Positions 1 through 64,000 of a DNA stretch of 64,000 bases are shown here, in pieces. The stretch is from Acidimicrobiia bacterium. GTDB taxonomy: Bacteria > Actinomycetota > Acidimicrobiia > Spongiisociales > ZC4RG35. The notes below the pieces were generated by a model. That model was not told the DNA's origin. It was given only the letters and a program-made list of their open reading frames with translations, and did not search any database. The stretch is from NCBI GenBank assembly GCA_965203555.1, contig CBDBCY010000004.1:1792001-1856000 (forward strand), in the 5' to 3' direction. Numbering within the stretch: position 1 is the stretch's first letter; every line of letters starts with the position of its first letter. Made by a program: the position numbers and the translations under genes.

Positions 1-1378
1 TTATGCCGGGGAGAGCTACCACGAAGGCCTTGGGCACCTCGTCCCATTGAGGATCGGGCACACCCACCACCGCTGTCTCCGCAACTGCGGGGTGTCTGGC
101 GAGGACCCGTTCGATCTCGGCGCTGGCTACGTTCTCTCCGCCGCTTTTGATCATGTCCTTCTTGCGGTCCACGAACCACAGGTAGCCGTCGGCGTCGATG
201 CGGCAGATGTCGCCGGAGTGAAACCATCCGTCGCGGAAGGCGGCGGCGGTCTCTTCGGGATCGTTCCAGTAGCCCGGCGACACCTTCGGCCCGCGGGCAA
301 CCAACTCTCCGGGTTTCCCCGGCGGCACGGGATAGCCTTCGTCGTCCACTATCCGCAGGTCGATGTTGGCGAACGGCCTGCCTGCCGACCCGATCTTGTC
401 GGGGGGAGGGTTGGCCTCCAGGTAGGCGGCGCCGTTGGTGAGTTCGGTCATGCCGTAGGCTTCTGACAGCCGCACATGAGGCAGGGTCTTCTGAAATCGC
501 CGGTACACGGGCGCCGGCAACCCTCCGAACACGATCCACTTCAGAGACGAGAGGTCGTATTCGTCCCGGTCCTCCATCCTCATGATGTCGTGGATGATCT
601 GGGCGGCCAACACCCCTCCCACCACTTTCTCCTTCGCAACCAACTTCACGATCTCCGGTCCCGCATAACTGTGCACCACCACCAGGGTGGCCCCGATGTA
701 GAGAGCCGTGAGCCCTGGAACATCCAAACCGCTGACATGGAACAGCGGCGCCGACAGCATGATGCGATCGGAGGGAAGAAGTTCCAGTTCCAGAATCTGG
801 CCCAGTTGGTTCCAGATCACGTTCCCGTGGGTGGTGATCACCCCCTTGGGGTGGCTGGTGGTGCCGGAGGTGTAGAGGATCCGGGCCATGTCGTCGAGAC
901 CCATCTGGGCATCGGGGACGTCCGCTCCGGCGTTGGCTTCCATCAAGGCGTCGTACGCATGCCACCCCGAAGATCCATAGTGAGCGTGGGTGATAACGTG
1001 GCGAATACCAGGCGAGGAGACCACCGTCTGCCGAGCCTTGTCTTGGAACCGTTCGTCGACCACCAGACCTGTCGAACCGGAGTGGTTGACAATGTAGGTC
1101 AACTCGCGGGGATGAAGACGCCAGTTGAGGGGGATGAACACCGCGCCGATCCGGTTGATGGCCAGTATCTCGATCAGGTAGCGGTGGGAATTGTCGGCCA
1201 GGATGGCGATTATGTCTCCCCTGCCGTATCCAAAGTCCAGCAGCGCCTGCGCCATCTCGCTCACGGACGCATCCAATTGTGAATAGGTGAGACGCACATC
1301 TCCGTCCACCACCGCTTCCCGATCTCCGAAGCGATGCTTGTTCCGCTCCAGCAGTCGGCTCAGATTGGCGGTGGGCAT
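1..1378 (-). CDS. Acyl-CoA synthetase / AMP-binding protein (3' end runs off the window)
   Basis: Manual translation of the minus strand: MPTANLSRLLERNKHRFGDREAVVDGDVRLTY..., AMP-binding motif ILYTSGTTSHPKG (about 843-880), and GEVPKAFVV near the edge. Not in the ORF track because it has no stop in the window. Confidence 0.9.
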   Translation of the reverse strand, partial: MPTANLSRLLERNKHRFGDREAVVDGDVRLTYSQLDASVSEMAQALLDFGYGRGDIIAILADNSHRYLIEILAINRIGAVFIPLNWRLHPRELTYIVNHSGSTGLVVDERFQDKARQTVVSSPGIRHVITHAHYGSSGWHAYDALMEANAGADVPDAQMGLDDMARILYTSGTTSHPKGVITTHGNVIWNQLGQILELELLPSDRIMLSAPLFHVSGLDVPGLTALYIGATLVVVHSYAGPEIVKLVAKEKVVGGVLAAQIIHDIMRMEDRDEYDLSSLKWIVFGGLPAPVYRRFQKTLPHVRLSEAYGMTELTNGAAYLEANPPPDKIGSAGRPFANIDLRIVDDEGYPVPPGKPGELVARGPKVSPGYWNDPEETAAAFRDGWFHSGDICRIDADGYLWFVDRKKDMIKSGGENVASAEIERVLARHPAVAETAVVGVPDPQWDEVPKAFVVALPGI

Positions 1379-1406
1379 AACGCTTTGCGCTCCTCCCCGT
1401 CGGATC

Positions 1407-1913
1407 CTAGGCGCCTGTGCCGTGCTTACTACGGTAGGCCACAATCTCGGCCCTGCTGGGCAGATCGACGAACTCCAATAGATATCCATCGGGATCCCTG
1501 GCCACGAAGGTCTTGATCACGCCGTAATTCTCCAGTTCCACGTCAAGCGGCGCCGACAGACATTCGGCGCCTGCCTCACGGACTCGACGGTACCGGTCTT
1601 CAATGGTCTCGCCTTCCTCGATCTCGAAAGAGATGAGGAACCCGCCCAGGTCTTTCATCCCGCCCGGCCGGGTCCCCGGCGTCAATCCGTCATTCCACTG
1701 GATCAATTCGATCTGACCCAGTTGGGATGGTCCCTGCAGAAACGTAGAGCGTCCCCGGGTTCCCGGCGGGACCGCCAGGAACGTCTCCACGTCCTCGCCC
1801 CCCAAGTCCATCCTCAAAGTGGCGCGATAGCCCAAAACCTGCTGGTAGAAGGCCACCGACCGCTCCAGGTTGCTCACAGGCAGGGCGACGTGGTGGATTT
1901 CGCCGACGCTCAC
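1407..1913 (-). CDS. VOC / glyoxalase family protein
   Basis: IHHVALPVSNLERSVAFY and RDPDGYLLEF motifs. GTG start overlaps the upstream stop (GTGA at 1910-1913). Confidence 0.85.
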   Translation of the reverse strand: MSVGEIHHVALPVSNLERSVAFYQQVLGYRATLRMDLGGEDVETFLAVPPGTRGRSTFLQGPSQLGQIELIQWNDGLTPGTRPGGMKDLGGFLISFEIEEGETIEDRYRRVREAGAECLSAPLDVELENYGVIKTFVARDPDGYLLEFVDLPSRAEIVAYRSKHGTGA

Positions 1914-2974
1914 CGCAATGCCAAGTCGTCGGCTGTTCTCAGTTGGGGCACGACCTCCGCGGCAAAGGTCTCCATGGCCGCCAGGGCTGCCGACCGCTCC
2001 AGAGAAGGTATGCGGAACCACCCTATGTAGTGGGTCACCCCCAGCTTTTCGCCCAAGTTCCCCAGGTTGTCCACCACCTGATCGACCGTACCGAAGTTGC
2101 CGCCATGGGTGAGCGTCTGCTCCAAGGTGAGAAGGTCGATGTTCTCCCGTACCCTGGCGTAGTAGGCGGCTTCGGAGGAAAGCGCATCGTCGGAACCGGG
2201 GATCACTTTACCAACCGAACGGTAGTAGCGAAGCGCCGCTTCGGCGGCCTCCCGGAGACCGGCGGGATCGGCGCCCACCCAGATCTGCTGCATGAACGGC
2301 AACTCATAACGGGTCGGATCGTAACCCCCCTCAACCAGAGAATCCCGGTAGACATCGAAGTTGGCTTTGATCTTCCCCAGGGGTGTGAAGCTGGGAGAGG
2401 TGATGATATTCGAGCCGTCCAAGCCTCGCTTGCGGAAGGAACCGGGAGACACCGCGGCATGCACCAACGGAGGGCCGCCGACCTGGTAGGGCCGTGGATA
2501 TGTGGTGAGGCGCTCACATTCAAAATGCCGCCCCCGGTATGACCAGTCCTCTTCATTCCAGGCCAGATTGAGCACCTCCACCGCTTCGTCGTAGCGTTCC
2601 CGGGATTCGGCGGGATCGACCCCGAACCCTTTGAACTCCCTGGGCTGATATCCCCGGCCTATTCCCATCTGGAACCGCCCCCGACTGATCACATCCAGGG
2701 CCGCTCCCTCCTCGGCCAGGCGGATCGGATCGTGGAAGGGAATCACCATCACCGCGGTGCCGATCATGATCCTTCGGGTGCTGGCCGCGATCGCCGCTCC
2801 GAATTGAAGGGGATTGCCCAGGATGCCGTAGCGGGAAAAATGGTGCTCGGCCAGCCACACCGAGTCGAAACCCAGATGGTCGGCAATCCGTATCTCCTCC
2901 AAGGTGTCGTGGAGAACCTGGTGGTCCTCGTTCTCACCGGCCGAGGGGAACAGGTTCATGATTCCGAATTTCAC
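1910..2974 (-). CDS. LLM-class (luciferase-like) flavin-dependent oxidoreductase
   Basis: GFDSVWLAEHHF, DPIRLAEE, GRFQMGIGRGY motifs. Confidence 0.92.
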   Translation of the reverse strand: MKFGIMNLFPSAGENEDHQVLHDTLEEIRIADHLGFDSVWLAEHHFSRYGILGNPLQFGAAIAASTRRIMIGTAVMVIPFHDPIRLAEEGAALDVISRGRFQMGIGRGYQPREFKGFGVDPAESRERYDEAVEVLNLAWNEEDWSYRGRHFECERLTTYPRPYQVGGPPLVHAAVSPGSFRKRGLDGSNIITSPSFTPLGKIKANFDVYRDSLVEGGYDPTRYELPFMQQIWVGADPAGLREAAEAALRYYRSVGKVIPGSDDALSSEAAYYARVRENIDLLTLEQTLTHGGNFGTVDQVVDNLGNLGEKLGVTHYIGWFRIPSLERSAALAAMETFAAEVVPQLRTADDLALR

Positions 2975-3208
2975 AGGCTTCCTGCTCCTCGGCTATTCCG
3001 ACCGGTCAGTATGTTACCTCTTGGTTGGTAACGAGGCAAGAGGAATTCTCTCCCACACAGGACACAGTGATTGGAGGAAGGCGGGCATCTGTAAAAGAAT
3101 CCTCCGGTTCAGACGAGGCAAGCGGTATCACAACTGTTCAGATCACGTAGCTGCCCACCGCGGTTCTCACCCTTGCTTTGCGCGACGGGAGGTTATTGTC
3201 TTCAAAAC

Positions 3209-3496
3209 ATGAGGTATACCGAGGAGTCGATCAGACGGATATCGGAGGCGGCCATCCCGGAGAACCTGCTGTCCCCCCCTCCGGATGCCCTCGAATTGGG
3301 CAGGAAGATAGCCGCCGCCATCTCGGATGCCTATACGGATGAAGACTGGCGAAGGGTACTGAACAGACTGAGCCCGGATCGGGCAGCCTGGAAAATCTCC
3401 CGCCGTCCATCCGAGGAACGCCATCACCTCCTGTTGCTCTTGGACCCCCACCGTAGAACGGAAGTCGAACGACTGTTGGCCGCCCTGGCCGCGTAG
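3209..3496 (+). CDS. Small hypothetical protein, possible antitoxin; C-terminal half weakly resembles MgtE N-terminal helical repeats
   Basis: 95-aa ORF from ATG 3209, immediately upstream of a toxin-like frame. Confidence 0.5.
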   Translation: MRYTEESIRRISEAAIPENLLSPPPDALELGRKIAAAISDAYTDEDWRRVLNRLSPDRAAWKISRRPSEERHHLLLLLDPHRRTEVERLLAALAA

Positions 3497-3506
3497 CGGA
3501 CTCCCG

Positions 3507-3772
3507 TTGTCAGGAAGGTTCTACGTAACCCGGTCTGCTCGTAGACACGGCATTACGACTGATGATGTCGAGTCGGTCTTGGAGGATCCCAGTGGGTCAT
3601 GAGCATGCCTGCTCTGGCCGAGACCGGCTTGGGGGACCCGGACAGACCCAACTTGCTTGTGTACGGCGGGTTTGATGTCCACGGACAGCCGTTGGTGGTG
3701 TTTGTGGACAGGTTCGAGGAAATGGCTTTCCATGCGGAACCGGGCTTACCCGAATACGAGGAGTTGTTCTGA
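3507..3772 (+). pseudogene. Frameshifted small toxin-like gene (SARxHG-type, RelE/BrnT-like)
   Basis: Frame 1 reads LSGRFYVTRSARRHGITTDDVESVLEDP then stops at 3600-3602. A second frame continues QWVMSMP...LLVYGGFDVHGQPLVVFVDRFEEMAFHAEPGLPEYEELF*. One extra C in GATCCCAG (about 3588) would join them. Confidence 0.55.
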
Positions 3773-3779
3773 AGCAAAC

Positions 3780-4769
3780 TCACCTCGAGGAGTCCTCGGT
3801 ATCGCCATACCCGATCCGCCCTCCCAGCCGGAAGAAGGGCGCCACCGCCTCGTCGCGTTCCCGCAATGTCCGGGCCAGGCCCTTGTCCCGTCGTTCCCGC
3901 AGGAAATTGAACTCTCCCTCCTCCAGCACCAGGTTGGTTGCCCAGCCGTGGCCGACCCACCCGGTCATCTCCCCCACGCCCTTCCCGCGGGCCTCCATAA
4001 CCATCTGCATCATGGCCTTGCCCATCATGATTCCATCGAGGGGCATCATGGTGATGGCGGTGGCGTAGTCGTCAACCCACCGGTCCAACTCGTCTCGGGG
4101 GACGACTTTGTTGACAAACCCGATCCGCTCGGCTTCCGACGCCTCCAGGGGCCGCATGGTGAGCATGATCTCCTTCATTTTCTTCAGCCCCAGGTTCTCG
4201 ATCCAGGCGTACATGTCCTGGGGAGCGGCGCCCAGGTAGCGAAAGGCGGGGTGGGTAAACAGAGCATCGGGAGAGGCGACCACCAGGTCGGTGGCGAGGG
4301 CGATCTGCATGTGGCCCCCGTAGCAATAGCCGTGCACCTGGGAGATGGTGGCCTTCAGGCAGTCGGTGATGGGATTGGTGAAGGCCCCGAAAATCAGGTT
4401 TCGGTCGGGAAGCATGCGTTGGCGTTGGGCGGGGCGTTTTCGAGTGGCCCGGTCCTTGCCCTTGCCGTACCCGATGTAGTGGCCCAACTCGGAGGCGTCG
4501 GCGCCGGTGCCGAAGCAGGGTCCGGCCCCCCGGAAGACGATCACCTTCACGTCGTCGTCCACTTCCGCTTCCTTCACCAGGTCCCCGATGCGCTCCAAGG
4601 AGGCGATGGGAAGGGCGTTGAGGCGCTCGGGCACATTGAAGGTCACGTAGGCAATGGGCTTTTCGGGGTGCTTTTCATAGAGGACGCTTCGTTCCAGGAC
4701 CGCCGGATCGATCTGCATCGCTTCGGCGTCCCACTGTTCTCCCAGCAACTCGTATTCACTCTTTTTCAT
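3780..4769 (-). CDS. Enoyl-CoA hydratase/isomerase (crotonase) family protein
   Basis: FNVPERLNAL, FGTGAD, KATISQVHGYCYGG, EAERIGFVNKVVP. Confidence 0.9.
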   Translation of the reverse strand: MKKSEYELLGEQWDAEAMQIDPAVLERSVLYEKHPEKPIAYVTFNVPERLNALPIASLERIGDLVKEAEVDDDVKVIVFRGAGPCFGTGADASELGHYIGYGKGKDRATRKRPAQRQRMLPDRNLIFGAFTNPITDCLKATISQVHGYCYGGHMQIALATDLVVASPDALFTHPAFRYLGAAPQDMYAWIENLGLKKMKEIMLTMRPLEASEAERIGFVNKVVPRDELDRWVDDYATAITMMPLDGIMMGKAMMQMVMEARGKGVGEMTGWVGHGWATNLVLEEGEFNFLRERRDKGLARTLRERDEAVAPFFRLGGRIGYGDTEDSSR

Positions 4770-6283
4770 GGGATGGTCCTCTCCGGGATTGGTTTCTCCA
4801 GCAGGGCTCGATTGATCTTGCCGGTCTCCGTTCGGGGCAGGGCGGGGACGAATTCCACCTGTCTGACGGCTTTGAAGTGCGCCAGGCGGCCTTTCGCATA
4901 CTCCATCAACTCGGCGTCCATTCCGTCGGAAACGGTACCGGACGCCACCACGTACGCCTTGGGGACCTCGCCCAACCGCTCGTCAGAAACCCCGATTACC
5001 GCAACCTCCGCCACGGCCGGATGGGAACGCAGGGCCTCTTCCAGTTCGGCAGGCCACACCTGGAACCCCCCTGTCTTGATCATGTCCCGTTTCCTCCCCA
5101 CCAAGAACAACACTCCATCCTCGTCCACATACCCCATGTCTCCCGAATGCACCCATCCTTTGCGTACCAGTTTGCCGCTGTGCTCCCGGTCGCCCAGGTA
5201 TCCCTTGGCCAGGTCGCTCTGCACGCAGATCTCGCCCACCTCTCCCAGGCCGAGCGCCCTGCCCCCCTCGTCGCGGATCTCCATGTTCACCCCCTCATAG
5301 ACCCGACCTGCCGACCCGGGCTTCCACTGTCCCGCCGCCAGATCGGCCCGTGTCCATCCCGCCACATGCCCGGTTTCGGTGGAGCCGTAGTTGGTGGCGA
5401 CGGGGATGCCGAAACGCTGTTCGAATCGTCGCCGAAGTTGGGAGTCGAGCGCCTGTCCCGCCACCAGCACCGCTCGCACCGTGCCCAGGTCAACCGGATC
5501 CTCCAGCGTCACCAGGTCGTACAGCATGGTGGGCATGAGGAACAGATTGTCGATGCGGTGCCGACCGACCAACTCCACCACCCGTGAGGCGTTGAACTTT
5601 CGCATCACCAACAGCGCCCGTCCCACGTAGAAGGCGAACAGCAGAGTCTGCTGCCCCCCGCTGTGGAACAGCGGCAGAGCCAGCAGGTTGGGCGGGACGG
5701 CGGGAGGGGCCATCCGGTAGGGTCCGGGACGCCCCTTGGAGACGGATGCCAACTGCTTCACCGCCCCCATGGTTCCCCCGTGGGTGGTGACCACCGGTTT
5801 GGGCAGCCCGGTGGTCCCGCCGGTGAACAGCACCACGGCTTCGTCGGTGTCCTGCATCTCCACGGGATCGACCGTGGACTCTCCCTCCTCGGCCGACTCC
5901 CACTCCCTCATGCTGTCCGAGGTCAGACGAAGCGCCTCCCAACCGTCCGCCGGGGGCGTCTGCGGGGTGACCGCCACCAGCCGCGGGCGGGTCTGTTCCA
6001 GTGTCTTGACCAACTCTTCCCGGTTGTACAGCGAAGAAATGGTGACCGGGACCGCTCCCAGCCTCCAGGCGCCGTACAAAAGAGCAACGACCTCCGGCCG
6101 GTTGGGCGCCACGATGGCCACCCGATCACCTCGGGCTATTCCCCTCGCTTCCAATATCCGCGCCACCGTGATCGAAATCCGGTTCAGAGCCCCCCAACTC
6201 CAAGTGCGCCCGTCTTCGAAAAGCAACGCAGTTCGATCCGCGGCCTCCCGGGCTCGATCCGAGAGCACCGAAGCAATGTTCAC
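4766..6283 (-). CDS. Acyl-CoA ligase (class I adenylate-forming enzyme)
   Basis: FTGGTTGLPK, YGSTE, SGDMG, GRKRDMIKTGG, LPRTETGKI. Confidence 0.92.
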   Translation of the reverse strand: MNIASVLSDRAREAADRTALLFEDGRTWSWGALNRISITVARILEARGIARGDRVAIVAPNRPEVVALLYGAWRLGAVPVTISSLYNREELVKTLEQTRPRLVAVTPQTPPADGWEALRLTSDSMREWESAEEGESTVDPVEMQDTDEAVVLFTGGTTGLPKPVVTTHGGTMGAVKQLASVSKGRPGPYRMAPPAVPPNLLALPLFHSGGQQTLLFAFYVGRALLVMRKFNASRVVELVGRHRIDNLFLMPTMLYDLVTLEDPVDLGTVRAVLVAGQALDSQLRRRFEQRFGIPVATNYGSTETGHVAGWTRADLAAGQWKPGSAGRVYEGVNMEIRDEGGRALGLGEVGEICVQSDLAKGYLGDREHSGKLVRKGWVHSGDMGYVDEDGVLFLVGRKRDMIKTGGFQVWPAELEEALRSHPAVAEVAVIGVSDERLGEVPKAYVVASGTVSDGMDAELMEYAKGRLAHFKAVRQVEFVPALPRTETGKINRALLEKPIPERTIP

Positions 6284-6289
6284 CGGCTG

Positions 6290-7280
6290 TCACCCGTCGC
6301 CCGAATAGAGAGGAGCGCCCTCGGGCTGGATGCAGCGGGACCCGTGGTCGTGACGAGTCTGGGTCCACTCCACATCGAGGTCCGAACACTCTCTCACCGC
6401 ATGGGGGCATCGGGAAGCGAACCGACAGCCCTCGAAGCCGGGCCTCACCCGCGGCGGGGTCCCGTCGATTCCCACCAGCGGCGCCTTCTTCGCCCACATC
6501 GGTACCGACCTCAAAAGGCCCAGCGTGTACGGGTGGTGGGGTGACCCGACCACTTCGGAGGTCGGCCCCAGTTCGACGACCTCTCCCCCGTACATCACCG
6601 CCAGGCGGGTGCAGACTTCCGCGGCCAGCAGCAGATCGTGGGTGACGTAGATCAGCGAATGCCCCATGTCGGTGGCCAGTTCCCTGACCAGTTCCATAAC
6701 CTCGGCCTGGGTGGTGACATCCAGAGCCGAGGTCGACTCGTCGGCGATCACCAGTTCGGGCTCCGAGACGATGGCGATGGCGATGGCGGCCCGCTGTCGC
6801 ATTCCGCCCGACAGCTGATGGGGGTAGGAACGCAACACCCGCCCCGGATCCTGAAACCCCATGCGGGAGATGACTTGTCTCGATCCTTGCGGCCCGGTCG
6901 GCCGCGGTCTGATCGGAACGGTTGGCCCGCAGCACCTGTTTCATCTGGGTGTTGATTCGCAGCAGCGGGTTCAGGGAACTCGATGCGTTCTGGAAGACCA
7001 TCCCCACATGGCGTCCGCGGAGACGACTCAGACTGTTCCGGCCGTCTCCCAGGACCTGCTCGCCCTGGAAGTAGATGGATCCGCCGGTGATATGCACGTT
7101 TCGTTCGGTGAGACCCAGCAGGCTTCGCACCGCGGTGGTCTTTCCGCTTCCCGACTCCCCGATCAGCCCGATCACATCTCCGGGATAGACATCCAGATCG
7201 AATTTGTCCACCGCCACGACAGTTCCCACCGAACTGGTGGCCTCCACCCGCAGGGATCGGACGCTGAGCAGGGGATCCAT
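6290..7280 (-). CDS. Peptide/nickel ABC transporter ATP-binding subunit (DppD-like), broken by one frameshift near 6880
   Basis: Walker A GESGSGKT lies in ORF 6126..7280. LSGGMRQR, IADE and HPYT...C...RC lie in ORF 6290..6862. Removing one base restores ...QVISRMGF. Confidence 0.85.
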
Positions 7281-7284
7281 CAGA

Positions 7285-8178
7285 TCACATGTAGGTCCGC
7301 TTGCGAGGGTCGTATCGGGCCCGCAGGGCGTCGCCCAGCAGGTTGATGGACAGCACCACGAAAGTGATGGCGATCCCCGGGAAGGTCACCACCCACCAGG
7401 CGTCCTGAATGAACTCCCGGCCTCCCGCCAGCATTCCGCCCCAGCTGATATCGGGAGAAACCACCCCCAGGCCCAGGAAGCTCAGGGCGCTTTCGGCAAG
7501 GATCATGGTACCCACTTCCAGGGTGGCCAGCACCAACACAGTGCCGCCCACGTTGGGGAAGATGTGGCGGAGGATGATCCGCATGGGCGAGGCGCCCGCC
7601 GCCCGCAGTCCCAGGATGAATGGCCTCTCCCGAAGGGACAGCGCCTCGGCCCTGATCACCCGGGCGTACTGCGCCCAACTGATGATGGCCAGCACCGCCA
7701 CCAGCACCACCAGGGATCTTCCTCGGCTGACGATGATGGCGATGGCCAGCAGGATGAAGGGAAGGGCCAGTTGGGCGTCCACCACCCGGGCGATGACGGT
7801 GTCCACCCAGCCCCTCCGGTAACCGGCGATCATGCCCAGCAACGTTCCGAACACCGAGCCGACCAGCACCGCGGCGACGGCAATCACAAAAGTAAGGCGG
7901 CCGCCGTAGATAATCCGGGCCAGGATGTCCCGGCCCAGTTGATCGGTGCCGAGCGGATGCTCCCAGGTCCCGCCTTCCAGAAAGATGGGCGGGACCAGCC
8001 GGCCACGCAGGTCCTGCAATCCCGGATCCGCCAGGGGGAGCAGGGGAGCGGCCAGCACCACCAGGCCCAGCAGCAGAAGAGGCAGACTCATCAGCCACAG
8101 CGATCTGTTGCCCGCTCGTCGAGGGCTCTTCGTGTGGTCCGCCGACACCGACCCGGTCAGCATCTTCCGCAGCGTCAT
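7285..8178 (-). CDS. Peptide ABC transporter permease (DppC-like)
   Basis: HPLGTDQLGRD, RHIFPN, ESALSFLGLG, NLLGDALR. ATGA overlap with the upstream permease. Confidence 0.92.
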   Translation of the reverse strand: MTLRKMLTGSVSADHTKSPRRAGNRSLWLMSLPLLLLGLVVLAAPLLPLADPGLQDLRGRLVPPIFLEGGTWEHPLGTDQLGRDILARIIYGGRLTFVIAVAAVLVGSVFGTLLGMIAGYRRGWVDTVIARVVDAQLALPFILLAIAIIVSRGRSLVVLVAVLAIISWAQYARVIRAEALSLRERPFILGLRAAGASPMRIILRHIFPNVGGTVLVLATLEVGTMILAESALSFLGLGVVSPDISWGGMLAGGREFIQDAWWVVTFPGIAITFVVLSINLLGDALRARYDPRKRTYM

Positions 8179-9104
8179 GACGCCTGCTCCCGGATCCGGG
8201 GGTCGATGATCCCGTACAACAGGTCCACCGTCAGGTTGATGACCACGAAGGTCAGGGCGCCCACGATCACGATCGCCTGCACCAGGGAAAAGTCCCGGAA
8301 CTGCACCGCCTGGGTGGCCAGAGTGCCCAGGCCCGGCCAGGCGAACACGAATTCCACGGTGACCGCACCGGAAAGAAGGGCGCCGGCCTGCAGCCCCATG
8401 ATGGTCACCACCGGCAGAGCGGCGTTGCGGATGGCATGGGTGATTATCACCGTGCGTTCCCGCAGGCCCCTCGCCCGGGCGGAGGTGATGTAGGTCTCCT
8501 CCAGCACCTCGCTGAGGCTGGACCGGGTCAGCCTGGCAATGCGGGCCATGGGCAGCACCGACAGGGTCACCGCCGGCAGCACCAGGTGCTGCCAGGTCCC
8601 CGACTGGCCGGCGGGCAGCCACCCCCAGGCCACCGCGAACAGCAGAATGAACATCAGACCCAACCAGAAGAGAGGGATGGACTGGCCGAACAGCGCCACG
8701 AACACCGACATACGGTCCCAGATTCTCCCTTCCTTGAGCGCCGCCACTATCCCCAAGGGAAGGCCGATCAGGGTGGCGATCAGCATCCCCGCCAAAGTCA
8801 GTTGAATGGTGGCGGGAAAACGGCCCAGGATCAGTTCCCAGTTGGGGCGGCTGTAGCGCAGGGAGTCGCCCAGGTCAAAGGTTGCCAACTGGCCCAGGTA
8901 GTTAGCGAACTGGACGGGCAGGGGCTTGTCCAGCCCCAGTTCTATCTGCTTTTCCAGCACCTGTTCCTCGGTGGCGAATTCCCCCAGGATGTTGCGAGCC
9001 GGATCGCCGGCGGTCCGGGCCAGAAAGAAAGCCAGGCTCAGCGCGATCAGCAATGTTATGAGCGCTCCCACCAACTTTGGCGCCATGAACCGCACGAAGC
9101 TCAT
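8175..9104 (-). CDS. Peptide ABC transporter permease (DppB-like)
   Basis: LGLDKP, DLGDS, ARARGL, HAIRNA, VEFVFAWPGLG, DPRIR. Confidence 0.93.
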   Translation of the reverse strand: MSFVRFMAPKLVGALITLLIALSLAFFLARTAGDPARNILGEFATEEQVLEKQIELGLDKPLPVQFANYLGQLATFDLGDSLRYSRPNWELILGRFPATIQLTLAGMLIATLIGLPLGIVAALKEGRIWDRMSVFVALFGQSIPLFWLGLMFILLFAVAWGWLPAGQSGTWQHLVLPAVTLSVLPMARIARLTRSSLSEVLEETYITSARARGLRERTVIITHAIRNAALPVVTIMGLQAGALLSGAVTVEFVFAWPGLGTLATQAVQFRDFSLVQAIVIVGALTFVVINLTVDLLYGIIDPRIREQAS

Positions 9105-9937
9105 CCCCGGACCTCCCCCACCCCGTGGCCGTCGTCGCCCTCCAGCGCAGAACGGTCCCAGTCCCTGCCGGGAATTGCATCGATCAACCGACGTGTATAG
9201 AGGTGGGACGGAGACGCCAGCAAATCCTCGGTGTCACCCGCCTCGACCACCCGACCGTCCTTCATGACATACACCCGGTCGCACAGGTTTCGAACCACGC
9301 TCAGATCATGGCTGATCAGAAGCACCGCGATCTGTTCGGATTCCCGCAGCTGCAGCAGGAGATTGAGTATCTGAGCCTGCACCGAGACATCCAGGGCCGA
9401 AGTCGGCTCGTCGGCCACCAGGAGCGACGGCCGAAGCAGGAGAGCACGCGCTATCGAGACCCGCTGGGCCTGCCCTCCGCTCAACTCGTGCGGGAGGTGG
9501 TCCAACAGGTCTTCCGTCATGCCCACCTTGGCCAAAAGTTCGGCATCGGTTACCCATGTGGTGCGGTCGGGATGAAGGGATCGCAACTCGGAAAGGCCGC
9601 TGCGCACGGTCTGCCGGGGGTCGAGCGAACCGTGCGGGTCCTGGAACACGACCTGGATCCGGGATCTCAGCCGGCGCATCCGGGACCGCGAGATCCCGAT
9701 GATAGATTCACCGGTCAGGAGGATTCTGCCATCGGTGATCCTGCCCAGAAGGGCAGTGGCCAAGGCCAAGGTGGTCTTGCCCGAGCCGGATTCTCCCACC
9801 AAACCGACTATCTCACCGGCTTCGATGTGAAGGGAGACGCCGTCGACTGCCACCACGTCCGGTCTCTTTCCGATCCCCCGTTCCGAGAAAACCACCCGGA
9901 GGTCTTCAATGTGGAGAACCGGCGGGGATTTGGTCAC
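9101..9937 (-). CDS. Peptide ABC transporter ATP-binding subunit (DppF-like)
   Basis: GESGSGKT, LSGGQAQR, ADEPTSALD, SHDL. Confidence 0.93.
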   Translation of the reverse strand: MTKSPPVLHIEDLRVVFSERGIGKRPDVVAVDGVSLHIEAGEIVGLVGESGSGKTTLALATALLGRITDGRILLTGESIIGISRSRMRRLRSRIQVVFQDPHGSLDPRQTVRSGLSELRSLHPDRTTWVTDAELLAKVGMTEDLLDHLPHELSGGQAQRVSIARALLLRPSLLVADEPTSALDVSVQAQILNLLLQLRESEQIAVLLISHDLSVVRNLCDRVYVMKDGRVVEAGDTEDLLASPSHLYTRRLIDAIPGRDWDRSALEGDDGHGVGEVRG

Positions 9938-9950
9938 ATACGGCCTTTGA

Positions 9951-11060
9951 TCAGAAGCCAGGATTGCCGGGGGAACCGGAAAACCGCGGAACGATCTCTG
10001 CGCCGATGCGCTCGATGGATTCCAGGGTCTCCTCCAGGGTGGGACCAGAGAAATGGCGGAGTCGCAATATGATCTCCTCCGGCCCGACCAGTTCGATCCA
10101 TTCCGGAAGTGTTTCCAGCCAGTGTTCCAAGGATCCGCACAGCACGCGGTCGGTCAACACGTGCTCCACGGTCAACTCGGCCGGACCGGATAGGTCGGCG
10201 AACCACGGTTCGTACTTGGGGTGATAACTGTTGCCCCGCTCCATGTAAACCCTGTGGTAGCCGAGCACGTACTCTCCGTAAGTTTCTATTGCAGCCTGAT
10301 CGGTCTCTCCCAGCCAGGCTTCCCGCAGCATCACGATCCGGGGTTCTTTGCCCGCTCTTTCGCACTCTTCCCGGTAGATCTGCGCCAGATCTGCTAACCA
10401 GTGGATGTTGCGGATGGGACCGGTGACCCATCCGTCGGCGTAACGGGCGGCTCTTCTCACCCCGCCAGGTGACCATGCGCCAGCGAACACCTCCAACTCC
10501 ACATCGGCCACTGCCTCGTCCCGGACGGGAGTCCTGCCACGGTAGGGGCCGTCCAACACCACCTCCTCACCGTTCAGATAGGCCCTGATCGCCTGCAAGC
10601 CATGCTCCATGCGCTCCGCTCTCTGGCTGTGGTCGACCCCCAGTATCTGGAAATCTCCCTTCATGTAACCTGCGCCCACGCACAGTCGGAACCGGCCCGG
10701 GTGGAGCACGGCCAACATGGTGGCGTCCTGTACCACCTCCACCGGATGGTGTAAGGGCAGCACGACCAGGCCGGCGGCGAACATTATCCCCTCCACCTGC
10801 CCCAGGCCATAGGCAGAAAGAAGTATGGGGTTGTGGGAGTAGGAAGTGGCCCCGGAACTGCGCCGCTCCCCGGTATACACACAATGGAACGCGGCTGCCG
10901 ACGCCGCCGCGGATTCCTGCAGGAACCCATCGAGGTCGTAACGCCGCTGCCCGTTTTGGACTGTCTGGTTGGGGGGTGCGATGCTGAAGCGAATAGATGT
11001 GTCCGGGACGACTTGGGATATAGAGTAACCCTCTGCTGCCCAAGTCCCCCGGAGTCCCAC
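9951..11060 (-). CDS. LLM-class flavin-dependent oxidoreductase (start uncertain)
   Basis: LPLHHPVEVVQD, GRFRLCVGAGY, RRAARYADGW. Paralog of 15530..16576. Confidence 0.85.
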   Translation of the reverse strand: MGLRGTWAAEGYSISQVVPDTSIRFSIAPPNQTVQNGQRRYDLDGFLQESAAASAAAFHCVYTGERRSSGATSYSHNPILLSAYGLGQVEGIMFAAGLVVLPLHHPVEVVQDATMLAVLHPGRFRLCVGAGYMKGDFQILGVDHSQRAERMEHGLQAIRAYLNGEEVVLDGPYRGRTPVRDEAVADVELEVFAGAWSPGGVRRAARYADGWVTGPIRNIHWLADLAQIYREECERAGKEPRIVMLREAWLGETDQAAIETYGEYVLGYHRVYMERGNSYHPKYEPWFADLSGPAELTVEHVLTDRVLCGSLEHWLETLPEWIELVGPEEIILRLRHFSGPTLEETLESIERIGAEIVPRFSGSPGNPGF

Positions 11061-11095
11061 CTATCTTGGGGATAACAATCGAAAGGAGCCCGAGG

Positions 11096-12511
11096 TTGGA
11101 ATACCAGGATTATGACGCGATAGGACTGGCGGAGTTGGTGCGTAGTGGAGAGACAACTCCCGCCGAGTTGCTGGACACCGCCATAGAGCGGATCGAGAAG
11201 CTGAATCCGGTGATCAACGCGGTGAACCGCAAGATGTACGACGAGGCCCGGGCTTCGATCGAGCGGGGTCTTCCCGACGGGCCATTCACCGGGGTTCCCT
11301 TCCTACTCAAGGATCTCCGGGCGGCCTATGAGGGAGTTCCCACCGTAGCGGGCAGCACGTTTTTTGCAGACAAGGTGGCACCGTACGACAGCGAACTGGT
11401 GCGCCGCTACCGGGCAGCCGGGCTGGTGATCGCCGGCAAGACCAACACCCCCGAGTTCGGAGGGGCACCCACCACCGAACCCAGCCTGTACGGTCCTACC
11501 CGCAATCCCTGGAACCTGGAACATTCGAGCGGCGGCTCGAGCGGCGGCTCCGCAGCGGCGGTGGCGGCGGGAATCGTGCCGGCCGCCCACGGGAGCGACG
11601 GTGGGGGGTCCCTGCGTATTCCGGCGGGCTGTTGCGGAGTATTCAGTCTCAAGCCCACCCGGGGACGGACCCCGGCGGGACCCGACTTCGGCGAGGCCTG
11701 GAACGGCGTGAGCCAAGAGCACGTCATATCCCGCACCGTGCGCGACAACGCTGCCCTGCTGGATGTCACCACCGGCCCGTCGTTGGGCGATCCTTACTCG
11801 GTGCCGCCGTCCAAGGATTCGTTCCTGGCCTCCGCCGGGCATCCTCCCGGACCGCTTTCAGTGGCCTTCACCACTTCCACCCCGGCAGGACCTGCTCATC
11901 CCGACTGCGTGGAAGCGGTGGAAGAGACCATCAAGTTGCTGACCGAACTGGGCCACGAAGTCACCGAGGACAGCCCTGAGTGGGACCGGCCAACCGTGGG
12001 CGCCGCCTTCCGTTTGCTTATTGCCGCCAACGTCATGGCAGGCATTGACGAATACGCCGAAATAAAGGGTCGTCACCCCCGTGATGACGAATTGGAGAAT
12101 GTCATCCGCGTGTTGGGTGCGGAAAGCTATGACTTCACTTCGGTGGATATGGTGAGAGCCACTTGGGCCATGCACCGGGCCGGTCGGGCGGTAGCGCCCT
12201 TTTTCCAGAAATACGACGTCTGGTTGACCCCGACGGTGGCGACGCCACCACCACCACTGGGCCTCATCGATATGACGACCGAAGACATAGACTCCTACCT
12301 CGTAACAGTCTTCGGGTTTATACCGTTCACCGCCATCGCCAACATCGCCGGGATACCTGCCATGTCCGTCCCCATCCACTGGAACGCCGATGGTTTGCCG
12401 ATCGGAGTCCACTTCGTGGCCGGTTACGCCCGTGATGACCTTTTGTTCAGCCTGGCGGGACAACTGGAAGCGGCCCGGCCCTGGGCCGACCGTAGACCGC
12501 CGGTCAGCTAG
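11096..12511 (+). CDS. Amidase signature family protein
   Basis: [40 protein letters not shown] (Ser-cisSer-Lys triad). GAAAGGAG RBS before TTG 11096. Confidence 0.93.
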
Positions 12512-12523
12512 CGACATCACTGG

Positions 12524-12561
12524 AAAAGACGATGGGGCCGACTTGAGGTCGGCCCCATCGT
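12524..12561. terminator. Intrinsic terminator between convergent genes
   Basis: Perfect 14-bp stem ACGATGGGGCCGAC / GTCGGCCCCATCGT with a 5-nt loop; short U-tract on the minus strand. Confidence 0.8.
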
Positions 12562-12584
12562 GGTTCTCCGTGAAACGGTGCCTG

Positions 12585-14327
12585 CTACTCCTGGAAGTAG
12601 AGACCCTCGTAATCGATCTGAAGATCCAGTCGCTGATGGAATCCGCCCAGACCCGTGGTGTACGCGAAATTGTCCACCTGGTCGTATATGGAAACCCAAC
12701 AGACCAAGTCGATCAAGACGATCCGCTCCACCTCGCTGTAGGCGGCGATGCGCTCCTCTTCGGTCTGTGCCGTGGCGCCGATGACCGCCAGTTCATCCAA
12801 CCGGTCGCTGGTGCACGCCTTCACCAATCCGGCGGAAGTGAAGGTGGTCCGCATGAAGACATCCTCATGCGGATAGCGAACGTCGAATGGCAACTGGTGG
12901 GTGCCGCCCAGTTGATTGGTGAACAGGGCAACGATGAACTCCCCCGGCTCAAGAGCGCGAGCCTCCAAAGGCAGTCCGACCGCTTCCAACATTCCGACCA
13001 CTGCTTCGCCCATGTCCTTGTCGCTGATGTAGCGGCCGACCGTGTAGTTGATCGGAATCGGCGGGATGTCCCCTTCGGCCTGCACCTCGGCGACCAATTC
13101 CCTTGCCCGGTCCGGGTCGTACGGGTAATAGTCGTCGGCATGCCTACCGGTGCTGGAGAAGAAGTTGTGGAAGGCGTTGGGGTTGGCGATGCCGCCCCTT
13201 CCCTCCAACACTCCATCTACCAGGGCGTCCCGATCTATGGCATGGGCGATTGCCTGGCGGAGGCGGATGTCATCCAAAGGCGGAGCGTGGATGTTGATGC
13301 CCATAAAGAACTTGTTGCCTCCAGGCGCGGCGGAGAGAACCAGAGTGTCGTTCGCCTCGATGTCGTCGAAGAGCTGGGGTGACAGAGTGACGATCATATC
13401 CGCGTCGCCCGTTTGCAGGAGCGCCAGACGGGTGTTGGCGTCAGGAGCCCATGTCCACTCCACACCATCGAGACTGGGAGCGCCGTTCCAATAGTCCTGG
13501 TTGGCCGAAGCGCTGATCATCTCCCCCGGGATCCACTCCTCGAACACCAGCGGACCAGTGCCGACCGGCGCCAGACCGAATTCCTCGGCCCCCACTTCCG
13601 CCAGGTAGGCGGGCGGGAACACAAAGGTCTCGGTAAGCAAGGCTGGAAGCAACCCGATACCCGTCTCCGTGGTGGTGATGATCTCAAATGTTGTGTCGTC
13701 GACGGCTTGGGCATCGGCGATCAGGGTGAAATAGACCCGCAGCCCGCCGGTGTCGCGGTTGGCGCGCACCGAGGCGGCCGCCGCTGCAGCGTTGAACGGC
13801 TCACCGTTGTGGAACGAGACGCCTTCTCGCACCGTGAACCGCCAGGTGAGTCCGTCCACCTGCTCGTAGGCCGTGATCAAGCCACTCGGTTCCGGATGGT
13901 TATTCACATCCTTCTCCATGAGAACATCGATGATTCCCCGCGAGATTTGCTGTGCGAAGCGAGATGTGGCAATGGAGGGATTGAGAGATTTAGGTTCGGT
14001 TCCGATCACCATCCGCAGAATGCCCCCCTCCACCTTGGTGGGTCCTGCCTGCGTGGTCTCGGTCACCTCCTCTTCCATCTCCTCCTCTTCCTCTTCCTCT
14101 TCCATCTCCGCCGCCGCGGTGGTGGTTGTGGTGGCGCGGGTGGTGGCAGTGGTGGTTTCGGGAGTGGGTTCCTCCGGCGCGGTGGTGGCGGTGGTCGTGT
14201 CCGGCTGGGCGGCAGCGGTGGTGACCGACGGTTCCTCGTCATCACCGCATGCGGCCACCAGCAAGGCCAACGTAGCCAGGACCGCGATCAGCTTCACACC
14301 GGAAAAACGGCGGAATCTAAACCTCAT
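12585..14327 (-). CDS. ABC transporter substrate-binding lipoprotein (family 5)
   Basis: Lipobox LVAAC, Thr/Glu-rich linker, REGVSFHNGEPF, PVGTGP, RLRQAIAHAIDR. Confidence 0.92.
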   Translation of the reverse strand: MRFRFRRFSGVKLIAVLATLALLVAACGDDEEPSVTTAAAQPDTTTATTAPEEPTPETTTATTRATTTTTAAAEMEEEEEEEEMEEEVTETTQAGPTKVEGGILRMVIGTEPKSLNPSIATSRFAQQISRGIIDVLMEKDVNNHPEPSGLITAYEQVDGLTWRFTVREGVSFHNGEPFNAAAAAASVRANRDTGGLRVYFTLIADAQAVDDTTFEIITTTETGIGLLPALLTETFVFPPAYLAEVGAEEFGLAPVGTGPLVFEEWIPGEMISASANQDYWNGAPSLDGVEWTWAPDANTRLALLQTGDADMIVTLSPQLFDDIEANDTLVLSAAPGGNKFFMGINIHAPPLDDIRLRQAIAHAIDRDALVDGVLEGRGGIANPNAFHNFFSSTGRHADDYYPYDPDRARELVAEVQAEGDIPPIPINYTVGRYISDKDMGEAVVGMLEAVGLPLEARALEPGEFIVALFTNQLGGTHQLPFDVRYPHEDVFMRTTFTSAGLVKACTSDRLDELAVIGATAQTEEERIAAYSEVERIVLIDLVCWVSIYDQVDNFAYTTGLGGFHQRLDLQIDYEGLYFQE

Positions 14328-14450
14328 CTTCTTCTCCTTGTGTTGATGTCTATCTGTCTGTCAAACAGCTTGCAGGAATGCGCCATACCGCGCGGTACTG
14401 GTGCAATCCCTAGCTTATAACCCCAAGTCTCGGGCAGGGCTGCCGGGTCG

Positions 14451-15458
14451 CTATCGTCTTCTGGGCGTGGGCATCGTTTTGCCGGGCCAACCCACCGCAT
14501 AGGTGAAGTCTCCCGGCTGCACAATGGCCGGCCGAGCCGGCGCCAACATAAGCAGAGGCTCTTCGGTGACTGTGAACTCCCTCATCGGTCCAGGCCCCCA
14601 CAACTCGAATCCCGCACCCATCCCGGCTCGTGACCCGATCTCGTCAACTATGAACTCCTCTATGCGTTCTCCCGTCACAAGATCCGTTATCCACCCCACC
14701 GGACCAACCTCTGCCCTGATACCCACCTGGGACGGTCCGTATCGTCCGTCGAGCGCTCCGGCGTGAGAAGCCAGGAACACTTTCACCTGATCCAGAATCG
14801 CAACCTGATCGGGGCCGGTTGGCTGGGAGTCGAGATGACCCCGGTATCTCAGGGTATTCAGGCACCCCTCTACACCCAGGGTGGGGTCGTTTGACTCTCC
14901 TCCTCCGAACTCGGCCAGGAAAGAGGACCCCCCGGCGGCCGTCACCGCCTGGCTGAGTTGACCGGGGACATGCCTGTTGATCACCACCGGCAGATAGCCG
15001 AACGAGGCACTGAGATCCAGATCGCCATAGTCGTAGGTGTAATGCAATCCCCGGCCGGGGGTCCCGGAGTGAAGATCGACGACACAGTCGGCTTCCTCCA
15101 ACAGCGCTGACATCAGGGCATGCGCCATTTGGTCGGATAGAAACCCGGCAGGCCGACCGGGAAACCGCCGGTTGAGTTGCATGCCATCGGGGTTGTCCCG
15201 GGTTCCGGCGGCCAGACCGAATAGGTTGGAAGCCGGGACCAGGGTCACGGTCCCGGCAAGGTCTGAACCGAGCAGGCGACGCCGAAGTTCGTGAACCGCC
15301 AGAACCGCCAAGGGTTTGTCTCCCAGCAGGCCGGCCGCGATGGCGGTTGCCGGCCCGGACCGGGAACCGACCAACCGGTGAAACCGGATCTTCCAGGTTC
15401 CACCGTCCATCCGGCGAGCACCCGTGTCAACCTCATAGATCGTTTCGCCTACGCTCAT
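14451..15458 (-). CDS. Succinylglutamate desuccinylase/aspartoacylase (M14-like) family protein with altered metal motif
   Basis: LNRRFPG, VDLHSG and AEFGG are present. The usual HGDE motif reads LGDK. Confidence 0.78.
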   Translation of the reverse strand: MSVGETIYEVDTGARRMDGGTWKIRFHRLVGSRSGPATAIAAGLLGDKPLAVLAVHELRRRLLGSDLAGTVTLVPASNLFGLAAGTRDNPDGMQLNRRFPGRPAGFLSDQMAHALMSALLEEADCVVDLHSGTPGRGLHYTYDYGDLDLSASFGYLPVVINRHVPGQLSQAVTAAGGSSFLAEFGGGESNDPTLGVEGCLNTLRYRGHLDSQPTGPDQVAILDQVKVFLASHAGALDGRYGPSQVGIRAEVGPVGWITDLVTGERIEEFIVDEIGSRAGMGAGFELWGPGPMREFTVTEEPLLMLAPARPAIVQPGDFTYAVGWPGKTMPTPRRR

Positions 15459-15529
15459 TTATCTGCTCCTTGTGTAGCTGTTCCGTAGCCGGAGTTCGCG
15501 AAGAATTCTGACCTCCCCCGCGGTGCTTC

Positions 15530-16576
15530 TCAAATAAACCGGGGGATTATTTCGCGGCCGATGCGCTCTATCACCCGCAGGGTGTCATGTGGGGACGGAC
15601 CGCTCTGGAAGCGCAGGCGAAGCACTATCTCTTCAGGTTGGATGCTCTTAATCCAGCCCTGGAGCAGTTCCAGCCATGTATCTACCGATCCGATCACGAA
15701 CCGGTCCTCCAGCAGATGGTGCAACGCCAGTTCCTCTTTGCTGTCGATTTCCCTCAGCCACGGATCGACACCGACGTCGTAAGGCTTGCCCTCTCCGGTC
15801 TCCAGGCTCTTCCATCCACCCTCCATCCGCGGGAAGTACTCGGCATGGGCGTGGATCACGTGCGGGCCGTACTCGGCCCTGGCCTGCTCATCGGTGTCGG
15901 CCAGCCAGGCCTCCCGCAGGAGGCCGATCCGGGGTTTTCTTCCGTGCCGTCGGCATTCCTCCCGGTACACCTTCGCCAATTCGGCCACCACCTTTCCGGT
16001 GCGCATCGGGTCGGGCAACCACCCGTCAGCCAGGCGGGCGGTCCGCCGCACCCCCGCCTCGGCCCATGATCCCACCCACACTTCCGGCATGTGAGGACCC
16101 ATCGCCGGATCCAAGGCGGGCACCGGTCCCCTTCCCACGTCAATGCTGATCTCTCCGTTGCGGAAGGCGTTGATGAGCCGCAGTCCCTTTTCCATGTCCC
16201 GGCCCCTGCGCGACAGTTTCTTCCCGAACATTTCGAAGGCGTGCTCGTTGTACCCCGCTCCAACACCCAGCCGAAACCTCCCGGGATAGAGCGAATTGAG
16301 GACCGTGGCGTCCTGGATGACCTGGTAGGGGTCCCGCAGGGGCAACTGGACTACGGTGACGGCGAAGTTCAGGCGACTGGTGGCCTGCAGCGCCGAGGCA
16401 GCCAGGACATGCGGGCTCGTCGTATAGGCGGTCACCCCTATCCGGCGCTCTCCCACCACCACCGAGTAAAAACCGGCTCGCTCGGCGGCCTGGCACTCGG
16501 CTATGAAGGCGTCGAAGTCGAACTCGTAGCGTCCGTTGACAATCCTCTGCAGCGGAACGGCCAGACTGAAGCGCAA
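15530..16576 (-). CDS. LLM-class flavin-dependent oxidoreductase
   Basis: AERAGFYSVVVGERR, LPLRDP, GRFRLGVGAGY, ARLADGW. Confidence 0.88.
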   Translation of the reverse strand: MRFSLAVPLQRIVNGRYEFDFDAFIAECQAAERAGFYSVVVGERRIGVTAYTTSPHVLAASALQATSRLNFAVTVVQLPLRDPYQVIQDATVLNSLYPGRFRLGVGAGYNEHAFEMFGKKLSRRGRDMEKGLRLINAFRNGEISIDVGRGPVPALDPAMGPHMPEVWVGSWAEAGVRRTARLADGWLPDPMRTGKVVAELAKVYREECRRHGRKPRIGLLREAWLADTDEQARAEYGPHVIHAHAEYFPRMEGGWKSLETGEGKPYDVGVDPWLREIDSKEELALHHLLEDRFVIGSVDTWLELLQGWIKSIQPEEIVLRLRFQSGPSPHDTLRVIERIGREIIPRFI

Positions 16577-16588
16577 TTCGATCTCTCC

Positions 16589-16879
16589 TCAGGCAACCCA
16601 GGCTTCGGGGTGGCGCAGAGAGCACTCGTGCTTGACCAAGTGGTAGCTGGGTCGGCTGAACCCCGAACCCAGGGCTTCCCGGTGGCGACCGATGACCGCC
16701 TCCGCATCCCCGTCCGCCCGGGCGTGCGGCAAGCTGCCCCACTCCAGCATCACCATGATCGGGGGCTCGCTGCCCGGATAGACGGTGTGCTTGCCCTCCT
16801 CGAAACCCACCTGTCCCAACAGATCCCGCACAGGTGAAAACCTTCGTTCAATGCCAGCAACTATGCAAATAGCTTCCAA
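16589..16879 (-). CDS. Small hypothetical protein
   Basis: 96-aa ORF co-oriented with the downstream LLM gene and ending 13 nt before it. Its start lies inside the tandem repeat. Confidence 0.5.
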   Translation of the reverse strand: MEAICIVAGIERRFSPVRDLLGQVGFEEGKHTVYPGSEPPIMVMLEWGSLPHARADGDAEAVIGRHREALGSGFSRPSYHLVKHECSLRHPEAWVA

Positions 16880-17021
16880 TGCCTTCTAGATTAGAACTTG
16901 GGTTCGGAGATACCGTTGTGCAACTATGCAAATAGCTTCCAATGCCTTCTAGAACTTGGGTTCGGAGATACCGTTGTGCAACTATGCAAATAGCTTCCAA
17001 TGCCTTCTAGATTAGAACTTG
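16857..17021. repeat. Tandem repeat, about 2.7 copies (63 bp, 58 bp, partial 44 bp)
   Basis: Unit GCAACTATGCAAATAGCTTCCAATGCCTTCTAG(ATTAG)AACTTGGGTTCGGAGATACCGTTGT starts at 16857, 16920 and 16978. Confidence 0.95.
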
Positions 17022-18357
17022 CGGTTCCTGGACGGTCCCTGAGCCGAGCGCCAAGATCGTCGGGAGAGATGAATACTCGTCGCCGACCCTCTATGCTGGC
17101 ATCAAGCAGCCCATGGAACGTTAGGTCAAGCAGGTCGGCGCGAGCCGTCTGCAGGACCACATCATGGCTGGTGGCGTGGCTCCGATAGGTATAGCGGTAC
17201 CTGGGATGGCGCAGGGCATGCCCGAGGAGCGCCCTTTGTCTGTGGTTGAGCCCAGGGAGATCTCCGGCAATGCGTTCCGCGGCTTGCATGCGCTCGAGGG
17301 TTTGGTCGACGTAGATCGCCAATTCCTCGAAAGCCCTTCTCAGGACGGTGAGTTGGTGGATCAGGAAGTATGTCAGGTCGTTGCTGTCCGTTTCCGTGTG
17401 GAGAAAAGCGTTGGCGTACTTTACCGGTGCCTTCAGGACGATTTCGGAGATCGAGACATACTCGGTAAGCCAGTATCCAGAGCGAAGGGCGGACCAGTAG
17501 AATAATGTACGGGCCGCTCGACCATTCCCGTCGACGAATGGATGAATGTAGGCCAACCAAAAATGAAGCAGGATGGCTTTGACCAGCGGATGCGTAAAAG
17601 ACTCCTCCCCGTCATTGGCGAAGTCGCACATTCGGTCGATACGCTCTAGGATCTGTTCGGCGGGTGGCGGAGCGAATACAACCTCATCACTTTGCCAGGT
17701 AACAACAGACACCCTCGTCTCACCCGGCTGCTGGAAACGGCCGCAGTCCCTCGGGTTTTCCATGGTGCCTTCGGCGAGTCGGGCGTGCATTTCCAGCAGT
17801 AGTTCCGGTGTAAGGTCCTCTGAGACCGCTTCCTTGATGTAGTTGATTGCTCGGTAATTGTTGAAAACCATGCGTTCAGACTTGTCCCGAGGACTCCGAC
17901 CTGACCTGAGCATCTGCTTGGCCACCATACGGGTCGTGGAAGCGCCTTCGAGTTGTGAGGATGAGAGGGCTTCTTCAATGAGTCCACGCACTTTGTAGCG
18001 GTCTCGTGTGGTTCGATCCAAGACAGCCGGGGGCGCGGCAGACCTGCCAGTGGCCCGAAGGTCCAGGTTGTGGAGGCTCTTGAGGATCGGGTCGACAAGG
18101 CTGTAAGCAAACGGCCTACCTTGTTTGTCAACCAAATCGGTTGTTCGAGATAGTTGATTCCGGGCAAGGCGCATACCGATCCACCACTGTTCCACCGTGA
18201 GACCCTCAGGGGGCTGTCGTCGGCGGAGGTCATCCCAGTGGAGGTACCTACCGTCCTGCAAGGTCGCCCCCACGTTCACCAACCGAACAAGCGTCTCAGG
18301 AGCAAGGCCTTCCAGCCGAGCGTACATATCCGGAGGTTTGGCGATTCTCATAGCCAT
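16924..18357 (-). CDS. Fic family protein
   Basis: Canonical HPFVDGNGRAAR motif, SSQLEG inhibitory-type motif, probable C-terminal HTH. Confidence 0.92.
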   Translation of the reverse strand: MAMRIAKPPDMYARLEGLAPETLVRLVNVGATLQDGRYLHWDDLRRRQPPEGLTVEQWWIGMRLARNQLSRTTDLVDKQGRPFAYSLVDPILKSLHNLDLRATGRSAAPPAVLDRTTRDRYKVRGLIEEALSSSQLEGASTTRMVAKQMLRSGRSPRDKSERMVFNNYRAINYIKEAVSEDLTPELLLEMHARLAEGTMENPRDCGRFQQPGETRVSVVTWQSDEVVFAPPPAEQILERIDRMCDFANDGEESFTHPLVKAILLHFWLAYIHPFVDGNGRAARTLFYWSALRSGYWLTEYVSISEIVLKAPVKYANAFLHTETDSNDLTYFLIHQLTVLRRAFEELAIYVDQTLERMQAAERIAGDLPGLNHRQRALLGHALRHPRYRYTYRSHATSHDVVLQTARADLLDLTFHGLLDASIEGRRRVFISPDDLGARLRDRPGTASSNLEGIGSYLHSCTTVSPNPSSRRHWKLFA

Positions 18358-18516
18358 GAATTCTCGCGCATCGTATCTGGTGACCAGAAGAGTAGTCAGA
18401 TCTCTCTTCTAATCAGCGCCAGATTAGCACATTGCATCTAAACTGTCCTCCCGCCTGCTATCTCCTGAGGGCGGGTCTATGAAGGGCACCGGGCTTGCAC
18501 GATTTTGCTTCCATGT

Positions 18517-19772
18517 TTATTCGTGCTCTGCCACTTCGAATGTGATGGGAAGCCTCTCCAGCAGCATGAACTGGAAGTGGGGACGGCGATGGAACTCGCT
18601 GGTCGCCAGGTGGATGGGATCGAAACGCCGGAGCAACTCGCCGATCGCCACCTGCGCCTCCAAACGCGCCAGGGGAGCACCCAGGCAGAGGTGACGTCCT
18701 CCTCCGAAGGAAAGGTGCCTGATGTCCGGGCGCCGGACATCGATCCGGTCGGGATTCCGGTAGAGATCGGGATCCCGATTGGCGGCGGCGATCAGCGCCA
18801 GTACCCGTTCGCCGGGCGCCATCCGCTCTCCGTTCACTTCCCATTCGGTGGTGAGATACCGGTAGTGGGCATGAACCGGCGACTCCCAGCGCAGAAACTC
18901 TTCCACTGCGTTGGGCACCAGCTCGGGAGAGGATCGCAACAGGGTCATCTGGTCGGGATTCTGCAACAGACCCAGCACCATGGAGCCGATCAGCCCCATG
19001 GTGGTCTCGAACCCGGCGGTGATCAGTCCCCGCAGGGTAGAGATCAACTCGTCCCGCGACAGTCGGTCGCCCGCTTCCTCCAATGCCACCAGATGCGAGG
19101 TGAGATTGTCGGTGGGCGATTCCCGGTGACGATCCACCAGGGCGCCCAGATATTCGATGAAATTGGCGCAGGCGCGATGGCACAACTCTATGCCTTCTTC
19201 ATCATTGGCGTCGGGAACGAACATCCGCAGCAGATCGGGAGTCCACTCCATCAGCAAATCCCAATCGGTGTCAGGTATGCCCAAAGCCCACAGATCACCC
19301 GCATGGGGACCACCATGGCGAACTCCGACATCACCTCCATCTCGCCCCGGTGCTCCACCTGCGTCCAGGGCCTCGGTGACGATCTGTTCCACCACCGGTC
19401 GGTAACGCAGCCGTGGCGCGGGGAGTGAAGGCAGGGGAGAGAAGGCGACGCAGGCGGGTGTGGTCAGGAGCGGATCGGACATGGAGATGCTATGCGCCCA
19501 CATCCGGGCCGCCGGGCCGTCACGGATCGCCGCGGGGATCTCCCCCCCGGGAGGTCTCATCCGGGAGGTCGGACTTCCCAGAACCGCAGCGATGCATCGC
19601 GGAACCGGCTCACGACCCGGGCGCCACCGTCGCCCAGGGTGGCGTGGCCAACCGGGCACTGTTGTTGAAGGCGCCGATAAACCGGGTAGGGGTCGGCCAG
19701 AAAGCCCAAGTCGGTGGGATCGTAGATGATCGCCGGCTCCGTGTCCCCGTTACCGGCTGAGCCTTGGTGCAT
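18517..19772 (-). pseudogene. Cytochrome P450 with multiple N-terminal frameshifts
   Basis: The C-terminus is intact: AGFETT, EEFLR, FGGGRHLCLG. N-terminal motifs (FLADPYPVYRRL; PDHTRLRRLLSPAFTPR; EFAMVVPMRVIC) fall in different frames. Confidence 0.88.
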
Positions 19773-19788
19773 TGTTCTCTCCCCGGAG

Positions 19789-21387
19789 CTATTCCCCGCT
19801 CATCGCCCGGAGTTCCCGTTTGAGAATCTTCCCCTGCGTATCGATGGGAAGGCTCTCCACCAGATGTACCGACTTGGGAACCTTGTAACCCGCCAGAGAT
19901 TGCTTGCAGTGGGCGATCACCGCCGCCGGGTCCACCTCGGCGTCCGGGGCCGTGACCGCGAAGGCCGTTACCGCCTCCGACCAGTAGTCGTCGGGAACGC
20001 CGACCACCGCCACCTGCATGATTCCCGGATATCCGTACAGCACCCGCTCCACCTCCTGGCTGGAGACGTTCATGCCGCCGCTTTTGATCATGTCCTTTTT
20101 GCGGTCGAAGAAGAACAGGTTCCCGTCACTGTCGATTCTCACCAGGTCGCCGGTCCGAAGCCACCCGTCGCGGAAGGTCTCGGCGGTCTTTTCGGGATCT
20201 CGATAGTAGCCGACCATGGCGGAAGGCGAACGGCAGGCCAACTCTCCTATCTCAGCCGGCTGATCGTCGTCGTCGAACACCGCTATCTCCAACTGCGGCA
20301 CGGCCTTGCCGATCCAGGTGGGGTCGCCGCCGGGGATCTCATCCAGGTTGCGGAACCATCCCACCGAGCCCAACTGGGTGAGTTCGGACTGGCCCCAGTA
20401 GGTGGCCCACAACACGTCGGGGTTGGCCCTGGCCCAACCGTCCAGCATCGCCTGGGGAACCGTGCCTCCGTAGGTGATGCAGCGGCGCAGGCTCGAGAAG
20501 TCGTAGTCCTCGAAGCCCTCCACCTGCGTCATCGCCAGGTAGAAAGTGGGAGTCTGCGCCATGATGGTGACCTTCTCATCCGCCATCATCTTGGCCGCCT
20601 TGGGCGGATCCACCGCGTGGACCAGCACCAACGTGGCGCCCAGCAGGGTGAGGGTGGTCATGCTGCCCAACCCGGCGATGGTGAAGAACGGCATCAGGAA
20701 CAACCAGATCTCGTCGGGGGCGATTCCCAGCGCCGACTGCCAGGCGGGGGTGGTGGAGATCAGGTAGTTGCGGTGGGGGATCATCACCCCCTTGGGGTAG
20801 GCCTCGGTGCCGCTGGTGTACTGGATGATCGCCAGGTCGTTCTCGCCCACCTCGGCTTGGGGCTCGGAGGCGTCGCGGTCCTCTCCCACCAGGGTGGATA
20901 TCCGGGTCCAGTGCCCGGGCCCCGCGTCGGAGACCACGTCGGAAACCATGAAGTGCTCCACGCCGGCCAGCTGCTCGGCGATCGGCGCGAAACGATCCAC
21001 GAACACCGATTCCGCCACTATCACCTTGGGGCTGCAGTGGTCGACCTGGTAGGTGATCTCCCGGGCCGTGAAGGTGAAATTGATGCCGGTCAGCGCCGCG
21101 CCCAGCTTGATGGTGGCGTAGTAGATCGCCACGTAGTCGGGGCTGTTGCGAGACATTATCGCCACCACGTCGCCCCGCCCCACTCCTCGCTCCGACAGGG
21201 CATGCGCCAAACGGTTGACCATGCGGTTCAACGACTCGTAGGTGTGAACCTCCCGCTCACCCTCGGTGGTGTAGAAGATCAGGGCGGGTTTGCGGGGCTG
21301 CAGTCGGGCGTTGCGCCGCAACTGGTCCCCGATCGTCGCCCGACCTATGACTGTGTCTCGCTGGTGCATTCCCGTGTCAACAATCAT
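19789..21387 (-). CDS. Acyl-CoA synthetase
   Basis: YTSGTEAYPKG, WGQSE, GWLRTGD, RKKDMIKSGG, GKILKRELR. Confidence 0.93.
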   Translation of the reverse strand: MIVDTGMHQRDTVIGRATIGDQLRRNARLQPRKPALIFYTTEGEREVHTYESLNRMVNRLAHALSERGVGRGDVVAIMSRNSPDYVAIYYATIKLGAALTGINFTFTAREITYQVDHCSPKVIVAESVFVDRFAPIAEQLAGVEHFMVSDVVSDAGPGHWTRISTLVGEDRDASEPQAEVGENDLAIIQYTSGTEAYPKGVMIPHRNYLISTTPAWQSALGIAPDEIWLFLMPFFTIAGLGSMTTLTLLGATLVLVHAVDPPKAAKMMADEKVTIMAQTPTFYLAMTQVEGFEDYDFSSLRRCITYGGTVPQAMLDGWARANPDVLWATYWGQSELTQLGSVGWFRNLDEIPGGDPTWIGKAVPQLEIAVFDDDDQPAEIGELACRSPSAMVGYYRDPEKTAETFRDGWLRTGDLVRIDSDGNLFFFDRKKDMIKSGGMNVSSQEVERVLYGYPGIMQVAVVGVPDDYWSEAVTAFAVTAPDAEVDPAAVIAHCKQSLAGYKVPKSVHLVESLPIDTQGKILKRELRAMSGE

Positions 21388-21412
21388 CTCGGCGTCCTCC
21401 TTGCGTCTTCTT

Positions 21413-21832
21413 TCATGCCGACGTCACATCTTCTCTGCTCCGGCGTCTGGTTTCGACCAGCCGAACGGCCTCTTCAACAATGTCCGAAAACGCCGAACCC
21501 GGGGGAAAGGTCGAGACTCCCCGGGCCGCCAGGGCGGACCGGTGCTGGGGCTGGATGGTGCCACCCAGCATCACCCCCACGTCGGGTGCGGAGTTCTCCA
21601 GTTCATCCAGGATCCGCATCACCACCGCCAGACTACCCCCCACATTCAGGCCCACCAGATCGGCGTCCTCCTGAACTGCGGCTGCCGCTATCTCGTCGGC
21701 GGTCGCCATCCCCAGATAGATCACCTCGAATCCGGCGTCCCGCAGGACATGGACCACCACCGCCGGGCCTCTCCAATGGCCGTCGAGGGCCGTCTTGGCA
21801 AACAACACCTTGCCGGGCTGATCAACGCTCAA
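21413..21832 (-). CDS. Cobalamin-binding small subunit of an acyl-CoA mutase
   Basis: DxHxxG motif LDGHWRG, LRDAGFEVIYLG, AAVQEDAD, GGTI. TTG start overlaps the large-subunit stop. Confidence 0.9.
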   Translation of the reverse strand: MSVDQPGKVLFAKTALDGHWRGPAVVVHVLRDAGFEVIYLGMATADEIAAAAVQEDADLVGLNVGGSLAVVMRILDELENSAPDVGVMLGGTIQPQHRSALAARGVSTFPPGSAFSDIVEEAVRLVETRRRSREDVTSA

Positions 21833-23463
21833 AATGAGATCGGAACCTCCCAGTCGCCGAACACGTCCCCGAACACGTCCCCGAATTCGCCCAGTGTGGC
21901 CTGGGCCGCCACCGCCTCCATCACCGCCGGCATGATGTTTTCCTCCCCGCGGCAGGCAGTCTCCAACTCGCGCAGCGCGGCCGCCGCCGCCCTCCCGTCC
22001 CGTTCCCGGCGCACCGAGCGCAATCTCTCCATCGACTTCTCCCAGACCCCCTCCACCGGCTCGAAGCCGCCCATCTCCCACGGCGCCACATCCTCGGTAA
22101 AGGCGTTGACCCCCACCACAGTTTTCGTCCCCCAGTTGACCGCCTCGGCGAGATCGACCTGATTGACGGCCGCCAGGGAGTGAAGCCACCCTTCGTCCAG
22201 CACCGCCGCGAAACCGCCCCGGCTCTCGATCTCCTCGAACATCTCCCAGGCCCGGGCCTCCAGTTCGGCGGTGAGGGCCTCCACGTAGTGGGACCCGCCC
22301 AGAGGGTCGGCCACTGCGGGGATGTTGGTCTCGTGGTGGAGTATCTGCTGGATCCGAAGCGACATCTGGTGGGCGTGCTCGGAAGGGATGGACATGGCTT
22401 CGTCATAGGTGGCCACCCCCAGCGACTGCGTGCCTCCCAGCACGGAGGCCATTGCCATGATGGTCCCTCGGGCGATGTTGTTGAGAGGCTGCTGGTAGGC
22501 CAGAGCCGAACCGGCCGTCACGATGTGAATCCGCAGCCGGGTGGCGCGCTCGTCGGTGATCCCGTACCTTCGTCCCAGCAGCTCGGCCCACATCTTGCGT
22601 GCGGCTCGCATCTTGCAGATGTCCTCGAAGAAGTCCATCGCCACTCTGAGATTGATACCCCCCACCATGTAGGCGAGCTTCGCCAGGTTCTCCGGCGCCC
22701 GGCGTTTGATCTCGTCCAGATACACCACTGCGTTGGCAAACAGGGCGGCCAGTTCCTGGTAGGCGTTCAAACCGGTGTCGGCTGCGTTGTAGGCGGCGAT
22801 CGAGACCGGAACCCAGCGGGGCAGGTGCTGCCCGCAGAACTCGATGATGTCGGTATTGAGCCGGATCCCCGCCTCGGTGGGAATCTGCCGTTTGGGAATA
22901 CAGCCCAGGTAGGTGAGGAAGAAATCGCTCTGCCCGGTCCCGGCCAGCCGGGTGAGATCCAAGCCGCGGCGCTGCGCCACCGTCCAGTAGCACCCCAGGG
23001 CGAAGGGCGCGTGCTGGACCACCGCTCCCCCGGGATGGGCGTAGTAGTGGCCCATGTCGATCCCGTCCAGGATCGTCTCGTAGTCCCGGACGCTCTGGAT
23101 CACCGCCCCGGTCTGTCCCACGTCTTCCCGCCGGGCCACCACCTCGGGATGATCCACGTTGTAGAGATGGTCGGCGGTGTTGCGGTCGTGCTCCATGATG
23201 AAGCCCGTCTCTCCCTGGTTCAGCAGGAACATGATTCGCTCCCGCTCGTCCTCTGGATTGCCATGCCCACTCAGTTGGAACACCCGCCAAGGCTTGGTCC
23301 GGTACATGCCCGGATACGCCCCACGCAGGTACGGCGGGACACCTGGTGGTCCCTTCCCCGCCTCTTGGGCCTGGGGAGCCACGTCGTCGGGACCGTACCA
23401 ACCTCGGAGCGGGATACCCGAGGCGGTGAAGTACCGATCGGAATTGCTCTGCTCAGATCTCAT
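21829..23463 (-). CDS. B12-dependent acyl-CoA mutase large (substrate-binding) subunit, methylmalonyl-CoA mutase family
   Basis: TASGIP, PGVPPYLRGAYPGMYR, QQPLNNIAR, LGGTQSL, YDEA, DPLGGSHYVEALT, VVGVN. Confidence 0.92.
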   Translation of the reverse strand: MRSEQSNSDRYFTASGIPLRGWYGPDDVAPQAQEAGKGPPGVPPYLRGAYPGMYRTKPWRVFQLSGHGNPEDERERIMFLLNQGETGFIMEHDRNTADHLYNVDHPEVVARREDVGQTGAVIQSVRDYETILDGIDMGHYYAHPGGAVVQHAPFALGCYWTVAQRRGLDLTRLAGTGQSDFFLTYLGCIPKRQIPTEAGIRLNTDIIEFCGQHLPRWVPVSIAAYNAADTGLNAYQELAALFANAVVYLDEIKRRAPENLAKLAYMVGGINLRVAMDFFEDICKMRAARKMWAELLGRRYGITDERATRLRIHIVTAGSALAYQQPLNNIARGTIMAMASVLGGTQSLGVATYDEAMSIPSEHAHQMSLRIQQILHHETNIPAVADPLGGSHYVEALTAELEARAWEMFEEIESRGGFAAVLDEGWLHSLAAVNQVDLAEAVNWGTKTVVGVNAFTEDVAPWEMGGFEPVEGVWEKSMERLRSVRRERDGRAAAAALRELETACRGEENIMPAVMEAVAAQATLGEFGDVFGDVFGDWEVPISF

Positions 23464-23522
23464 GAAGGAAGGGGATTCGGCCCGTTGCCCATGGCCCTCA
23501 TCATATAGACCACTCGGTCGGT

Positions 23523-23720
23523 CTATTCCATGATCTTCTGGATTCGCGGGTCGAATTCGTCTTTGAGTCTGGGGAGGAGATCCAGCATCCACGCTCTGAT
23601 CTCGTCCTGCTTCTCCGGTGGGTCCGCGACAGAGCCCTCTCTGCGTATGTTGATCTCCGAGAAGTAATACCGGCTGTGTCTGCGCCAGTCCCATTCCGCG
23701 GCTGCCCCCACCGTTCGTTT
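23523..23720 (-). pseudogene. Gene remnant resembling the C-terminus of DUF4268-type proteins
   Basis: EWDWRRH...IRREGSVADPPEKQDEIRAWMLDLLPRLKDEFDPRI with no convincing N-terminus. Confidence 0.4.
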
Positions 23721-23724
23721 GCGT

Positions 23725-24138
23725 TCATGTAGTTTCTTGTTCCTTCCTGATACCACTATCACCGCGCCTGATAGCGAAATCGCGACGATCCCGGTACAAG
23801 AGCGCCCGATTCAACACGTAGTCATCCGAATCCAAATCGATATGCGGACAATCCGTCATCGTCCAGTACTTGTGGTCCCCCAGGAACAGGTACTTTCGCT
23901 TCTGGTGGAAGAACCGGCATTCCACGCCCTCACCGGCAGCGATCCTCGCACAGAACGCAGCCAGGAGCTCTTGCTGGCCGTCCTTTTTGATCACCACGTA
24001 TTCGTGGGGCCAGGAGTCCCGGTAGGTCACCGCCTCCCGCCACGGAGCGCGGGAAATCAATCCCATAATGTCACCAATTTGATCTCTCAACACCAAACCT
24101 CCTTCATGCCAGTCCACGCTATCCGCCCCCTGCGACAA
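23725..24138 (-). CDS. Hypothetical protein (PHEY...KYWTM...LNRA pattern)
   Basis: 137-aa ORF with protein-like composition: WREAVTYRDSWPHEYVV, YLFLGDHKYWTM. Confidence 0.65.
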   Translation of the reverse strand: MSQGADSVDWHEGGLVLRDQIGDIMGLISRAPWREAVTYRDSWPHEYVVIKKDGQQELLAAFCARIAAGEGVECRFFHQKRKYLFLGDHKYWTMTDCPHIDLDSDDYVLNRALLYRDRRDFAIRRGDSGIRKEQETT

Positions 24139-24322
24139 GTCTTGGAGGTCACCCCCACAAACCCCCCGGCCGCATCAAGGCCTACGAAGTGGGCATTCTC
24201 AATCCCGGGGGGACGACTGCGCGTGATATAAAATGGGTCTTGCCGATTGGAAGTGTTAGGAGGGGAACAAGACGGTAACCGTTGAAACGAGAAGGCGACA
24301 CTCTTCCTGAGGAGGTAGAGCC

Positions 24323-25012
24323 ATGGCAACGAAAACAATCAACAAGCTGGAAGCTCTGGCACTGATCGTGGGACCTGTGCTGGCGTTGCTGTTCTTCCTG
24401 CTGGAGCCGGGAGGGATACTCATCGATCCTGCAGAGATAGGCGACGCCGTGGGGGCTATCACCGCTCTTGCATCGAACCGCGAATTGGCTCACATCTCCG
24501 CGCTCCTGGTGCCGCCGGGCCTGGTGATGATGCTCTACGGGCTGGCAGGAATCAACCGGGTGATCCAGGGAGAGACGATGGCGGCCGCCCTGTCGCGCCT
24601 GAGCATTCTGTGCGTGGTGATGGGCGCCACCGGCTGGATCCTCACGGCCGGTCTGACTCACGTCCTCGCCCAGACTTCGATCGACATTGAACAGGGGATT
24701 CAGCAGGCCATACCGATCTACAGAGTGGATTACGCCATCGCACTCATCTCGGGCGTCCTGGTCTCAACCGGGGTCCTCGCCTTCAGCCTGGGGATGTCAG
24801 CCATACATCCTCCCGGTTTCAGCAGGACCGCAGCTTTGGCGATCGCCGCGGTCTCGCTCCTTGCCCTGGTCTCCTTCATCATCGGCCAGACCGGAGCGAG
24901 CCCTGCCATGATCAGTGTGGCCAGAGCATGCTACTTCCCCTGGGTAGCCTGGTTCGTCATGCTTGGCGTGAAGTTCCTAAAGGGGAGTGCTCTCCCGCAG
25001 GCCGGGGGTTGA
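24323..25012 (+). CDS. Integral membrane protein (DUF4386-like)
   Basis: About six hydrophobic segments; strong GAGGAGG RBS. Confidence 0.75.
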   Translation: MATKTINKLEALALIVGPVLALLFFLLEPGGILIDPAEIGDAVGAITALASNRELAHISALLVPPGLVMMLYGLAGINRVIQGETMAAALSRLSILCVVMGATGWILTAGLTHVLAQTSIDIEQGIQQAIPIYRVDYAIALISGVLVSTGVLAFSLGMSAIHPPGFSRTAALAIAAVSLLALVSFIIGQTGASPAMISVARACYFPWVAWFVMLGVKFLKGSALPQAGG

Positions 25013-25143
25013 TGACCATCTGAATCAAAAGTAACGTTGGGCATCGCGAACAGGTCCCCACCACCCCCCTTTTCCGGGCCGGTCAACTAAACAACACCTG
25101 CTGTCCACCTATTGAATTATCGGCCACGCGCCCACTTTTTCGA

Positions 25144-26043
25144 TTAAAACCCGGGGGTCCTGCGGATGCTCCAATGCACCACGGCAATCCCCAGGGCGGT
25201 GAGAGTCACGCCGATCGTCTCCACCAGGGACAGGGATTGGCTCAATGCCACCCAGGCTGTCAACGTGCCCACTATTGGCTCGGAGGTGGCGGCCACTCCC
25301 GTCGGGCCGGGGCTGATGTGACGCAGAGCGCTCATCAGGAGCAGATACCCTATGCCCATTGCAATGATCGACACCCATACCACTCCCATCCAGCCGGCAA
25401 GGGAAAGTTGAGGGATGTTGACCGGAAGCACCGCCAACCAGATCACGGCGGCGATGGTCAGGCTGTATGAACTGTAGGTGAGAGGATGGAGAGTCTTGCC
25501 CAGTTTCTCCGCGGTGATGGTCAGGGCGGCGTAGAAGACCGCAGCTGACAAACCGGCCATTATGCCTATCGCATCCGCGTAGTCGGCGGTAAAGGCGCCG
25601 GTTATCAGCCCGATACCCACCACCGCCGCCACCGCGCCCATCCAGCCGGTTACGGGCACGACCATACGCTGCACCAGACGCCTCCACACCAACATCAGGA
25701 TCGGCCCCAGGTACTGGATGGTGATACCCGGGCCTACTCCCAAACGTTCGACCGCCACAAAGAACGCAAAAGTGATCGCCGCGGTGATCACACCCTGCAG
25801 CACCAGTAGCCCGAACCTTCCCCCATGGTGAATCAGGCCCTTTCGAGCCGCTATCAGGGAGATGAAAGCCGCGGCCAGCACCAAGCGATACTGATTGAGC
25901 TCAGCCGGACTGAACGAGGAAAAGAGACCGGCCGCCACCGTGCCTGAGATGCCAAACAGAATCCCGCCCGAAAGAGCCATGGCAAAGCCCACACCCGGTC
26001 GCCGAGACAGAGGGGCCGGGTCCGCAGATATCGTCATTCCCAC
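25144..26043 (-). CDS. EamA/DMT family transporter
   Basis: About ten TM segments, IQYLGP and SEPIV motifs. Confidence 0.88.
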   Translation of the reverse strand: MGMTISADPAPLSRRPGVGFAMALSGGILFGISGTVAAGLFSSFSPAELNQYRLVLAAAFISLIAARKGLIHHGGRFGLLVLQGVITAAITFAFFVAVERLGVGPGITIQYLGPILMLVWRRLVQRMVVPVTGWMGAVAAVVGIGLITGAFTADYADAIGIMAGLSAAVFYAALTITAEKLGKTLHPLTYSSYSLTIAAVIWLAVLPVNIPQLSLAGWMGVVWVSIIAMGIGYLLLMSALRHISPGPTGVAATSEPIVGTLTAWVALSQSLSLVETIGVTLTALGIAVVHWSIRRTPGF

Positions 26044-26181
26044 CCCAGACTATGCCGGGCAGTTACAGGCAGATCCGGATTCTGCCGACCGGCACGCCAA
26101 TACCCCGATCGCCGCCGGACGACCTGACGGTAATCTGAATTCCGTTCCGACAAACCGACTCCCCCTCCTTTGGTCCTTCCC

Positions 26182-28302
26182 ATGAAATCTTCCGGCTCGC
26201 CTGCGGCCACCTATCGCATCGGGGTCGACATCGGAGGCACTTTCACCGACCTGCTGCTGATCGACGACCGCGCCGGGTATACGCAGGTGGGTAAGGTGCT
26301 GACCACTCCTGACGACCCTTCCCGGGGTGTGGAGGAGGTGCTCGTGCAGGCCCTGGAACGGGGCAGCCTGGATGCTTCTCAGATCAGGCACCTGGTCCAT
26401 GGAACAACTCTGGTCACCAACGCCATAATCGAACGCAAAGGTGCTCGCACCGCCCTGCTGACCACCAAGGGATTCCGGGATTCGGTGGAGATAGGGCGGG
26501 AGCACCGGTATGAGCTCTACGACCTGTTCCTAGAGTTGCCCCGGCCCTTGACCCCTCGCCACCTCCGCTTTGACATTGCGGAGCGGACCCTGGCCGGCGG
26601 GGAACGGATCCAGGAAGTGGATGAAGCCATGGTCGAAGCCTTGGCGACCGAATTGGCCGATCGTGGGATCGAGGCGGTGGCCATCAGCTTCCTGCACAGT
26701 TTCACCAATCCGACCAATGAACAGGCCGCCCACCGGGCGGTCAACCGAGCGGCGCCAGAATTGCGGGTCTCGATTTCCTCGGAGGTGGCGCCCGAGATAC
26801 GGGAGTACGAACGCACCTCCACCACCATCGCCAACGTCTACGTCCAACCCCTGGCTGAGCAATACCTGCAGGACCTGGAGGGACGATTGGACGACCTGGG
26901 GTTTGGGGGATCGTTCTTCGTGATGCTGTCGTCAGGAGGCATCGCCACCGTGGATACCGCCACTCGCTTCCCGATCAGACTTCTCGAATCCGGCCCCGCC
27001 GCCGGGGCCTTGGCAGCCGCCACTCTCGGCGCGGAAGTGGGGGTGGCAGACCTGCTTTCCTTCGATATGGGCGGCACAACCGCCAAGCTGTGCGTGATAT
27101 CGGAAGGGCGTCCGGAGGTCACCTACGACTTTGAAGTAGACAGGCGATACCGCTTCCGCAAAGGTTCAGGCCTTCCGGTCAAGACCCCGGTCATCGAGAT
27201 GATCGAGATCGGGGCAGGAGGAGGATCGATCGCTCGTATCAACCAACTCGGACTCCTCAAGATCGGCCCGGAATCGGCCGGTTCGGACCCCGGCCCGGTC
27301 TGCTACAGTCTGGGTGGCACTCAACCCACCGTCACCGACGCCGACATCACTCTGGGTTATCTGGATCCCGACTACTTCCTGGGCGGGCGCATGACGTTGG
27401 ATGCCGAAGCTGCCCGCCGCGCCATCACAGCCGAGATCGCCGAGCCGCTGGGACTGTCGGTCACCGACGCCGCCTGGGGCATCCACCAGCTGGTGAACGA
27501 GAACATGGCCAACGCCGCCCGGGTGCATGTGGTGGAGCGGGGCAAGAACCCGCAGGCGCTGCCGGTCATCGCCTTTGGAGGAGCGGGACCGGTCCACGGG
27601 TACCGGGTAGCCGAGTTGACCGGGTGTTCGAGCCTGATACTCCCCCCGTCCGCCGGGGTCACCTCCGCCTTGGGCTTCCTGGTGGCGCCCCTGGCCTTCG
27701 ACTTCGTCCGGTCCTATTACGCCCGACTGGACGATCTCGACTGGGATTATCTGAACCAGATGTTCGCGGACCTCCAGCGTCAGGGAACCCGCCTGTTGAC
27801 CGAGTCGGGCGCCGCCCCCGACGAGATCACCCATACCCGCAGCGTCGACATCCGCTACATCGGACAGGGCCATGAGGTACGGGTCCCGGTTGCCGGCGGC
27901 GTACTGTGCCCCGGGGACCAGCAGGCATTGCATGAGCAATTCGATCGAGTTTATCGGGGTCTCTACGGGCGTTCGGGCCCGGACGTGGGATTGGAAGCCC
28001 TGACCTGGAGGGTGATAAGCGCCGGGCCGGCGCCCGCCACCACTCGCCAGGCAACCGGTGGACGCGGCGGGGAGCGGGCGGCTCTCAAGGGAAGCAGACC
28101 CGCCTACTTCCCCGAATACGCAGGGTTCCGGGATACCCCCGTCTACGACCGGTACCAGCTGCGAGAGGGTGACCGGATTGAGGGACCGGCCATCATCGAA
28201 GAACGGGAGTCGACCGCCGTGATCGGCCCCGACAGCGAAATCCGGGTGGACGCCCGGCTCAACCTGGTGGTGTCACTCGAACGCAGGGACCAGGCAGAAT
28301 GA
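26182..28302 (+). CDS. Hydantoinase/oxoprolinase subunit A
   Basis: GVDIGGTFTD, HGTTLVTNA, LESGPAAG, DMGGTT, IGAGGGS, AFGGAGP. Confidence 0.94.
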   Translation: MKSSGSPAATYRIGVDIGGTFTDLLLIDDRAGYTQVGKVLTTPDDPSRGVEEVLVQALERGSLDASQIRHLVHGTTLVTNAIIERKGARTALLTTKGFRDSVEIGREHRYELYDLFLELPRPLTPRHLRFDIAERTLAGGERIQEVDEAMVEALATELADRGIEAVAISFLHSFTNPTNEQAAHRAVNRAAPELRVSISSEVAPEIREYERTSTTIANVYVQPLAEQYLQDLEGRLDDLGFGGSFFVMLSSGGIATVDTATRFPIRLLESGPAAGALAAATLGAEVGVADLLSFDMGGTTAKLCVISEGRPEVTYDFEVDRRYRFRKGSGLPVKTPVIEMIEIGAGGGSIARINQLGLLKIGPESAGSDPGPVCYSLGGTQPTVTDADITLGYLDPDYFLGGRMTLDAEAARRAITAEIAEPLGLSVTDAAWGIHQLVNENMANAARVHVVERGKNPQALPVIAFGGAGPVHGYRVAELTGCSSLILPPSAGVTSALGFLVAPLAFDFVRSYYARLDDLDWDYLNQMFADLQRQGTRLLTESGAAPDEITHTRSVDIRYIGQGHEVRVPVAGGVLCPGDQQALHEQFDRVYRGLYGRSGPDVGLEALTWRVISAGPAPATTRQATGGRGGERAALKGSRPAYFPEYAGFRDTPVYDRYQLREGDRIEGPAIIEERESTAVIGPDSEIRVDARLNLVVSLERRDQAE

Positions 28303-30035
28303 GCGGTACGGACCCCATCTTCCTGGAGATGCTGTGGAACCGTCTCCTGTCGGTGGTGAACGAACAGCAAGTGGCCCTGATGCGCACGGCTTTCAGCACC
28401 ATCGTCCGGGAGACGCAGGACCTGGCCTGCGGGGTGTTCAATACCGAAGGCGCCATGGTCGCCCAGTCCCTCACCGGCACCCCCGGTCACATCAATGCCA
28501 TGGCCACCGGGATGCGTCATCTGCTGGATGAATACCCCCCCGAGCGGTTGTCGGAGGGTGATGTGATCCTCACCAACGATCCCTGGATGACCGCCGGGCA
28601 GATCAACGACATCACGGTGGCCACTCCCGTGTTCCGGCAGGGCCGGATAGTGGGATACTTCGCCAACACCTGCCACGCCGCCGACATCGGCGGGCGGATC
28701 CTCTCCGCCGAGGCCCGGGAGGTCTACGAGGAAGGGCTGCGCCTGCCCATCATGAAGCTGTTCCGGAAAGGGAACATCAACCGGGACCTCATCAAATTGA
28801 TCCGGGCCAACGTCCGCACCCCCGACGAGACGGTCGGTGATCTCTACGCCCAGACCACCAGCAACGAGGTGGGCGCCCGGGCGTTACTCAAATTCATGGA
28901 CGAGTTCAGCCTCGACTCCATAGATCCGGTGGCGAGGGACATCATGGACCGCTCCGAAGAAGCGATGCGACGCTCGATCGAGACGGTCCCCAACGGTCGG
29001 TACGAACATGAAACTTGGAGCGACGGATTCGAGGAACCCATAAAGATAAAGGTGGCGGTTACCGTCGCCGACCGGGACATCCACATTGATTTCGCGGGTT
29101 CCTCCCCTCAGAGCCGCCGGGGGATCAACGTGGTGTTCAACTACACCCACGCCTACGCCTCCTTTGCCATGAAGGCGGCCGTGAGCCCCGAGGTTCCCCA
29201 CAACGAAGGCGCCTTCCGACCCGTCCACGTGTCGGCGCCGCCCGGGTCCATTTTCAACTGCCAACCGCCGGCCGCGGTCGCCTCGCGGCACATCCTGGGG
29301 CACTTTTTACCGGGAGTGATCTTCGGGGCGCTGGCCGAGGCTCTTCCCCTGATGGCCGCCGGTTCCGATCCGATCTGGATCAGTGTCTTCCGGGGCCGCC
29401 CGCCGGGAAAAAAGGACCTGTTCACCTTCAGCCTCTTCCAGTGCGGAGGAGGAGGCGCCCGGGTGAGCAAGGACGGACTCAGCGCAACCGGGTTCCCGAG
29501 CGGGGTGGCCGGCGTGCCGGCCGAAGCCGTCGAAACCTTGTCGTCACTTGTGCAGCACCGCCGGCAACTCCGAGCAGATTCCGGCGGACCGGGGCGTTTC
29601 CGGGGAGGCTTGGGACAATACACGGAGATGGGATGCCGCACCGACCGGGCTTGGACCATCTCCGCCATGGTGGACCGGATCCGCCATCCCCCGGAGGGGA
29701 TGCTGGGAGGAGGGCCCGGCGCTCGGGGCCAACTGCTCCTCGACGGCCAGGACGAGGGCCAGCCCAAGGCGCTTCTAACCCTGCAGCAGGACCAGCGGGT
29801 GCAGCTCAATCTGCCCGGCGGCGGAGGCTTCGGCGACCCATTGGACCGTGACCTGCAAGCGGTGCTGGCCGACGTGGTGGAGGGTTACGTCACCATAGCA
29901 GGCGCCGAGCGGGACTACGGAGTGGTGATCCGGTACACGGGCGCCCCCGACCAGATGGTCCGCCTGCCCGAGGACTATACGCTGGACACAGAAGCCACAG
30001 AACAACTGCGAGCGGGGCGCCGGCGTTCCGTATAG
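28299..30035 (+). CDS. Hydantoinase B/oxoprolinase subunit B
   Basis: RTAFSTIVRE, TNDPW, YEEGL, DSGGPGRFRGG, PGGGGFGDP. ATGA overlap. Confidence 0.94.
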   Translation: MSGTDPIFLEMLWNRLLSVVNEQQVALMRTAFSTIVRETQDLACGVFNTEGAMVAQSLTGTPGHINAMATGMRHLLDEYPPERLSEGDVILTNDPWMTAGQINDITVATPVFRQGRIVGYFANTCHAADIGGRILSAEAREVYEEGLRLPIMKLFRKGNINRDLIKLIRANVRTPDETVGDLYAQTTSNEVGARALLKFMDEFSLDSIDPVARDIMDRSEEAMRRSIETVPNGRYEHETWSDGFEEPIKIKVAVTVADRDIHIDFAGSSPQSRRGINVVFNYTHAYASFAMKAAVSPEVPHNEGAFRPVHVSAPPGSIFNCQPPAAVASRHILGHFLPGVIFGALAEALPLMAAGSDPIWISVFRGRPPGKKDLFTFSLFQCGGGGARVSKDGLSATGFPSGVAGVPAEAVETLSSLVQHRRQLRADSGGPGRFRGGLGQYTEMGCRTDRAWTISAMVDRIRHPPEGMLGGGPGARGQLLLDGQDEGQPKALLTLQQDQRVQLNLPGGGGFGDPLDRDLQAVLADVVEGYVTIAGAERDYGVVIRYTGAPDQMVRLPEDYTLDTEATEQLRAGRRRSV

Positions 30036-30045
30036 TCAGAAGGCA

Positions 30046-30444
30046 ATGAGCGACCTGCCCGCCACCAATGGAGAAGAAGCCCGCCGGTGGATGGAACGCG
30101 CCGAAGACGCTCTCGACACGGCCGCTTATGTCGCCGGGAAGGAAAACTGGCATATGGCCTGTCATTTGCTGGTCGTAGCCGCGGAGACCGCCATTGAGGC
30201 CGCTCACATCGCCGCAGACACTCCCGTTCCCCGGAAGCACATTCGGGACCTGCTTTCGACTTGTCCCGTGATCGCCATTCGAGAAACCGTGTACGAAACC
30301 TACAACAGAACCGCCCTCAACCGGTTCTCGAGGTTTTACTACGCGAGGTATCCGGATGGAGAGGACGCTGATCAGGGTAGTTACCTGTGGTGTTCCCAGG
30401 TCGCTCAGAGGATCGTCCGGTCTGTCGGGGAAGCGTTGCCATGA
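30046..30444 (+). CDS. HEPN domain protein
   Basis: ARRWMERAEDAL, AAETAIEA, PRKH, ARYP pattern. Confidence 0.78.
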   Translation: MSDLPATNGEEARRWMERAEDALDTAAYVAGKENWHMACHLLVVAAETAIEAAHIAADTPVPRKHIRDLLSTCPVIAIRETVYETYNRTALNRFSRFYYARYPDGEDADQGSYLWCSQVAQRIVRSVGEALP

Positions 30445-30902
30445 GTCTTCCTCCCATAGTCGGAGAAGAAGCCGGAGGCCGTCCCCCGCCGGATGTTCCG
30501 CTGCCCGACCGAAACATCCGCGAGGAGCAGGAGAAAGCGCTGCGGAGAGACCTTTCGCTTCCCTATCCGGGTCTGCCGCGGGACTACGTGGATGAGGCGT
30601 TGGCGGCGACGCGGTTGTTCGACCCCGACAAGGTGTATCTGTTCGGATCGGTGGTTCGCGGAGACGACACGATACACTCCGACATCGATCTGCTGGTGGC
30701 GGTGGACGCCCTTCCCCGGATCAGCTGGAGGGATTGGTCCTCCGCTATCCGTCGCGCGGCGCGGCGCTACTGTCCTTTCGAAGTGGACGCGAAGATGACG
30801 GATGTGGAGGACTTGGAACGTCGCAAGAACGTGGTCACCAGTCCATGTATGTGGGTACGGAAAGAGGGCATCCTGCTCCACGACAGAGATGCCCGCCCAT
30901 GA
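30441..30902 (+). CDS. Minimal nucleotidyltransferase (MNT) domain protein
   Basis: VYLFGSVVRGD...SDIDLLV motif. ATGA overlap with the HEPN gene. Confidence 0.88.
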   Translation: MSLPPIVGEEAGGRPPPDVPLPDRNIREEQEKALRRDLSLPYPGLPRDYVDEALAATRLFDPDKVYLFGSVVRGDDTIHSDIDLLVAVDALPRISWRDWSSAIRRAARRYCPFEVDAKMTDVEDLERRKNVVTSPCMWVRKEGILLHDRDARP

Positions 30903-32014
30903 GTGTCTGTGATCCGGTGCGAGTTGGCGTGGTGGGCGCCAGCCCGCCGGGATTCGGAGATCGCGCCCATCTGCCTGCGGTGCAGTCCGCGCCGGGGCTG
31001 ACGTTGGAGGCGGTATGCACCACGCGGGAGGAGACGGCCCGAGCTGCCGCCGAGAAGTGGGGCGCCCGAAAGTGGTATGCCGGAGTTGACGATCTCTGCA
31101 AAGACCCCAATGTTGATCTCGTCACCGTGGCGGTTCGGCCTCGTCTGCACCACCCGTTGACGATGGCCGCTCTGCGGGCGGGCAAGCCGGTGTTCTGCGA
31201 ATGGCCCTTGGCGCTCGACACCGCCCAGGCGGTGGAGATGAGATCGGCGGCAGAGCAGGGCGCTATTCCCACCGCAGTAGGGTTGCAGGGAAGGTTCGCC
31301 CCGGCGGTGGCCTGGGCGAGGCGCCTGGTGACAGACGGAGCGGTCGGACGGCCTCTTTCGTTCGTGGTCTCCCAGATGCTGTCGAAATTCGACGTGGACC
31401 GCGACCGGGCCTGGCTGGTGCGCCACGAGGAGGCCAGCGGGGCGCTGTTCGTGGCCTTTGGTCATGTGATGGACTCGGTTCGTTTCATTCTGGGAGAGGT
31501 GGAGAACATCTCCGCCCGGCAGATGACCCTGTCTCCGGCAGGGGTATACACCGACGGTGGGACTTTTGAGTGGAGGACCGCCGACACCGTGATGGCCATG
31601 GCCGAGGTGGTCGGGGGAATCGTGGGGACGGCTTACGTCTCCAACACAACTTCACCTCCCCAGGGGTATTCCCTGCGGATCATCGGAGAGGAAGGTCAAA
31701 TCGTCCTGGGGGCGCCTTCCTACTACCAGTTCAGCCCGGTGCGGGTGTCAAGGGGACCCCTCCAGGTTTCGGTGGGCCGAGGAATATCGGACCGTTTGGA
31801 AGAAGTAGAGATTCCCGCCGGGTTTTTCTCGGACATGCCGGTCACCGAAGGGCACTCTGCCTACAACGTGGCCAGAGCTATAAGCGACTTCGCCAACTCG
31901 ATCCGGGAGGGACGGCGCTTTCGACCCGACTTCGCGGACGGAGTGGCCCTCCACCACCTCCTTGACGCCGCCATGACCTCCAGCCGGGAAGGGCGAAGGG
32001 TGACTGTGCCATAA
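30899..32014 (+). CDS. Gfo/Idh/MocA family oxidoreductase
   Basis: RVGVVG, DPNVDLV, ALRAGKPVFCEWPLA, PDFADG. Confidence 0.9.
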   Translation: MSVCDPVRVGVVGASPPGFGDRAHLPAVQSAPGLTLEAVCTTREETARAAAEKWGARKWYAGVDDLCKDPNVDLVTVAVRPRLHHPLTMAALRAGKPVFCEWPLALDTAQAVEMRSAAEQGAIPTAVGLQGRFAPAVAWARRLVTDGAVGRPLSFVVSQMLSKFDVDRDRAWLVRHEEASGALFVAFGHVMDSVRFILGEVENISARQMTLSPAGVYTDGGTFEWRTADTVMAMAEVVGGIVGTAYVSNTTSPPQGYSLRIIGEEGQIVLGAPSYYQFSPVRVSRGPLQVSVGRGISDRLEEVEIPAGFFSDMPVTEGHSAYNVARAISDFANSIREGRRFRPDFADGVALHHLLDAAMTSSREGRRVTVP

Positions 32015-32049
32015 CCCCACCGGTCGGCAATCCCCTGACGTAAGGCCTC

Positions 32050-32393
32050 GTTGCTGTCCCGATCATTCCGTCACGAGAGCGCAGAAGGCCGTCTTCCTGG
32101 CCCGCGCCCTACGCTTGGACAACCCCCCTTTCACCGGTATCTACCCGGATGTCGCAGAGGGCGCCTGGTATACGCCATTTGTGGAGGCGATGGGCGCCCG
32201 CGAGCTTACCGATACTCAGGTTTCGGGAAACTACCGGCCCAATGATCCCATGCTCCGTTCGGAGATGGCCATATTCCTGCAAAGGCGTTTCGCCTCGATC
32301 AAGCCGGAAGTCATCCGCCTCCTCATTCCAGGACATCCCCGCAGACGCCGCTTATGCCTTTGCCGCGGAAAGCGATTCTGTAATCCGCTGTAA
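32050..32393 (+). pseudogene. S-layer homology (SLH) domain gene remnant
   Basis: PDHSVTRAQKAVFLARAL, YPDVAEGAWY, YRPNDPMLRSEMAIFL. No start or signal peptide, degenerate 3' end. Confidence 0.65.
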
Positions 32394-32603
32394 CCTGAGG
32401 ATGCGGCGTGGATTCCCTTATGGTGAAGCGTCTCCTCCCAAGGCATCTTCACCGCTCTCAGCGTCGGCGACGCCCGGACTTGCGGTCTCAGACCCGACGG
32501 CGCCCTCGAATGCTGGGGCCGCAATCGCAAAGAGGAATGAGTCTGGGTCCATCCCCCGTAGCGGCAGACGGCAACTCGCCCTAAACTGGAAAGACCTCTG
32601 CCG

Positions 32604-32674
32604 GCGGGTGTAGTTCAATGGCAGAACACGAGCTTCCCAAGCTCGGAGTGGGGGTTCGATTCCCCTCACCCGCT
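32604..32674 (+). tRNA. tRNA-Gly (anticodon CCC)
   Basis: Acceptor stem GCGGGTG/CACCCGC, D-arm GTTC-AATGGCA-GAAC, anticodon arm CGAGC-TTCCCAA-GCTCG, T-arm GGGGG-TTCGATT-CCCCT. CCA is not encoded directly. Confidence 0.97.
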
Positions 32675-32769
32675 CTCCACCGGACCACGCCGGTGTGATG
32701 GCCGCTCCTGGTCAATCGCAACCCTCTTCGTCCGGCTAGTCTAGACGGCAGATTCCAAAGGCCCGCTCC

Positions 32770-35700
32770 GTGGAGATTTCTATGACTGACAGATCGTCCA
32801 GATTCGTGACTCTTTTCGTAGTGTCGGCGCTGTTTGCGACCCTCCTGGTCAGCCCCGCCGCAGCGGCTGACGGTGGGACCTACGAGGATGTCTCCTCCCA
32901 GAGTCCCCACATCCCGGCAATTGATGCCTTGGGGGCACTGGGACTGTTCGTTGAAACGGATTGCGCCGACGGAAGCTTCTGTCCCGATGAGCCCCTGCCT
33001 CGATGGGTGATGGCGGTATGGGTCGCCCGGGTTATCTACGGCGTCGACCCCCGGGAGGAATCACCGTCGACACGGTTCGTTGACCTGTACGACGACATAG
33101 CGTGGGCGGCCCCCCATATCGAGCAGTTGGTCGACTCGGGCATTATCGAGGGATGCGACGTCGATGCGAAAACGTTCTGCCCCGAGGACGGCCTGACCCG
33201 CGGGGAGATAGCGACGGTTCTGACCCGCGCCTTCAAACTTCCGCCGGCCGGCTACGTCGGGTTCGCAGATCTGGTGGGTGTTGAAAACGCCGACGACATC
33301 CATGCTCTTGCCGCGGCAGGGATAACCGTGGGTTGTTCCGCCGATCCCTTCCTTTACTGCCCCTCTTCGGCTGTAACGAGGGCTCAGATGGCGTCGTTCC
33401 TGGCGCGTGCCGCGGGCCTGGTTGCCAAACCCGGCTATCAGCCGGTGACGGATTCGACCCCCCTGCCCACCGATCCGGCGGTGCGAGTCGGGACCCTGGA
33501 CAACGGTTACACCTACTACCTGCGGCAGAACGACAAACCCGGCAACAGCGTGACGCTGCGATTGGTGGTCAGGGCGGGATCCGTCAATGAACCCGAGCCG
33601 GAGTTGGGCATAGCCCACTTCGTGGAGCACATGCTCTTCAGGGGAACGGAAGCCTACACGGGCGAAGAATTGAACGCCACCCTCCGCTCCCTGGGAGTGG
33701 AATCCGGCCCCGACTTCAACGCCGGCGTCTGGTACGACCAGACCGTCTACGATCTCACCGTCACCACGGATCCTGTGGAGAATGTCGACACGGCGTTGCA
33801 TGTGCTGTCGCAGATGGGTCACGCCGCTCTCATCGAACCGGAGACCGTGGATGCAGAGCGTGGCGTGGTGCTGGACGAGGCCCGGTACCGGACTGCCACT
33901 GCAAGCGGCCAGATCTCAGCCGAGTTCGACCGGATATATACCGAAGGGACACCGTACGAGGGCTACTACCCCATCGGGACCGTGTCCGGTATCGAGTCGA
34001 CCACCGCTGAGGACCTGCGGGACTTCTACGAGACGTGGTACGTACCGTCGAACATGGCTATCGTGGCGGTCGGCGACCTGCCCACCGACGAACTCTACGC
34101 TATGGTCGAACGGCACTTCGGATCGATAGAGTCCGGTGCGGCGCCGGATCTCTCCCTTGCCGAGATCACCCCTGACCGGACGGTCTCCTACGACGTGGTG
34201 ACGGACGACGAATATGGTCTCTCCTTCATCTCGCTCGACATCCCGATCCCGACGTTCGACTACGCCACCGTGGGCGGGAACCGTCTCCTCATGATGGAGA
34301 GCCTGGTCGCCACGATGGTTCAGAACCGACTCGAAGACGCCTTCTATCGCGGTGAACTGACCCAGGTGGATGTGCCCCAGTTCCACGCTTTCAATCACAA
34401 CCAGAGACTGCGTTACTACGGCACCAACTGGCAGGGCGAGAATCTCGACACCGCCTCAAAAGATTATCTTTCGGTATTGCGGACGGTTCAACGGTACGGC
34501 TTCAATGATGACGACCTATCCCGCGCCACTGCGGCGTTCGCCACCTCGCTCCAGTACCAACTTGACAACGCCGTGTCGACGAAGGACCTCGCCTACGCGG
34601 AGAGGTACGTCAGCCACTTTTTGTCCGGGGTGGACATAAGCGAGCCGCAGGAACGCTACGACCGGCTCTCGGCTCTCTTGGATGAGGTCACCGCCAAAGA
34701 GCTGACCGATCACTTCCGCTGGCTGATGAACCGGGCGAACCTGATTGTTATCGCAGTGGGTCCCGATGCAGCCAGCGTGCCCACGACGTCCGCTCTTCAA
34801 GCCGCCGTGGAAGCCGCCCGCCCCCGGAGCGAGCCGCCTCCGATCGAGCCCGAGATCGCCAGGTTGATGGAGATTCCCGAGCCGGTGAGCCCGGTTGCCA
34901 CCCGGACATTGACGGTGCTGGACGCCACCGAATGGGAGTTCGCCAACGGAGCGCGGGTGATGTTCGTTTATTCCGATATCGAAGAATCGACGGTCCACCT
35001 TCGGGCCCGGTCCCTGGGGGGATGGTCGACACTCTATCCGGGCGCCCGTGCTTTGGCGCCGCGGGCGGTGGAAGCGGTGCTGGGCAGCGGTTTCGGTGAT
35101 CTAAGCAAATTGCAGATCGACCGGTTCCTGGGAGATAGCACCGCATCGCTGAACGCCGTCATCAATGAAAGAGAAGAGGGTTTCGACGGCGCCTCCAATC
35201 CTGACGACCTTGGCACGCTGTTCCAACTTCTGCATCTGGCTGTAACCGCTCCCCGGGTGGACGACCTCGCCTTCCAACAGGCTCTGAACGCCGCAGCCAT
35301 CCGCACGTCATTTGCCGAAGTGAATCCTGCCTGGCAGGCTTGGGTGGCCTACAACGAGGCGCGTTTCGGCGCCGAGTGGCACCACCCGGTGGCCACCCGG
35401 GAACAACTGGCCACGCTGAGCGCCGAGTCGCTCCTCGGTCTCTTCCGGGCGCGCCTGGGCGAGGTGGACGACATGATGCTGGCGGTGGTGGGAGACACCA
35501 GCGCCGAAGAGGTCGAACGGCTCGCTCGCCACTATGTCGGGACCCTCCCCGCCGGTGACTCCGATACCTTCGCCGACCGCCACGCACCGGCGCCGACCGA
35601 ACTGGTGCGGCGGGAAATACCGGTAACCGCGGACATGAGCGCCGTGTTGCAAATGTATAATGACACCCCGGTTTCCGATTCTCCGTCTGTTCGGGTCAAT

Positions 35701-36174
35701 GGCGACGTGCTGGAATCGATCCTGGATGATCGCCTCTTCCGGCTGGTCCGTGAAGAGTTGGGCGCCTCTTATGTTGCCGGGGTCTCGATTCAAACGGCCT
35801 TGACGCCCACACCCACGATCTACTCGAACCTCTTCTACACGGTTGACGCCGACGGTTATGAAAACGCCTACCAGCAGGTTCTCTCGATTCTGGCCGATCT
35901 GGTCGCCAACGGACCCACCGCCGAGGAACTGGAGCAGGCCAGGACCGTTCTCCGGGCCGACTACAGCGAGCCCAGCAACGGCGCCCTGCTCAGCGTTCTC
36001 ATCAACCGCCTGTACCTCGACGACGACAACCTGCCCACCTCCCAGGGTTCCCTGGAAGAACTCGATGCGGTCACCATCGCTTCGGTGCAGTCCCTGGCCG
36101 CCGTTCTCTACGACAAGGAAGGGCGCGTGGAGATCGTGCGGGTCCCGACCGCCAATCCGGACGGAAGCGGGTAA
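32770..36174 (+). CDS. Secreted SLH-domain M16 (insulinase/PqqL-like) zinc peptidase
   Basis: Signal peptide, three SLH repeats (e.g. [13 protein letters not shown]), [12 protein letters not shown], inverted zincin HFVEH. Confidence 0.9.
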
Positions 36175-36263
36175 GAGTTGACGCAAGTGATGGGATGGCG
36201 GCGGACTCCCCGCCGCCATCCAGTCCCAAGCAGGCAGTTTGTCGCTTCAAGGTATGGGAAACC

Positions 36264-36836
36264 GTGATCTTTTCTGACCGATCGATTCGGGAGGCCCTTT
36301 CCGAAGGCCGACTGGAAATCGATCCCTTCGAGGAATCCAACGTCCAACCTTCGAGCGTCGACTTGCGAGTCGCCTCCACCTTCAGAGTGTTCGCCAACCA
36401 TCTCTATCCCTACATAGATCCTCGCCGGCCTCAGGAGAACCTCACCAGTCTTCATGACGTGGGACGCGATGATCACTTCATCCTGCATCCCGGTGAGTTC
36501 GCCCTGGGCGCCACCTTGGAGCGGGTCCGGTTGGACAATGACATCGTGGCCCGTTTGGAGGGAAAGTCCAGTTTGGGGAGGCTGGGTTTATTGATCCACT
36601 CCACGGCTGGATTCGTTGATCCCGGCTTCAATGGTCACCTCACCTTGGAACTCTCCAACGTCGCCCAGCTTCCCATCGCCATCTACCCCGGAATGCGGAT
36701 CGGGCAGATCAGCTTCTACCAGATGACCACGCCGGCCGACAACCCCTACGGAAGCGGGGTGATCGGCTCCAAATACCAGGGCCAGGCCGGACCCACGGCC
36801 AGCCGGAGTCACCAGGACTTTCGCATCGGCGGCTAG
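36264..36836 (+). CDS. dcd: dCTP deaminase
   Basis: [40 protein letters not shown]. Confidence 0.96.
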
Positions 36837-36939
36837 GAATGGGCTGTTTCTGAATAGCGACCAGGAATAAGTGTTAAGAGGGGTGGCTCGTGATGGGCGA
36901 TATGTGAACGGCAGCCGTCATCACTGACAGAAAGTCGCG

Positions 36940-36973
36940 AAAAAAGCGGGTGCCCTTTCGGGCCCACTCCCGC
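36940..36973 (-). terminator. Intrinsic terminator of the candidate sRNA (copy B)
   Basis: Minus strand GCGGGAGTGGGCCC-GAAA-GGGCACCCGC-TTTTTT. Confidence 0.75.
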
Positions 36974-37088
36974 CTCCACCTTGCCGGGTCTAACAACCCC
37001 CGTCCAGCCGGGAACAGGCTTTGCCCAGACATCTGATCCCTCGACGCGGTCCGAACGACGCCGGATCGGACCGTCTCGGTGTTTGGCT
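36940..37088 (-). ncRNA. Candidate small RNA, copy B (about 150 nt), family unknown
   Basis: Lies between a TTGATT-N18-CATATT promoter and an intrinsic terminator, contains hairpins, and is homologous to 51404-51624. Confidence 0.65.
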
Positions 37089-37094
37089 CTCATC

Positions 37095-37124
37095 AATATG
37101 AACCCCTCCCTGGGACAGAATCAA
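37095..37124 (-). promoter_or_regulatory. Putative sigma-70-type promoter
   Basis: TTGATT (37124-37119), 18-nt spacer, CATATT (37100-37095). Conserved with 51406-51435. Confidence 0.65.
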
Positions 37125-37234
37125 CCTCCGAATCACTTTTTGTTTCACAACCTGTGACAAGACCGAACGGCAAAATCGGTGTCCCACCACGACAACTCGA
37201 GTCAGTCTCCCGCATTGTCCCGACCGCAATAGCC

Positions 37235-38242
37235 TCAGTACTCGTGGTCGGCGCGGCGCTGGCGGGAAGGCTGCACCCGCGGCGGCTCTCCCGGTTGTTT
37301 GGGATAGTGGGGAGGCCAGGGGGCGTCTCCCAGGCCGTACTCCTCCTCGTCGCGAACCACCCATTCCAAGAGAGTGTGGACTTCCCCCGCCGCCTCATCG
37401 ATCCCCTCGGTCAAATCGCCAACCTCCCGGTACCTGGCCGCGAACCGATCCATGGGAAAGTCTTCGATCTCCACGTCGGGCAGTTCCTCCCAGGCGAGGG
37501 GCGCCGATACATATCCGGTGGGTCTCACTCCGTAGGCCGATGAGACGGTCTTGTCCCGGGCGTTCTGGTTGTAGTCGACAAAGATTCCCTTGCGTTCTTC
37601 CTTCCACCATTTGGTGGTGACCAGACCGGGCAGTCGCCTCTCCAGCTCCCTGGCGAAGGCCAGCACCGCCCTCCGGGTGTGATGGAAGTCATAGGCGCGT
37701 TCTATCCGGACATACACGTGAATCCCCCGGCTTCCGGAGGTCTTGGGCCATCCCCGCAGTCCCACCTCCTCCAGCAACGCGCCTGCTGCCAACGCCACCT
37801 CCTTCACATGGGGGAACCCGAACCCGGGCGTGGGATCGAAGTCGAACCGCAACTCATCGGGGTGGTCGATGTCGTCGGCGCGAACCGGCCAGGGATGCAG
37901 GTCCAGGCACCCCAACTGCGCCAACCGGACGATGTCGGCCTCGGTGGTGGGCACGTTCATCACCCCCGGGCGTTGCGACGGAAACCGAATGTCCACCGTC
38001 TTGAAGGGAGTTCTCCGCTGGGCTCGCTTTTGATAGACGGGAGGCTGCTCCACCCCTTTCATGTAGCGCTTGAGCATGGTGGGGCGGTTGGCCACCCCTC
38101 GCAGCGCTCCCTCCGCGCAAACGACGAAATGCTCGACCACATCCAGCTTGGTCCAGCCCTGTTTCGGAAACACCACCCGGGACGGACTGGAGATCCTCAC
38201 CTCCTCGCCTGCTACCTCGACGAAGGCGACTTCTTTGGCCAT
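37235..38242 (-). CDS. Stand-alone LigD polymerase-domain (Prim-Pol) protein
   Basis: RPTMLKRY, PDELRFDFDP, KTSGSRGIH, FVDYNQNARDKT. Confidence 0.92.
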   Translation of the reverse strand: MAKEVAFVEVAGEEVRISSPSRVVFPKQGWTKLDVVEHFVVCAEGALRGVANRPTMLKRYMKGVEQPPVYQKRAQRRTPFKTVDIRFPSQRPGVMNVPTTEADIVRLAQLGCLDLHPWPVRADDIDHPDELRFDFDPTPGFGFPHVKEVALAAGALLEEVGLRGWPKTSGSRGIHVYVRIERAYDFHHTRRAVLAFARELERRLPGLVTTKWWKEERKGIFVDYNQNARDKTVSSAYGVRPTGYVSAPLAWEELPDVEIEDFPMDRFAARYREVGDLTEGIDEAAGEVHTLLEWVVRDEEEYGLGDAPWPPHYPKQPGEPPRVQPSRQRRADHEY

Positions 38243-38360
38243 CACAAGGCGGTAGCTTATCTGGAAGGTTGATGGGTGATTCTTCAAGACCACTCCGTCC
38301 TCGCGCCCCAAATCCCTCCGGGTGCAACAGGACGGGCCGATCAGGGGTTCTTTTAAGTAG

Positions 38361-38888
38361 ATGGACGATTTAGCCGAGGCTTTGGCGGCGGACCTGGACA
38401 AGGCCTTTCCCGATCTGGTGTCCCGGTTGCAGAACGGCGTTTTCAGCGGACTGCGCCAACTCACAGGAGATCACCATCAAGCCGAAGATCTGACCCAGGA
38501 AGCCTTCATCCGGGCATACCGGGTAATGCAGACCTATCCTGCCGAACGCATCCGCACCATGCGTCTGCGGGGTTGGGTGTGGACTATCGCCCTGAATCTG
38601 TTGCGTAACCAGGCTCGCGCCGAATCACGACACCCGAGGCCGGTGAGGCTGGAGGAAGTCGGCTACCTTCCGGCGTCGCCTCCGGACTCTGCGGCTTGGC
38701 GCCGGCGATGGATGCTTTTGTCCACAGCCCAAAGAACGGCGGTGATCCTCCGGCATGTGGCAGGTCTTTCCTACCGGGAGATCTCAGAGGCGACCGACCG
38801 TCCCCAAAATACCGTGCGAAGCGACGTCCGCCGCGGGCTCAGCCGGCTGCGTTCCATCATCGCAGAAGAGAACAGGAGTAGCGAATGA
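38361..38888 (+). CDS. ECF RNA polymerase sigma factor
   Basis: AEDLTQEAFIRAY, WVWTIALN, LSYREI...TVRSDVRRG. Confidence 0.92.
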   Translation: MDDLAEALAADLDKAFPDLVSRLQNGVFSGLRQLTGDHHQAEDLTQEAFIRAYRVMQTYPAERIRTMRLRGWVWTIALNLLRNQARAESRHPRPVRLEEVGYLPASPPDSAAWRRRWMLLSTAQRTAVILRHVAGLSYREISEATDRPQNTVRSDVRRGLSRLRSIIAEENRSSE

Positions 38889-39457
38889 ACCCGGAAAAGG
38901 AGTTGGGCCGTTTGATCATCACCGCCCCACCCGCAGTTGCGGAGGGGGTGGCCCTCGGCACCGGTCTGTCCGATGGATTCTCGGTGTTCGAATCGCCGCT
39001 GGGGCCGGTGATGGTGGCCTTCAATCCCCTGGGCGTGTCGGCGGTCGACCTGCTCAGCAAGGGATTCGAACAGCGATTCGAGCAACGGTTCCGAAGAGGC
39101 CTGTTGGAAGCCCGGCCGCCCCGGGACTGGAACGACCTGATTCTCCGTGCACTGGCGGAAGGCATGCCCGGGGCTCTTCCGGTGGATTTCCGCTCGGTTA
39201 CCACCTTTCAGAAGAAGGTGCTGGAGGAGACCGCCGCCATCCCCCGCGGAGAGACCCGTTCGTACGGATGGCTGGCTCGCCGGACCGGGCGCCCCAAGGC
39301 GGCCCGGGCGGTGGGACAGACCATGGCCCGAAACCCCGTCCCCATGGTGATCCCCTGCCACCGAGTAGTCCGCTCCGATGGCCGGATTGGACATTACGGG
39401 CTGGGTGGCGTCGACAACAAGCGGACATTGCTTCGGGTAGAGGGCGCCATAGGGTAG
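38885..39457 (+). CDS. ogt: Methylated-DNA--protein-cysteine methyltransferase
   Basis: IPRGETRSY, ARAVG, IPCHRV active site. ATGA overlap with the sigma gene. Confidence 0.93.
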   Translation: MNPEKELGRLIITAPPAVAEGVALGTGLSDGFSVFESPLGPVMVAFNPLGVSAVDLLSKGFEQRFEQRFRRGLLEARPPRDWNDLILRALAEGMPGALPVDFRSVTTFQKKVLEETAAIPRGETRSYGWLARRTGRPKAARAVGQTMARNPVPMVIPCHRVVRSDGRIGHYGLGGVDNKRTLLRVEGAIG

Positions 39458-39593
39458 GAACACCTTCGGCCAGGGGTAGGGATCGTCACGGAAACCAGAA
39501 GCCGAGCCTTCCCGCTATTGTGTCGGAAAGTTCACCCAAATCCCCGCACCCCCCTTTGGACAATCATCGCATGACTGAACACCAGGAGAAACC

Positions 39594-41057
39594 TTGAACA
39601 GCCACCCGGCATCGACGAATCTTCCCATCACCGACGGCCTGCTGGTGATCGTAAAAGATGAGTGCGAGACCTGCCATCTGACAATTCCGGTGCTGGAGGA
39701 GTTGATCCGGGGAGGGAAATCCCTGGCGGTGGTCTCACAGGACCGGGCAGACTTCCCTCCCGGCATGGAGGTCGTCCACGACCTTGAACTGGACATCTCT
39801 TGGAAGCTATCCGTCGAAACCACCCCCACCATCTACCGAATCGAGAGCGGGGAGGTGGTCGATCAGCAGGAGGGGTGGCTGAGGAACGGTTGGGAAAGAG
39901 TGGCTGCCGTCAGCGACCTGGGACTTGGCCTTCCGGACCAGCGACCCGGATGCGGCTCGGACACCATGTTGCCCGAGACATATCAGCGTCTGATGCGACG
40001 ACACTCCCCTCACCCGCTGGCGTCGCGGCGGGTGGAGTTGGGAAGCTCCGAAGATCCCATGGAAGCGGCCTTCGCCCGCGGGTGGACCGATGGTCTGCCC
40101 GTGACGCCGCCCACCGAGGAAAGGGTGGCCAGGATGCTGCAGGGAACCGACCTTTCCTCCGATCAACTGGTCTGCGTGCTTCCACCCGACCTGGCCGAAT
40201 GCACCGTGGAAAAGGTGGCGATCAACGCGGTGATGGCCGGGTGTCTGCCCGAGTACCTGCCGGTGGTTCTTGCCGCGGTGAGGGCGGCCGCCACCAGTCG
40301 CTTCAACATCCACGGCATCTCGGCCACCACGTACTTCACAGGGCCGGTGCTGGTGGTGAACGGTCCGATCCGCCGACGGATAGGGATGAATTCCGGCATC
40401 AACGCGCTCGGCCAGGGCAACCGGGCGAACATGACCATCGGGCGAGCCCTCAACCTGGTGGTGCGCAACGTGGGAGGCGCCCGACCCGGAGGGGTGGACC
40501 GGGCCGCACTGGGAAGCCCCGGAAAGCTCTCCTTCTGCTTTCCCGAGGACGAAGAGAGGTCACCCTGGGAACCGCTGTCGGTTGAGCGAGGGTTTTCTCC
40601 CGAGGACTCCACAGTCACCCTCTTCGCCGGTCACGGGCCGATCGAGATAGTCGACCAGCGATCCCGCTCTCCCGAGTCATTGGCCAAGACCTTCGCCTGG
40701 CAGTTGCGCATGCTCGGACATCCCAAGATTGCCGGATTGTCCGACGCCATTGTGGTGGTTTCCCCCGAGCATGCTCGTGTTTTCCGGGAAGCGAATTGGT
40801 CCAAGACTCGGCTCCGCCGGGAAATCTTCTCCCTGCTGACTCTTCCCGCCGAACAGATGGCGGCCGGCGCCGACGGAGTGGCGGAGGGTCTTCCTCCTCA
40901 CGTCGCCGCCGTCAAGCAGAAAGTAATGAAATTCGCACCCGACGGACTCTGGTTCGTTCACGCCGGAGGGGATGCCGGCATGTTCTCTGCGATAATCTCC
41001 GGATGGATAGGTGGAGCAGCCAGTTCGCGGATGACGACCGTGGCCATCGAAAGTTGA
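39594..41057 (+). CDS. Thioredoxin-like (CxxC) domain fused to a UGSC-associated domain
   Basis: N-terminal KDECETC, then GWTDGLPVTPPT, TVEKVAINAVMAGC, GNRANMTIGRA. Confidence 0.8.
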   Translation: MNSHPASTNLPITDGLLVIVKDECETCHLTIPVLEELIRGGKSLAVVSQDRADFPPGMEVVHDLELDISWKLSVETTPTIYRIESGEVVDQQEGWLRNGWERVAAVSDLGLGLPDQRPGCGSDTMLPETYQRLMRRHSPHPLASRRVELGSSEDPMEAAFARGWTDGLPVTPPTEERVARMLQGTDLSSDQLVCVLPPDLAECTVEKVAINAVMAGCLPEYLPVVLAAVRAAATSRFNIHGISATTYFTGPVLVVNGPIRRRIGMNSGINALGQGNRANMTIGRALNLVVRNVGGARPGGVDRAALGSPGKLSFCFPEDEERSPWEPLSVERGFSPEDSTVTLFAGHGPIEIVDQRSRSPESLAKTFAWQLRMLGHPKIAGLSDAIVVVSPEHARVFREANWSKTRLRREIFSLLTLPAEQMAAGADGVAEGLPPHVAAVKQKVMKFAPDGLWFVHAGGDAGMFSAIISGWIGGAASSRMTTVAIES

Positions 41058-41068
41058 AGGAACGCCAT

Positions 41069-41581
41069 ATGACCGCATTGCTAGACCCGACCAGCGAACG
41101 AGTAACACATACGCGCTCTTTGAGTCCCCGAATCTCCGATCTCACCACCGGCACGGTCGCTTTGCTGGACATCTCCAAACCCAGAGGCGACGTGTTCATC
41201 AGGAGATTGGAAGAGCTGTTCTCCCAGAGAGGAGTCTCGGTGCGCCATTACCGCAAGCCCACCTTCTCCAAACCGGCGCCGCTCGATCTGCGCCAGCGCA
41301 TCGCCGCCGAGTGCATGGCGGTGGTGGAAGCTTTAGCCGACTGAGGATCGTGCGCGTCGTGCAGTGTGCACGACCTCGTTGATCTTGAAGACCGGGGAGT
41401 TGCCGGAGTGTTCGTGGCTTCTGATCGCTTCGCGCAGGCCGCCGAGACCCAGGGAAAAGCCCTCGGCATGCATCCCCGCCGGGTGCTGACCACCCATCCC
41501 ATCCAGGACCGAAGCGACCAGGAGATGAAGGCTCTCGCCGAGGCCGCCTTCCCGGAGATTCTCTCCGCACTGTCGGCCTGA
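41069..41581 (+). CDS. UGSC-family selenoprotein (TGA 41342-41344 read as Sec, residue 92)
   Basis: The frame is continuous across TGA: ...VEALAD-U-GSCASCSVHD..., and a hairpin follows the TGA. Confidence 0.88.
41345..41375 (+). promoter_or_regulatory. Candidate bacterial SECIS hairpin
   Basis: TCGTGC (41348-53) pairs with GCACGA (41368-73), extended by GCG/TGT wobble pairs, directly 3' of the in-frame TGA. Confidence 0.55.
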
Positions 41582-41584
41582 GCC

Positions 41585-42061
41585 GTGGCGCCTCGGATAA
41601 GCGCCGGGCTGATGGTCTACAGACGCCGCCCCTCCCGGCCCATCGAGGTGCTGCTCGGCCATTACGGGGGGCCGTTCTGGGCTCGGCGCGACCGCGGGGC
41701 CTGGACCGTTTTCAAGGGAAGATCCCACCAGGGCGAAACCCCCTTGGAAACCGCCACCCGCGAATTCGAGGAAGAGACCGGCTGGTCGGCGCCACCGGGC
41801 CCCTGGACGTCACTCCCTCAAGTCAAAGCCGCCAACCAGATCATGAACATCTGGGCGGTGGAAGCCGACTACGACCCGGCCGCTCTCCGACCGGGATTGT
41901 TCACGATGGAATGGCCGCTCCGGTCCGGGAAGTTCCGAGAATTCCCGGAAATCGACCGGGCGCAGTGGTTTTCCGTCCCCGAAGCCCGCCTCAAGATGCC
42001 CGGCAGCCAGGCTGTCCTTCTGGATCACCTGGTCCGGTTACTCGACAATCCTCTTACCTGA
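41585..42061 (+). CDS. NUDIX domain protein
   Basis: KG...GETPLETATREFEEETG Nudix box; EWPLRSG and FPEIDRA subfamily motifs. Confidence 0.9.
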   Translation: MAPRISAGLMVYRRRPSRPIEVLLGHYGGPFWARRDRGAWTVFKGRSHQGETPLETATREFEEETGWSAPPGPWTSLPQVKAANQIMNIWAVEADYDPAALRPGLFTMEWPLRSGKFREFPEIDRAQWFSVPEARLKMPGSQAVLLDHLVRLLDNPLT

Positions 42062-42243
42062 TCCCCTACCTCGAAACAGGCTGGATTACTCCGTATCAAA
42101 ACGGAGACAACACCTCAACTGGTGGATTTCCACCTACCCGCGCGGCCTCTTAGCCGGAACCCTTGGTGAGCAAGCACAACATCTAAACAGTCTATAGATA
42201 TCTATGAAATCTAAAGAATATCTGTCGATATCCCTTCTGCGAT

Positions 42244-42969
42244 GTGGGCAATGGTCTGCTGATAACCGTGGACGAATTGCACACGGCGGACATCGCCGAA
42301 ACGAGACGATTCGGCGCCTTGATCCAAAAGATCACTCGCCGTGGCCAGATGCCTGTGGCATTCGTCGGGGCGGGACTGCCACAACTTCTCGGAGACTTGA
42401 TGCGAGGCGACGCGGCCACCTTTCTCCAACGGTGCCACCGCCTTGAAGTCGGACCTCTCAATCTCCACGTAGCCAAAGAAGTGCTGGCGGAGACCTTTCG
42501 CCTGGGAGGATCGCATATCGGTGGGGAAGCCTTGCACGCCGCGGCGCATGCGAGCTATGGCTATCCCTATATGACCCAGTTGGTCGGATACGAGATATGG
42601 AACGCAACCCGCAACCCTGCCGAAGGCATTGATTCCGCTTCGGCCGCCGAAGGGATCGCCACGGCTCAGCGGGTGAGCGGAGAGCTATTCGTCAAGCCGA
42701 CCTGGGACGCGCTTACAGAAAGAGAGCGCGCCTTTCTGACGGCGATGCTGCCGGATCGAGCCGAAACAACGGTCTCCGACATCGCGAAACGCACCGGTAT
42801 GAGCCCCAAACAAGTGAGCGTCTACCGGAGCAGACTCATCCGTCACGATGCAATCACGGCAACGCGGTACGGGTACGTCACATTTGCCCATTCCGCTGCC
42901 CGCCAATGGCTATCCGCCGAAACGCAGGAAGACGACAACCCGTGGCGCCAACCCCGGTTCTCCTTATAA
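42244..42969 (+). pseudogene. 5'-truncated AAA/P-loop ATPase with C-terminal winged helix
   Basis: Begins at Walker B (LLITVDELH); VGAGLP, GYPYMTQLVG and YRSRLI present; no Walker A upstream. Confidence 0.65.
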
Positions 42970-42979
42970 AATCCATGGA

Positions 42980-43384
42980 ATGAGCGAAAAAAGTGTCCTA
43001 CCCCAAACCGAGGCGGAGTGGCGGGAACGATTGGACCCCATGCAATACCAGGTGCTGCGGGAAGGGGGTACCGAGTATCCCTTCACCGGCGACTACTGGA
43101 ACAGCAAGAGGCCCGGCGTGTATGCCTGCGCCGGATGCGGGATGGAGTTGTTCGACTCGGACACCAAATACGACTCGGGCACCGGGTGGCCCTCTTTCTG
43201 GGAGGCCATGGACCCCGAGCGGATCGAGACCCGCGTCGACACCTCCCACGGCATGGTCCGCACCGAAGTCCTGTGCAAAGCGTGCGGGGGACACCTGGGG
43301 CATTTGTTCCCAGATGGCCCCAATCCGACCGGAATGAGGTATTGCCTCAACTCCTGTTCGTTGGATCTCAAGCCTTCCGAATAG
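42980..43384 (+). CDS. msrB: Peptide-methionine (R)-S-oxide reductase
   Basis: GTEYPFTG, CAGC, SGTGWPSF, CKACGGHLGHLFPDGP, RYCLNS. Confidence 0.96.
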   Translation: MSEKSVLPQTEAEWRERLDPMQYQVLREGGTEYPFTGDYWNSKRPGVYACAGCGMELFDSDTKYDSGTGWPSFWEAMDPERIETRVDTSHGMVRTEVLCKACGGHLGHLFPDGPNPTGMRYCLNSCSLDLKPSE

Positions 43385-43412
43385 CCGAAAATCGGTCACG
43401 AACGGGCCTGAT

Positions 43413-43441
43413 TTGATAATTTGACATTGCGGAAATATGAT
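43413..43441 (+). promoter_or_regulatory. Putative housekeeping promoter of the dnaK operon
   Basis: TTGATA-N17-TATGAT. Confidence 0.6.
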
Positions 43442-43544
43442 ACCCCCTTTGTTAGGTTGTAATAGGTAGACAACCAAAGCGTTCCCTCTCCACCAGGCTG
43501 AGGGGTCCCGCGCCTGAAAGCGAAAACACGGAGGAGTAACAGAT

Positions 43545-45365
43545 ATGGCATCCGCAGTCGGAATAGACCTCGGAACCACCAACAGCGTGATCGCCGCCCT
43601 GGAGGGCGCCGATCCGGTAATCATCGCCAACGCCGAAGGGTCCAGGACCACCCCGTCGGTGGTGGCTTTCAAAGACGGAGAGATCCTGGTGGGGGAAGTG
43701 GCCAAGCGACAGGCCGTCACCAACCCCAACCTCACCGTCCGTTCGGTAAAACGACAGATGGGCACCGACTGGTCGATCGACGCCGACCAGAAGACCTACC
43801 GCGCCCAGGAGATCTCGGCCCGGGTGCTGCTCAAGCTCAAGCGCGACGCCGAGTCCTACCTGGGCGGGACCGTGACCGACGCGGTGATCACCGTCCCCGC
43901 ATACTTCAACGACGCTCAGCGGCAAGCCACCAAGGAAGCCGGGGTCATCGCCGGGCTGAACGTGCTCCGCATCATCAACGAGCCCACCGCCGCCTCACTC
44001 GCCTACGGGCTGGACAAGGAGAACGATCAGACCATCCTGGTCTTCGACCTGGGCGGCGGGACTTTCGATGTCTCCATCCTGGAGATCGGAGACGGCGTTT
44101 TCGAAGTGAAGTCCACCAGTGGCGACACCGGCCTGGGAGGCGACGACTGGGACGAGGCCATCATCGGTTGGCTGAACAAGCGGTTCCGGGATGAGCACGG
44201 CGTGGATCTGGCCGCCGACCGGATGGCCGGCCAGAGGCTGCGGGAAGCGGCCGAGAAGGCCAAGATCGAACTCTCCACCGTGGCGGAGACCGAGGTCAAC
44301 CTTCCTTTCGTCACCGCCACGTCGGCCGGACCGCTGCATTTGCAGTACAAGCTGACCCGTTCGGAATTCCAGAGGCTGTCCGAGCCGCTGCTCAAGCGCC
44401 TGGAGCGCCCGTTCCTTTCCGCCGTCAGAGACGCCGGCGTCAGGACCTCGGAAATCGACCATGTGGTGCTGGTGGGAGGCTCCACTCGCATGCCCGCCGT
44501 CCAGGAGTTGGTCGAACGACTGTCCGGACGCACGCCCCACCGCGGAGTCAATCCCGACGAGGTGGTGGCCGCCGGCGCCGCTATCCAGGCCGGCGTCCTG
44601 AAGGGCGAGGTGAAGGATGTCCTGTTGCTGGATGTCACCCCCCTAACCCTGGGAGTGGAGACCAAGGGGGCGGTGATGACCAAGATGATCGAGCGCAACA
44701 CCACCATTCCCACCCGCCGGTCGGAGATCTTCACCACCGCCGAAAGCAACCAGTCGTCGGTGGAGATCCACGTCCTGCAGGGCGAGCGGGCCATGGCCAT
44801 GGACAACAAGAGCCTGGGCAAGTTCCTGCTGACCGGGATCCCATCCGCCCCGATGGGCATTCCTCAGATCGAAGTCACTTTCGACATCGACGCCAACGGG
44901 ATAGTCAATGTCTCCGCCAAGGACCTGGCCACCGGCAAGCAGCAGGCCATGACCATCACCGGCGGGACCGCCCTCGACAGGGATGAGATCGACAGGATGG
45001 TCGAAGACGCCGAGCAGTACGAGGAAGAGGACCGTCAGAAGCGAGAGGCCGTCGAGACCCGCAATCAAGCCGATCAACTGGTCCACCAGACCGAAAAGCT
45101 CATGGAGGAGCAGAGCGAGCAACTGACCGAAGAGGAGAAGACCGCTCTGGAATCTGCCCTCTCCGATCTGCGTGCGGTGTTGGAGAACCAGAATGCCGAC
45201 TCGGCAGCGGTGCGCGAGAAGATGGAGGCGGTCATCTCCGCCAGCCAGCAGATGGCCACCCGTCTCTACCAGGAGGCTGCCGTCCAAGCCCAGCAGAGCG
45301 ACGACGACACGGGTGGCGACGACGATGTGGTGGAAGCCGAGATCATCGAGGACGAGGACCAGTAG
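43545..45365 (+). CDS. dnaK: Chaperone DnaK
   Basis: [32 protein letters not shown]. Confidence 0.99.
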
Positions 45366-45368
45366 GCA

Positions 45369-46001
45369 GTGGACTCTTCTCATGACACCGAACAGGCAGT
45401 GGATTCGAATCCCCCACTGGAGACAGTCACTGCCGAAGAAGTGGAGATCATGATGGAACAGGACTCGGAGGGGTCGGATGCCGGCCTCTCCGAAGAAGGG
45501 GATGACACCCCCGATCCCGACCAGAGTCTGACCAAGGCGCTGGATGACCTCCGAGAGGCGGAGCAACGGGCGAAGACAGCCCACCAGTCCTACCTCAGGG
45601 CGGTGGCCGACCTGGACAACTATCGCAAGCGCATGCGGCGGGAAAGGGACAACATCGTCGTCCAGGCGGTCGCACGCACGGTGGGGTCCCTCCTTCCGGT
45701 GCTGGACAGCTTCGACGCCGCCCTGGGCCTGCAGGCCGAATCCGAGCAGGGCGAGAGCGTCCTGTCCGGAATGAGAGCGACCTACGACCTGTTGCTGGGG
45801 ACCTTGCAAAACCAGGGCCTGGAGATCATCTCCACCGCCGGGGAGGAATTCTCTCCCCGGGTCCACGAACCGATCAATGCCCCCCCGCCCGGAGAGGGCG
45901 ACTTGATTGTCGCCGACGAAGTCCGGCGCGGGTACCGGTTGAAAGGCCGGCTGTTGCGGGCGGCGTTGGTAATGGTGACCAGAAGGAGCGAATCCGGATA
46001 G
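45369..46001 (+). CDS. grpE: Nucleotide exchange factor GrpE
   Basis: ADLDNYRKR, LLPVLD, GYRLKGRLLRAALV; position in the operon. Confidence 0.96.
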   Translation: MDSSHDTEQAVDSNPPLETVTAEEVEIMMEQDSEGSDAGLSEEGDDTPDPDQSLTKALDDLREAEQRAKTAHQSYLRAVADLDNYRKRMRRERDNIVVQAVARTVGSLLPVLDSFDAALGLQAESEQGESVLSGMRATYDLLLGTLQNQGLEIISTAGEEFSPRVHEPINAPPPGEGDLIVADEVRRGYRLKGRLLRAALVMVTRRSESG

Positions 46002-47114
46002 ATGAACCGCGACTGGGTGGACAAGGACTTCTATCAGACCCTGGGCGTGGGCAAGGCCACTTCGGCTGACGATATCAAGCGCGCCTATCGGAAGCTGGCC
46101 CGCCGGTACCACCCCGACGCCAATCCCGGAGACGACGGCAAAGCGGAGAAGTTCAAGGAAATCTCCGAGGCCTACTCGATCCTCTCCGATCCCAAGCGGC
46201 GTAAAGAATACGACGAGGTCCGCCGGGTGGTCGAGTCGGGTGGATACCGCCACTTCCCCGGCGCAGGCGCCGGCCACGGCTCTCCCTTCGGCGGGCAGGT
46301 CAACCTGGAAGACCTGCTGGGTGGATTCGGCGACCTGTTCGGCGGCGGTAGGCAGCAGGCCGGTGCGGGAAGGGGCCCTGATCTCACCGCCGGTCTCAGA
46401 CTCACCTTCGAGGAGGCATTGGAAGGAACGACGAAATCGATTGCGGTCAAAGGCCAGTCATCCTGTCCCGACTGCAGGGGAACCGGGGCCCGGGCGGGCA
46501 GCGCGCCTGACATCTGCCCCCTCTGCTCCGGCCAGGGCGCCGTCGTCCAGAACCAAGGGCTCTTCTCCTTCAGCCGCCCATGCCACCAATGCCGGGGATC
46601 GGGAAAGTTTATCCGGGATCCATGCCCCGGATGCCGGGGAAGGGGCGCCCGTCACCGGAGCCGGAAGGTACGGGTAAAGGTGCCGCAGGGGGTCAGGGAC
46701 GGGGGCCGGATCAAGATCAGGGGCAAGGGCGGCCCCGGCCGGTCGGGCGGGCCGCCCGGTGACCTGATCGTACAAGTGGAAGTGGAGGCCCATCCGCTCT
46801 TTGAGCGAAACGGCAAGAATCTCAACCTGGTCCTGCCCCTCACCTACACCGAGGCCGCCCTGGGGGCAACCCTGGAAATCCCGACCCTCCACGGATCGGT
46901 CAAGCTGCGCGTCCCACCCGGAACTAATAGCGGAAAGACCTTCCGAGTCCGGGGAGGAGGAGTCCCGACCAGGAAGGGCAGAGCCGGCGACCTGCTCGTG
47001 GAAGCCAGGGTGGAGACTCCCAGGCGGGTAACCAGGAAGCAACGGCAACTGCTGGAGGATCTCGCCGAATTGGACCGGCAAGATATACGCTCCCACTTCG
47101 CGGTGAACAAATGA
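46002..47114 (+). CDS. dnaJ: Chaperone DnaJ
   Basis: J-domain HPD and four CxxCxGxG repeats. Confidence 0.97.
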   Translation: MNRDWVDKDFYQTLGVGKATSADDIKRAYRKLARRYHPDANPGDDGKAEKFKEISEAYSILSDPKRRKEYDEVRRVVESGGYRHFPGAGAGHGSPFGGQVNLEDLLGGFGDLFGGGRQQAGAGRGPDLTAGLRLTFEEALEGTTKSIAVKGQSSCPDCRGTGARAGSAPDICPLCSGQGAVVQNQGLFSFSRPCHQCRGSGKFIRDPCPGCRGRGARHRSRKVRVKVPQGVRDGGRIKIRGKGGPGRSGGPPGDLIVQVEVEAHPLFERNGKNLNLVLPLTYTEAALGATLEIPTLHGSVKLRVPPGTNSGKTFRVRGGGVPTRKGRAGDLLVEARVETPRRVTRKQRQLLEDLAELDRQDIRSHFAVNK

Positions 47115-47563
47115 GCCGTCGCCAGGAAGCCTTGTTCGTGATTTCGGTGGCCGCCCGGCTGTCAGGCATGCATCCTCAGACCCTGCGCATCTACGAACGG
47201 CGCGGGCTGGTGGCGCCTTACCGCACCGAGGGCGGCACCCGTCGCTATTCCCAGGAGGACATCGACCGGTTGCTTTTGATCAGCGAACTCACCTCGGCCG
47301 GACTCAACTTGGAGGGAGTGAGGATGGTCATGGAATTGCGGGATGAGATCTCGGCGATACGAAAGGAACGCCGAAGAGGACAACGCCAACTGGAACTTCT
47401 GGCCGGCGCCGCCGGTCGGGCGGCTCAACTCGAAGCGGAAAACCAACGGCTGCGAGCCAAGATCCGGGAGTTGGACGACCGGTTGGGCGCCGTGTCCGGG
47501 GAATTGGAAGGCCTTCGCCGCATCTATTACCGGAATTTCCCCACTCCGGGCGACAGCGGATAG
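47111..47563 (+). CDS. hspR: Heat-shock repressor HspR (MerR family)
   Basis: VISVAARLSGMHPQTLRIYERRGL...GGTRRYS, directly after dnaJ. Confidence 0.95.
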   Translation: MSRRQEALFVISVAARLSGMHPQTLRIYERRGLVAPYRTEGGTRRYSQEDIDRLLLISELTSAGLNLEGVRMVMELRDEISAIRKERRRGQRQLELLAGAAGRAAQLEAENQRLRAKIRELDDRLGAVSGELEGLRRIYYRNFPTPGDSG

Positions 47564-47583
47564 CGGCTAATCTCTATTGTCCT

Positions 47584-47865
47584 GTGAGCGACTTCTATCG
47601 AGGGATCCTGCGGGTTATGGACCCCAACGGATTCCTGCTTGATATCGGAGCGGCCGACCTTCGGATCGACGATCCCGCCAGGAATACTTGGAGCGGTGGC
47701 CTGACTGTGTCAAAAGGTTCCTGCCTGGACCGCAAGAGCCTGACCGTCCTGGTCGAAACGGCCGAAGGAACCCGTTCTCTGGCGCAGATCAGCCCTGCTA
47801 CCGAACCCGACCGCGGCCGTTTTGTCAAGATGGATGTGGCGGGTCTGGGGACCCCGCCCTTCTAG
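47584..47865 (+). CDS. Hypothetical protein
   Basis: 93-aa ORF filling the gap, ending GLGTPPF. Confidence 0.55.
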   Translation: MSDFYRGILRVMDPNGFLLDIGAADLRIDDPARNTWSGGLTVSKGSCLDRKSLTVLVETAEGTRSLAQISPATEPDRGRFVKMDVAGLGTPPF

Positions 47866-47920
47866 CCCACCACCCGGGCAACGCTCGTTCTCCCCATCCA
47901 CATGGAGACAGTGGCGTAAC

Positions 47921-50428
47921 CTACTCGCCCACGGGAGACCATTCGAGGCCGAATTCGCTGACATCGTTGTCGGTGATCCGTCGAACGTTGTCCCCGTCCG
48001 CATCCATCACAAAGATCTCCCAGTTGCCGGAGCGGTAGCTTTCAAAGGCAATCCGGGCGCCGCTGGGCGACCACACCGGTGACTCGTCCTCAAAGTCGGT
48101 GGCGGTGAGTTGTTGAACGTTGGTTCCGTCCACATCCATCACAAAGATGTCCCTGCTCCCGTCGCGTTCGCTGTGGAAAGCGATGCGGGTTCCGTCAGGA
48201 GACCACGCCGGGCCTCCGTCAGTCACCTCATTGGCGGTGAGCTGTTGAACGTTGGTTCCGTCCACATCCATTACAAACAACTCCCAATCACCTTGGCGGA
48301 GACTTTCGAAGAGAATCCGCGAGCCGTCCGGCGACCATCGGGGATGCCCGTTGTGATACTCGTTGTCGGTAAGCAACCTCACGTCGGAACCGTCGGCATT
48401 CATCACAAAGATCTTCCAACCGGTCTCCTGCCGGCTTTCGAATGCGATGCGGGTCCCGTCCGGCGACCATCTCGGACCCCAATCGAAGGTGTCGAGATCG
48501 GTGAGTTGTCGCACATTGGAGCCATCGGCGTCCATCACATACACGTCGCTGTCCCCGTCGCGGTCGCTGGCGAAGACGATCCGGGTCCCGTCGGGCGACC
48601 ACCTGGGACGCCAGTCATGGGACTCGTTGTCGGTGAGTTTGCGGAGATTGCTTCCGTCGGCGTTCACCACAAACACCTCCACGTCCCCGTCGCGAAGGCT
48701 GCTGAAGAGAACTTGCGAGCCGTCCGGCGACCACATCGGAATGCCATCGGTAGAAGCCGTGTCGGTAAGTTCTCTCCGATTCGTTCCTTCGGCATTGATG
48801 GCCACCACGTCCCAGCGGGGGTTACGATTGCTGGTGTAGACGATCCGGGTCCCGTCGGGCGACCACCTGGGATACTCGTCGTGGTACCTGTCATCAGTGA
48901 GAGCCCGGCGGTTGGAACCGTCCGCCTCCACCACCACGATCTCCCCATATCCGTCCACATGGCTTTCCAAGACGAGGCGGGCACCGTCCGGCGACCACAC
49001 CGGATCCCCGTCCCAGGCCTCGTTGTCCGTCACCTGCAGGATCTGTCCACTGTCCGCATCCACCACAAATATCTCCCAGTCGCCGCCGACATGGCTTTCA
49101 ATAGCGATTCTGGCGTCCACCGGAGACCATTTGGGATCCCGGTCCTCGTGGTCGTTTCGCGTAAGTTGCTCCTGGTTGCCGCCGTCGGCGTCCATCACGA
49201 ACAATTCCCCGTCCCCGTCGCGTTCGCTTACGAAGGCGATCCGGGTCCCGTCCGGCGACCACACCGGATCCCCATCCCAGGTCTCGTTGTGGGTCAGCAA
49301 TACCGCCCCTGTTCCGTCGGCGTCCATCACGAACACATCACTGTCCCCGTCGCGTTCGCTTACGAAGGCGATCCGGGTCCCGTCCGGCGACCACACCGGA
49401 TCGGAATCCCGGAAGGGGTTATGGGTCAGTTGCCGTTGGTCGGCGCCGTCGGCGTCCATCACGAACACATCGTGACCGCTTACGAAGACGATCCGGGTCC
49501 CGTCCGGCGACCACACCGGATCCCCATCCGATGGGACACTGTAAGTGAGCCGCCTCACGTTGGCGCCGTCCTCGTCCATCACATACAACTCGGAAGAAAA
49601 GTCCCGATGGCTGTGAAAAGCGATGCGGGTTCCGTCCGGCGACCACGCCGGATCGGAATCCCTGGTGTCGTTCTCGGTCAGGCGCCGCACGTTGGAACCG
49701 TCCGCATCCATCACAAAGAGTTCATCGTTGCCCTCCCATCTGGTGAATGCCAGGCGTCCGGTGGGACCTTCCGGCAGCGGAGGAATGTAGTGGAGGGCAC
49801 GAGCCAGGGCGACCGCCATGTCCCCCCTGGTGATCGGAGCGTCAGGACAATACCTGAACAGTCCACCGGGACAGCCTTCCGCGATACCGGCGCCGGCCGC
49901 GGCGCCGATGTCCCCGGCATGGATGTTCCCTGCGACGTCGATGAACCCGGCCACCGGATCAGGCCTCAGACCCAGAGCGCGAATCAGAAAGCTCGCCAAC
50001 TGCCCGCGTGTCGCCGGAGCGTCCGGACAGTAGAGATCACGATCCTTGGAACATCCAATCGTCACTCCCTTTTCCGCCAGCAACTCCACATAGGGCGCCC
50101 ACCATCGGGCGGGGTCCACGTCCTTGAACCGCGACGTCTCCACCGGAGCGGGTTCCTCGTCCTCCAAGATCCGGCCCATCCACACCGCAGCCGCCCACCG
50201 CTCGAGCACCTCGTCCGGACAGACCGAGCCGTCCTCGCATTCCGTGCCGTCCAAGATCCCCCTCTTTGCCAAGGCATCCATTGCCGTTTGCACAGTCGCC
50301 TGGTCAGCGGCGCTGTCGGCGCCCGCCGCCACCGGGCCGAACAGGGTCAGCACCATCCCGATCACTCCTGCCACCGCCAACGAGCGGCGCCGTGACAACC
50401 AACCCTGACCGCTACCCTGGATACCCAT
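47921..50428 (-). CDS. Secreted SLH-domain protein with 14 PD40/TolB-like beta-propeller repeats
   Basis: Signal peptide, SLH repeats (TRGQLASFL, ITRGDMA), 14 WSP-containing repeats. Confidence 0.9.
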   Translation of the reverse strand: MGIQGSGQGWLSRRRSLAVAGVIGMVLTLFGPVAAGADSAADQATVQTAMDALAKRGILDGTECEDGSVCPDEVLERWAAAVWMGRILEDEEPAPVETSRFKDVDPARWWAPYVELLAEKGVTIGCSKDRDLYCPDAPATRGQLASFLIRALGLRPDPVAGFIDVAGNIHAGDIGAAAGAGIAEGCPGGLFRYCPDAPITRGDMAVALARALHYIPPLPEGPTGRLAFTRWEGNDELFVMDADGSNVRRLTENDTRDSDPAWSPDGTRIAFHSHRDFSSELYVMDEDGANVRRLTYSVPSDGDPVWSPDGTRIVFVSGHDVFVMDADGADQRQLTHNPFRDSDPVWSPDGTRIAFVSERDGDSDVFVMDADGTGAVLLTHNETWDGDPVWSPDGTRIAFVSERDGDGELFVMDADGGNQEQLTRNDHEDRDPKWSPVDARIAIESHVGGDWEIFVVDADSGQILQVTDNEAWDGDPVWSPDGARLVLESHVDGYGEIVVVEADGSNRRALTDDRYHDEYPRWSPDGTRIVYTSNRNPRWDVVAINAEGTNRRELTDTASTDGIPMWSPDGSQVLFSSLRDGDVEVFVVNADGSNLRKLTDNESHDWRPRWSPDGTRIVFASDRDGDSDVYVMDADGSNVRQLTDLDTFDWGPRWSPDGTRIAFESRQETGWKIFVMNADGSDVRLLTDNEYHNGHPRWSPDGSRILFESLRQGDWELFVMDVDGTNVQQLTANEVTDGGPAWSPDGTRIAFHSERDGSRDIFVMDVDGTNVQQLTATDFEDESPVWSPSGARIAFESYRSGNWEIFVMDADGDNVRRITDNDVSEFGLEWSPVGE

Positions 50429-50640
50429 CACAAACTCCTCTTCAGGTAGACCAAGACACCCGCGGCTAACAATACTCCCTGACATCCTTTCTCGATGGGA
50501 ACTCGAATAGCCGCGCTTCGGTGGGGCAAGAGTCAGAGAGCACTGTTTGCATGGCAAGAGCCGCCTCCACGTAGCGCGGGATGTTGAATAAGCTGTAGCG
50601 AAAGAGTGACTCTCCCGTCCGATTCTGCAATATTCTCAAG

Positions 50641-51324
50641 GTGACAATGGCCGATCATGTGGTATGGGATTGGAACGGCACCCTTTGGGACGACCTTCCC
50701 CAGGTACATCAAGCCACCAACGCCGCCCTTCGGGAAGTGGGCGGCCCTTCTCTGACCCTCTCCGAATACGTCGGTTTGTTCACCCGCCCTCTACCGATGT
50801 TCTATCGGCGGGCGTTGGGGCGAGATCTCACGCCGCCGGAGTGGGAACGGGTCAACCGCCGGTTCATGGACTCATACACAAGCACCCTCCACCTCGCCCG
50901 GCTGGCTTCCGAAGCCCTACCGGCGCTGGAGATGGCATCCCGCAACGGCGCCACCCAGTCCATTCTTTCTCTTTATCCCCATGATTCCCTGACTTCACTG
51001 GTCGCAAAACTTGGTATTTCCCATTACTTCACTCGCGTCGACGGCCTGCGAGGCACCCCGGACAGCAGCAAGGTCGGCATGTTTGCGGAACATCTGCGAG
51101 AGGCCGCGGCAGACATTCCTCCCCACCGGGTGGTGATGATCGGGGACACCGATGACGACTTGGCGGCGGCCCAGGCGTCCGGAAGCGCCGGCATACTCAT
51201 CAATCATCACGGGTACCACCCGCTGGGGGACCCCACCCTCGACAGTTTCTTTGCAGAAGGACTCATACAAGCTCTCGGGCGAGCCGGTCTGAAGCATCCG
51301 GATGCGCAGGCTTCCTGCCGATAG
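50641..51324 (+). CDS. HAD family hydrolase
   Basis: WDWNGTL motif I and MIGDTDDD motif IV. Confidence 0.9.
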   Translation: MTMADHVVWDWNGTLWDDLPQVHQATNAALREVGGPSLTLSEYVGLFTRPLPMFYRRALGRDLTPPEWERVNRRFMDSYTSTLHLARLASEALPALEMASRNGATQSILSLYPHDSLTSLVAKLGISHYFTRVDGLRGTPDSSKVGMFAEHLREAAADIPPHRVVMIGDTDDDLAAAQASGSAGILINHHGYHPLGDPTLDSFFAEGLIQALGRAGLKHPDAQASCR

Positions 51325-51405
51325 GGTTGCATTCGCCTCGCCGGCTTGCCGGGGTGGGCATGTGGAGCATGGGGACGGGTCGCGAAAAGACGGGGCCGAT
51401 AAGGG

Positions 51406-51435
51406 TTGACTCTGTCACACCGGAGGTTGCATATT
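51406..51435 (+). promoter_or_regulatory. Putative sigma-70-type promoter
   Basis: TTGACT-N18-CATATT. Conserved with 37095-37124. Confidence 0.65.
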
Positions 51436-51441
51436 GGTGAG

Positions 51442-51620
51442 GTCGAAACACCTCCCGGTCCGTTCCGACGTCGCCCGGACCGCGCAGCCGCTCTGATGAG
51501 CGGAGAGGTCATACTCCTTTCGGGACACGGTCTCCGGCAAGACCAGCAGACCGCGTCCTGAGTTCTTGGCGGTGGCGGCGGGGGACGGGCCCAACGGGTC
51601 CGGTAGGCAGAGCAATTTTT
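51442..51620 (+). ncRNA. Candidate small RNA, copy A (about 180 nt), family unknown
   Basis: Homologous to 36940-37126, carries several hairpins, ends at a T-run. Confidence 0.6.
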
Positions 51621-51710
51621 CGCGGAATAAACACTGTTTTCGCGATTCCCGCCAATAGGACCCACCCGTTGATCTCTAATACAATCCTTGCAAGTGGAGC
51701 GTTATCTAAC

Positions 51711-51734
51711 ATGAATACTGCTACTGATATTCAT
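51711..51734. promoter_or_regulatory. Inverted repeat, probable antitoxin operator
   Basis: ATGAATA-N10-TATTCAT just upstream of the antitoxin start. Confidence 0.55.
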
Positions 51735-51749
51735 ACCAGGGGTTTACAA

Positions 51750-51965
51750 ATGCGGATTTCCGAACGCGGACAAATCACCATACCCAAACGGCTGAGGGAA
51801 CGATTTGGAATGCATCACAATGTCGAAGTCGAAATCATTCCCGTGGACAATGGCCTGCTTATCCAGAAAATGACAGCGGCGCCACACCCCGTGGATCGTG
51901 TGTACGGGATTCTGGGCGGGGATCGGAACACCGACGACTATATCGAGGAGATACGCGGCAGGTGA
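51750..51965 (+). CDS. AbrB/MazE/SpoVT family antitoxin (VapB-like)
   Basis: MRISERGQITIPKRLRERFG. Confidence 0.9.
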   Translation: MRISERGQITIPKRLRERFGMHHNVEVEIIPVDNGLLIQKMTAAPHPVDRVYGILGGDRNTDDYIEEIRGR

Positions 51966-52366
51966 TCACCGCGGTTGACACGAACGTCCTGCTGGATGTG
52001 TTCCTGCCCGACACACATCACGGCGCCCGGTCTCGGCAGTTGCTCAAGCATGCTTATAACCGAGGGGCGATCCTTGTCTGCGATGTCGTTTACGCAGAAC
52101 TGGTTCCATTGTTCGCAGCGCGCGCCGCCCTCGACAAGGCATTGCGGGAGATCAGTGCCACAACATCCCCGATTGACGTCGCCATCGCCTGTGAAGCCGG
52201 CTCTCGTTGGTCCCGATATCGAAAGGCCGGTGGGCCCAGGAGTAGGATAATCACCGACTTCCTGATCGGCGCCCATGCCGTTGCTCGGTCTGACTTCTTC
52301 CTGACCAGAGATCGTGGCTTTTTCGCTGCCTATTTTCCTGAACTGCAAAGGCCCGACATCGCTTAG
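51962..52366 (+). CDS. PIN-domain toxin (VapC family)
   Basis: AVDTNVLLD, VYAEL, DFLIGAHA, LTRD. GTGA overlap. Confidence 0.92.
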   Translation: MITAVDTNVLLDVFLPDTHHGARSRQLLKHAYNRGAILVCDVVYAELVPLFAARAALDKALREISATTSPIDVAIACEAGSRWSRYRKAGGPRSRIITDFLIGAHAVARSDFFLTRDRGFFAAYFPELQRPDIA

Positions 52367-52397
52367 AAGCCGGGACAAACATCCGGCTTCCTGTCCC

Positions 52398-53366
52398 TCA
52401 TCCCTCCAACCGGGCCAGATTGTGGTGGGTTTGCATGTAGCGGACAGTACCGGTGCCGGCCCGCATCGTGACGCTGTGGGTAATGGCTTGATCATGGCGG
52501 AATTCGACGCCTTTGAGGAACTCCCCGGTAGTCACCCCGGTGGCGGCCAGATACGCCTCGTCGCCCCCCACCAGATCCGAAGTGGTCATCACCCGATCAA
52601 GATCCATGTCGTGATCAGCCGCATATCGACGTTGCCGGTGGGTACCGGCCCAGAGGCGAGTCTGGATCTCTCCCCCCATACACCGCATCGCGGCAGCCGC
52701 AATCACCGCTTCCGGCGATCCACCGATGCCCACCAGCAAATCGATGCCCGTCTCCGGTCGTGCGGTGGCGATGGCGGCGGAGACATCGCCATCACCGATC
52801 AACCTGATGCGCGCTCCGGCCTGACGTATCTTTCCTATGTAGTCCTGGTTTCGAGGTCGATCCAACACAATCACTGTCAGCTGGTCGAGATCCAGCCCTT
52901 TGGCCTTGGCGACCTGCTCCAAGTTGTGGCGGACCGGCGCCTCCAGATCAATCACACCGGCCGCCTCCGGACCCACCGCCAGCTTGTCCATGTATACCAG
53001 GCTGCCCGGAGGGAACATGGTGCCCCTCTCTGCCACCGCTATCACCGACAGAGCGCCCGGCCCTCCCCGTGCAGTCAAAGAGGTGCCGTCCACCGGGTCG
53101 ACGGCTATGTCAACCCGACTCCCGCTGCCGCTTCCCACCCGTTCGCCGTTGTGCAGCATCGGGGCATGGTCTTTTTCCCCCTCCCCGATCACCACCACGC
53201 CGTCCAAGTCGATGGTGCTCAGGCGCTCTCGCATCCCGTCCACCGCTGCCTGGTCAACCGCTTCCTTGTCGGCCCTGCCCTGCCAGTGAGCGGCCGCTAT
53301 CGCCGCCTGCTCGGTTACCTTGGCCAGATCCAGGGCATAGCTGGGACCCATGTCCGGGTTCATCAC
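52398..53366 (-). CDS. glpX: Fructose-1,6-bisphosphatase class II
   Basis: VIGEGEKDHAPML, DIAVDPVDGT, YMDKL, DGDV, GIGGSPE. Confidence 0.96.
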   Translation of the reverse strand: MMNPDMGPSYALDLAKVTEQAAIAAAHWQGRADKEAVDQAAVDGMRERLSTIDLDGVVVIGEGEKDHAPMLHNGERVGSGSGSRVDIAVDPVDGTSLTARGGPGALSVIAVAERGTMFPPGSLVYMDKLAVGPEAAGVIDLEAPVRHNLEQVAKAKGLDLDQLTVIVLDRPRNQDYIGKIRQAGARIRLIGDGDVSAAIATARPETGIDLLVGIGGSPEAVIAAAAMRCMGGEIQTRLWAGTHRQRRYAADHDMDLDRVMTTSDLVGGDEAYLAATGVTTGEFLKGVEFRHDQAITHSVTMRAGTGTVRYMQTHHNLARLEG

Positions 53367-54553
53367 GACACCCTGATCACCAAGGCGTCCCCCTGACCCC
53401 CGCCACCGCAGAGGGCCGCCGCGCCCAAACCGCCTCCGGCTTCCCGCAGCGCGTTGACCAGGGTTACCACCAGCCGCGCCCCCGTGGCGCCGATGGGATG
53501 ACCGATCGCCACGGCCCCACCGTACACGTTGACTCTGTCGAACGGGATCCCCAGCATCTGGGCAGACCACAGAGCCACTGCCGCGAAGGCCTCGTTGATC
53601 TCAACCATGTCCAAGTCCGAAACAGCCAGATCAGCCCGTTTCAGAGCCACTCTGATGGCGTCGGCCGGACGCTCGTGGAGCGTGGCATCCGGTCCCGAGG
53701 ATTGACCGTAGGCTACGATCTCCGCCAGGATCGGCGCCCCGATCGCCTCGGCGGCGGAGCGACTTGCCACCACCAGGGCCGCCGCACCGTCAGAGATCTG
53801 GGAGGAGTTGCCGGCGGTGAGAGTTCCGTCCTCGGTGAAGGCCCGCCGCAGCCCACCCAGTTTCTCGACACTGATCCCCGATCTGATTCCCTCATCGGCC
53901 GCAACCTTCACCGGGCCGCCGCGGCGTTGCGGGACCTCCACTGCAACGATCTCACGGGCGAAGTGGCCCTCCTCGGTTGCCCGGGCGGCGCGCCGATGGC
54001 TTTCCGCCGACCATTCGTCCTGCTGAGTGCGGGTCACGCCCAACCGAGTGTTCACTCCATCCGACATCTCCCCCATTGTGGATTGATTGAAGGCGCAGAA
54101 CAGGCCGTCATGCAACATCACGTCCACCAATTGGCCGTCGCCCATCCGACGACCGGACCGGAAACCATGGAGCACATGCGGAGCGTTGCTCATCGATTCC
54201 ATCCCTCCCGCCACAATGAAATTGGCGTCGCCCAAACGAATCCCGTTGGACGCCAAACCCACCGCCGTCAATCCCGAGATACACACCTTGTTGACATTGA
54301 GGGCAGGGATAGTCATGGGCAGACCGGCTTTGACCGCTGCCTGGCGAGCAGTTATCTGGCCCTCGCCACCCACCAAGACATGGCCGAAAATGACTTCATC
54401 CACGTCACTTGAGGAAATGCCGGATCGGGCGACTGCCGCAGCAATAGCCCGGGCGCCCAGATCGACTGCCCTCAGCGGTGACAGTCCCCCCAGATAGCGC
54501 CCAACAGGGGTACGGGCGACGGAGCAAATGACTGGATTGTTGGAATTCATCAT
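53363..54553 (-). CDS. Acetyl-CoA C-acyltransferase (thiolase)
   Basis: NKVCISG, EINEAFA, GHPIGATG, LCGGGGQG. Confidence 0.95.
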   Translation of the reverse strand: MMNSNNPVICSVARTPVGRYLGGLSPLRAVDLGARAIAAAVARSGISSSDVDEVIFGHVLVGGEGQITARQAAVKAGLPMTIPALNVNKVCISGLTAVGLASNGIRLGDANFIVAGGMESMSNAPHVLHGFRSGRRMGDGQLVDVMLHDGLFCAFNQSTMGEMSDGVNTRLGVTRTQQDEWSAESHRRAARATEEGHFAREIVAVEVPQRRGGPVKVAADEGIRSGISVEKLGGLRRAFTEDGTLTAGNSSQISDGAAALVVASRSAAEAIGAPILAEIVAYGQSSGPDATLHERPADAIRVALKRADLAVSDLDMVEINEAFAAVALWSAQMLGIPFDRVNVYGGAVAIGHPIGATGARLVVTLVNALREAGGGLGAAALCGGGGQGDALVIRVS

Positions 54554-54671
54554 CACCCGGAGGGTACCGGACGGCGGGTCGCTTTCTATCCGGGTAACCC
54601 GGATTGACCCGTAACCCCCATGCCCTGCATTTTGTCTAAAGGTTCGGACAGCGGGAAGCCTTCTTATCAAA

Positions 54672-55076
54672 TTGCTCAACTTGGACCATGTCGGAATAGC
54701 GGTGCACGATCTCGACCACACCCTGGACGAGTATCGGACCAAGTACGGCGTAACGCCCCTTTACCGGGAAACCGTCTCCTCCCAGGGCGTGGAGGAGGCG
54801 ATGATCCCATTGGGAGGGTCGTTCATCCAGTTGCTCCAACCACTGGGCGCCGACACTCCGGTGGGTCGCTTCCTGTACGCCAAGGGCGAGGGAGTCCATC
54901 ACCTGGCCTACGCGGTGGCCGATATCGAGGCCGCCCTGCATCACCTCAAAGGGCAGGGAGCGCAGCTGGTGGACACCGAGGCCCGCCCAGGCGGCGGCGG
55001 TACCCGCATAGCCTTCGTCCACCCCCGTGATCTGGCAGGAACCCTCATCGAGTTGGTGGAGCCGTCCGATGATTGA
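54672..55076 (+). CDS. mce: Methylmalonyl-CoA epimerase
   Basis: DHVGIAV, QGVEEAM, GEGVHHLAY, IAFVHP, GTLIELVE. Confidence 0.88.
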   Translation: MLNLDHVGIAVHDLDHTLDEYRTKYGVTPLYRETVSSQGVEEAMIPLGGSFIQLLQPLGADTPVGRFLYAKGEGVHHLAYAVADIEAALHHLKGQGAQLVDTEARPGGGGTRIAFVHPRDLAGTLIELVEPSDD

Positions 55077-55314
55077 TCTTATAGAAATCAAAGGCGGCGC
55101 CGGCGACTACGAGGCAGCCGTGCTGGCAGCGGTTTTGGACCAGATGAGGAGACGGAGGCAGACGCTTCGAGCGCGCCGTCCGCACATCTCCAAGCCTCTT
55201 TCCGCCTGGATGAGAGCGGGTTCCCTCACTTCGGCCGATCCCCTGCCCCGCCCCGATCCGGGTGCCAACGGTGACACCGCCCCCACCAAACCGCCGGAGA
55301 CATCCTGGCTGTGA
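55069..55314 (+). CDS. Acyl-CoA carboxylase epsilon subunit-like protein
   Basis: IKGG...EAAVLAAV...SAW pattern, overlapping the mce stop. Confidence 0.55.
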   Translation: MIDLIEIKGGAGDYEAAVLAAVLDQMRRRRQTLRARRPHISKPLSAWMRAGSLTSADPLPRPDPGANGDTAPTKPPETSWL

Positions 55315-55362
55315 ACCCTGCCGGTGGCCGAGCGCACCAGTTGGCGTGACAGCTACCGAAAG

Positions 55363-55390
55363 GTGGTCTGGCCGGCCTCGGCCAGACCAC
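55363..55390. terminator. GC-rich hairpin, possible terminator
   Basis: 12-bp perfect stem GTGGTCTGGCCG / CGGCCAGACCAC; no U-tract. Confidence 0.5.
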
Positions 55391-55431
55391 TACGCTAGGG
55401 AGTACCAGTCCGTAAGCGAGGAAGTACCAGC

Positions 55432-56085
55432 GTGAAGTTGAGATTCGCAGAAGAAATCGTCCTGCTCCTGCTCCGAGACCACGACGGAAGATTCGTGCGG
55501 GTGCCGAACTGGTCGCTCGAATACGCCATGGCAGGCGGGGTATTGATGGACCTGGCCATGGAGAACCGAATCGACACCGACCTCGAGAACCTGATCCTGA
55601 TCGACTCCACGCCGGTGGGAGACAGCCTGCTCGACCCCACCTTGGCCGAGATAGCAGCCGACGGGGTGCACTCCACCCGGCACTGGATGGAACGAACGGT
55701 CGAACGCGCCGGCGATATCCACCAGGAGGCTCTTGCCAGACTGGTGGAACGCGGCATCTTGGAAAAGCAGGAAAAACGGTTTCTGTGGGCGTTCCGGGCC
55801 CGCCGCTATCCGCTGGTGGACGGCAGAGCCGAACGAGAAGTGAAATTACGCATCATGGAGGTCCTGTTCTCTGACGAGATCCCCGATCCCCGTGACATCA
55901 TGCTCATCTGCCTGGTCGATGCCTGCGGAATCTTCAATGAACTGCTGTCCAAGCACGAACTCGGCAATGCGGCCGATCGGATTGCCCAGGTGCGCCGGAT
56001 GGACCTGATCGGGCAGGCGACAACCCAGGCCATCCGTGACATCGAATTCTCGATCGCTGTGTCGGTACAACCGCACATGTATTGA
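55432..56085 (+). CDS. GPP34 (GOLPH3/Vps74) family protein
   Basis: FAEEIVLLLL, AGGVLMDLA, GDSLLD, RLVERGIL, RRYP. Confidence 0.85.
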   Translation: MKLRFAEEIVLLLLRDHDGRFVRVPNWSLEYAMAGGVLMDLAMENRIDTDLENLILIDSTPVGDSLLDPTLAEIAADGVHSTRHWMERTVERAGDIHQEALARLVERGILEKQEKRFLWAFRARRYPLVDGRAEREVKLRIMEVLFSDEIPDPRDIMLICLVDACGIFNELLSKHELGNAADRIAQVRRMDLIGQATTQAIRDIEFSIAVSVQPHMY

Positions 56086-56095
56086 GGTTCGGGCG

Positions 56096-57649
56096 CTACC
56101 TCCTTCCACCGGCCCACAGCGACCGCAACTCCCTGCTTCCCGACCACCAGGCCACTGTGGCGAACACCACTGCGACGGTCGCCCCTCCCGCCAGAAAGCC
56201 CCCCGCCGCTTCCGCCAACGACCAGGCGCCATTGGCTGGGAACAACCGGGCAACCCACCAGCCCGCTGCCGCCGCTGCGGTCCCCGCCAGCATGCAGCGG
56301 CCCAGACCCGCCGCCAGACGCCTTCCCTCCGCCCCCCGGCCCCGCATCCAATAGACGGTCAATCCGACGGCGTACGCCGCCATGGACAGGACGCTGGCCC
56401 AGACCAACCCCTGGACGTCCCAGGCGGCCACCAGCAACACCGACAGCAGGACCGCCAACGCCGCGGCCAGGGTGCCGATCAACACCGGAGGCCACATCTG
56501 TCGCTCTGCGTAGAAGGACCGCGCGATCACCTGATGAATACCCCACGCCGGGATCGTCAGCGCATAAAAGGACAGCAACCGAGCAACCAGTTCCGAATCG
56601 TCGGCGCTGAAGGCTCCCCATTGCAGAATCAGCCGCACCCCCGGACCCCCCACCGCCAGCACCGCCGCGGCCGCTCCCGTTCCCAGGAACAAGGTCATCC
56701 TGGCGGTCCGCAGGGTTGTTTCGGTCAACTCGTCGCTCCGGCCGGCCGCCGCCAGGGACGCCAGGAAGGGAAAGGCCGCCACTCCGGCTGCCTGAGCCAC
56801 CATCCCCACCGGCACCATGTTCAGCACCCGGGCGAAGGAAAGAGCGGAAATCCCCCCCTCCCCGGTCAGTTGGCCGAAAAACCGGATGAATTGCTCATCG
56901 AGGACCGCCACCGACTGGCCCACCATCAAGGGCAGCGCCAGCGCCAGATAGGTACGCACCGCCGGATGCCTCCAGGCCACCCCTTTCACCAGCCTCAATC
57001 CCACCCGGCGCGCCCCCCACCACTGGATCGAAAAATTCCCGATCGCCGCGCCGGCCAGGGCGCCCCACACGAACCCGTCGGCGGGTGGCGGATCAGCCAG
57101 AACACTTCCCGCCAGCCCTCCCACGATTATCGCCAGGTTGTAGATAATGGGGGCCGCCACGGGCGTCAGGAACCTCCGATGGGCGTACTGGTAGGCCATG
57201 AGCAGCGACCCTCCGACAAAGAACACCTGCGCGGGAAGGGCGATCCTGGTGAGCCGGATCACTTCTGCGAGTTGGCTGGGTGACAACCGGGGATAGACCA
57301 GTTCCAGAAGAGGGGTCGTCCAGATCATCAGCACGGCCGTCAGGACGATGGTGAGACCGGTCACCACCCTGAAGACGGCCACAAAAGCCTGGTTGCCGCC
57401 CAGTGAATCGTCCGCCTGCAATCGAGCGGTGAGGATCGGAACGAAGGTGATGGTCAGGTAGCCGCCGGCCAGCAGGTAGTTGAGCAGGTCGGGGACCAGG
57501 AAGGCCGCCCGGTAGACGTCTCCCACAGCATTGACTCCGATCAGGGCGGCCAGCATCGTCTCTCGGGCCAGCCCCAGAATCCTCGATAGCAGCACCCCCG
57601 CCGAGACCACCACCGCCGCGGCGCCCATCCCCATCGCTCTTCCCCTCAT
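56096..57649 (-). CDS. murJ: Lipid II flippase MurJ
   Basis: SRILGLARE, AFLVPDLL, PIIYN, RSFYA; multiple TM segments. Confidence 0.92.
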   Translation of the reverse strand: MRGRAMGMGAAAVVVSAGVLLSRILGLARETMLAALIGVNAVGDVYRAAFLVPDLLNYLLAGGYLTITFVPILTARLQADDSLGGNQAFVAVFRVVTGLTIVLTAVLMIWTTPLLELVYPRLSPSQLAEVIRLTRIALPAQVFFVGGSLLMAYQYAHRRFLTPVAAPIIYNLAIIVGGLAGSVLADPPPADGFVWGALAGAAIGNFSIQWWGARRVGLRLVKGVAWRHPAVRTYLALALPLMVGQSVAVLDEQFIRFFGQLTGEGGISALSFARVLNMVPVGMVAQAAGVAAFPFLASLAAAGRSDELTETTLRTARMTLFLGTGAAAAVLAVGGPGVRLILQWGAFSADDSELVARLLSFYALTIPAWGIHQVIARSFYAERQMWPPVLIGTLAAALAVLLSVLLVAAWDVQGLVWASVLSMAAYAVGLTVYWMRGRGAEGRRLAAGLGRCMLAGTAAAAAGWWVARLFPANGAWSLAEAAGGFLAGGATVAVVFATVAWWSGSRELRSLWAGGRR

Positions 57650-58515
57650 GACCCGGTCGCCCGGCGCAGTTTCGATAGAGGGGCGGCAGTCTCCTTCAAC
57701 TCTTCCAGTACCCGGTCGGGCACGGTCAGGTCCCCCCGGCCGACTCCCAGCCTTATCTCCTGCTTGAAACGCCCGTGATAGTCCGAACCCCCGGTGGGAA
57801 TCAAACCGTGCAGCCGGGCCAGCCTGGCGAGCGTGTGGCGGGTGGGCGGCTCGTACGCTCCGTAGTAGGCCTCCATGCCGTCCATTCCCTGAGCAGCCAG
57901 TTCGCCCAGCAATTCGGAAAGCTCACCGCCCTCCAATCCCAGGGTGAGGGGATGAGCCAGAACCGCCACTCCCCCCACCGCGTGCGCCATTTCAATTGCC
58001 TCAACGGAACCCAGCCGGTATCTCTCGGCGTAGGCGGGACATCCCCTGCCCAGATACCGTCTAAAGGCCTCCGGGATGTCGGCGACATATCCTTTCCTGG
58101 CCAGGAGGGAGGCAAAGTGGGGCCGGCCGATAGTTCCTTCGCCACCTTCCTTCTTCACTTCCTCCATGGTTACCTCCACCCCCAGGGACTGGAGATGTTC
58201 GGCTATCTGCAGGTTGCGGCGCATCCTGGCCCGGCGCACCGGCGCCAGCCGGGATTGGAGGAGGTCGGCGTCTGAAACCAGCAGCACCAGCATGTGCATG
58301 GCGCCCCCGCGCCAATCCAGGGACAACTCCACTCCCTCGACCAACTCTATGCCAGCGCCCCAAGCCGCCTCCTTGGCCTCCTTCAATCCCTGCGTTGTGT
58401 CGTGATCGGTGATCGCCACTGCCGACAATCCCAGGGCGGCGGCCGCCTCCACCAGTTGGAACGGCGAGTCGGACCCGTCGGAGGCGGTGGTATGCGTGTG
58501 GAGATCGACCCCCAT
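57646..58515 (-). CDS. PHP domain phosphoesterase
   Basis: DLHTHTTASDG, ITDHD, GRPH, LAHP, GGSDYHG. Confidence 0.93.
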   Translation of the reverse strand: MGVDLHTHTTASDGSDSPFQLVEAAAALGLSAVAITDHDTTQGLKEAKEAAWGAGIELVEGVELSLDWRGGAMHMLVLLVSDADLLQSRLAPVRRARMRRNLQIAEHLQSLGVEVTMEEVKKEGGEGTIGRPHFASLLARKGYVADIPEAFRRYLGRGCPAYAERYRLGSVEAIEMAHAVGGVAVLAHPLTLGLEGGELSELLGELAAQGMDGMEAYYGAYEPPTRHTLARLARLHGLIPTGGSDYHGRFKQEIRLGVGRGDLTVPDRVLEELKETAAPLSKLRRATGS

Positions 58516-58528
58516 CCCAGGGGCCTGT

Positions 58529-59323
58529 TCAGGGTCCGACGGTTATCTCCACCGATTCGATATAAAGGGCTTCCCGGGGAAGGCTCTGTTCACCGGTGGG
58601 AGACAGGGAGGTCGGTATCTGGGCGATGAGGTCCAAAACTTCCAAGCCTTCGGTTATGCGACCCAAAACGTTGTATTGCGGGTTGAGGAACGGAGCGTCA
58701 TCCAGCATCCAGAAGAACTGGCTTCCGGTGGTGTTCTTCCCGGCGTTGGCCATGGCCGCAACGCCTACGTTGTACTGGTAGTCCTCGGGGGGATACTCGT
58801 CTGCGATCTCGTAGCCAGCGTCTTCCCGTCCGGTGGCGGAAGGATCGCCTCCCTGTACAACAAACCCCTGCAGAATCCGGTGGAAGACCGTACCGTCATA
58901 GAACCCCTGCCTGGCCAGGAATACGAAAGAGTTGACGGTCTCCGGATAGCTGGTGTCCAGTTCCATCACTACTTCCCCGCAGGAGGTTTTCACTCGGGCG
59001 ATGACTACGTCCCCGGGCACGATCCCCTGCGGTTCAAACCCCTCGAAGCTCATCGGCCGGAGGGGAGGAGGCACCGCCGCCTGGCAGGCTGGGGGTTTTT
59101 CACGGTATTCCCGGTAGGTGTCGGACAACTCCCCGGATGCTTCTCCTCCTTCGTCCTCACCTCCACCCAGGTTGCAGACCACCAGAACCGCAACCAGGAC
59201 GACGGCCATTCCCAGCCCGATACCCAACCTCTTCAGGTTTTCCTTGCGGGACTGTCTCTTTTTCTCCGCTTGCAGGCGCGCCGCTTTGGCGGCCTTTTGG
59301 CGCTGTCGCTTTTGCTTACCCAC
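58529..59323 (-). CDS. Membrane-anchored cyclophilin-type peptidylprolyl isomerase
   Basis: N-terminal TM segment; GFYDGTVFHR, QGGDP, AMANAG, GSQFF. Confidence 0.93.
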   Translation of the reverse strand: MGKQKRQRQKAAKAARLQAEKKRQSRKENLKRLGIGLGMAVVLVAVLVVCNLGGGEDEGGEASGELSDTYREYREKPPACQAAVPPPLRPMSFEGFEPQGIVPGDVVIARVKTSCGEVVMELDTSYPETVNSFVFLARQGFYDGTVFHRILQGFVVQGGDPSATGREDAGYEIADEYPPEDYQYNVGVAAMANAGKNTTGSQFFWMLDDAPFLNPQYNVLGRITEGLEVLDLIAQIPTSLSPTGEQSLPREALYIESVEITVGP

Positions 59324-59608
59324 CTACAAATTCCCCCGTACATCAGATCTACCCGCGGCGCGCCCCTGAACCACAACTGTGGTGGGTCCGCACACGAACC
59401 GTACCGTGCCCCATTCTACGCCGCGCCTGTTCCCTGCGGGGCGGCGCGACAGTCGACGGATACGCCTCGAATGCCGTCCCCCCTGTCCGCCGGTGGGGAT
59501 TGGCGACTGTGCGCTGGGTAACGATGCCAAGTCCGGTCCGGCCAACCGCAGTCCCAGGGAGGCCGGAAAGCCGTAAGATTGTGGTAGCCTTCTTTCGCTC
59601 TCCTGGAT

Positions 59609-60849
<1,241 letters not shown>

Positions 60850-60853
<4 letters not shown>

Positions 60854-61863
60854 GCGTCGGCCTGGCCGTGGTGGGCGCCACCGGGGCAGTGGGTCGGACC
60901 GCGCTCGAAATCCTTGCCGACCGTAACTTCCCCATGGGTCAATTGCGCCTCTTTGCTTCGGCCCGGTCGGCCGGGAGGAAGCTCTCCACCGCCTGGGGAA
61001 AGGTGGAAGTGGAGGATCTGGCCGAAGTCGATCCAGAGGGAATCAAGGTGGCGATCTTTTCCGCCGGCGCCGCCCGGTCGAGGGCATATGCGGGGCGCTT
61101 TGTCGAAGCCGGGGCGGTGGTGATCGACAACTCCTCGTGCTTTCGGATGGATCCCGGCGTGCCCCTGGTGGTGGCGGACGTCAACGACCACGCCATCGGT
61201 TCACACCAGGGAATAATCGCCAATCCCAATTGCACAACCATGGTGCTGATGATGGCGGCGGCGCCTCTGCATCGGGCGGCGGGACTCCGTTCGATGGTGG
61301 CCACCTCCTTTCAATCGGTGTCGGGGTCCGGGCAGAAGGGAGTGACCGAGCTTTCCCAACAGATAGAGCACTTCAAAGGAGACCGTTCAGGCTTGACGCA
61401 GGGGGGTTGGGCCGATCCGGGCGGAGAGGTCTACAGCCGTCCCATAGGGTTCAATGTCCTGCCGCTGGCCGGATCCGAGACCGAACACCATTACACCGAC
61501 GAGGAGTGGAAGCTGGTCAACGAGTCCCGAAAGATCCTGGAGCATGCCGAATTGGCGGTCGAGCCCACCTGCGTGAGAGTGCCGGTGATGGTAGGCCACG
61601 GCGTGGCGGCCTCAATGTGGTTCAAACGTCCCCTAAGCCGAACCGAGGCCTTGGGCATTCTGTCCGAAGCACCCGGGGTGGAGGTATGGGACCATCTTCC
61701 CCCCACCCCCCTGGACAGCGCCGGCAAAGACCCGACACTGGTGGGCCGGGTCCGGGAGACGACGGGAGCGCCGGGAGGGATCAACCTCTGGGCGGTAGGC
61801 GACAACCTGCGCAAGGGGGCTGCGTTGAACGCCGTTCAGGTGGCCGAACAGCTGATGCTCTGA
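60850..61863 (+). CDS. asd: Aspartate-semialdehyde dehydrogenase
   Basis: VGATGAVG, ANPNCTT, CVRVPV, DNLRKGAALN. Confidence 0.97.
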
Positions 61864-61915
61864 GAAGTTCCCTGTTCCGGGTAGTGAGCTTGCTACCCCA
61901 GAGTGGCGTCTCGGG

Positions 61916-63682
61916 TCAGAATGCCCACAGTCGGGGAATGAAAATGACGGACAGTATCCAGAAGATGACATTGAGCGGCGCCCCGGCCCGCAAAAAGTCG
62001 GCGTACTTGTACCCCCCGGGGTTGTAAATCATGGTGTTGGTCTGGTAGCCCACCGGAGTTGAGAATCCGGTGGAGGCAGCGAACGTAATGGCCATCAGGA
62101 AAGGCCGGGGGTCCACGCCGACCTGCTCGGCGGTGGAGATGGCTATGGGGGCCAGCAACACCGCCGCCGCGGCGTTGCTCATCGTCTCGGTCATGATGGC
62201 GGTCAGTAGGTAAAAAGCGGCCAGGATGGCCACCGGACCCAGATCTCCCACCAGCGCCACGGTTTGTTCGGCCAGCCAACCCGCCGCTCCGCTGGTGTGC
62301 ATAGCCACACCCAGAGGAAGCACTCCGGCCAGGAGGAAGATCACCTGCCAGTTGATGGCGCGGTAAACGTCCTCTGGTTGAAGGATCCGGGTCATTACCA
62401 GGGCAACGCAGCCGAGCAGGGCGGCCACCAGAATCGGCAGGATATCGAACGCAGCCAAACCTACGACCACCACAAGGATCCCGATGGCCAAGGGCGCCTT
62501 GTGGCGCAGGACACTGCCAGGAATCTCATTCAGAACGATCAGATCGCTGCCGCGTCGCAGATCACGAATCTGCGCCTCTTGGGCCTGTATCAGCAGGGCA
62601 TCCCCCAAGCGGAGCCTGATCGAACTGAGTTTGTCGTTGATCGTTTCGCCCTTGCGCTGCATGCCCAGCACCAGCGCCCGGTAACGGTTGCGGAAGTCGG
62701 TTTCCTTGAGGGTGTGCCCGATGAGTCTCGAATCGGGCGCCACCAGGGCTTGAACGACGCGAAGATCCTGGCTCTGCAGGGTGTCGTCGCGCAGTTCGAA
62801 ATCGGCGTTGATTCTCAGGCCCATGGTTCCCCGGAGGCGGATGAGGTCGGGAAGAGACCCGCGGACCAGCAACACGTCATCAGGTTGGAGGGTCCTTCTC
62901 AGCGGTGCCCACCCGTCTTCCCCGGCGTTGCGCACCCTCAGAACAGTTATGTCGTGATCCTCTCCCAGCCTGCTTTCCAACACTGACTTTCCCACCAGGG
63001 GGGACCCGCCGCGAATCCTGAGTTCGGTGATGTATTCACCCAAGTGATATGCGATCGACAACTCCGGCGTGGGGCGGGCCGGCAACAACCATCGTCCGAA
63101 CAGCAGAAAAAACGCCACTCCGGCTGCAAATAGCACAAGGCCCATCCGCGTGAACTCGAACATGCTGAACGCTCCGTACCCCGCTTCCTCGGAGATCGCA
63201 CTCACCAGCAGATTGGTGGAGGTCCCGATCAGGGTGCAGACCCCCCCGAACTGGGAGGCGTAGGAAAGGGGGATCAGCAGTTTGGAGGCGGCGATTCTCC
63301 GTCGGTTGGCGAGAATGGTCACCAGGGGAATGAACACGGCCACCGCAGCCGTGTTGTTGACGAAAGCCGACATAATCGTGACCGTCACCATGATCACCAC
63401 CAGCGCCGTGTAGTGATTGCGGCTGAAGCGCACCATCAACCGGCCGACCGTGGCAGTGGCGCCGGTCTTCTGCAAACCGGCACTGAGAACGAACATGGCG
63501 GCCACGGTCAGCGTAGCCGGATTGCTGAACCCCGAGAAACCCTCCCCGACGGTCACCAGGCCCAAGACCAGTAACACTCCCAGACCCAGGATGGCGACGA
63601 TGTCCAGGGGGTACCGCTCGGAGACGAACAACACCACGACCCCAACCAGGACCCCCATCACTATGAGGCCCTCGCCCGTCAT
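61916..63682 (-). CDS. SLC13/CitT family permease with TrkA-C domains
   Basis: SAFVNNT, TLIGTSTNL, TPVGYQTN and two soluble TrkA-C repeats. Confidence 0.92.
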   Translation of the reverse strand: MTGEGLIVMGVLVGVVVLFVSERYPLDIVAILGLGVLLVLGLVTVGEGFSGFSNPATLTVAAMFVLSAGLQKTGATATVGRLMVRFSRNHYTALVVIMVTVTIMSAFVNNTAAVAVFIPLVTILANRRRIAASKLLIPLSYASQFGGVCTLIGTSTNLLVSAISEEAGYGAFSMFEFTRMGLVLFAAGVAFFLLFGRWLLPARPTPELSIAYHLGEYITELRIRGGSPLVGKSVLESRLGEDHDITVLRVRNAGEDGWAPLRRTLQPDDVLLVRGSLPDLIRLRGTMGLRINADFELRDDTLQSQDLRVVQALVAPDSRLIGHTLKETDFRNRYRALVLGMQRKGETINDKLSSIRLRLGDALLIQAQEAQIRDLRRGSDLIVLNEIPGSVLRHKAPLAIGILVVVVGLAAFDILPILVAALLGCVALVMTRILQPEDVYRAINWQVIFLLAGVLPLGVAMHTSGAAGWLAEQTVALVGDLGPVAILAAFYLLTAIMTETMSNAAAAVLLAPIAISTAEQVGVDPRPFLMAITFAASTGFSTPVGYQTNTMIYNPGGYKYADFLRAGAPLNVIFWILSVIFIPRLWAF

Positions 63683-63866
63683 GCCAACACCGGGAACCGA
63701 ACCGTGAGCAACCCGCGGCGAATGCAAATGTCCACTTCGAACAGTTTACGGGTAGCGGCGGGAATGGGAAGCGTATCCCCGGTCACCGAATCGACCGACC
63801 TCGCGGCCCGGGCCGCGGGAGATTGACCCGATCCGGCCCCGTTTGCCCACAACTAGGCTGGCGGGC

Positions 63867-64000
63867 ATGACTTTGAGGATCACAACCTCCGACGGGACCC
63901 GGATCGCATATCACGAGGTCGGCGCCGGCGCCCCACCCATCCTGTTTGTCCACGGCATCTACGGCAACCGGCTCGGTTTCGGTCTCCAGGAGCGGTACTT
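63867..64000 (+). CDS. Alpha/beta hydrolase (partial, runs off the window)
   Basis: MTLRITTSDGTRIAYHEVGAGAPPILFVHG. Confidence 0.8.
   Translation, partial: MTLRITTSDGTRIAYHEVGAGAPPILFVHGIYGNRLGFGLQERY

What the first reader, a model, noticed from the sequence alone, without database searches (positions are those of the whole stretch)
36936..37126. Two dispersed homologous promoter-driven intergenic elements: a candidate unnamed small-RNA family (copy B here, copy A at 51404-51624)
Seen in sequence: the minus strand from 37126 (GGTTGATTCTGTCCCAGGGAGGGGTTCATATTGATGAGAGCCAAACACCGAGACGGTCCGATCCGGCGTCGTTCGGACCGCG) aligns by hand with the plus strand from 51404 (GGTTGACTCTGTCACACCGGAGGTTGCATATTGGTGAGGTCGAAACACCTCCCGGTCCGTTCCGACGTCGCCCGGACCGCG) at about 62 of 82 columns. 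Conservation is concentrated in functional-looking blocks: a TTGAYT -35 box, an identical 18-nt spacing, a CATATT -10 box, AAACACC, and a 27-nt hairpin CGGTCCG...TCCGRCGTCG...CGGACCG. Both copies also share a 3' block GGTGGMGGCGGG...GGGCCC-loop-GGG...TTTTTCGCG. Copy B ends in a clear terminator and points into convergent dcd, so it cannot be an mRNA leader. Inference: stand-alone paralogous sRNAs of about 150-180 nt. I do not recognise them as tRNA, SRP, tmRNA, RNase P, 6C, Ms1 or a known riboswitch.
Basis: partly seen in the sequence, partly recalled or inferred. Interest (0 to 1): 0.85.

Follow-up and report, generated by a model that had tools for sequence, protein, structure and literature searches.

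The report
High-copy mobile-like structured small-RNA gene family
The two look-alike intergenic stretches belong to a family of about fifty self-contained, structured small-RNA gene cassettes scattered through this genome, each behind a promoter of the type that switches on after DNA damage in actinobacteria; no such RNA family was found in the reference RNA library searched.

Summary
In detail: the two copies share 62 of 82 bases (BLAST E 1.4e-8). They are 2 of about 51 copies in this 3.4-Mb genome. Rfam 15 has no match. The RNA model R1 finds 22-71 matches in each of 16 of 16 other genomes of the genus and 68 in one genome of another family. It finds none in 150 other genomes sampled from the class. 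Each copy is a cassette: A-tract, -35, a GTC element 12-13 nt before a cAnnnT -10 (the published PafBC/RecA-NDp pattern), a 150-190-nt body, a G-rich block with hairpin, then TTTTCGCG. The same promoter pattern precedes recA, rmuC and about 25 DUF222-HNH genes, and pafABC is present. Helices covary, with G-U pairs, on the proposed strand only. The copies are not leaders: 27 of 51 face a convergent gene. They come and go: copy B's site is filled in 3 of 17 genus genomes. Best reading: a new, lineage-restricted, mobile-like family of structured sRNA genes, probably induced by DNA damage. Transcription, mobility mechanism and function are not shown.

The parts
36940..37089 (-). Copy B, predicted RNA body (about 150 nt)
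   Evidence: R1 covariance-model hit, 112.1 bits, full model 1-163 (G000:C4:1828940-1829089); sequence.
37136..37150 (-). Copy B, upstream A-tract TTGTGAAACAAAAAG (family consensus (T)CGCGAAAAAA or TGTGAAAAAA, about 15 nt before the -35)
37095..37124 (-). Copy B promoter: -35-like TTGATT (37119-37124), TGTCCCA with GTC at 37114-37116, 13 nt, then -10 CATATT (37095-37100)
   Evidence: GTC-N12/13-nAnnnT is present in 48 of 51 loci against 289 of 5000 random windows. Published PafBC motif tGTCgg(N10)tA(N3)T (PMC8635444). Not called by the simple sigma-70 scan.
37078..37087 (-). Copy B, 5' strand of long-range helix P0 (GCC ... CACC)
   Evidence: RNAalifold on three groups; covariation table.
36972..36980 (-). 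Copy B, 3' strand of P0 (GGUG-G-A-GGC), the start of the G-rich block
37047..37073 (-). Copy B, hairpin P2: CGGUCCG / CGGACCG with the conserved 13-nt loop AUCCGGCGUCGUU
   Evidence: 91.8% of cells paired; 5 of 7 pairs with changes on both sides.
37034..37040 (-). Copy B, nearly invariant GGGAUCA junction motif
   Evidence: Alignments A3 and A5.
36988..37030 (-). Copy B, central domain closed by helix P3 (GUCU ... AGAC), holding the B-type motif GUUCCCGGCUGGACGG
36935..36971 (-). Copy B, rest of the G-rich block, bulged GC hairpin, T6 and CGCGA (TTTTTTCGCGA)
   Evidence: The simple terminator scan finds none.
51441..51618 (+). Copy A, predicted RNA body (about 178 nt)
   Evidence: R1 hit, 107.2 bits, full model (G000:C4:1843441-1843618); sequence.
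51380..51389 (+). Copy A, left end TCGCGAAAAG
51406..51435 (+). Copy A promoter: -35 TTGACT (51406-51411), TGTCACA (51413-51419; GTC 51414-51416), 13 nt, then -10 CATATT (51430-51435)
   Evidence: TTGACT-18-CATATT, 9 of 12.
51442..51452 (+). Copy A, 5' strand of P0 (GUCG ... CACC)
51571..51579 (+). Copy A, 3' strand of P0 (GGUG-G-CGGC)
51456..51482 (+). Copy A, hairpin P2 (CGGUCCG / CGGACCG; loop UUCCGACGUCGCC)
51488..51503 (+). Copy A, extra hairpin P2b (CCGCUC-UGAU-GAGCGG), present in A-type copies only and different in sequence in each
51505..51513 (+). Copy A, GAGGUCAUA junction motif (the A-type form of GGGAUCAUA)
51520..51561 (+). Copy A, central domain closed by P3 (UCGGGACACGGUCU ... 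AGACCGCGUCCUGA)
   Evidence: duplex -23.0 kcal/mol.
51580..51645 (+). Copy A, rest of the G block, hairpin CGGGCCC-AAC-GGGUCCG, T5, then TTTTTCGCGG ... TTTTCGCGA (two TTTCGCG repeats)
   Evidence: The simple terminator scan finds none.
36195..36836 (+). Flank of copy B: dcd (dCTP deaminase), convergent with the element
   Evidence: Pfam DCD 7.1e-52.
37235..38464 (-). Flank of copy B: LigD primase-polymerase-domain protein, upstream of the element on the same strand
   Evidence: Pfam LigD_Prim-Pol 7.1e-69.
50641..51324 (+). Flank of copy A: HAD-family hydrolase, upstream on the same strand
   Evidence: Pfam Hydrolase/HAD.
51669..52366 (+). Flank of copy A: antitoxin-like (MazE/AbrB fold) plus PIN-domain gene pair, downstream on the same strand
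   Evidence: Pfam MazE_antitoxin 1.2e-5 and PIN 7.9e-11.

Best explanation
Copies A and B are two members of a lineage-restricted, high-copy family of self-contained non-coding RNA genes. There are about 51 copies in this genome and tens in every genome of the genus that was searched. Each cassette carries its own hybrid promoter: an A-tract, a -35-like TTGAC, then a GTC '-26' element 12-13 nt before a cAnnnT -10. That is the pattern PafBC uses to recruit RNA polymerase after DNA damage in mycobacteria. The cassette is inferred to give a 150-190-nt RNA. The RNA folds into a closed multi-helix shape. A long-range helix, P0, pairs the extreme 5' end with the start of the G-rich block. Inside P0 lie hairpin P2 with a conserved 13-nt loop, an optional P2b, and a central domain closed by a copy-specific helix P3. 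A 3' GC hairpin and a U-run followed by CGCG come after P0. Shown here: the family, its copy number and distribution, the promoter pattern, the covarying helices, and the gain and loss of copies at orthologous sites. Inferred: transcription; induction by PafBC on DNA damage; and action in trans through the invariant loop and junction nucleotides (protein binding is more likely than antisense pairing, because the conserved parts are shared and the variable parts match nothing else in the genome). The cassettes multiply and are lost like a non-autonomous mobile element, by a mechanism not identified here.
For: Family and scale: nhmmer finds 51 copies. R1 gives 39 hits in the own genome. It gives 22-71 matches in 16 of 16 other genus genomes and 66-68 in G033, a genome of another family. 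Full-length hits fall in 27 of 80 loci fetched from the species collection, all titled Acidimicrobiia or Ca. Spongiisocius, or unclassified bins.

Not known: Rfam 15 gives nothing at gathering score or at E up to 10 for the two copies. It also gives nothing at E up to 1 for representatives of the other subtypes.

Structure, P2: 85.7% of cells are paired against 83.0% in shuffles, reached by 0 of 500 shuffles. Five of 7 pairs have changes on both sides. One pair reads UA 35, UG 12, CG 9, and its G-U pairs would be A-C mismatches on the other strand. Sliding the partner by one column drops pairing to 57% or 28%.

Structure, P0: with 5' GUCG, block position 6 is C in 13 of 13. With GUCA it is U in 6 of 6. 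GCUG goes with C and GCUA with U. Cognate duplex energy is -8.52 against -7.96 kcal/mol for non-cognate, reached by 2 of 10000 permutations.

Structure, P3: cognate -15.55 against non-cognate -12.61 kcal/mol, reached by 0 of 10000 permutations. Helix sequences differ between copies.

Promoter: GTC-N12/13-nAnnnT lies just upstream of 61 of 63 aligned copies and in 48 of 51 own loci, against 289 of 5000 random windows. The published PafBC motif is tGTCgg(N10)tA(N3)T, with the GTC guanines conserved across actinobacteria (PMC8635444, passages). The same TGTCAC...nAnnnT pattern sits upstream of recA, rmuC, DUF5131, a Cas3-like helicase, a PD-(D/E)XK nuclease and at least 22 DUF222-HNH genes. A pafA-pafB-pafC operon is present.

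Not leaders: the downstream gene is convergent in 27 of 51 copies.

Turnover: copy B's dcd-ligD site is filled in 3 of 17 genus genomes; the other 14 have a 31-55-nt spacer there. Copy A's neighbourhood is not matched next to the HAD gene in 16 of 16 other genomes. The copies favour convergent (17) over divergent (4) intergenic spaces.
Against: No transcript has been seen. No RNA run holds the sequence, so expression, the ends of the RNA and damage induction are all inferred.

The simple terminator scan calls no terminator in either copy, and in copy A the hairpin is about 14 nt from the U-run.

PafBC promoters are described as lacking a -35, whereas 54 of 63 copies have TTG 3-7 nt before the GTC. 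The promoters may therefore be ordinary sigma-A promoters that merely contain GTC.

The -10 mostly starts with C, not T.

Single-sequence folding is unremarkable for copy B (z -0.28) and modest for copy A (z -2.66).

The P3 signal is modest. The cognate strand is the best partner in only 1 of 63 copies, and its median rank is 10 of 63.

Paralogues are related, so the shuffle tests overstate independence.

The A5 alignment was fitted to R1's P1 and P2, so it leans towards them. P1 (3 pairs) shows almost no covariation, is only 72% paired, and competes with P0 for CACC.

No function, partner protein or target was found.
Confidence: 0.6

Rival explanations
1. It is a MITE-like selfish DNA repeat. 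The conserved blocks and hairpins serve a transposase or recombinase at the DNA level, the promoter-like and terminator-like parts are incidental, and any RNA has no role.
For: Copy B's site is filled in 3 and empty in 14 of 17 genus genomes. There are tens of copies per genome, and the family is patchy: two genera of different families have it, and 0 of 150 other class genomes do. The ends carry a short inverted CGCGAAA(A) ... TTTTCGCG; TTTTCGCG occurs 101 times in the genome, 36 of them at the 51 elements. Convergent intergenic spaces are preferred over divergent ones, 17 to 4. The near-identical pair L004/L005 shares sequence exactly from TCGCGAAA to a few bases past the second TTTCGCG.
Against: Compensating changes include G-U pairs that work only as RNA on one strand. 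Copies are 60-80% alike yet keep helices of different sequence, which points to long selection on the fold. The whole promoter architecture is conserved between two genera. No target-site duplication is visible at L001, L003-L006 or the L004/L005 pair. The 5' CGCGAAAA is not seen in the 12 G033 copies inspected. No autonomous partner with the same ends was found. This rival also overlaps with the best explanation: an element can be mobile and still need its RNA.
Confidence: 0.17
2. The RNA is the partner of the DUF222-HNH (REP13E12-like) endonuclease genes, as a guide, antisense regulator or homing site. The solo copies are orphans of that two-part element.
For: Of 27 DUF222-HNH loci, 12 lie within 500 nt of an element (13 within 502 nt), where about 0.5 would be expected by chance. 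A 1.68-kb unit made of a C-type RNA cassette plus a convergent HNH gene is repeated at 88-93% identity. HNH genes carry the same TGTCACA-N9/10-CATACT promoter and start about 8 nt after it. The protein has DUF222 plus HNH domains.
Against: G033 has 68 RNA matches but only 4 HNH-like matches at 27-38% identity. One of them begins about 1.4 kb from a listed element; the others were not checked against the element list. DUF222-HNH homologues occur in genomes without the RNA (G018, G019, G025, G027). The arrangement varies: convergent, tandem on either side, or divergent. Most copies, about 39 of 51, have no HNH gene nearby. Only 9 of 25 HNH 3' ends have an element within 500 nt, and only 3 of 25 have a TTTCGCG remnant. 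Variable RNA segments have no convincing matches elsewhere in the genome. The shared promoter is explained more simply by a shared regulon.
Confidence: 0.1
3. It is a cis-acting leader (riboswitch or attenuator) of the downstream gene.
For: There is a promoter, then a structured region, then a hairpin with a U-run, as in attenuators. Copy A is followed by a co-oriented gene pair 40-90 nt away. One copy lies 54 nt upstream of pafA.
Against: In 27 of 51 copies the next gene is on the other strand, including copy B. Downstream genes are unrelated in function. No Rfam riboswitch matches.
Confidence: 0.03
4. It encodes a small protein, for example a damage-induced type I toxin.
For: ORFs of 51 and 87 codons overlap the two copies. 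Across P2 they share the frame ...GP(F/I)RRR(P/S)DR. SOS-induced small toxins are known elsewhere (recalled, not from a call).
Against: The two copies already differ by a 1-nt indel just upstream of that stretch. Across the family, indels of many lengths break every frame. No start codon is conserved at or after the predicted start of the RNA. Conservation follows helices, not codons.
Confidence: 0.02

Closest known systems
PafBC-dependent (RecA-NDp) promoters of the actinobacterial DNA-damage response
   Same: A GTC '-26' element lies 12 nt (13 in a minority) before an nAnnnT -10. The same pattern precedes recA and other repair genes here. pafBC is present.
   Different: Described PafBC promoters lack a -35 and drive protein genes. 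These carry a TTGAC -35-like box and an upstream A-tract and drive a non-coding unit. The -10 usually starts with C. Induction was not tested.
MITEs and other short dispersed bacterial repeats (Correia, RUP, ERIC, REP; recalled, not from a call)
   Same: Tens of non-coding copies of about 300 bp in intergenic DNA, mostly at gene 3' ends; filled and empty orthologous sites; short inverted ends.
   Different: Each copy carries a complete promoter-to-hairpin RNA gene. Copies are old and divergent, with RNA-type compensating changes. No target-site duplication and no autonomous partner were found.
Multi-copy bacterial sRNA families (for example cyanobacterial Yfr2-type or NsiR1 repeats, Qrr; recalled, not from a call)
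   Same: Paralogous sRNA genes, each with its own promoter and terminator-like end, sharing a regulator-specific promoter.
   Different: Copy number is about ten times higher. Copies turn over between species. The RNA is larger, with a closed multi-helix fold and variable inserted domains.
Eukaryotic SINEs such as Alu and B2 (recalled, not from a call)
   Same: High-copy, non-autonomous, promoter-carrying small-RNA genes whose expression rises under stress.
   Different: SINEs move by reverse transcription. No reverse transcriptase (PF00078) was found in this genome. The promoter here is upstream, not internal.
Element-borne guide or scaffold RNAs (TnpB/IscB omega RNA, IS110 bridge RNA) and bacterial Y RNA with Ro60
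   Same: Structured RNAs of 150-250 nt tied to mobile DNA. One divergent copy lies 108 nt downstream of the only tnpB.
   Different: The genome has one tnpB and five unlinked IS110 genes. There is no TROVE/Ro60 gene, no Rfam hit and no guide-like match of the variable parts.

Membership tests
Any Rfam 15 family | Covariance-model score at or above the family's gathering score | tested here: not met
   Whole window: only a tRNA at 32604-32674. Copies B and A at E up to 10: best scores are 12.0 and 12.5 bits against gathering scores of 60. Seven other loci, including C-type, G033 and tnpB-linked copies: no match at E up to 1.
PafBC / RecA-NDp promoter class | GTC element about 12 nt upstream of a tAnnnT -10 | tested here: met
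   61 of 63 aligned copies (N12 in 49, N13 in 12) and 48 of 51 own loci, against 289 of 5000 random windows. Motif as printed in PMC8635444. The first base of the -10 is mostly C.
PafBC / RecA-NDp promoter class | No -35 element | tested here: not met
   TTG lies 3-7 nt before the GTC in 54 of 63 copies. TTGACT-18-CATATT is called as a sigma-70-type site in copy A.
PafBC / RecA-NDp promoter class | PafB and PafC encoded in the genome; the same motif at DNA-repair genes | tested here: met
   Pup-ligase, WYL+WCX and HTH_PafC+WYL+WCX genes stand in a row. The motif lies upstream of recA, rmuC, DUF5131, a Cas3-like helicase and a PD-(D/E)XK nuclease.
PafBC / RecA-NDp promoter class | Induction by DNA damage, dependent on PafBC | not testable with these tools
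   No RNA data for this organism.
MITE (non-autonomous DNA transposon) | Terminal inverted repeats | tested here: inconclusive
   Most copies in this genome have the 8-9-bp pair (T)CGCGAAAA ... TTTTCGCG(A). The 12 G033 copies inspected show TTTTCGCG only at the 3' end. There is often a second TTTCGCG 15-20 nt further on.
MITE (non-autonomous DNA transposon) | Target-site duplication | tested here: not met
   No direct repeat flanks L001, L003-L006 or the recently duplicated pair L004/L005. The empty sites are too diverged to fix exact borders.
MITE (non-autonomous DNA transposon) | Presence/absence at orthologous sites, and an autonomous partner with the same ends | tested here: inconclusive
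   Presence/absence is met: 3 filled and 14 empty of 17. No partner was found. The HNH unit shares only its left end. IS110 and tnpB are unlinked.
Cis-regulatory leader / riboswitch | A co-oriented regulated gene directly downstream | tested here: not met
   The downstream gene is on the same strand in 24 and on the opposite strand in 27 of 51 copies (the gene calls come from a home-made codon-usage caller).
TnpB omega RNA / IS110 bridge RNA | Encoded at the end of, or next to, the nuclease or recombinase gene | tested here: not met
   One tnpB in the genome, with one divergent copy 108 nt downstream. Five IS110 genes, none next to an element.
Y RNA with Ro60 (Rsr) | A TROVE-domain protein in the genome | tested here: not met
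   PF05731: 0 matches; the control search rings in Deinococcus. The genome is 95% complete.
DUF222-HNH (REP13E12-like) protein, the frequent neighbour | Pfam DUF222 followed by an HNH nuclease motif | tested here: met
   P0001: DUF222 1.4e-22 (residues 41-314) and HNH 2.1e-11 (317-359).

The most novel reading that the evidence does not exclude
A bacterial counterpart of stress-induced SINEs: a self-propagating small-RNA gene that has captured the DNA-damage (PafBC) promoter, so that genome injury triggers a burst of dozens of related RNAs sharing one conserved three-dimensional core. That core would act on a host protein. One example would be a sponge or feedback ligand for the nucleic-acid-sensing WYL domains of PafBC, or for a repair or nuclease protein such as DUF222-HNH. 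Alternatively it could be a new catalytic RNA needed for the element's own spread.
Probability: 0.2. Interest if true: 0.85.

Novelty: new variant of a known kind. Interest (0 to 1): 0.7.

Why it matters
If transcribed as predicted, this would add dozens of non-coding RNAs to the PafBC DNA-damage regulon. In the passages read here that regulon is described only through protein genes. My searches for PafBC with sRNA found no paper reporting such an RNA (regulon tables in supplements could not be opened).

It would also be a clear bacterial case of a complete, regulated, structured RNA gene behaving as a mobile, high-copy element. That bears on how sRNA genes are born and spread.

The family is large and diverse. 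There are hundreds of R1 matches across 17 genomes (one search lists 150 and reports 566 more), so the structure can be tested rigorously by covariation. Its invariant loop and junction nucleotides give direct handles for pull-downs.

The frequent adjacency to DUF222-HNH genes, a very common actinobacterial family of unknown role, gives a new lead on those proteins.

Tried and rejected
Expression. The look-up of sequencing runs listed no RNA holder for window 51300-51750: two DNA-type holders from one study, and three metatranscriptome runs holding next to none of the sampled words. Read laying at 80% likeness put 0 contigs from the three RNA runs on the stretch. This says nothing about expression either way.

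RNAalifold on plain MAFFT alignments gave almost nothing: 9 pairs, -4.09 kcal/mol. A crude column-pair scan of the nhmmer alignment was uninformative. Structure emerged only from per-copy folds, the model-based alignment and group-wise RNAalifold.

Helix P1 (ACCUC/GAGGU). It holds in A-type copies, but one of its three modelled pairs is unpaired in 48 of 63 sequences, it shows no covariation, and it competes with P0. I treat it as doubtful.

The CUGAUGA ... GAAAC in copy A briefly suggested a hammerhead. The CUGAUGA lies in a copy-specific insert and the helices do not fit. Rejected.

The idea that every HNH gene sits at the 3' TTTTCGCG end of an element was rejected. Only 3 of 25 HNH 3' ends have the remnant, and 9 of 25 have an element within 500 nt.

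Guide-RNA idea. 72 variable segments were searched against the genome outside the elements. This gave only 16 ungapped matches of 17 or more identical bases. Fourteen had E above 0.01 and the best was 0.002.

Reverse transcriptase, Ro60/TROVE, linkage to IS110 and to tnpB: none supports a known RNA-protein system.

Weak R1 hits in G019 and G027 (27.6 and 27.5 bits, 80-85 nt, with no promoter or hairpin features) were judged spurious. So were 11 low-scoring hits (21.5-28.8 bits) in the collection scan, from records such as Faecalibacterium, Aphanothece and Streptomyces. G027 is marked unpublished. The only statements resting on it are that it has DUF222-HNH homologues and no convincing element.

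Literature searches, full-text library only: DUF222+HNH (5 papers, listing only); REP13E12 (22 papers, listing only); RecA-NDp or PafBC (109 papers); PafBC+sRNA (10 papers, listing plus passages of PMC6789036); Acidimicrobiia+noncoding RNA+repeat (1 paper, listing only). None describes this family.

Full report
**What is there.** BLAST of copy B against the whole genome finds copy A at 75.6% identity over 82 nt, which is 62 of 82, with E 1.4e-8. MAFFT of the wider regions gives 75% column identity over 312 columns. Copy B (minus strand, about 37150 to 36935) lies between a LigD primase-polymerase gene on the same strand and a convergent dcd gene. Copy A (plus strand, about 51380 to 51645) lies between a HAD hydrolase gene and an antitoxin-like/PIN gene pair.

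**Scale.** The same BLAST showed many more matches. Iterative nhmmer on the laid genome (3.42 Mb, 4 contigs; the window is C4:1792001-1856000) converged on 51 copies or fragments.
- They fall into at least three subtypes that share the 5' and 3' modules but differ in the middle.
  - A-type has ACACC-UCCCGG, an extra hairpin and GAGGUCAUA. Copy A is A-type.
  - B-type has ACACCGAGACGG and GGGAUCA. Copy B is B-type.
  - C-type has AAACAUGAA and a longer middle.
- There are also a few truncated copies and a few with large inserts.
- Only copies A and B lie in the window.

**Not a known RNA.** Rfam 15 gives only a tRNA in the window at gathering score. At E up to 10 the two copies give only chance hits of 12.0 and 12.5 bits against thresholds of 60. 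Seven other loci, covering C-type, G033, tnpB-linked and HNH units, give nothing at E up to 1.

**Anatomy of a cassette.** Aligned flanks show conservation from (T)CGCGAAAAAA or TGTGAAAAAA, about 15 nt upstream of a -35-like TTGAC. It runs through TGTC(A/C)CA and a CATAYT -10, then through the body. It ends at TTTTCGCG(R)nnTAGnG and usually a second TTTCGCG 15-20 nt further on. Beyond these points the flanks are unrelated. The near-identical pair L004/L005 shares sequence exactly within these limits and shows no flanking direct repeat.

A covariance model, R1, was built from 33 A- and B-type copies. It finds bodies of 147-187 nt.

**Structure.** Per-copy folds give three recurring parts:
- a 5' domain holding hairpin P2 (CGGUCCG/CGGACCG) with a conserved 13-nt loop UUCCGRCGUCGYY;
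- an optional, sequence-variable hairpin P2b;
- after the nearly invariant GGGAUCAUA (GAGGUCAUA in A-type), a central domain closed by helix P3, whose sequence differs from copy to copy.

On the 63-sequence model-based alignment A5 (33 own copies, 18 from other genus genomes, 12 from G033), P2 is 91.8% paired and 5 of its 7 pairs have changes on both sides. The covariation score of the whole tested structure (P1 plus P2) is reached by 0 of 500 shuffles. Sliding the partner by one column drops pairing from 85.7% to 57% or 28%. One pair reads UA 35, UG 12, CG 9.

Group-wise RNAalifold proposed, in all three groups, a long-range helix P0 between the extreme 5' end and the start of the G-rich block. 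A direct tabulation supports it.
- 5' GUCG goes with C at block position 6 in 13 of 13 copies.
- GUCA goes with U in 6 of 6.
- GCUG goes with C, and GCUA with U.
- Copies whose helix starts with A mostly have U at position 9.
- In the GCCA class, position 6 is free (A 6, C 6, U 4), so there the helix is one pair shorter.

Cognate 5' and 3' strands pair better than non-cognate ones:
- P0: -8.52 against -7.96 kcal/mol, reached by 2 of 10000 permutations.
- P3: -15.55 against -12.61 kcal/mol, reached by 0 of 10000 permutations.

Caveats:
- The cognate P3 strand is the best partner in only 1 of 63 copies (median rank 10).
- Paralogues are not independent.
- A5 was fitted to P1 and P2.
- P1 itself is weak and competes with P0.
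- Copy B alone folds no better than shuffles (z -0.28). Copy A gives z -2.66.
- The simple scans call copy A's promoter but no terminator in either copy, so the 3' end is uncertain.

**Promoter type.** TGTC[ACT]CA-N9-11-CAYRYTG occurs 60 times in the genome. Twenty-nine are in the elements, and the rest lie almost all at the starts of DUF222-HNH genes, whose ATG follows about 8 nt after the -10. A relaxed pattern also picks up the upstream regions of several other genes, confirmed by Pfam:
- recA (TTGTCACAGCGGTTCTATAGCT, 35 nt before the start)
- rmuC
- a DUF5131 gene
- a Cas3-like helicase
- a PD-(D/E)XK nuclease
- an SMC-like ATPase
- the single tnpB

The published in-vivo PafBC motif is tGTCgg(N10)tA(N3)T. 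PafB reads the GTC at the '-26 element', and these promoters lack a -35 (PMC8635444, passages; RecA-NDp naming in PMC6789036, passages).

Here GTC-N12/13-nAnnnT lies just before 61 of 63 aligned copies: 18 of 18 from other genus genomes, 31 of 33 own, and 12 of 12 from G033. It is also found in 48 of 51 own loci, against 289 of 5000 random windows.

The genome encodes pafA, a WYL+WCX protein and an HTH_PafC+WYL+WCX protein in a row.

Unlike described PafBC promoters, 54 of 63 copies also have TTG 3-7 nt before the GTC. I therefore call these hybrid promoters and treat damage induction as an inference. In M. tuberculosis, 'five putative HNH endonucleases' are among the mitomycin-induced genes (PMC8151990, one passage). 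This fits a shared regulon.

**Not leaders, not coding.** With a home-made codon-usage gene caller, the next gene downstream is co-oriented in 24 copies and convergent in 27 of 51. The upstream gene is co-oriented in 37. Convergent intergenic spaces hold 17 copies and divergent ones 4. Indels of many lengths break every reading frame.

**Distribution.**
- R1 finds 22-71 matches in each of 16 of 16 other genomes of the genus.
- It finds 66-68 matches in G033, a genome of a different family in the same order.
- It finds nothing convincing in the other 23 relatives.
- It finds none at E up to 1e-8 in 150 other genomes sampled from the class, covering 81 other genera, under stricter filters.

R1 gave near-full-length hits in 27 of the 80 loci fetched. 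All 27 come from records titled Acidimicrobiia or Acidimicrobiaceae MAGs, Candidatus Spongiisocius, or unclassified bins.

The G033 copies keep the whole architecture: TTGAAA, TGTCACA, a TATAGG-like -10, P0, P2, GGGAUCA, P3, the G block and TTTTCGCG. Their helices have different sequences.

**Turnover.** For copy B, dcd and ligD are adjacent in all 17 genus genomes. The element is there in only 3 (G000, G014, G003). The other 14 have 31-55 nt between the two genes, including G008 and G007, whose dcd is most similar to this genome's. For copy A, the HAD gene is found in all 16 other genomes, but neither the element nor the PIN pair is matched beside it (very diverged elements could be missed). 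No reverse transcriptase was found.

**The HNH link.** tblastn finds 27 DUF222-HNH loci (domains). Twelve lie within 500 nt of an element, where about 0.5 would be expected. The arrangements vary. Six C-type cassettes with a convergent HNH gene form a 1.68-kb repeat at 88-93% identity, whose two ends carry inward-facing promoters of the same type.

Against a dedicated partnership:
- G033 has 68 RNA matches but only a few distant HNH homologues.
- Genomes without the RNA have HNH genes.
- Only 9 of 25 HNH 3' ends have an element nearby.

I read the link as a shared regulon plus a shared preference for the same insertion-tolerant spots, or HNH genes settling beside the cassettes. A functional partnership remains a minority possibility.

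**Verdict.** The best-supported reading is a new, lineage-restricted, high-copy family of structured small-RNA gene cassettes with PafBC-type promoters that multiply and are lost like mobile DNA. Transcription, induction, mobility mechanism and function remain to be shown.

Noticed in passing
G000:C4:2616436-2620054 (locus L227 137-3754): One family member (L023) lies 54 nt upstream of, and co-oriented with, pafA (Pup ligase), followed by the pafB-like and pafC genes. A cassette with a PafBC-type promoter therefore sits directly before the operon that encodes PafBC.
   Followed up: partly
G000:C2:86581-88230 (loci L225, L042): The genome's only tnpB (OrfB_IS605 + Cas12f1-like TNB) has a TGTCACA-type promoter. 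A divergent family member with its own such promoter follows 108 nt downstream on the same strand. Rfam finds no omega-RNA-type match there.
   Followed up: partly
G000: 27 loci, e.g. C4:833868-835145 (locus L099 569-1816, minus strand): There are about 27 DUF222-HNH (REP13E12-like) genes, nearly all with the promoter TGTCACACCCCCTGTGCATACTG and an ATG about 8 nt after the -10, which suggests leaderless mRNAs in a DNA-damage regulon. One of them (C4:2305496-2308072) appears split by an IS110 gene at about C4:2306753.
   Followed up: partly
window 51669-52366 (+): An antitoxin-like (MazE/AbrB fold) plus PIN-domain pair lies directly after copy A. In the other 16 genus genomes it is not matched beside the HAD gene; one genome (G007) has it at another locus.
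   Followed up: partly
window 32604-32674 (+): A tRNA gene (Rfam tRNA, 68.9 bits) lies immediately before a 1134-codon ORF (32770-36174).
   Followed up: no
window 32770-36174 (+) and 47921-50557 (-): Two very large ORFs have similar N-terminal repeat regions (FxDV...HxxAIxxL, GxxxGC). The second carries many WSPDG(T/S)RI(A/V)F-type repeats. Neither was scanned against Pfam.
   Followed up: no
G000:C4:618232-618447 and its 3' flank (locus L030): The 3' end of this copy carries three tandem units of about 22 nt (GGGGTTTCGCGCATTA...), where most copies have two TTTCGCG motifs.
   Followed up: no
G000:C2:95743-95790 and C4:1297002-1297040: Isolated 3'-end remnants of the cassette (GGGAGGG...TTTTCGCG...TTTTCGCGG) without a detectable body, consistent with decay of old copies.
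   Followed up: no
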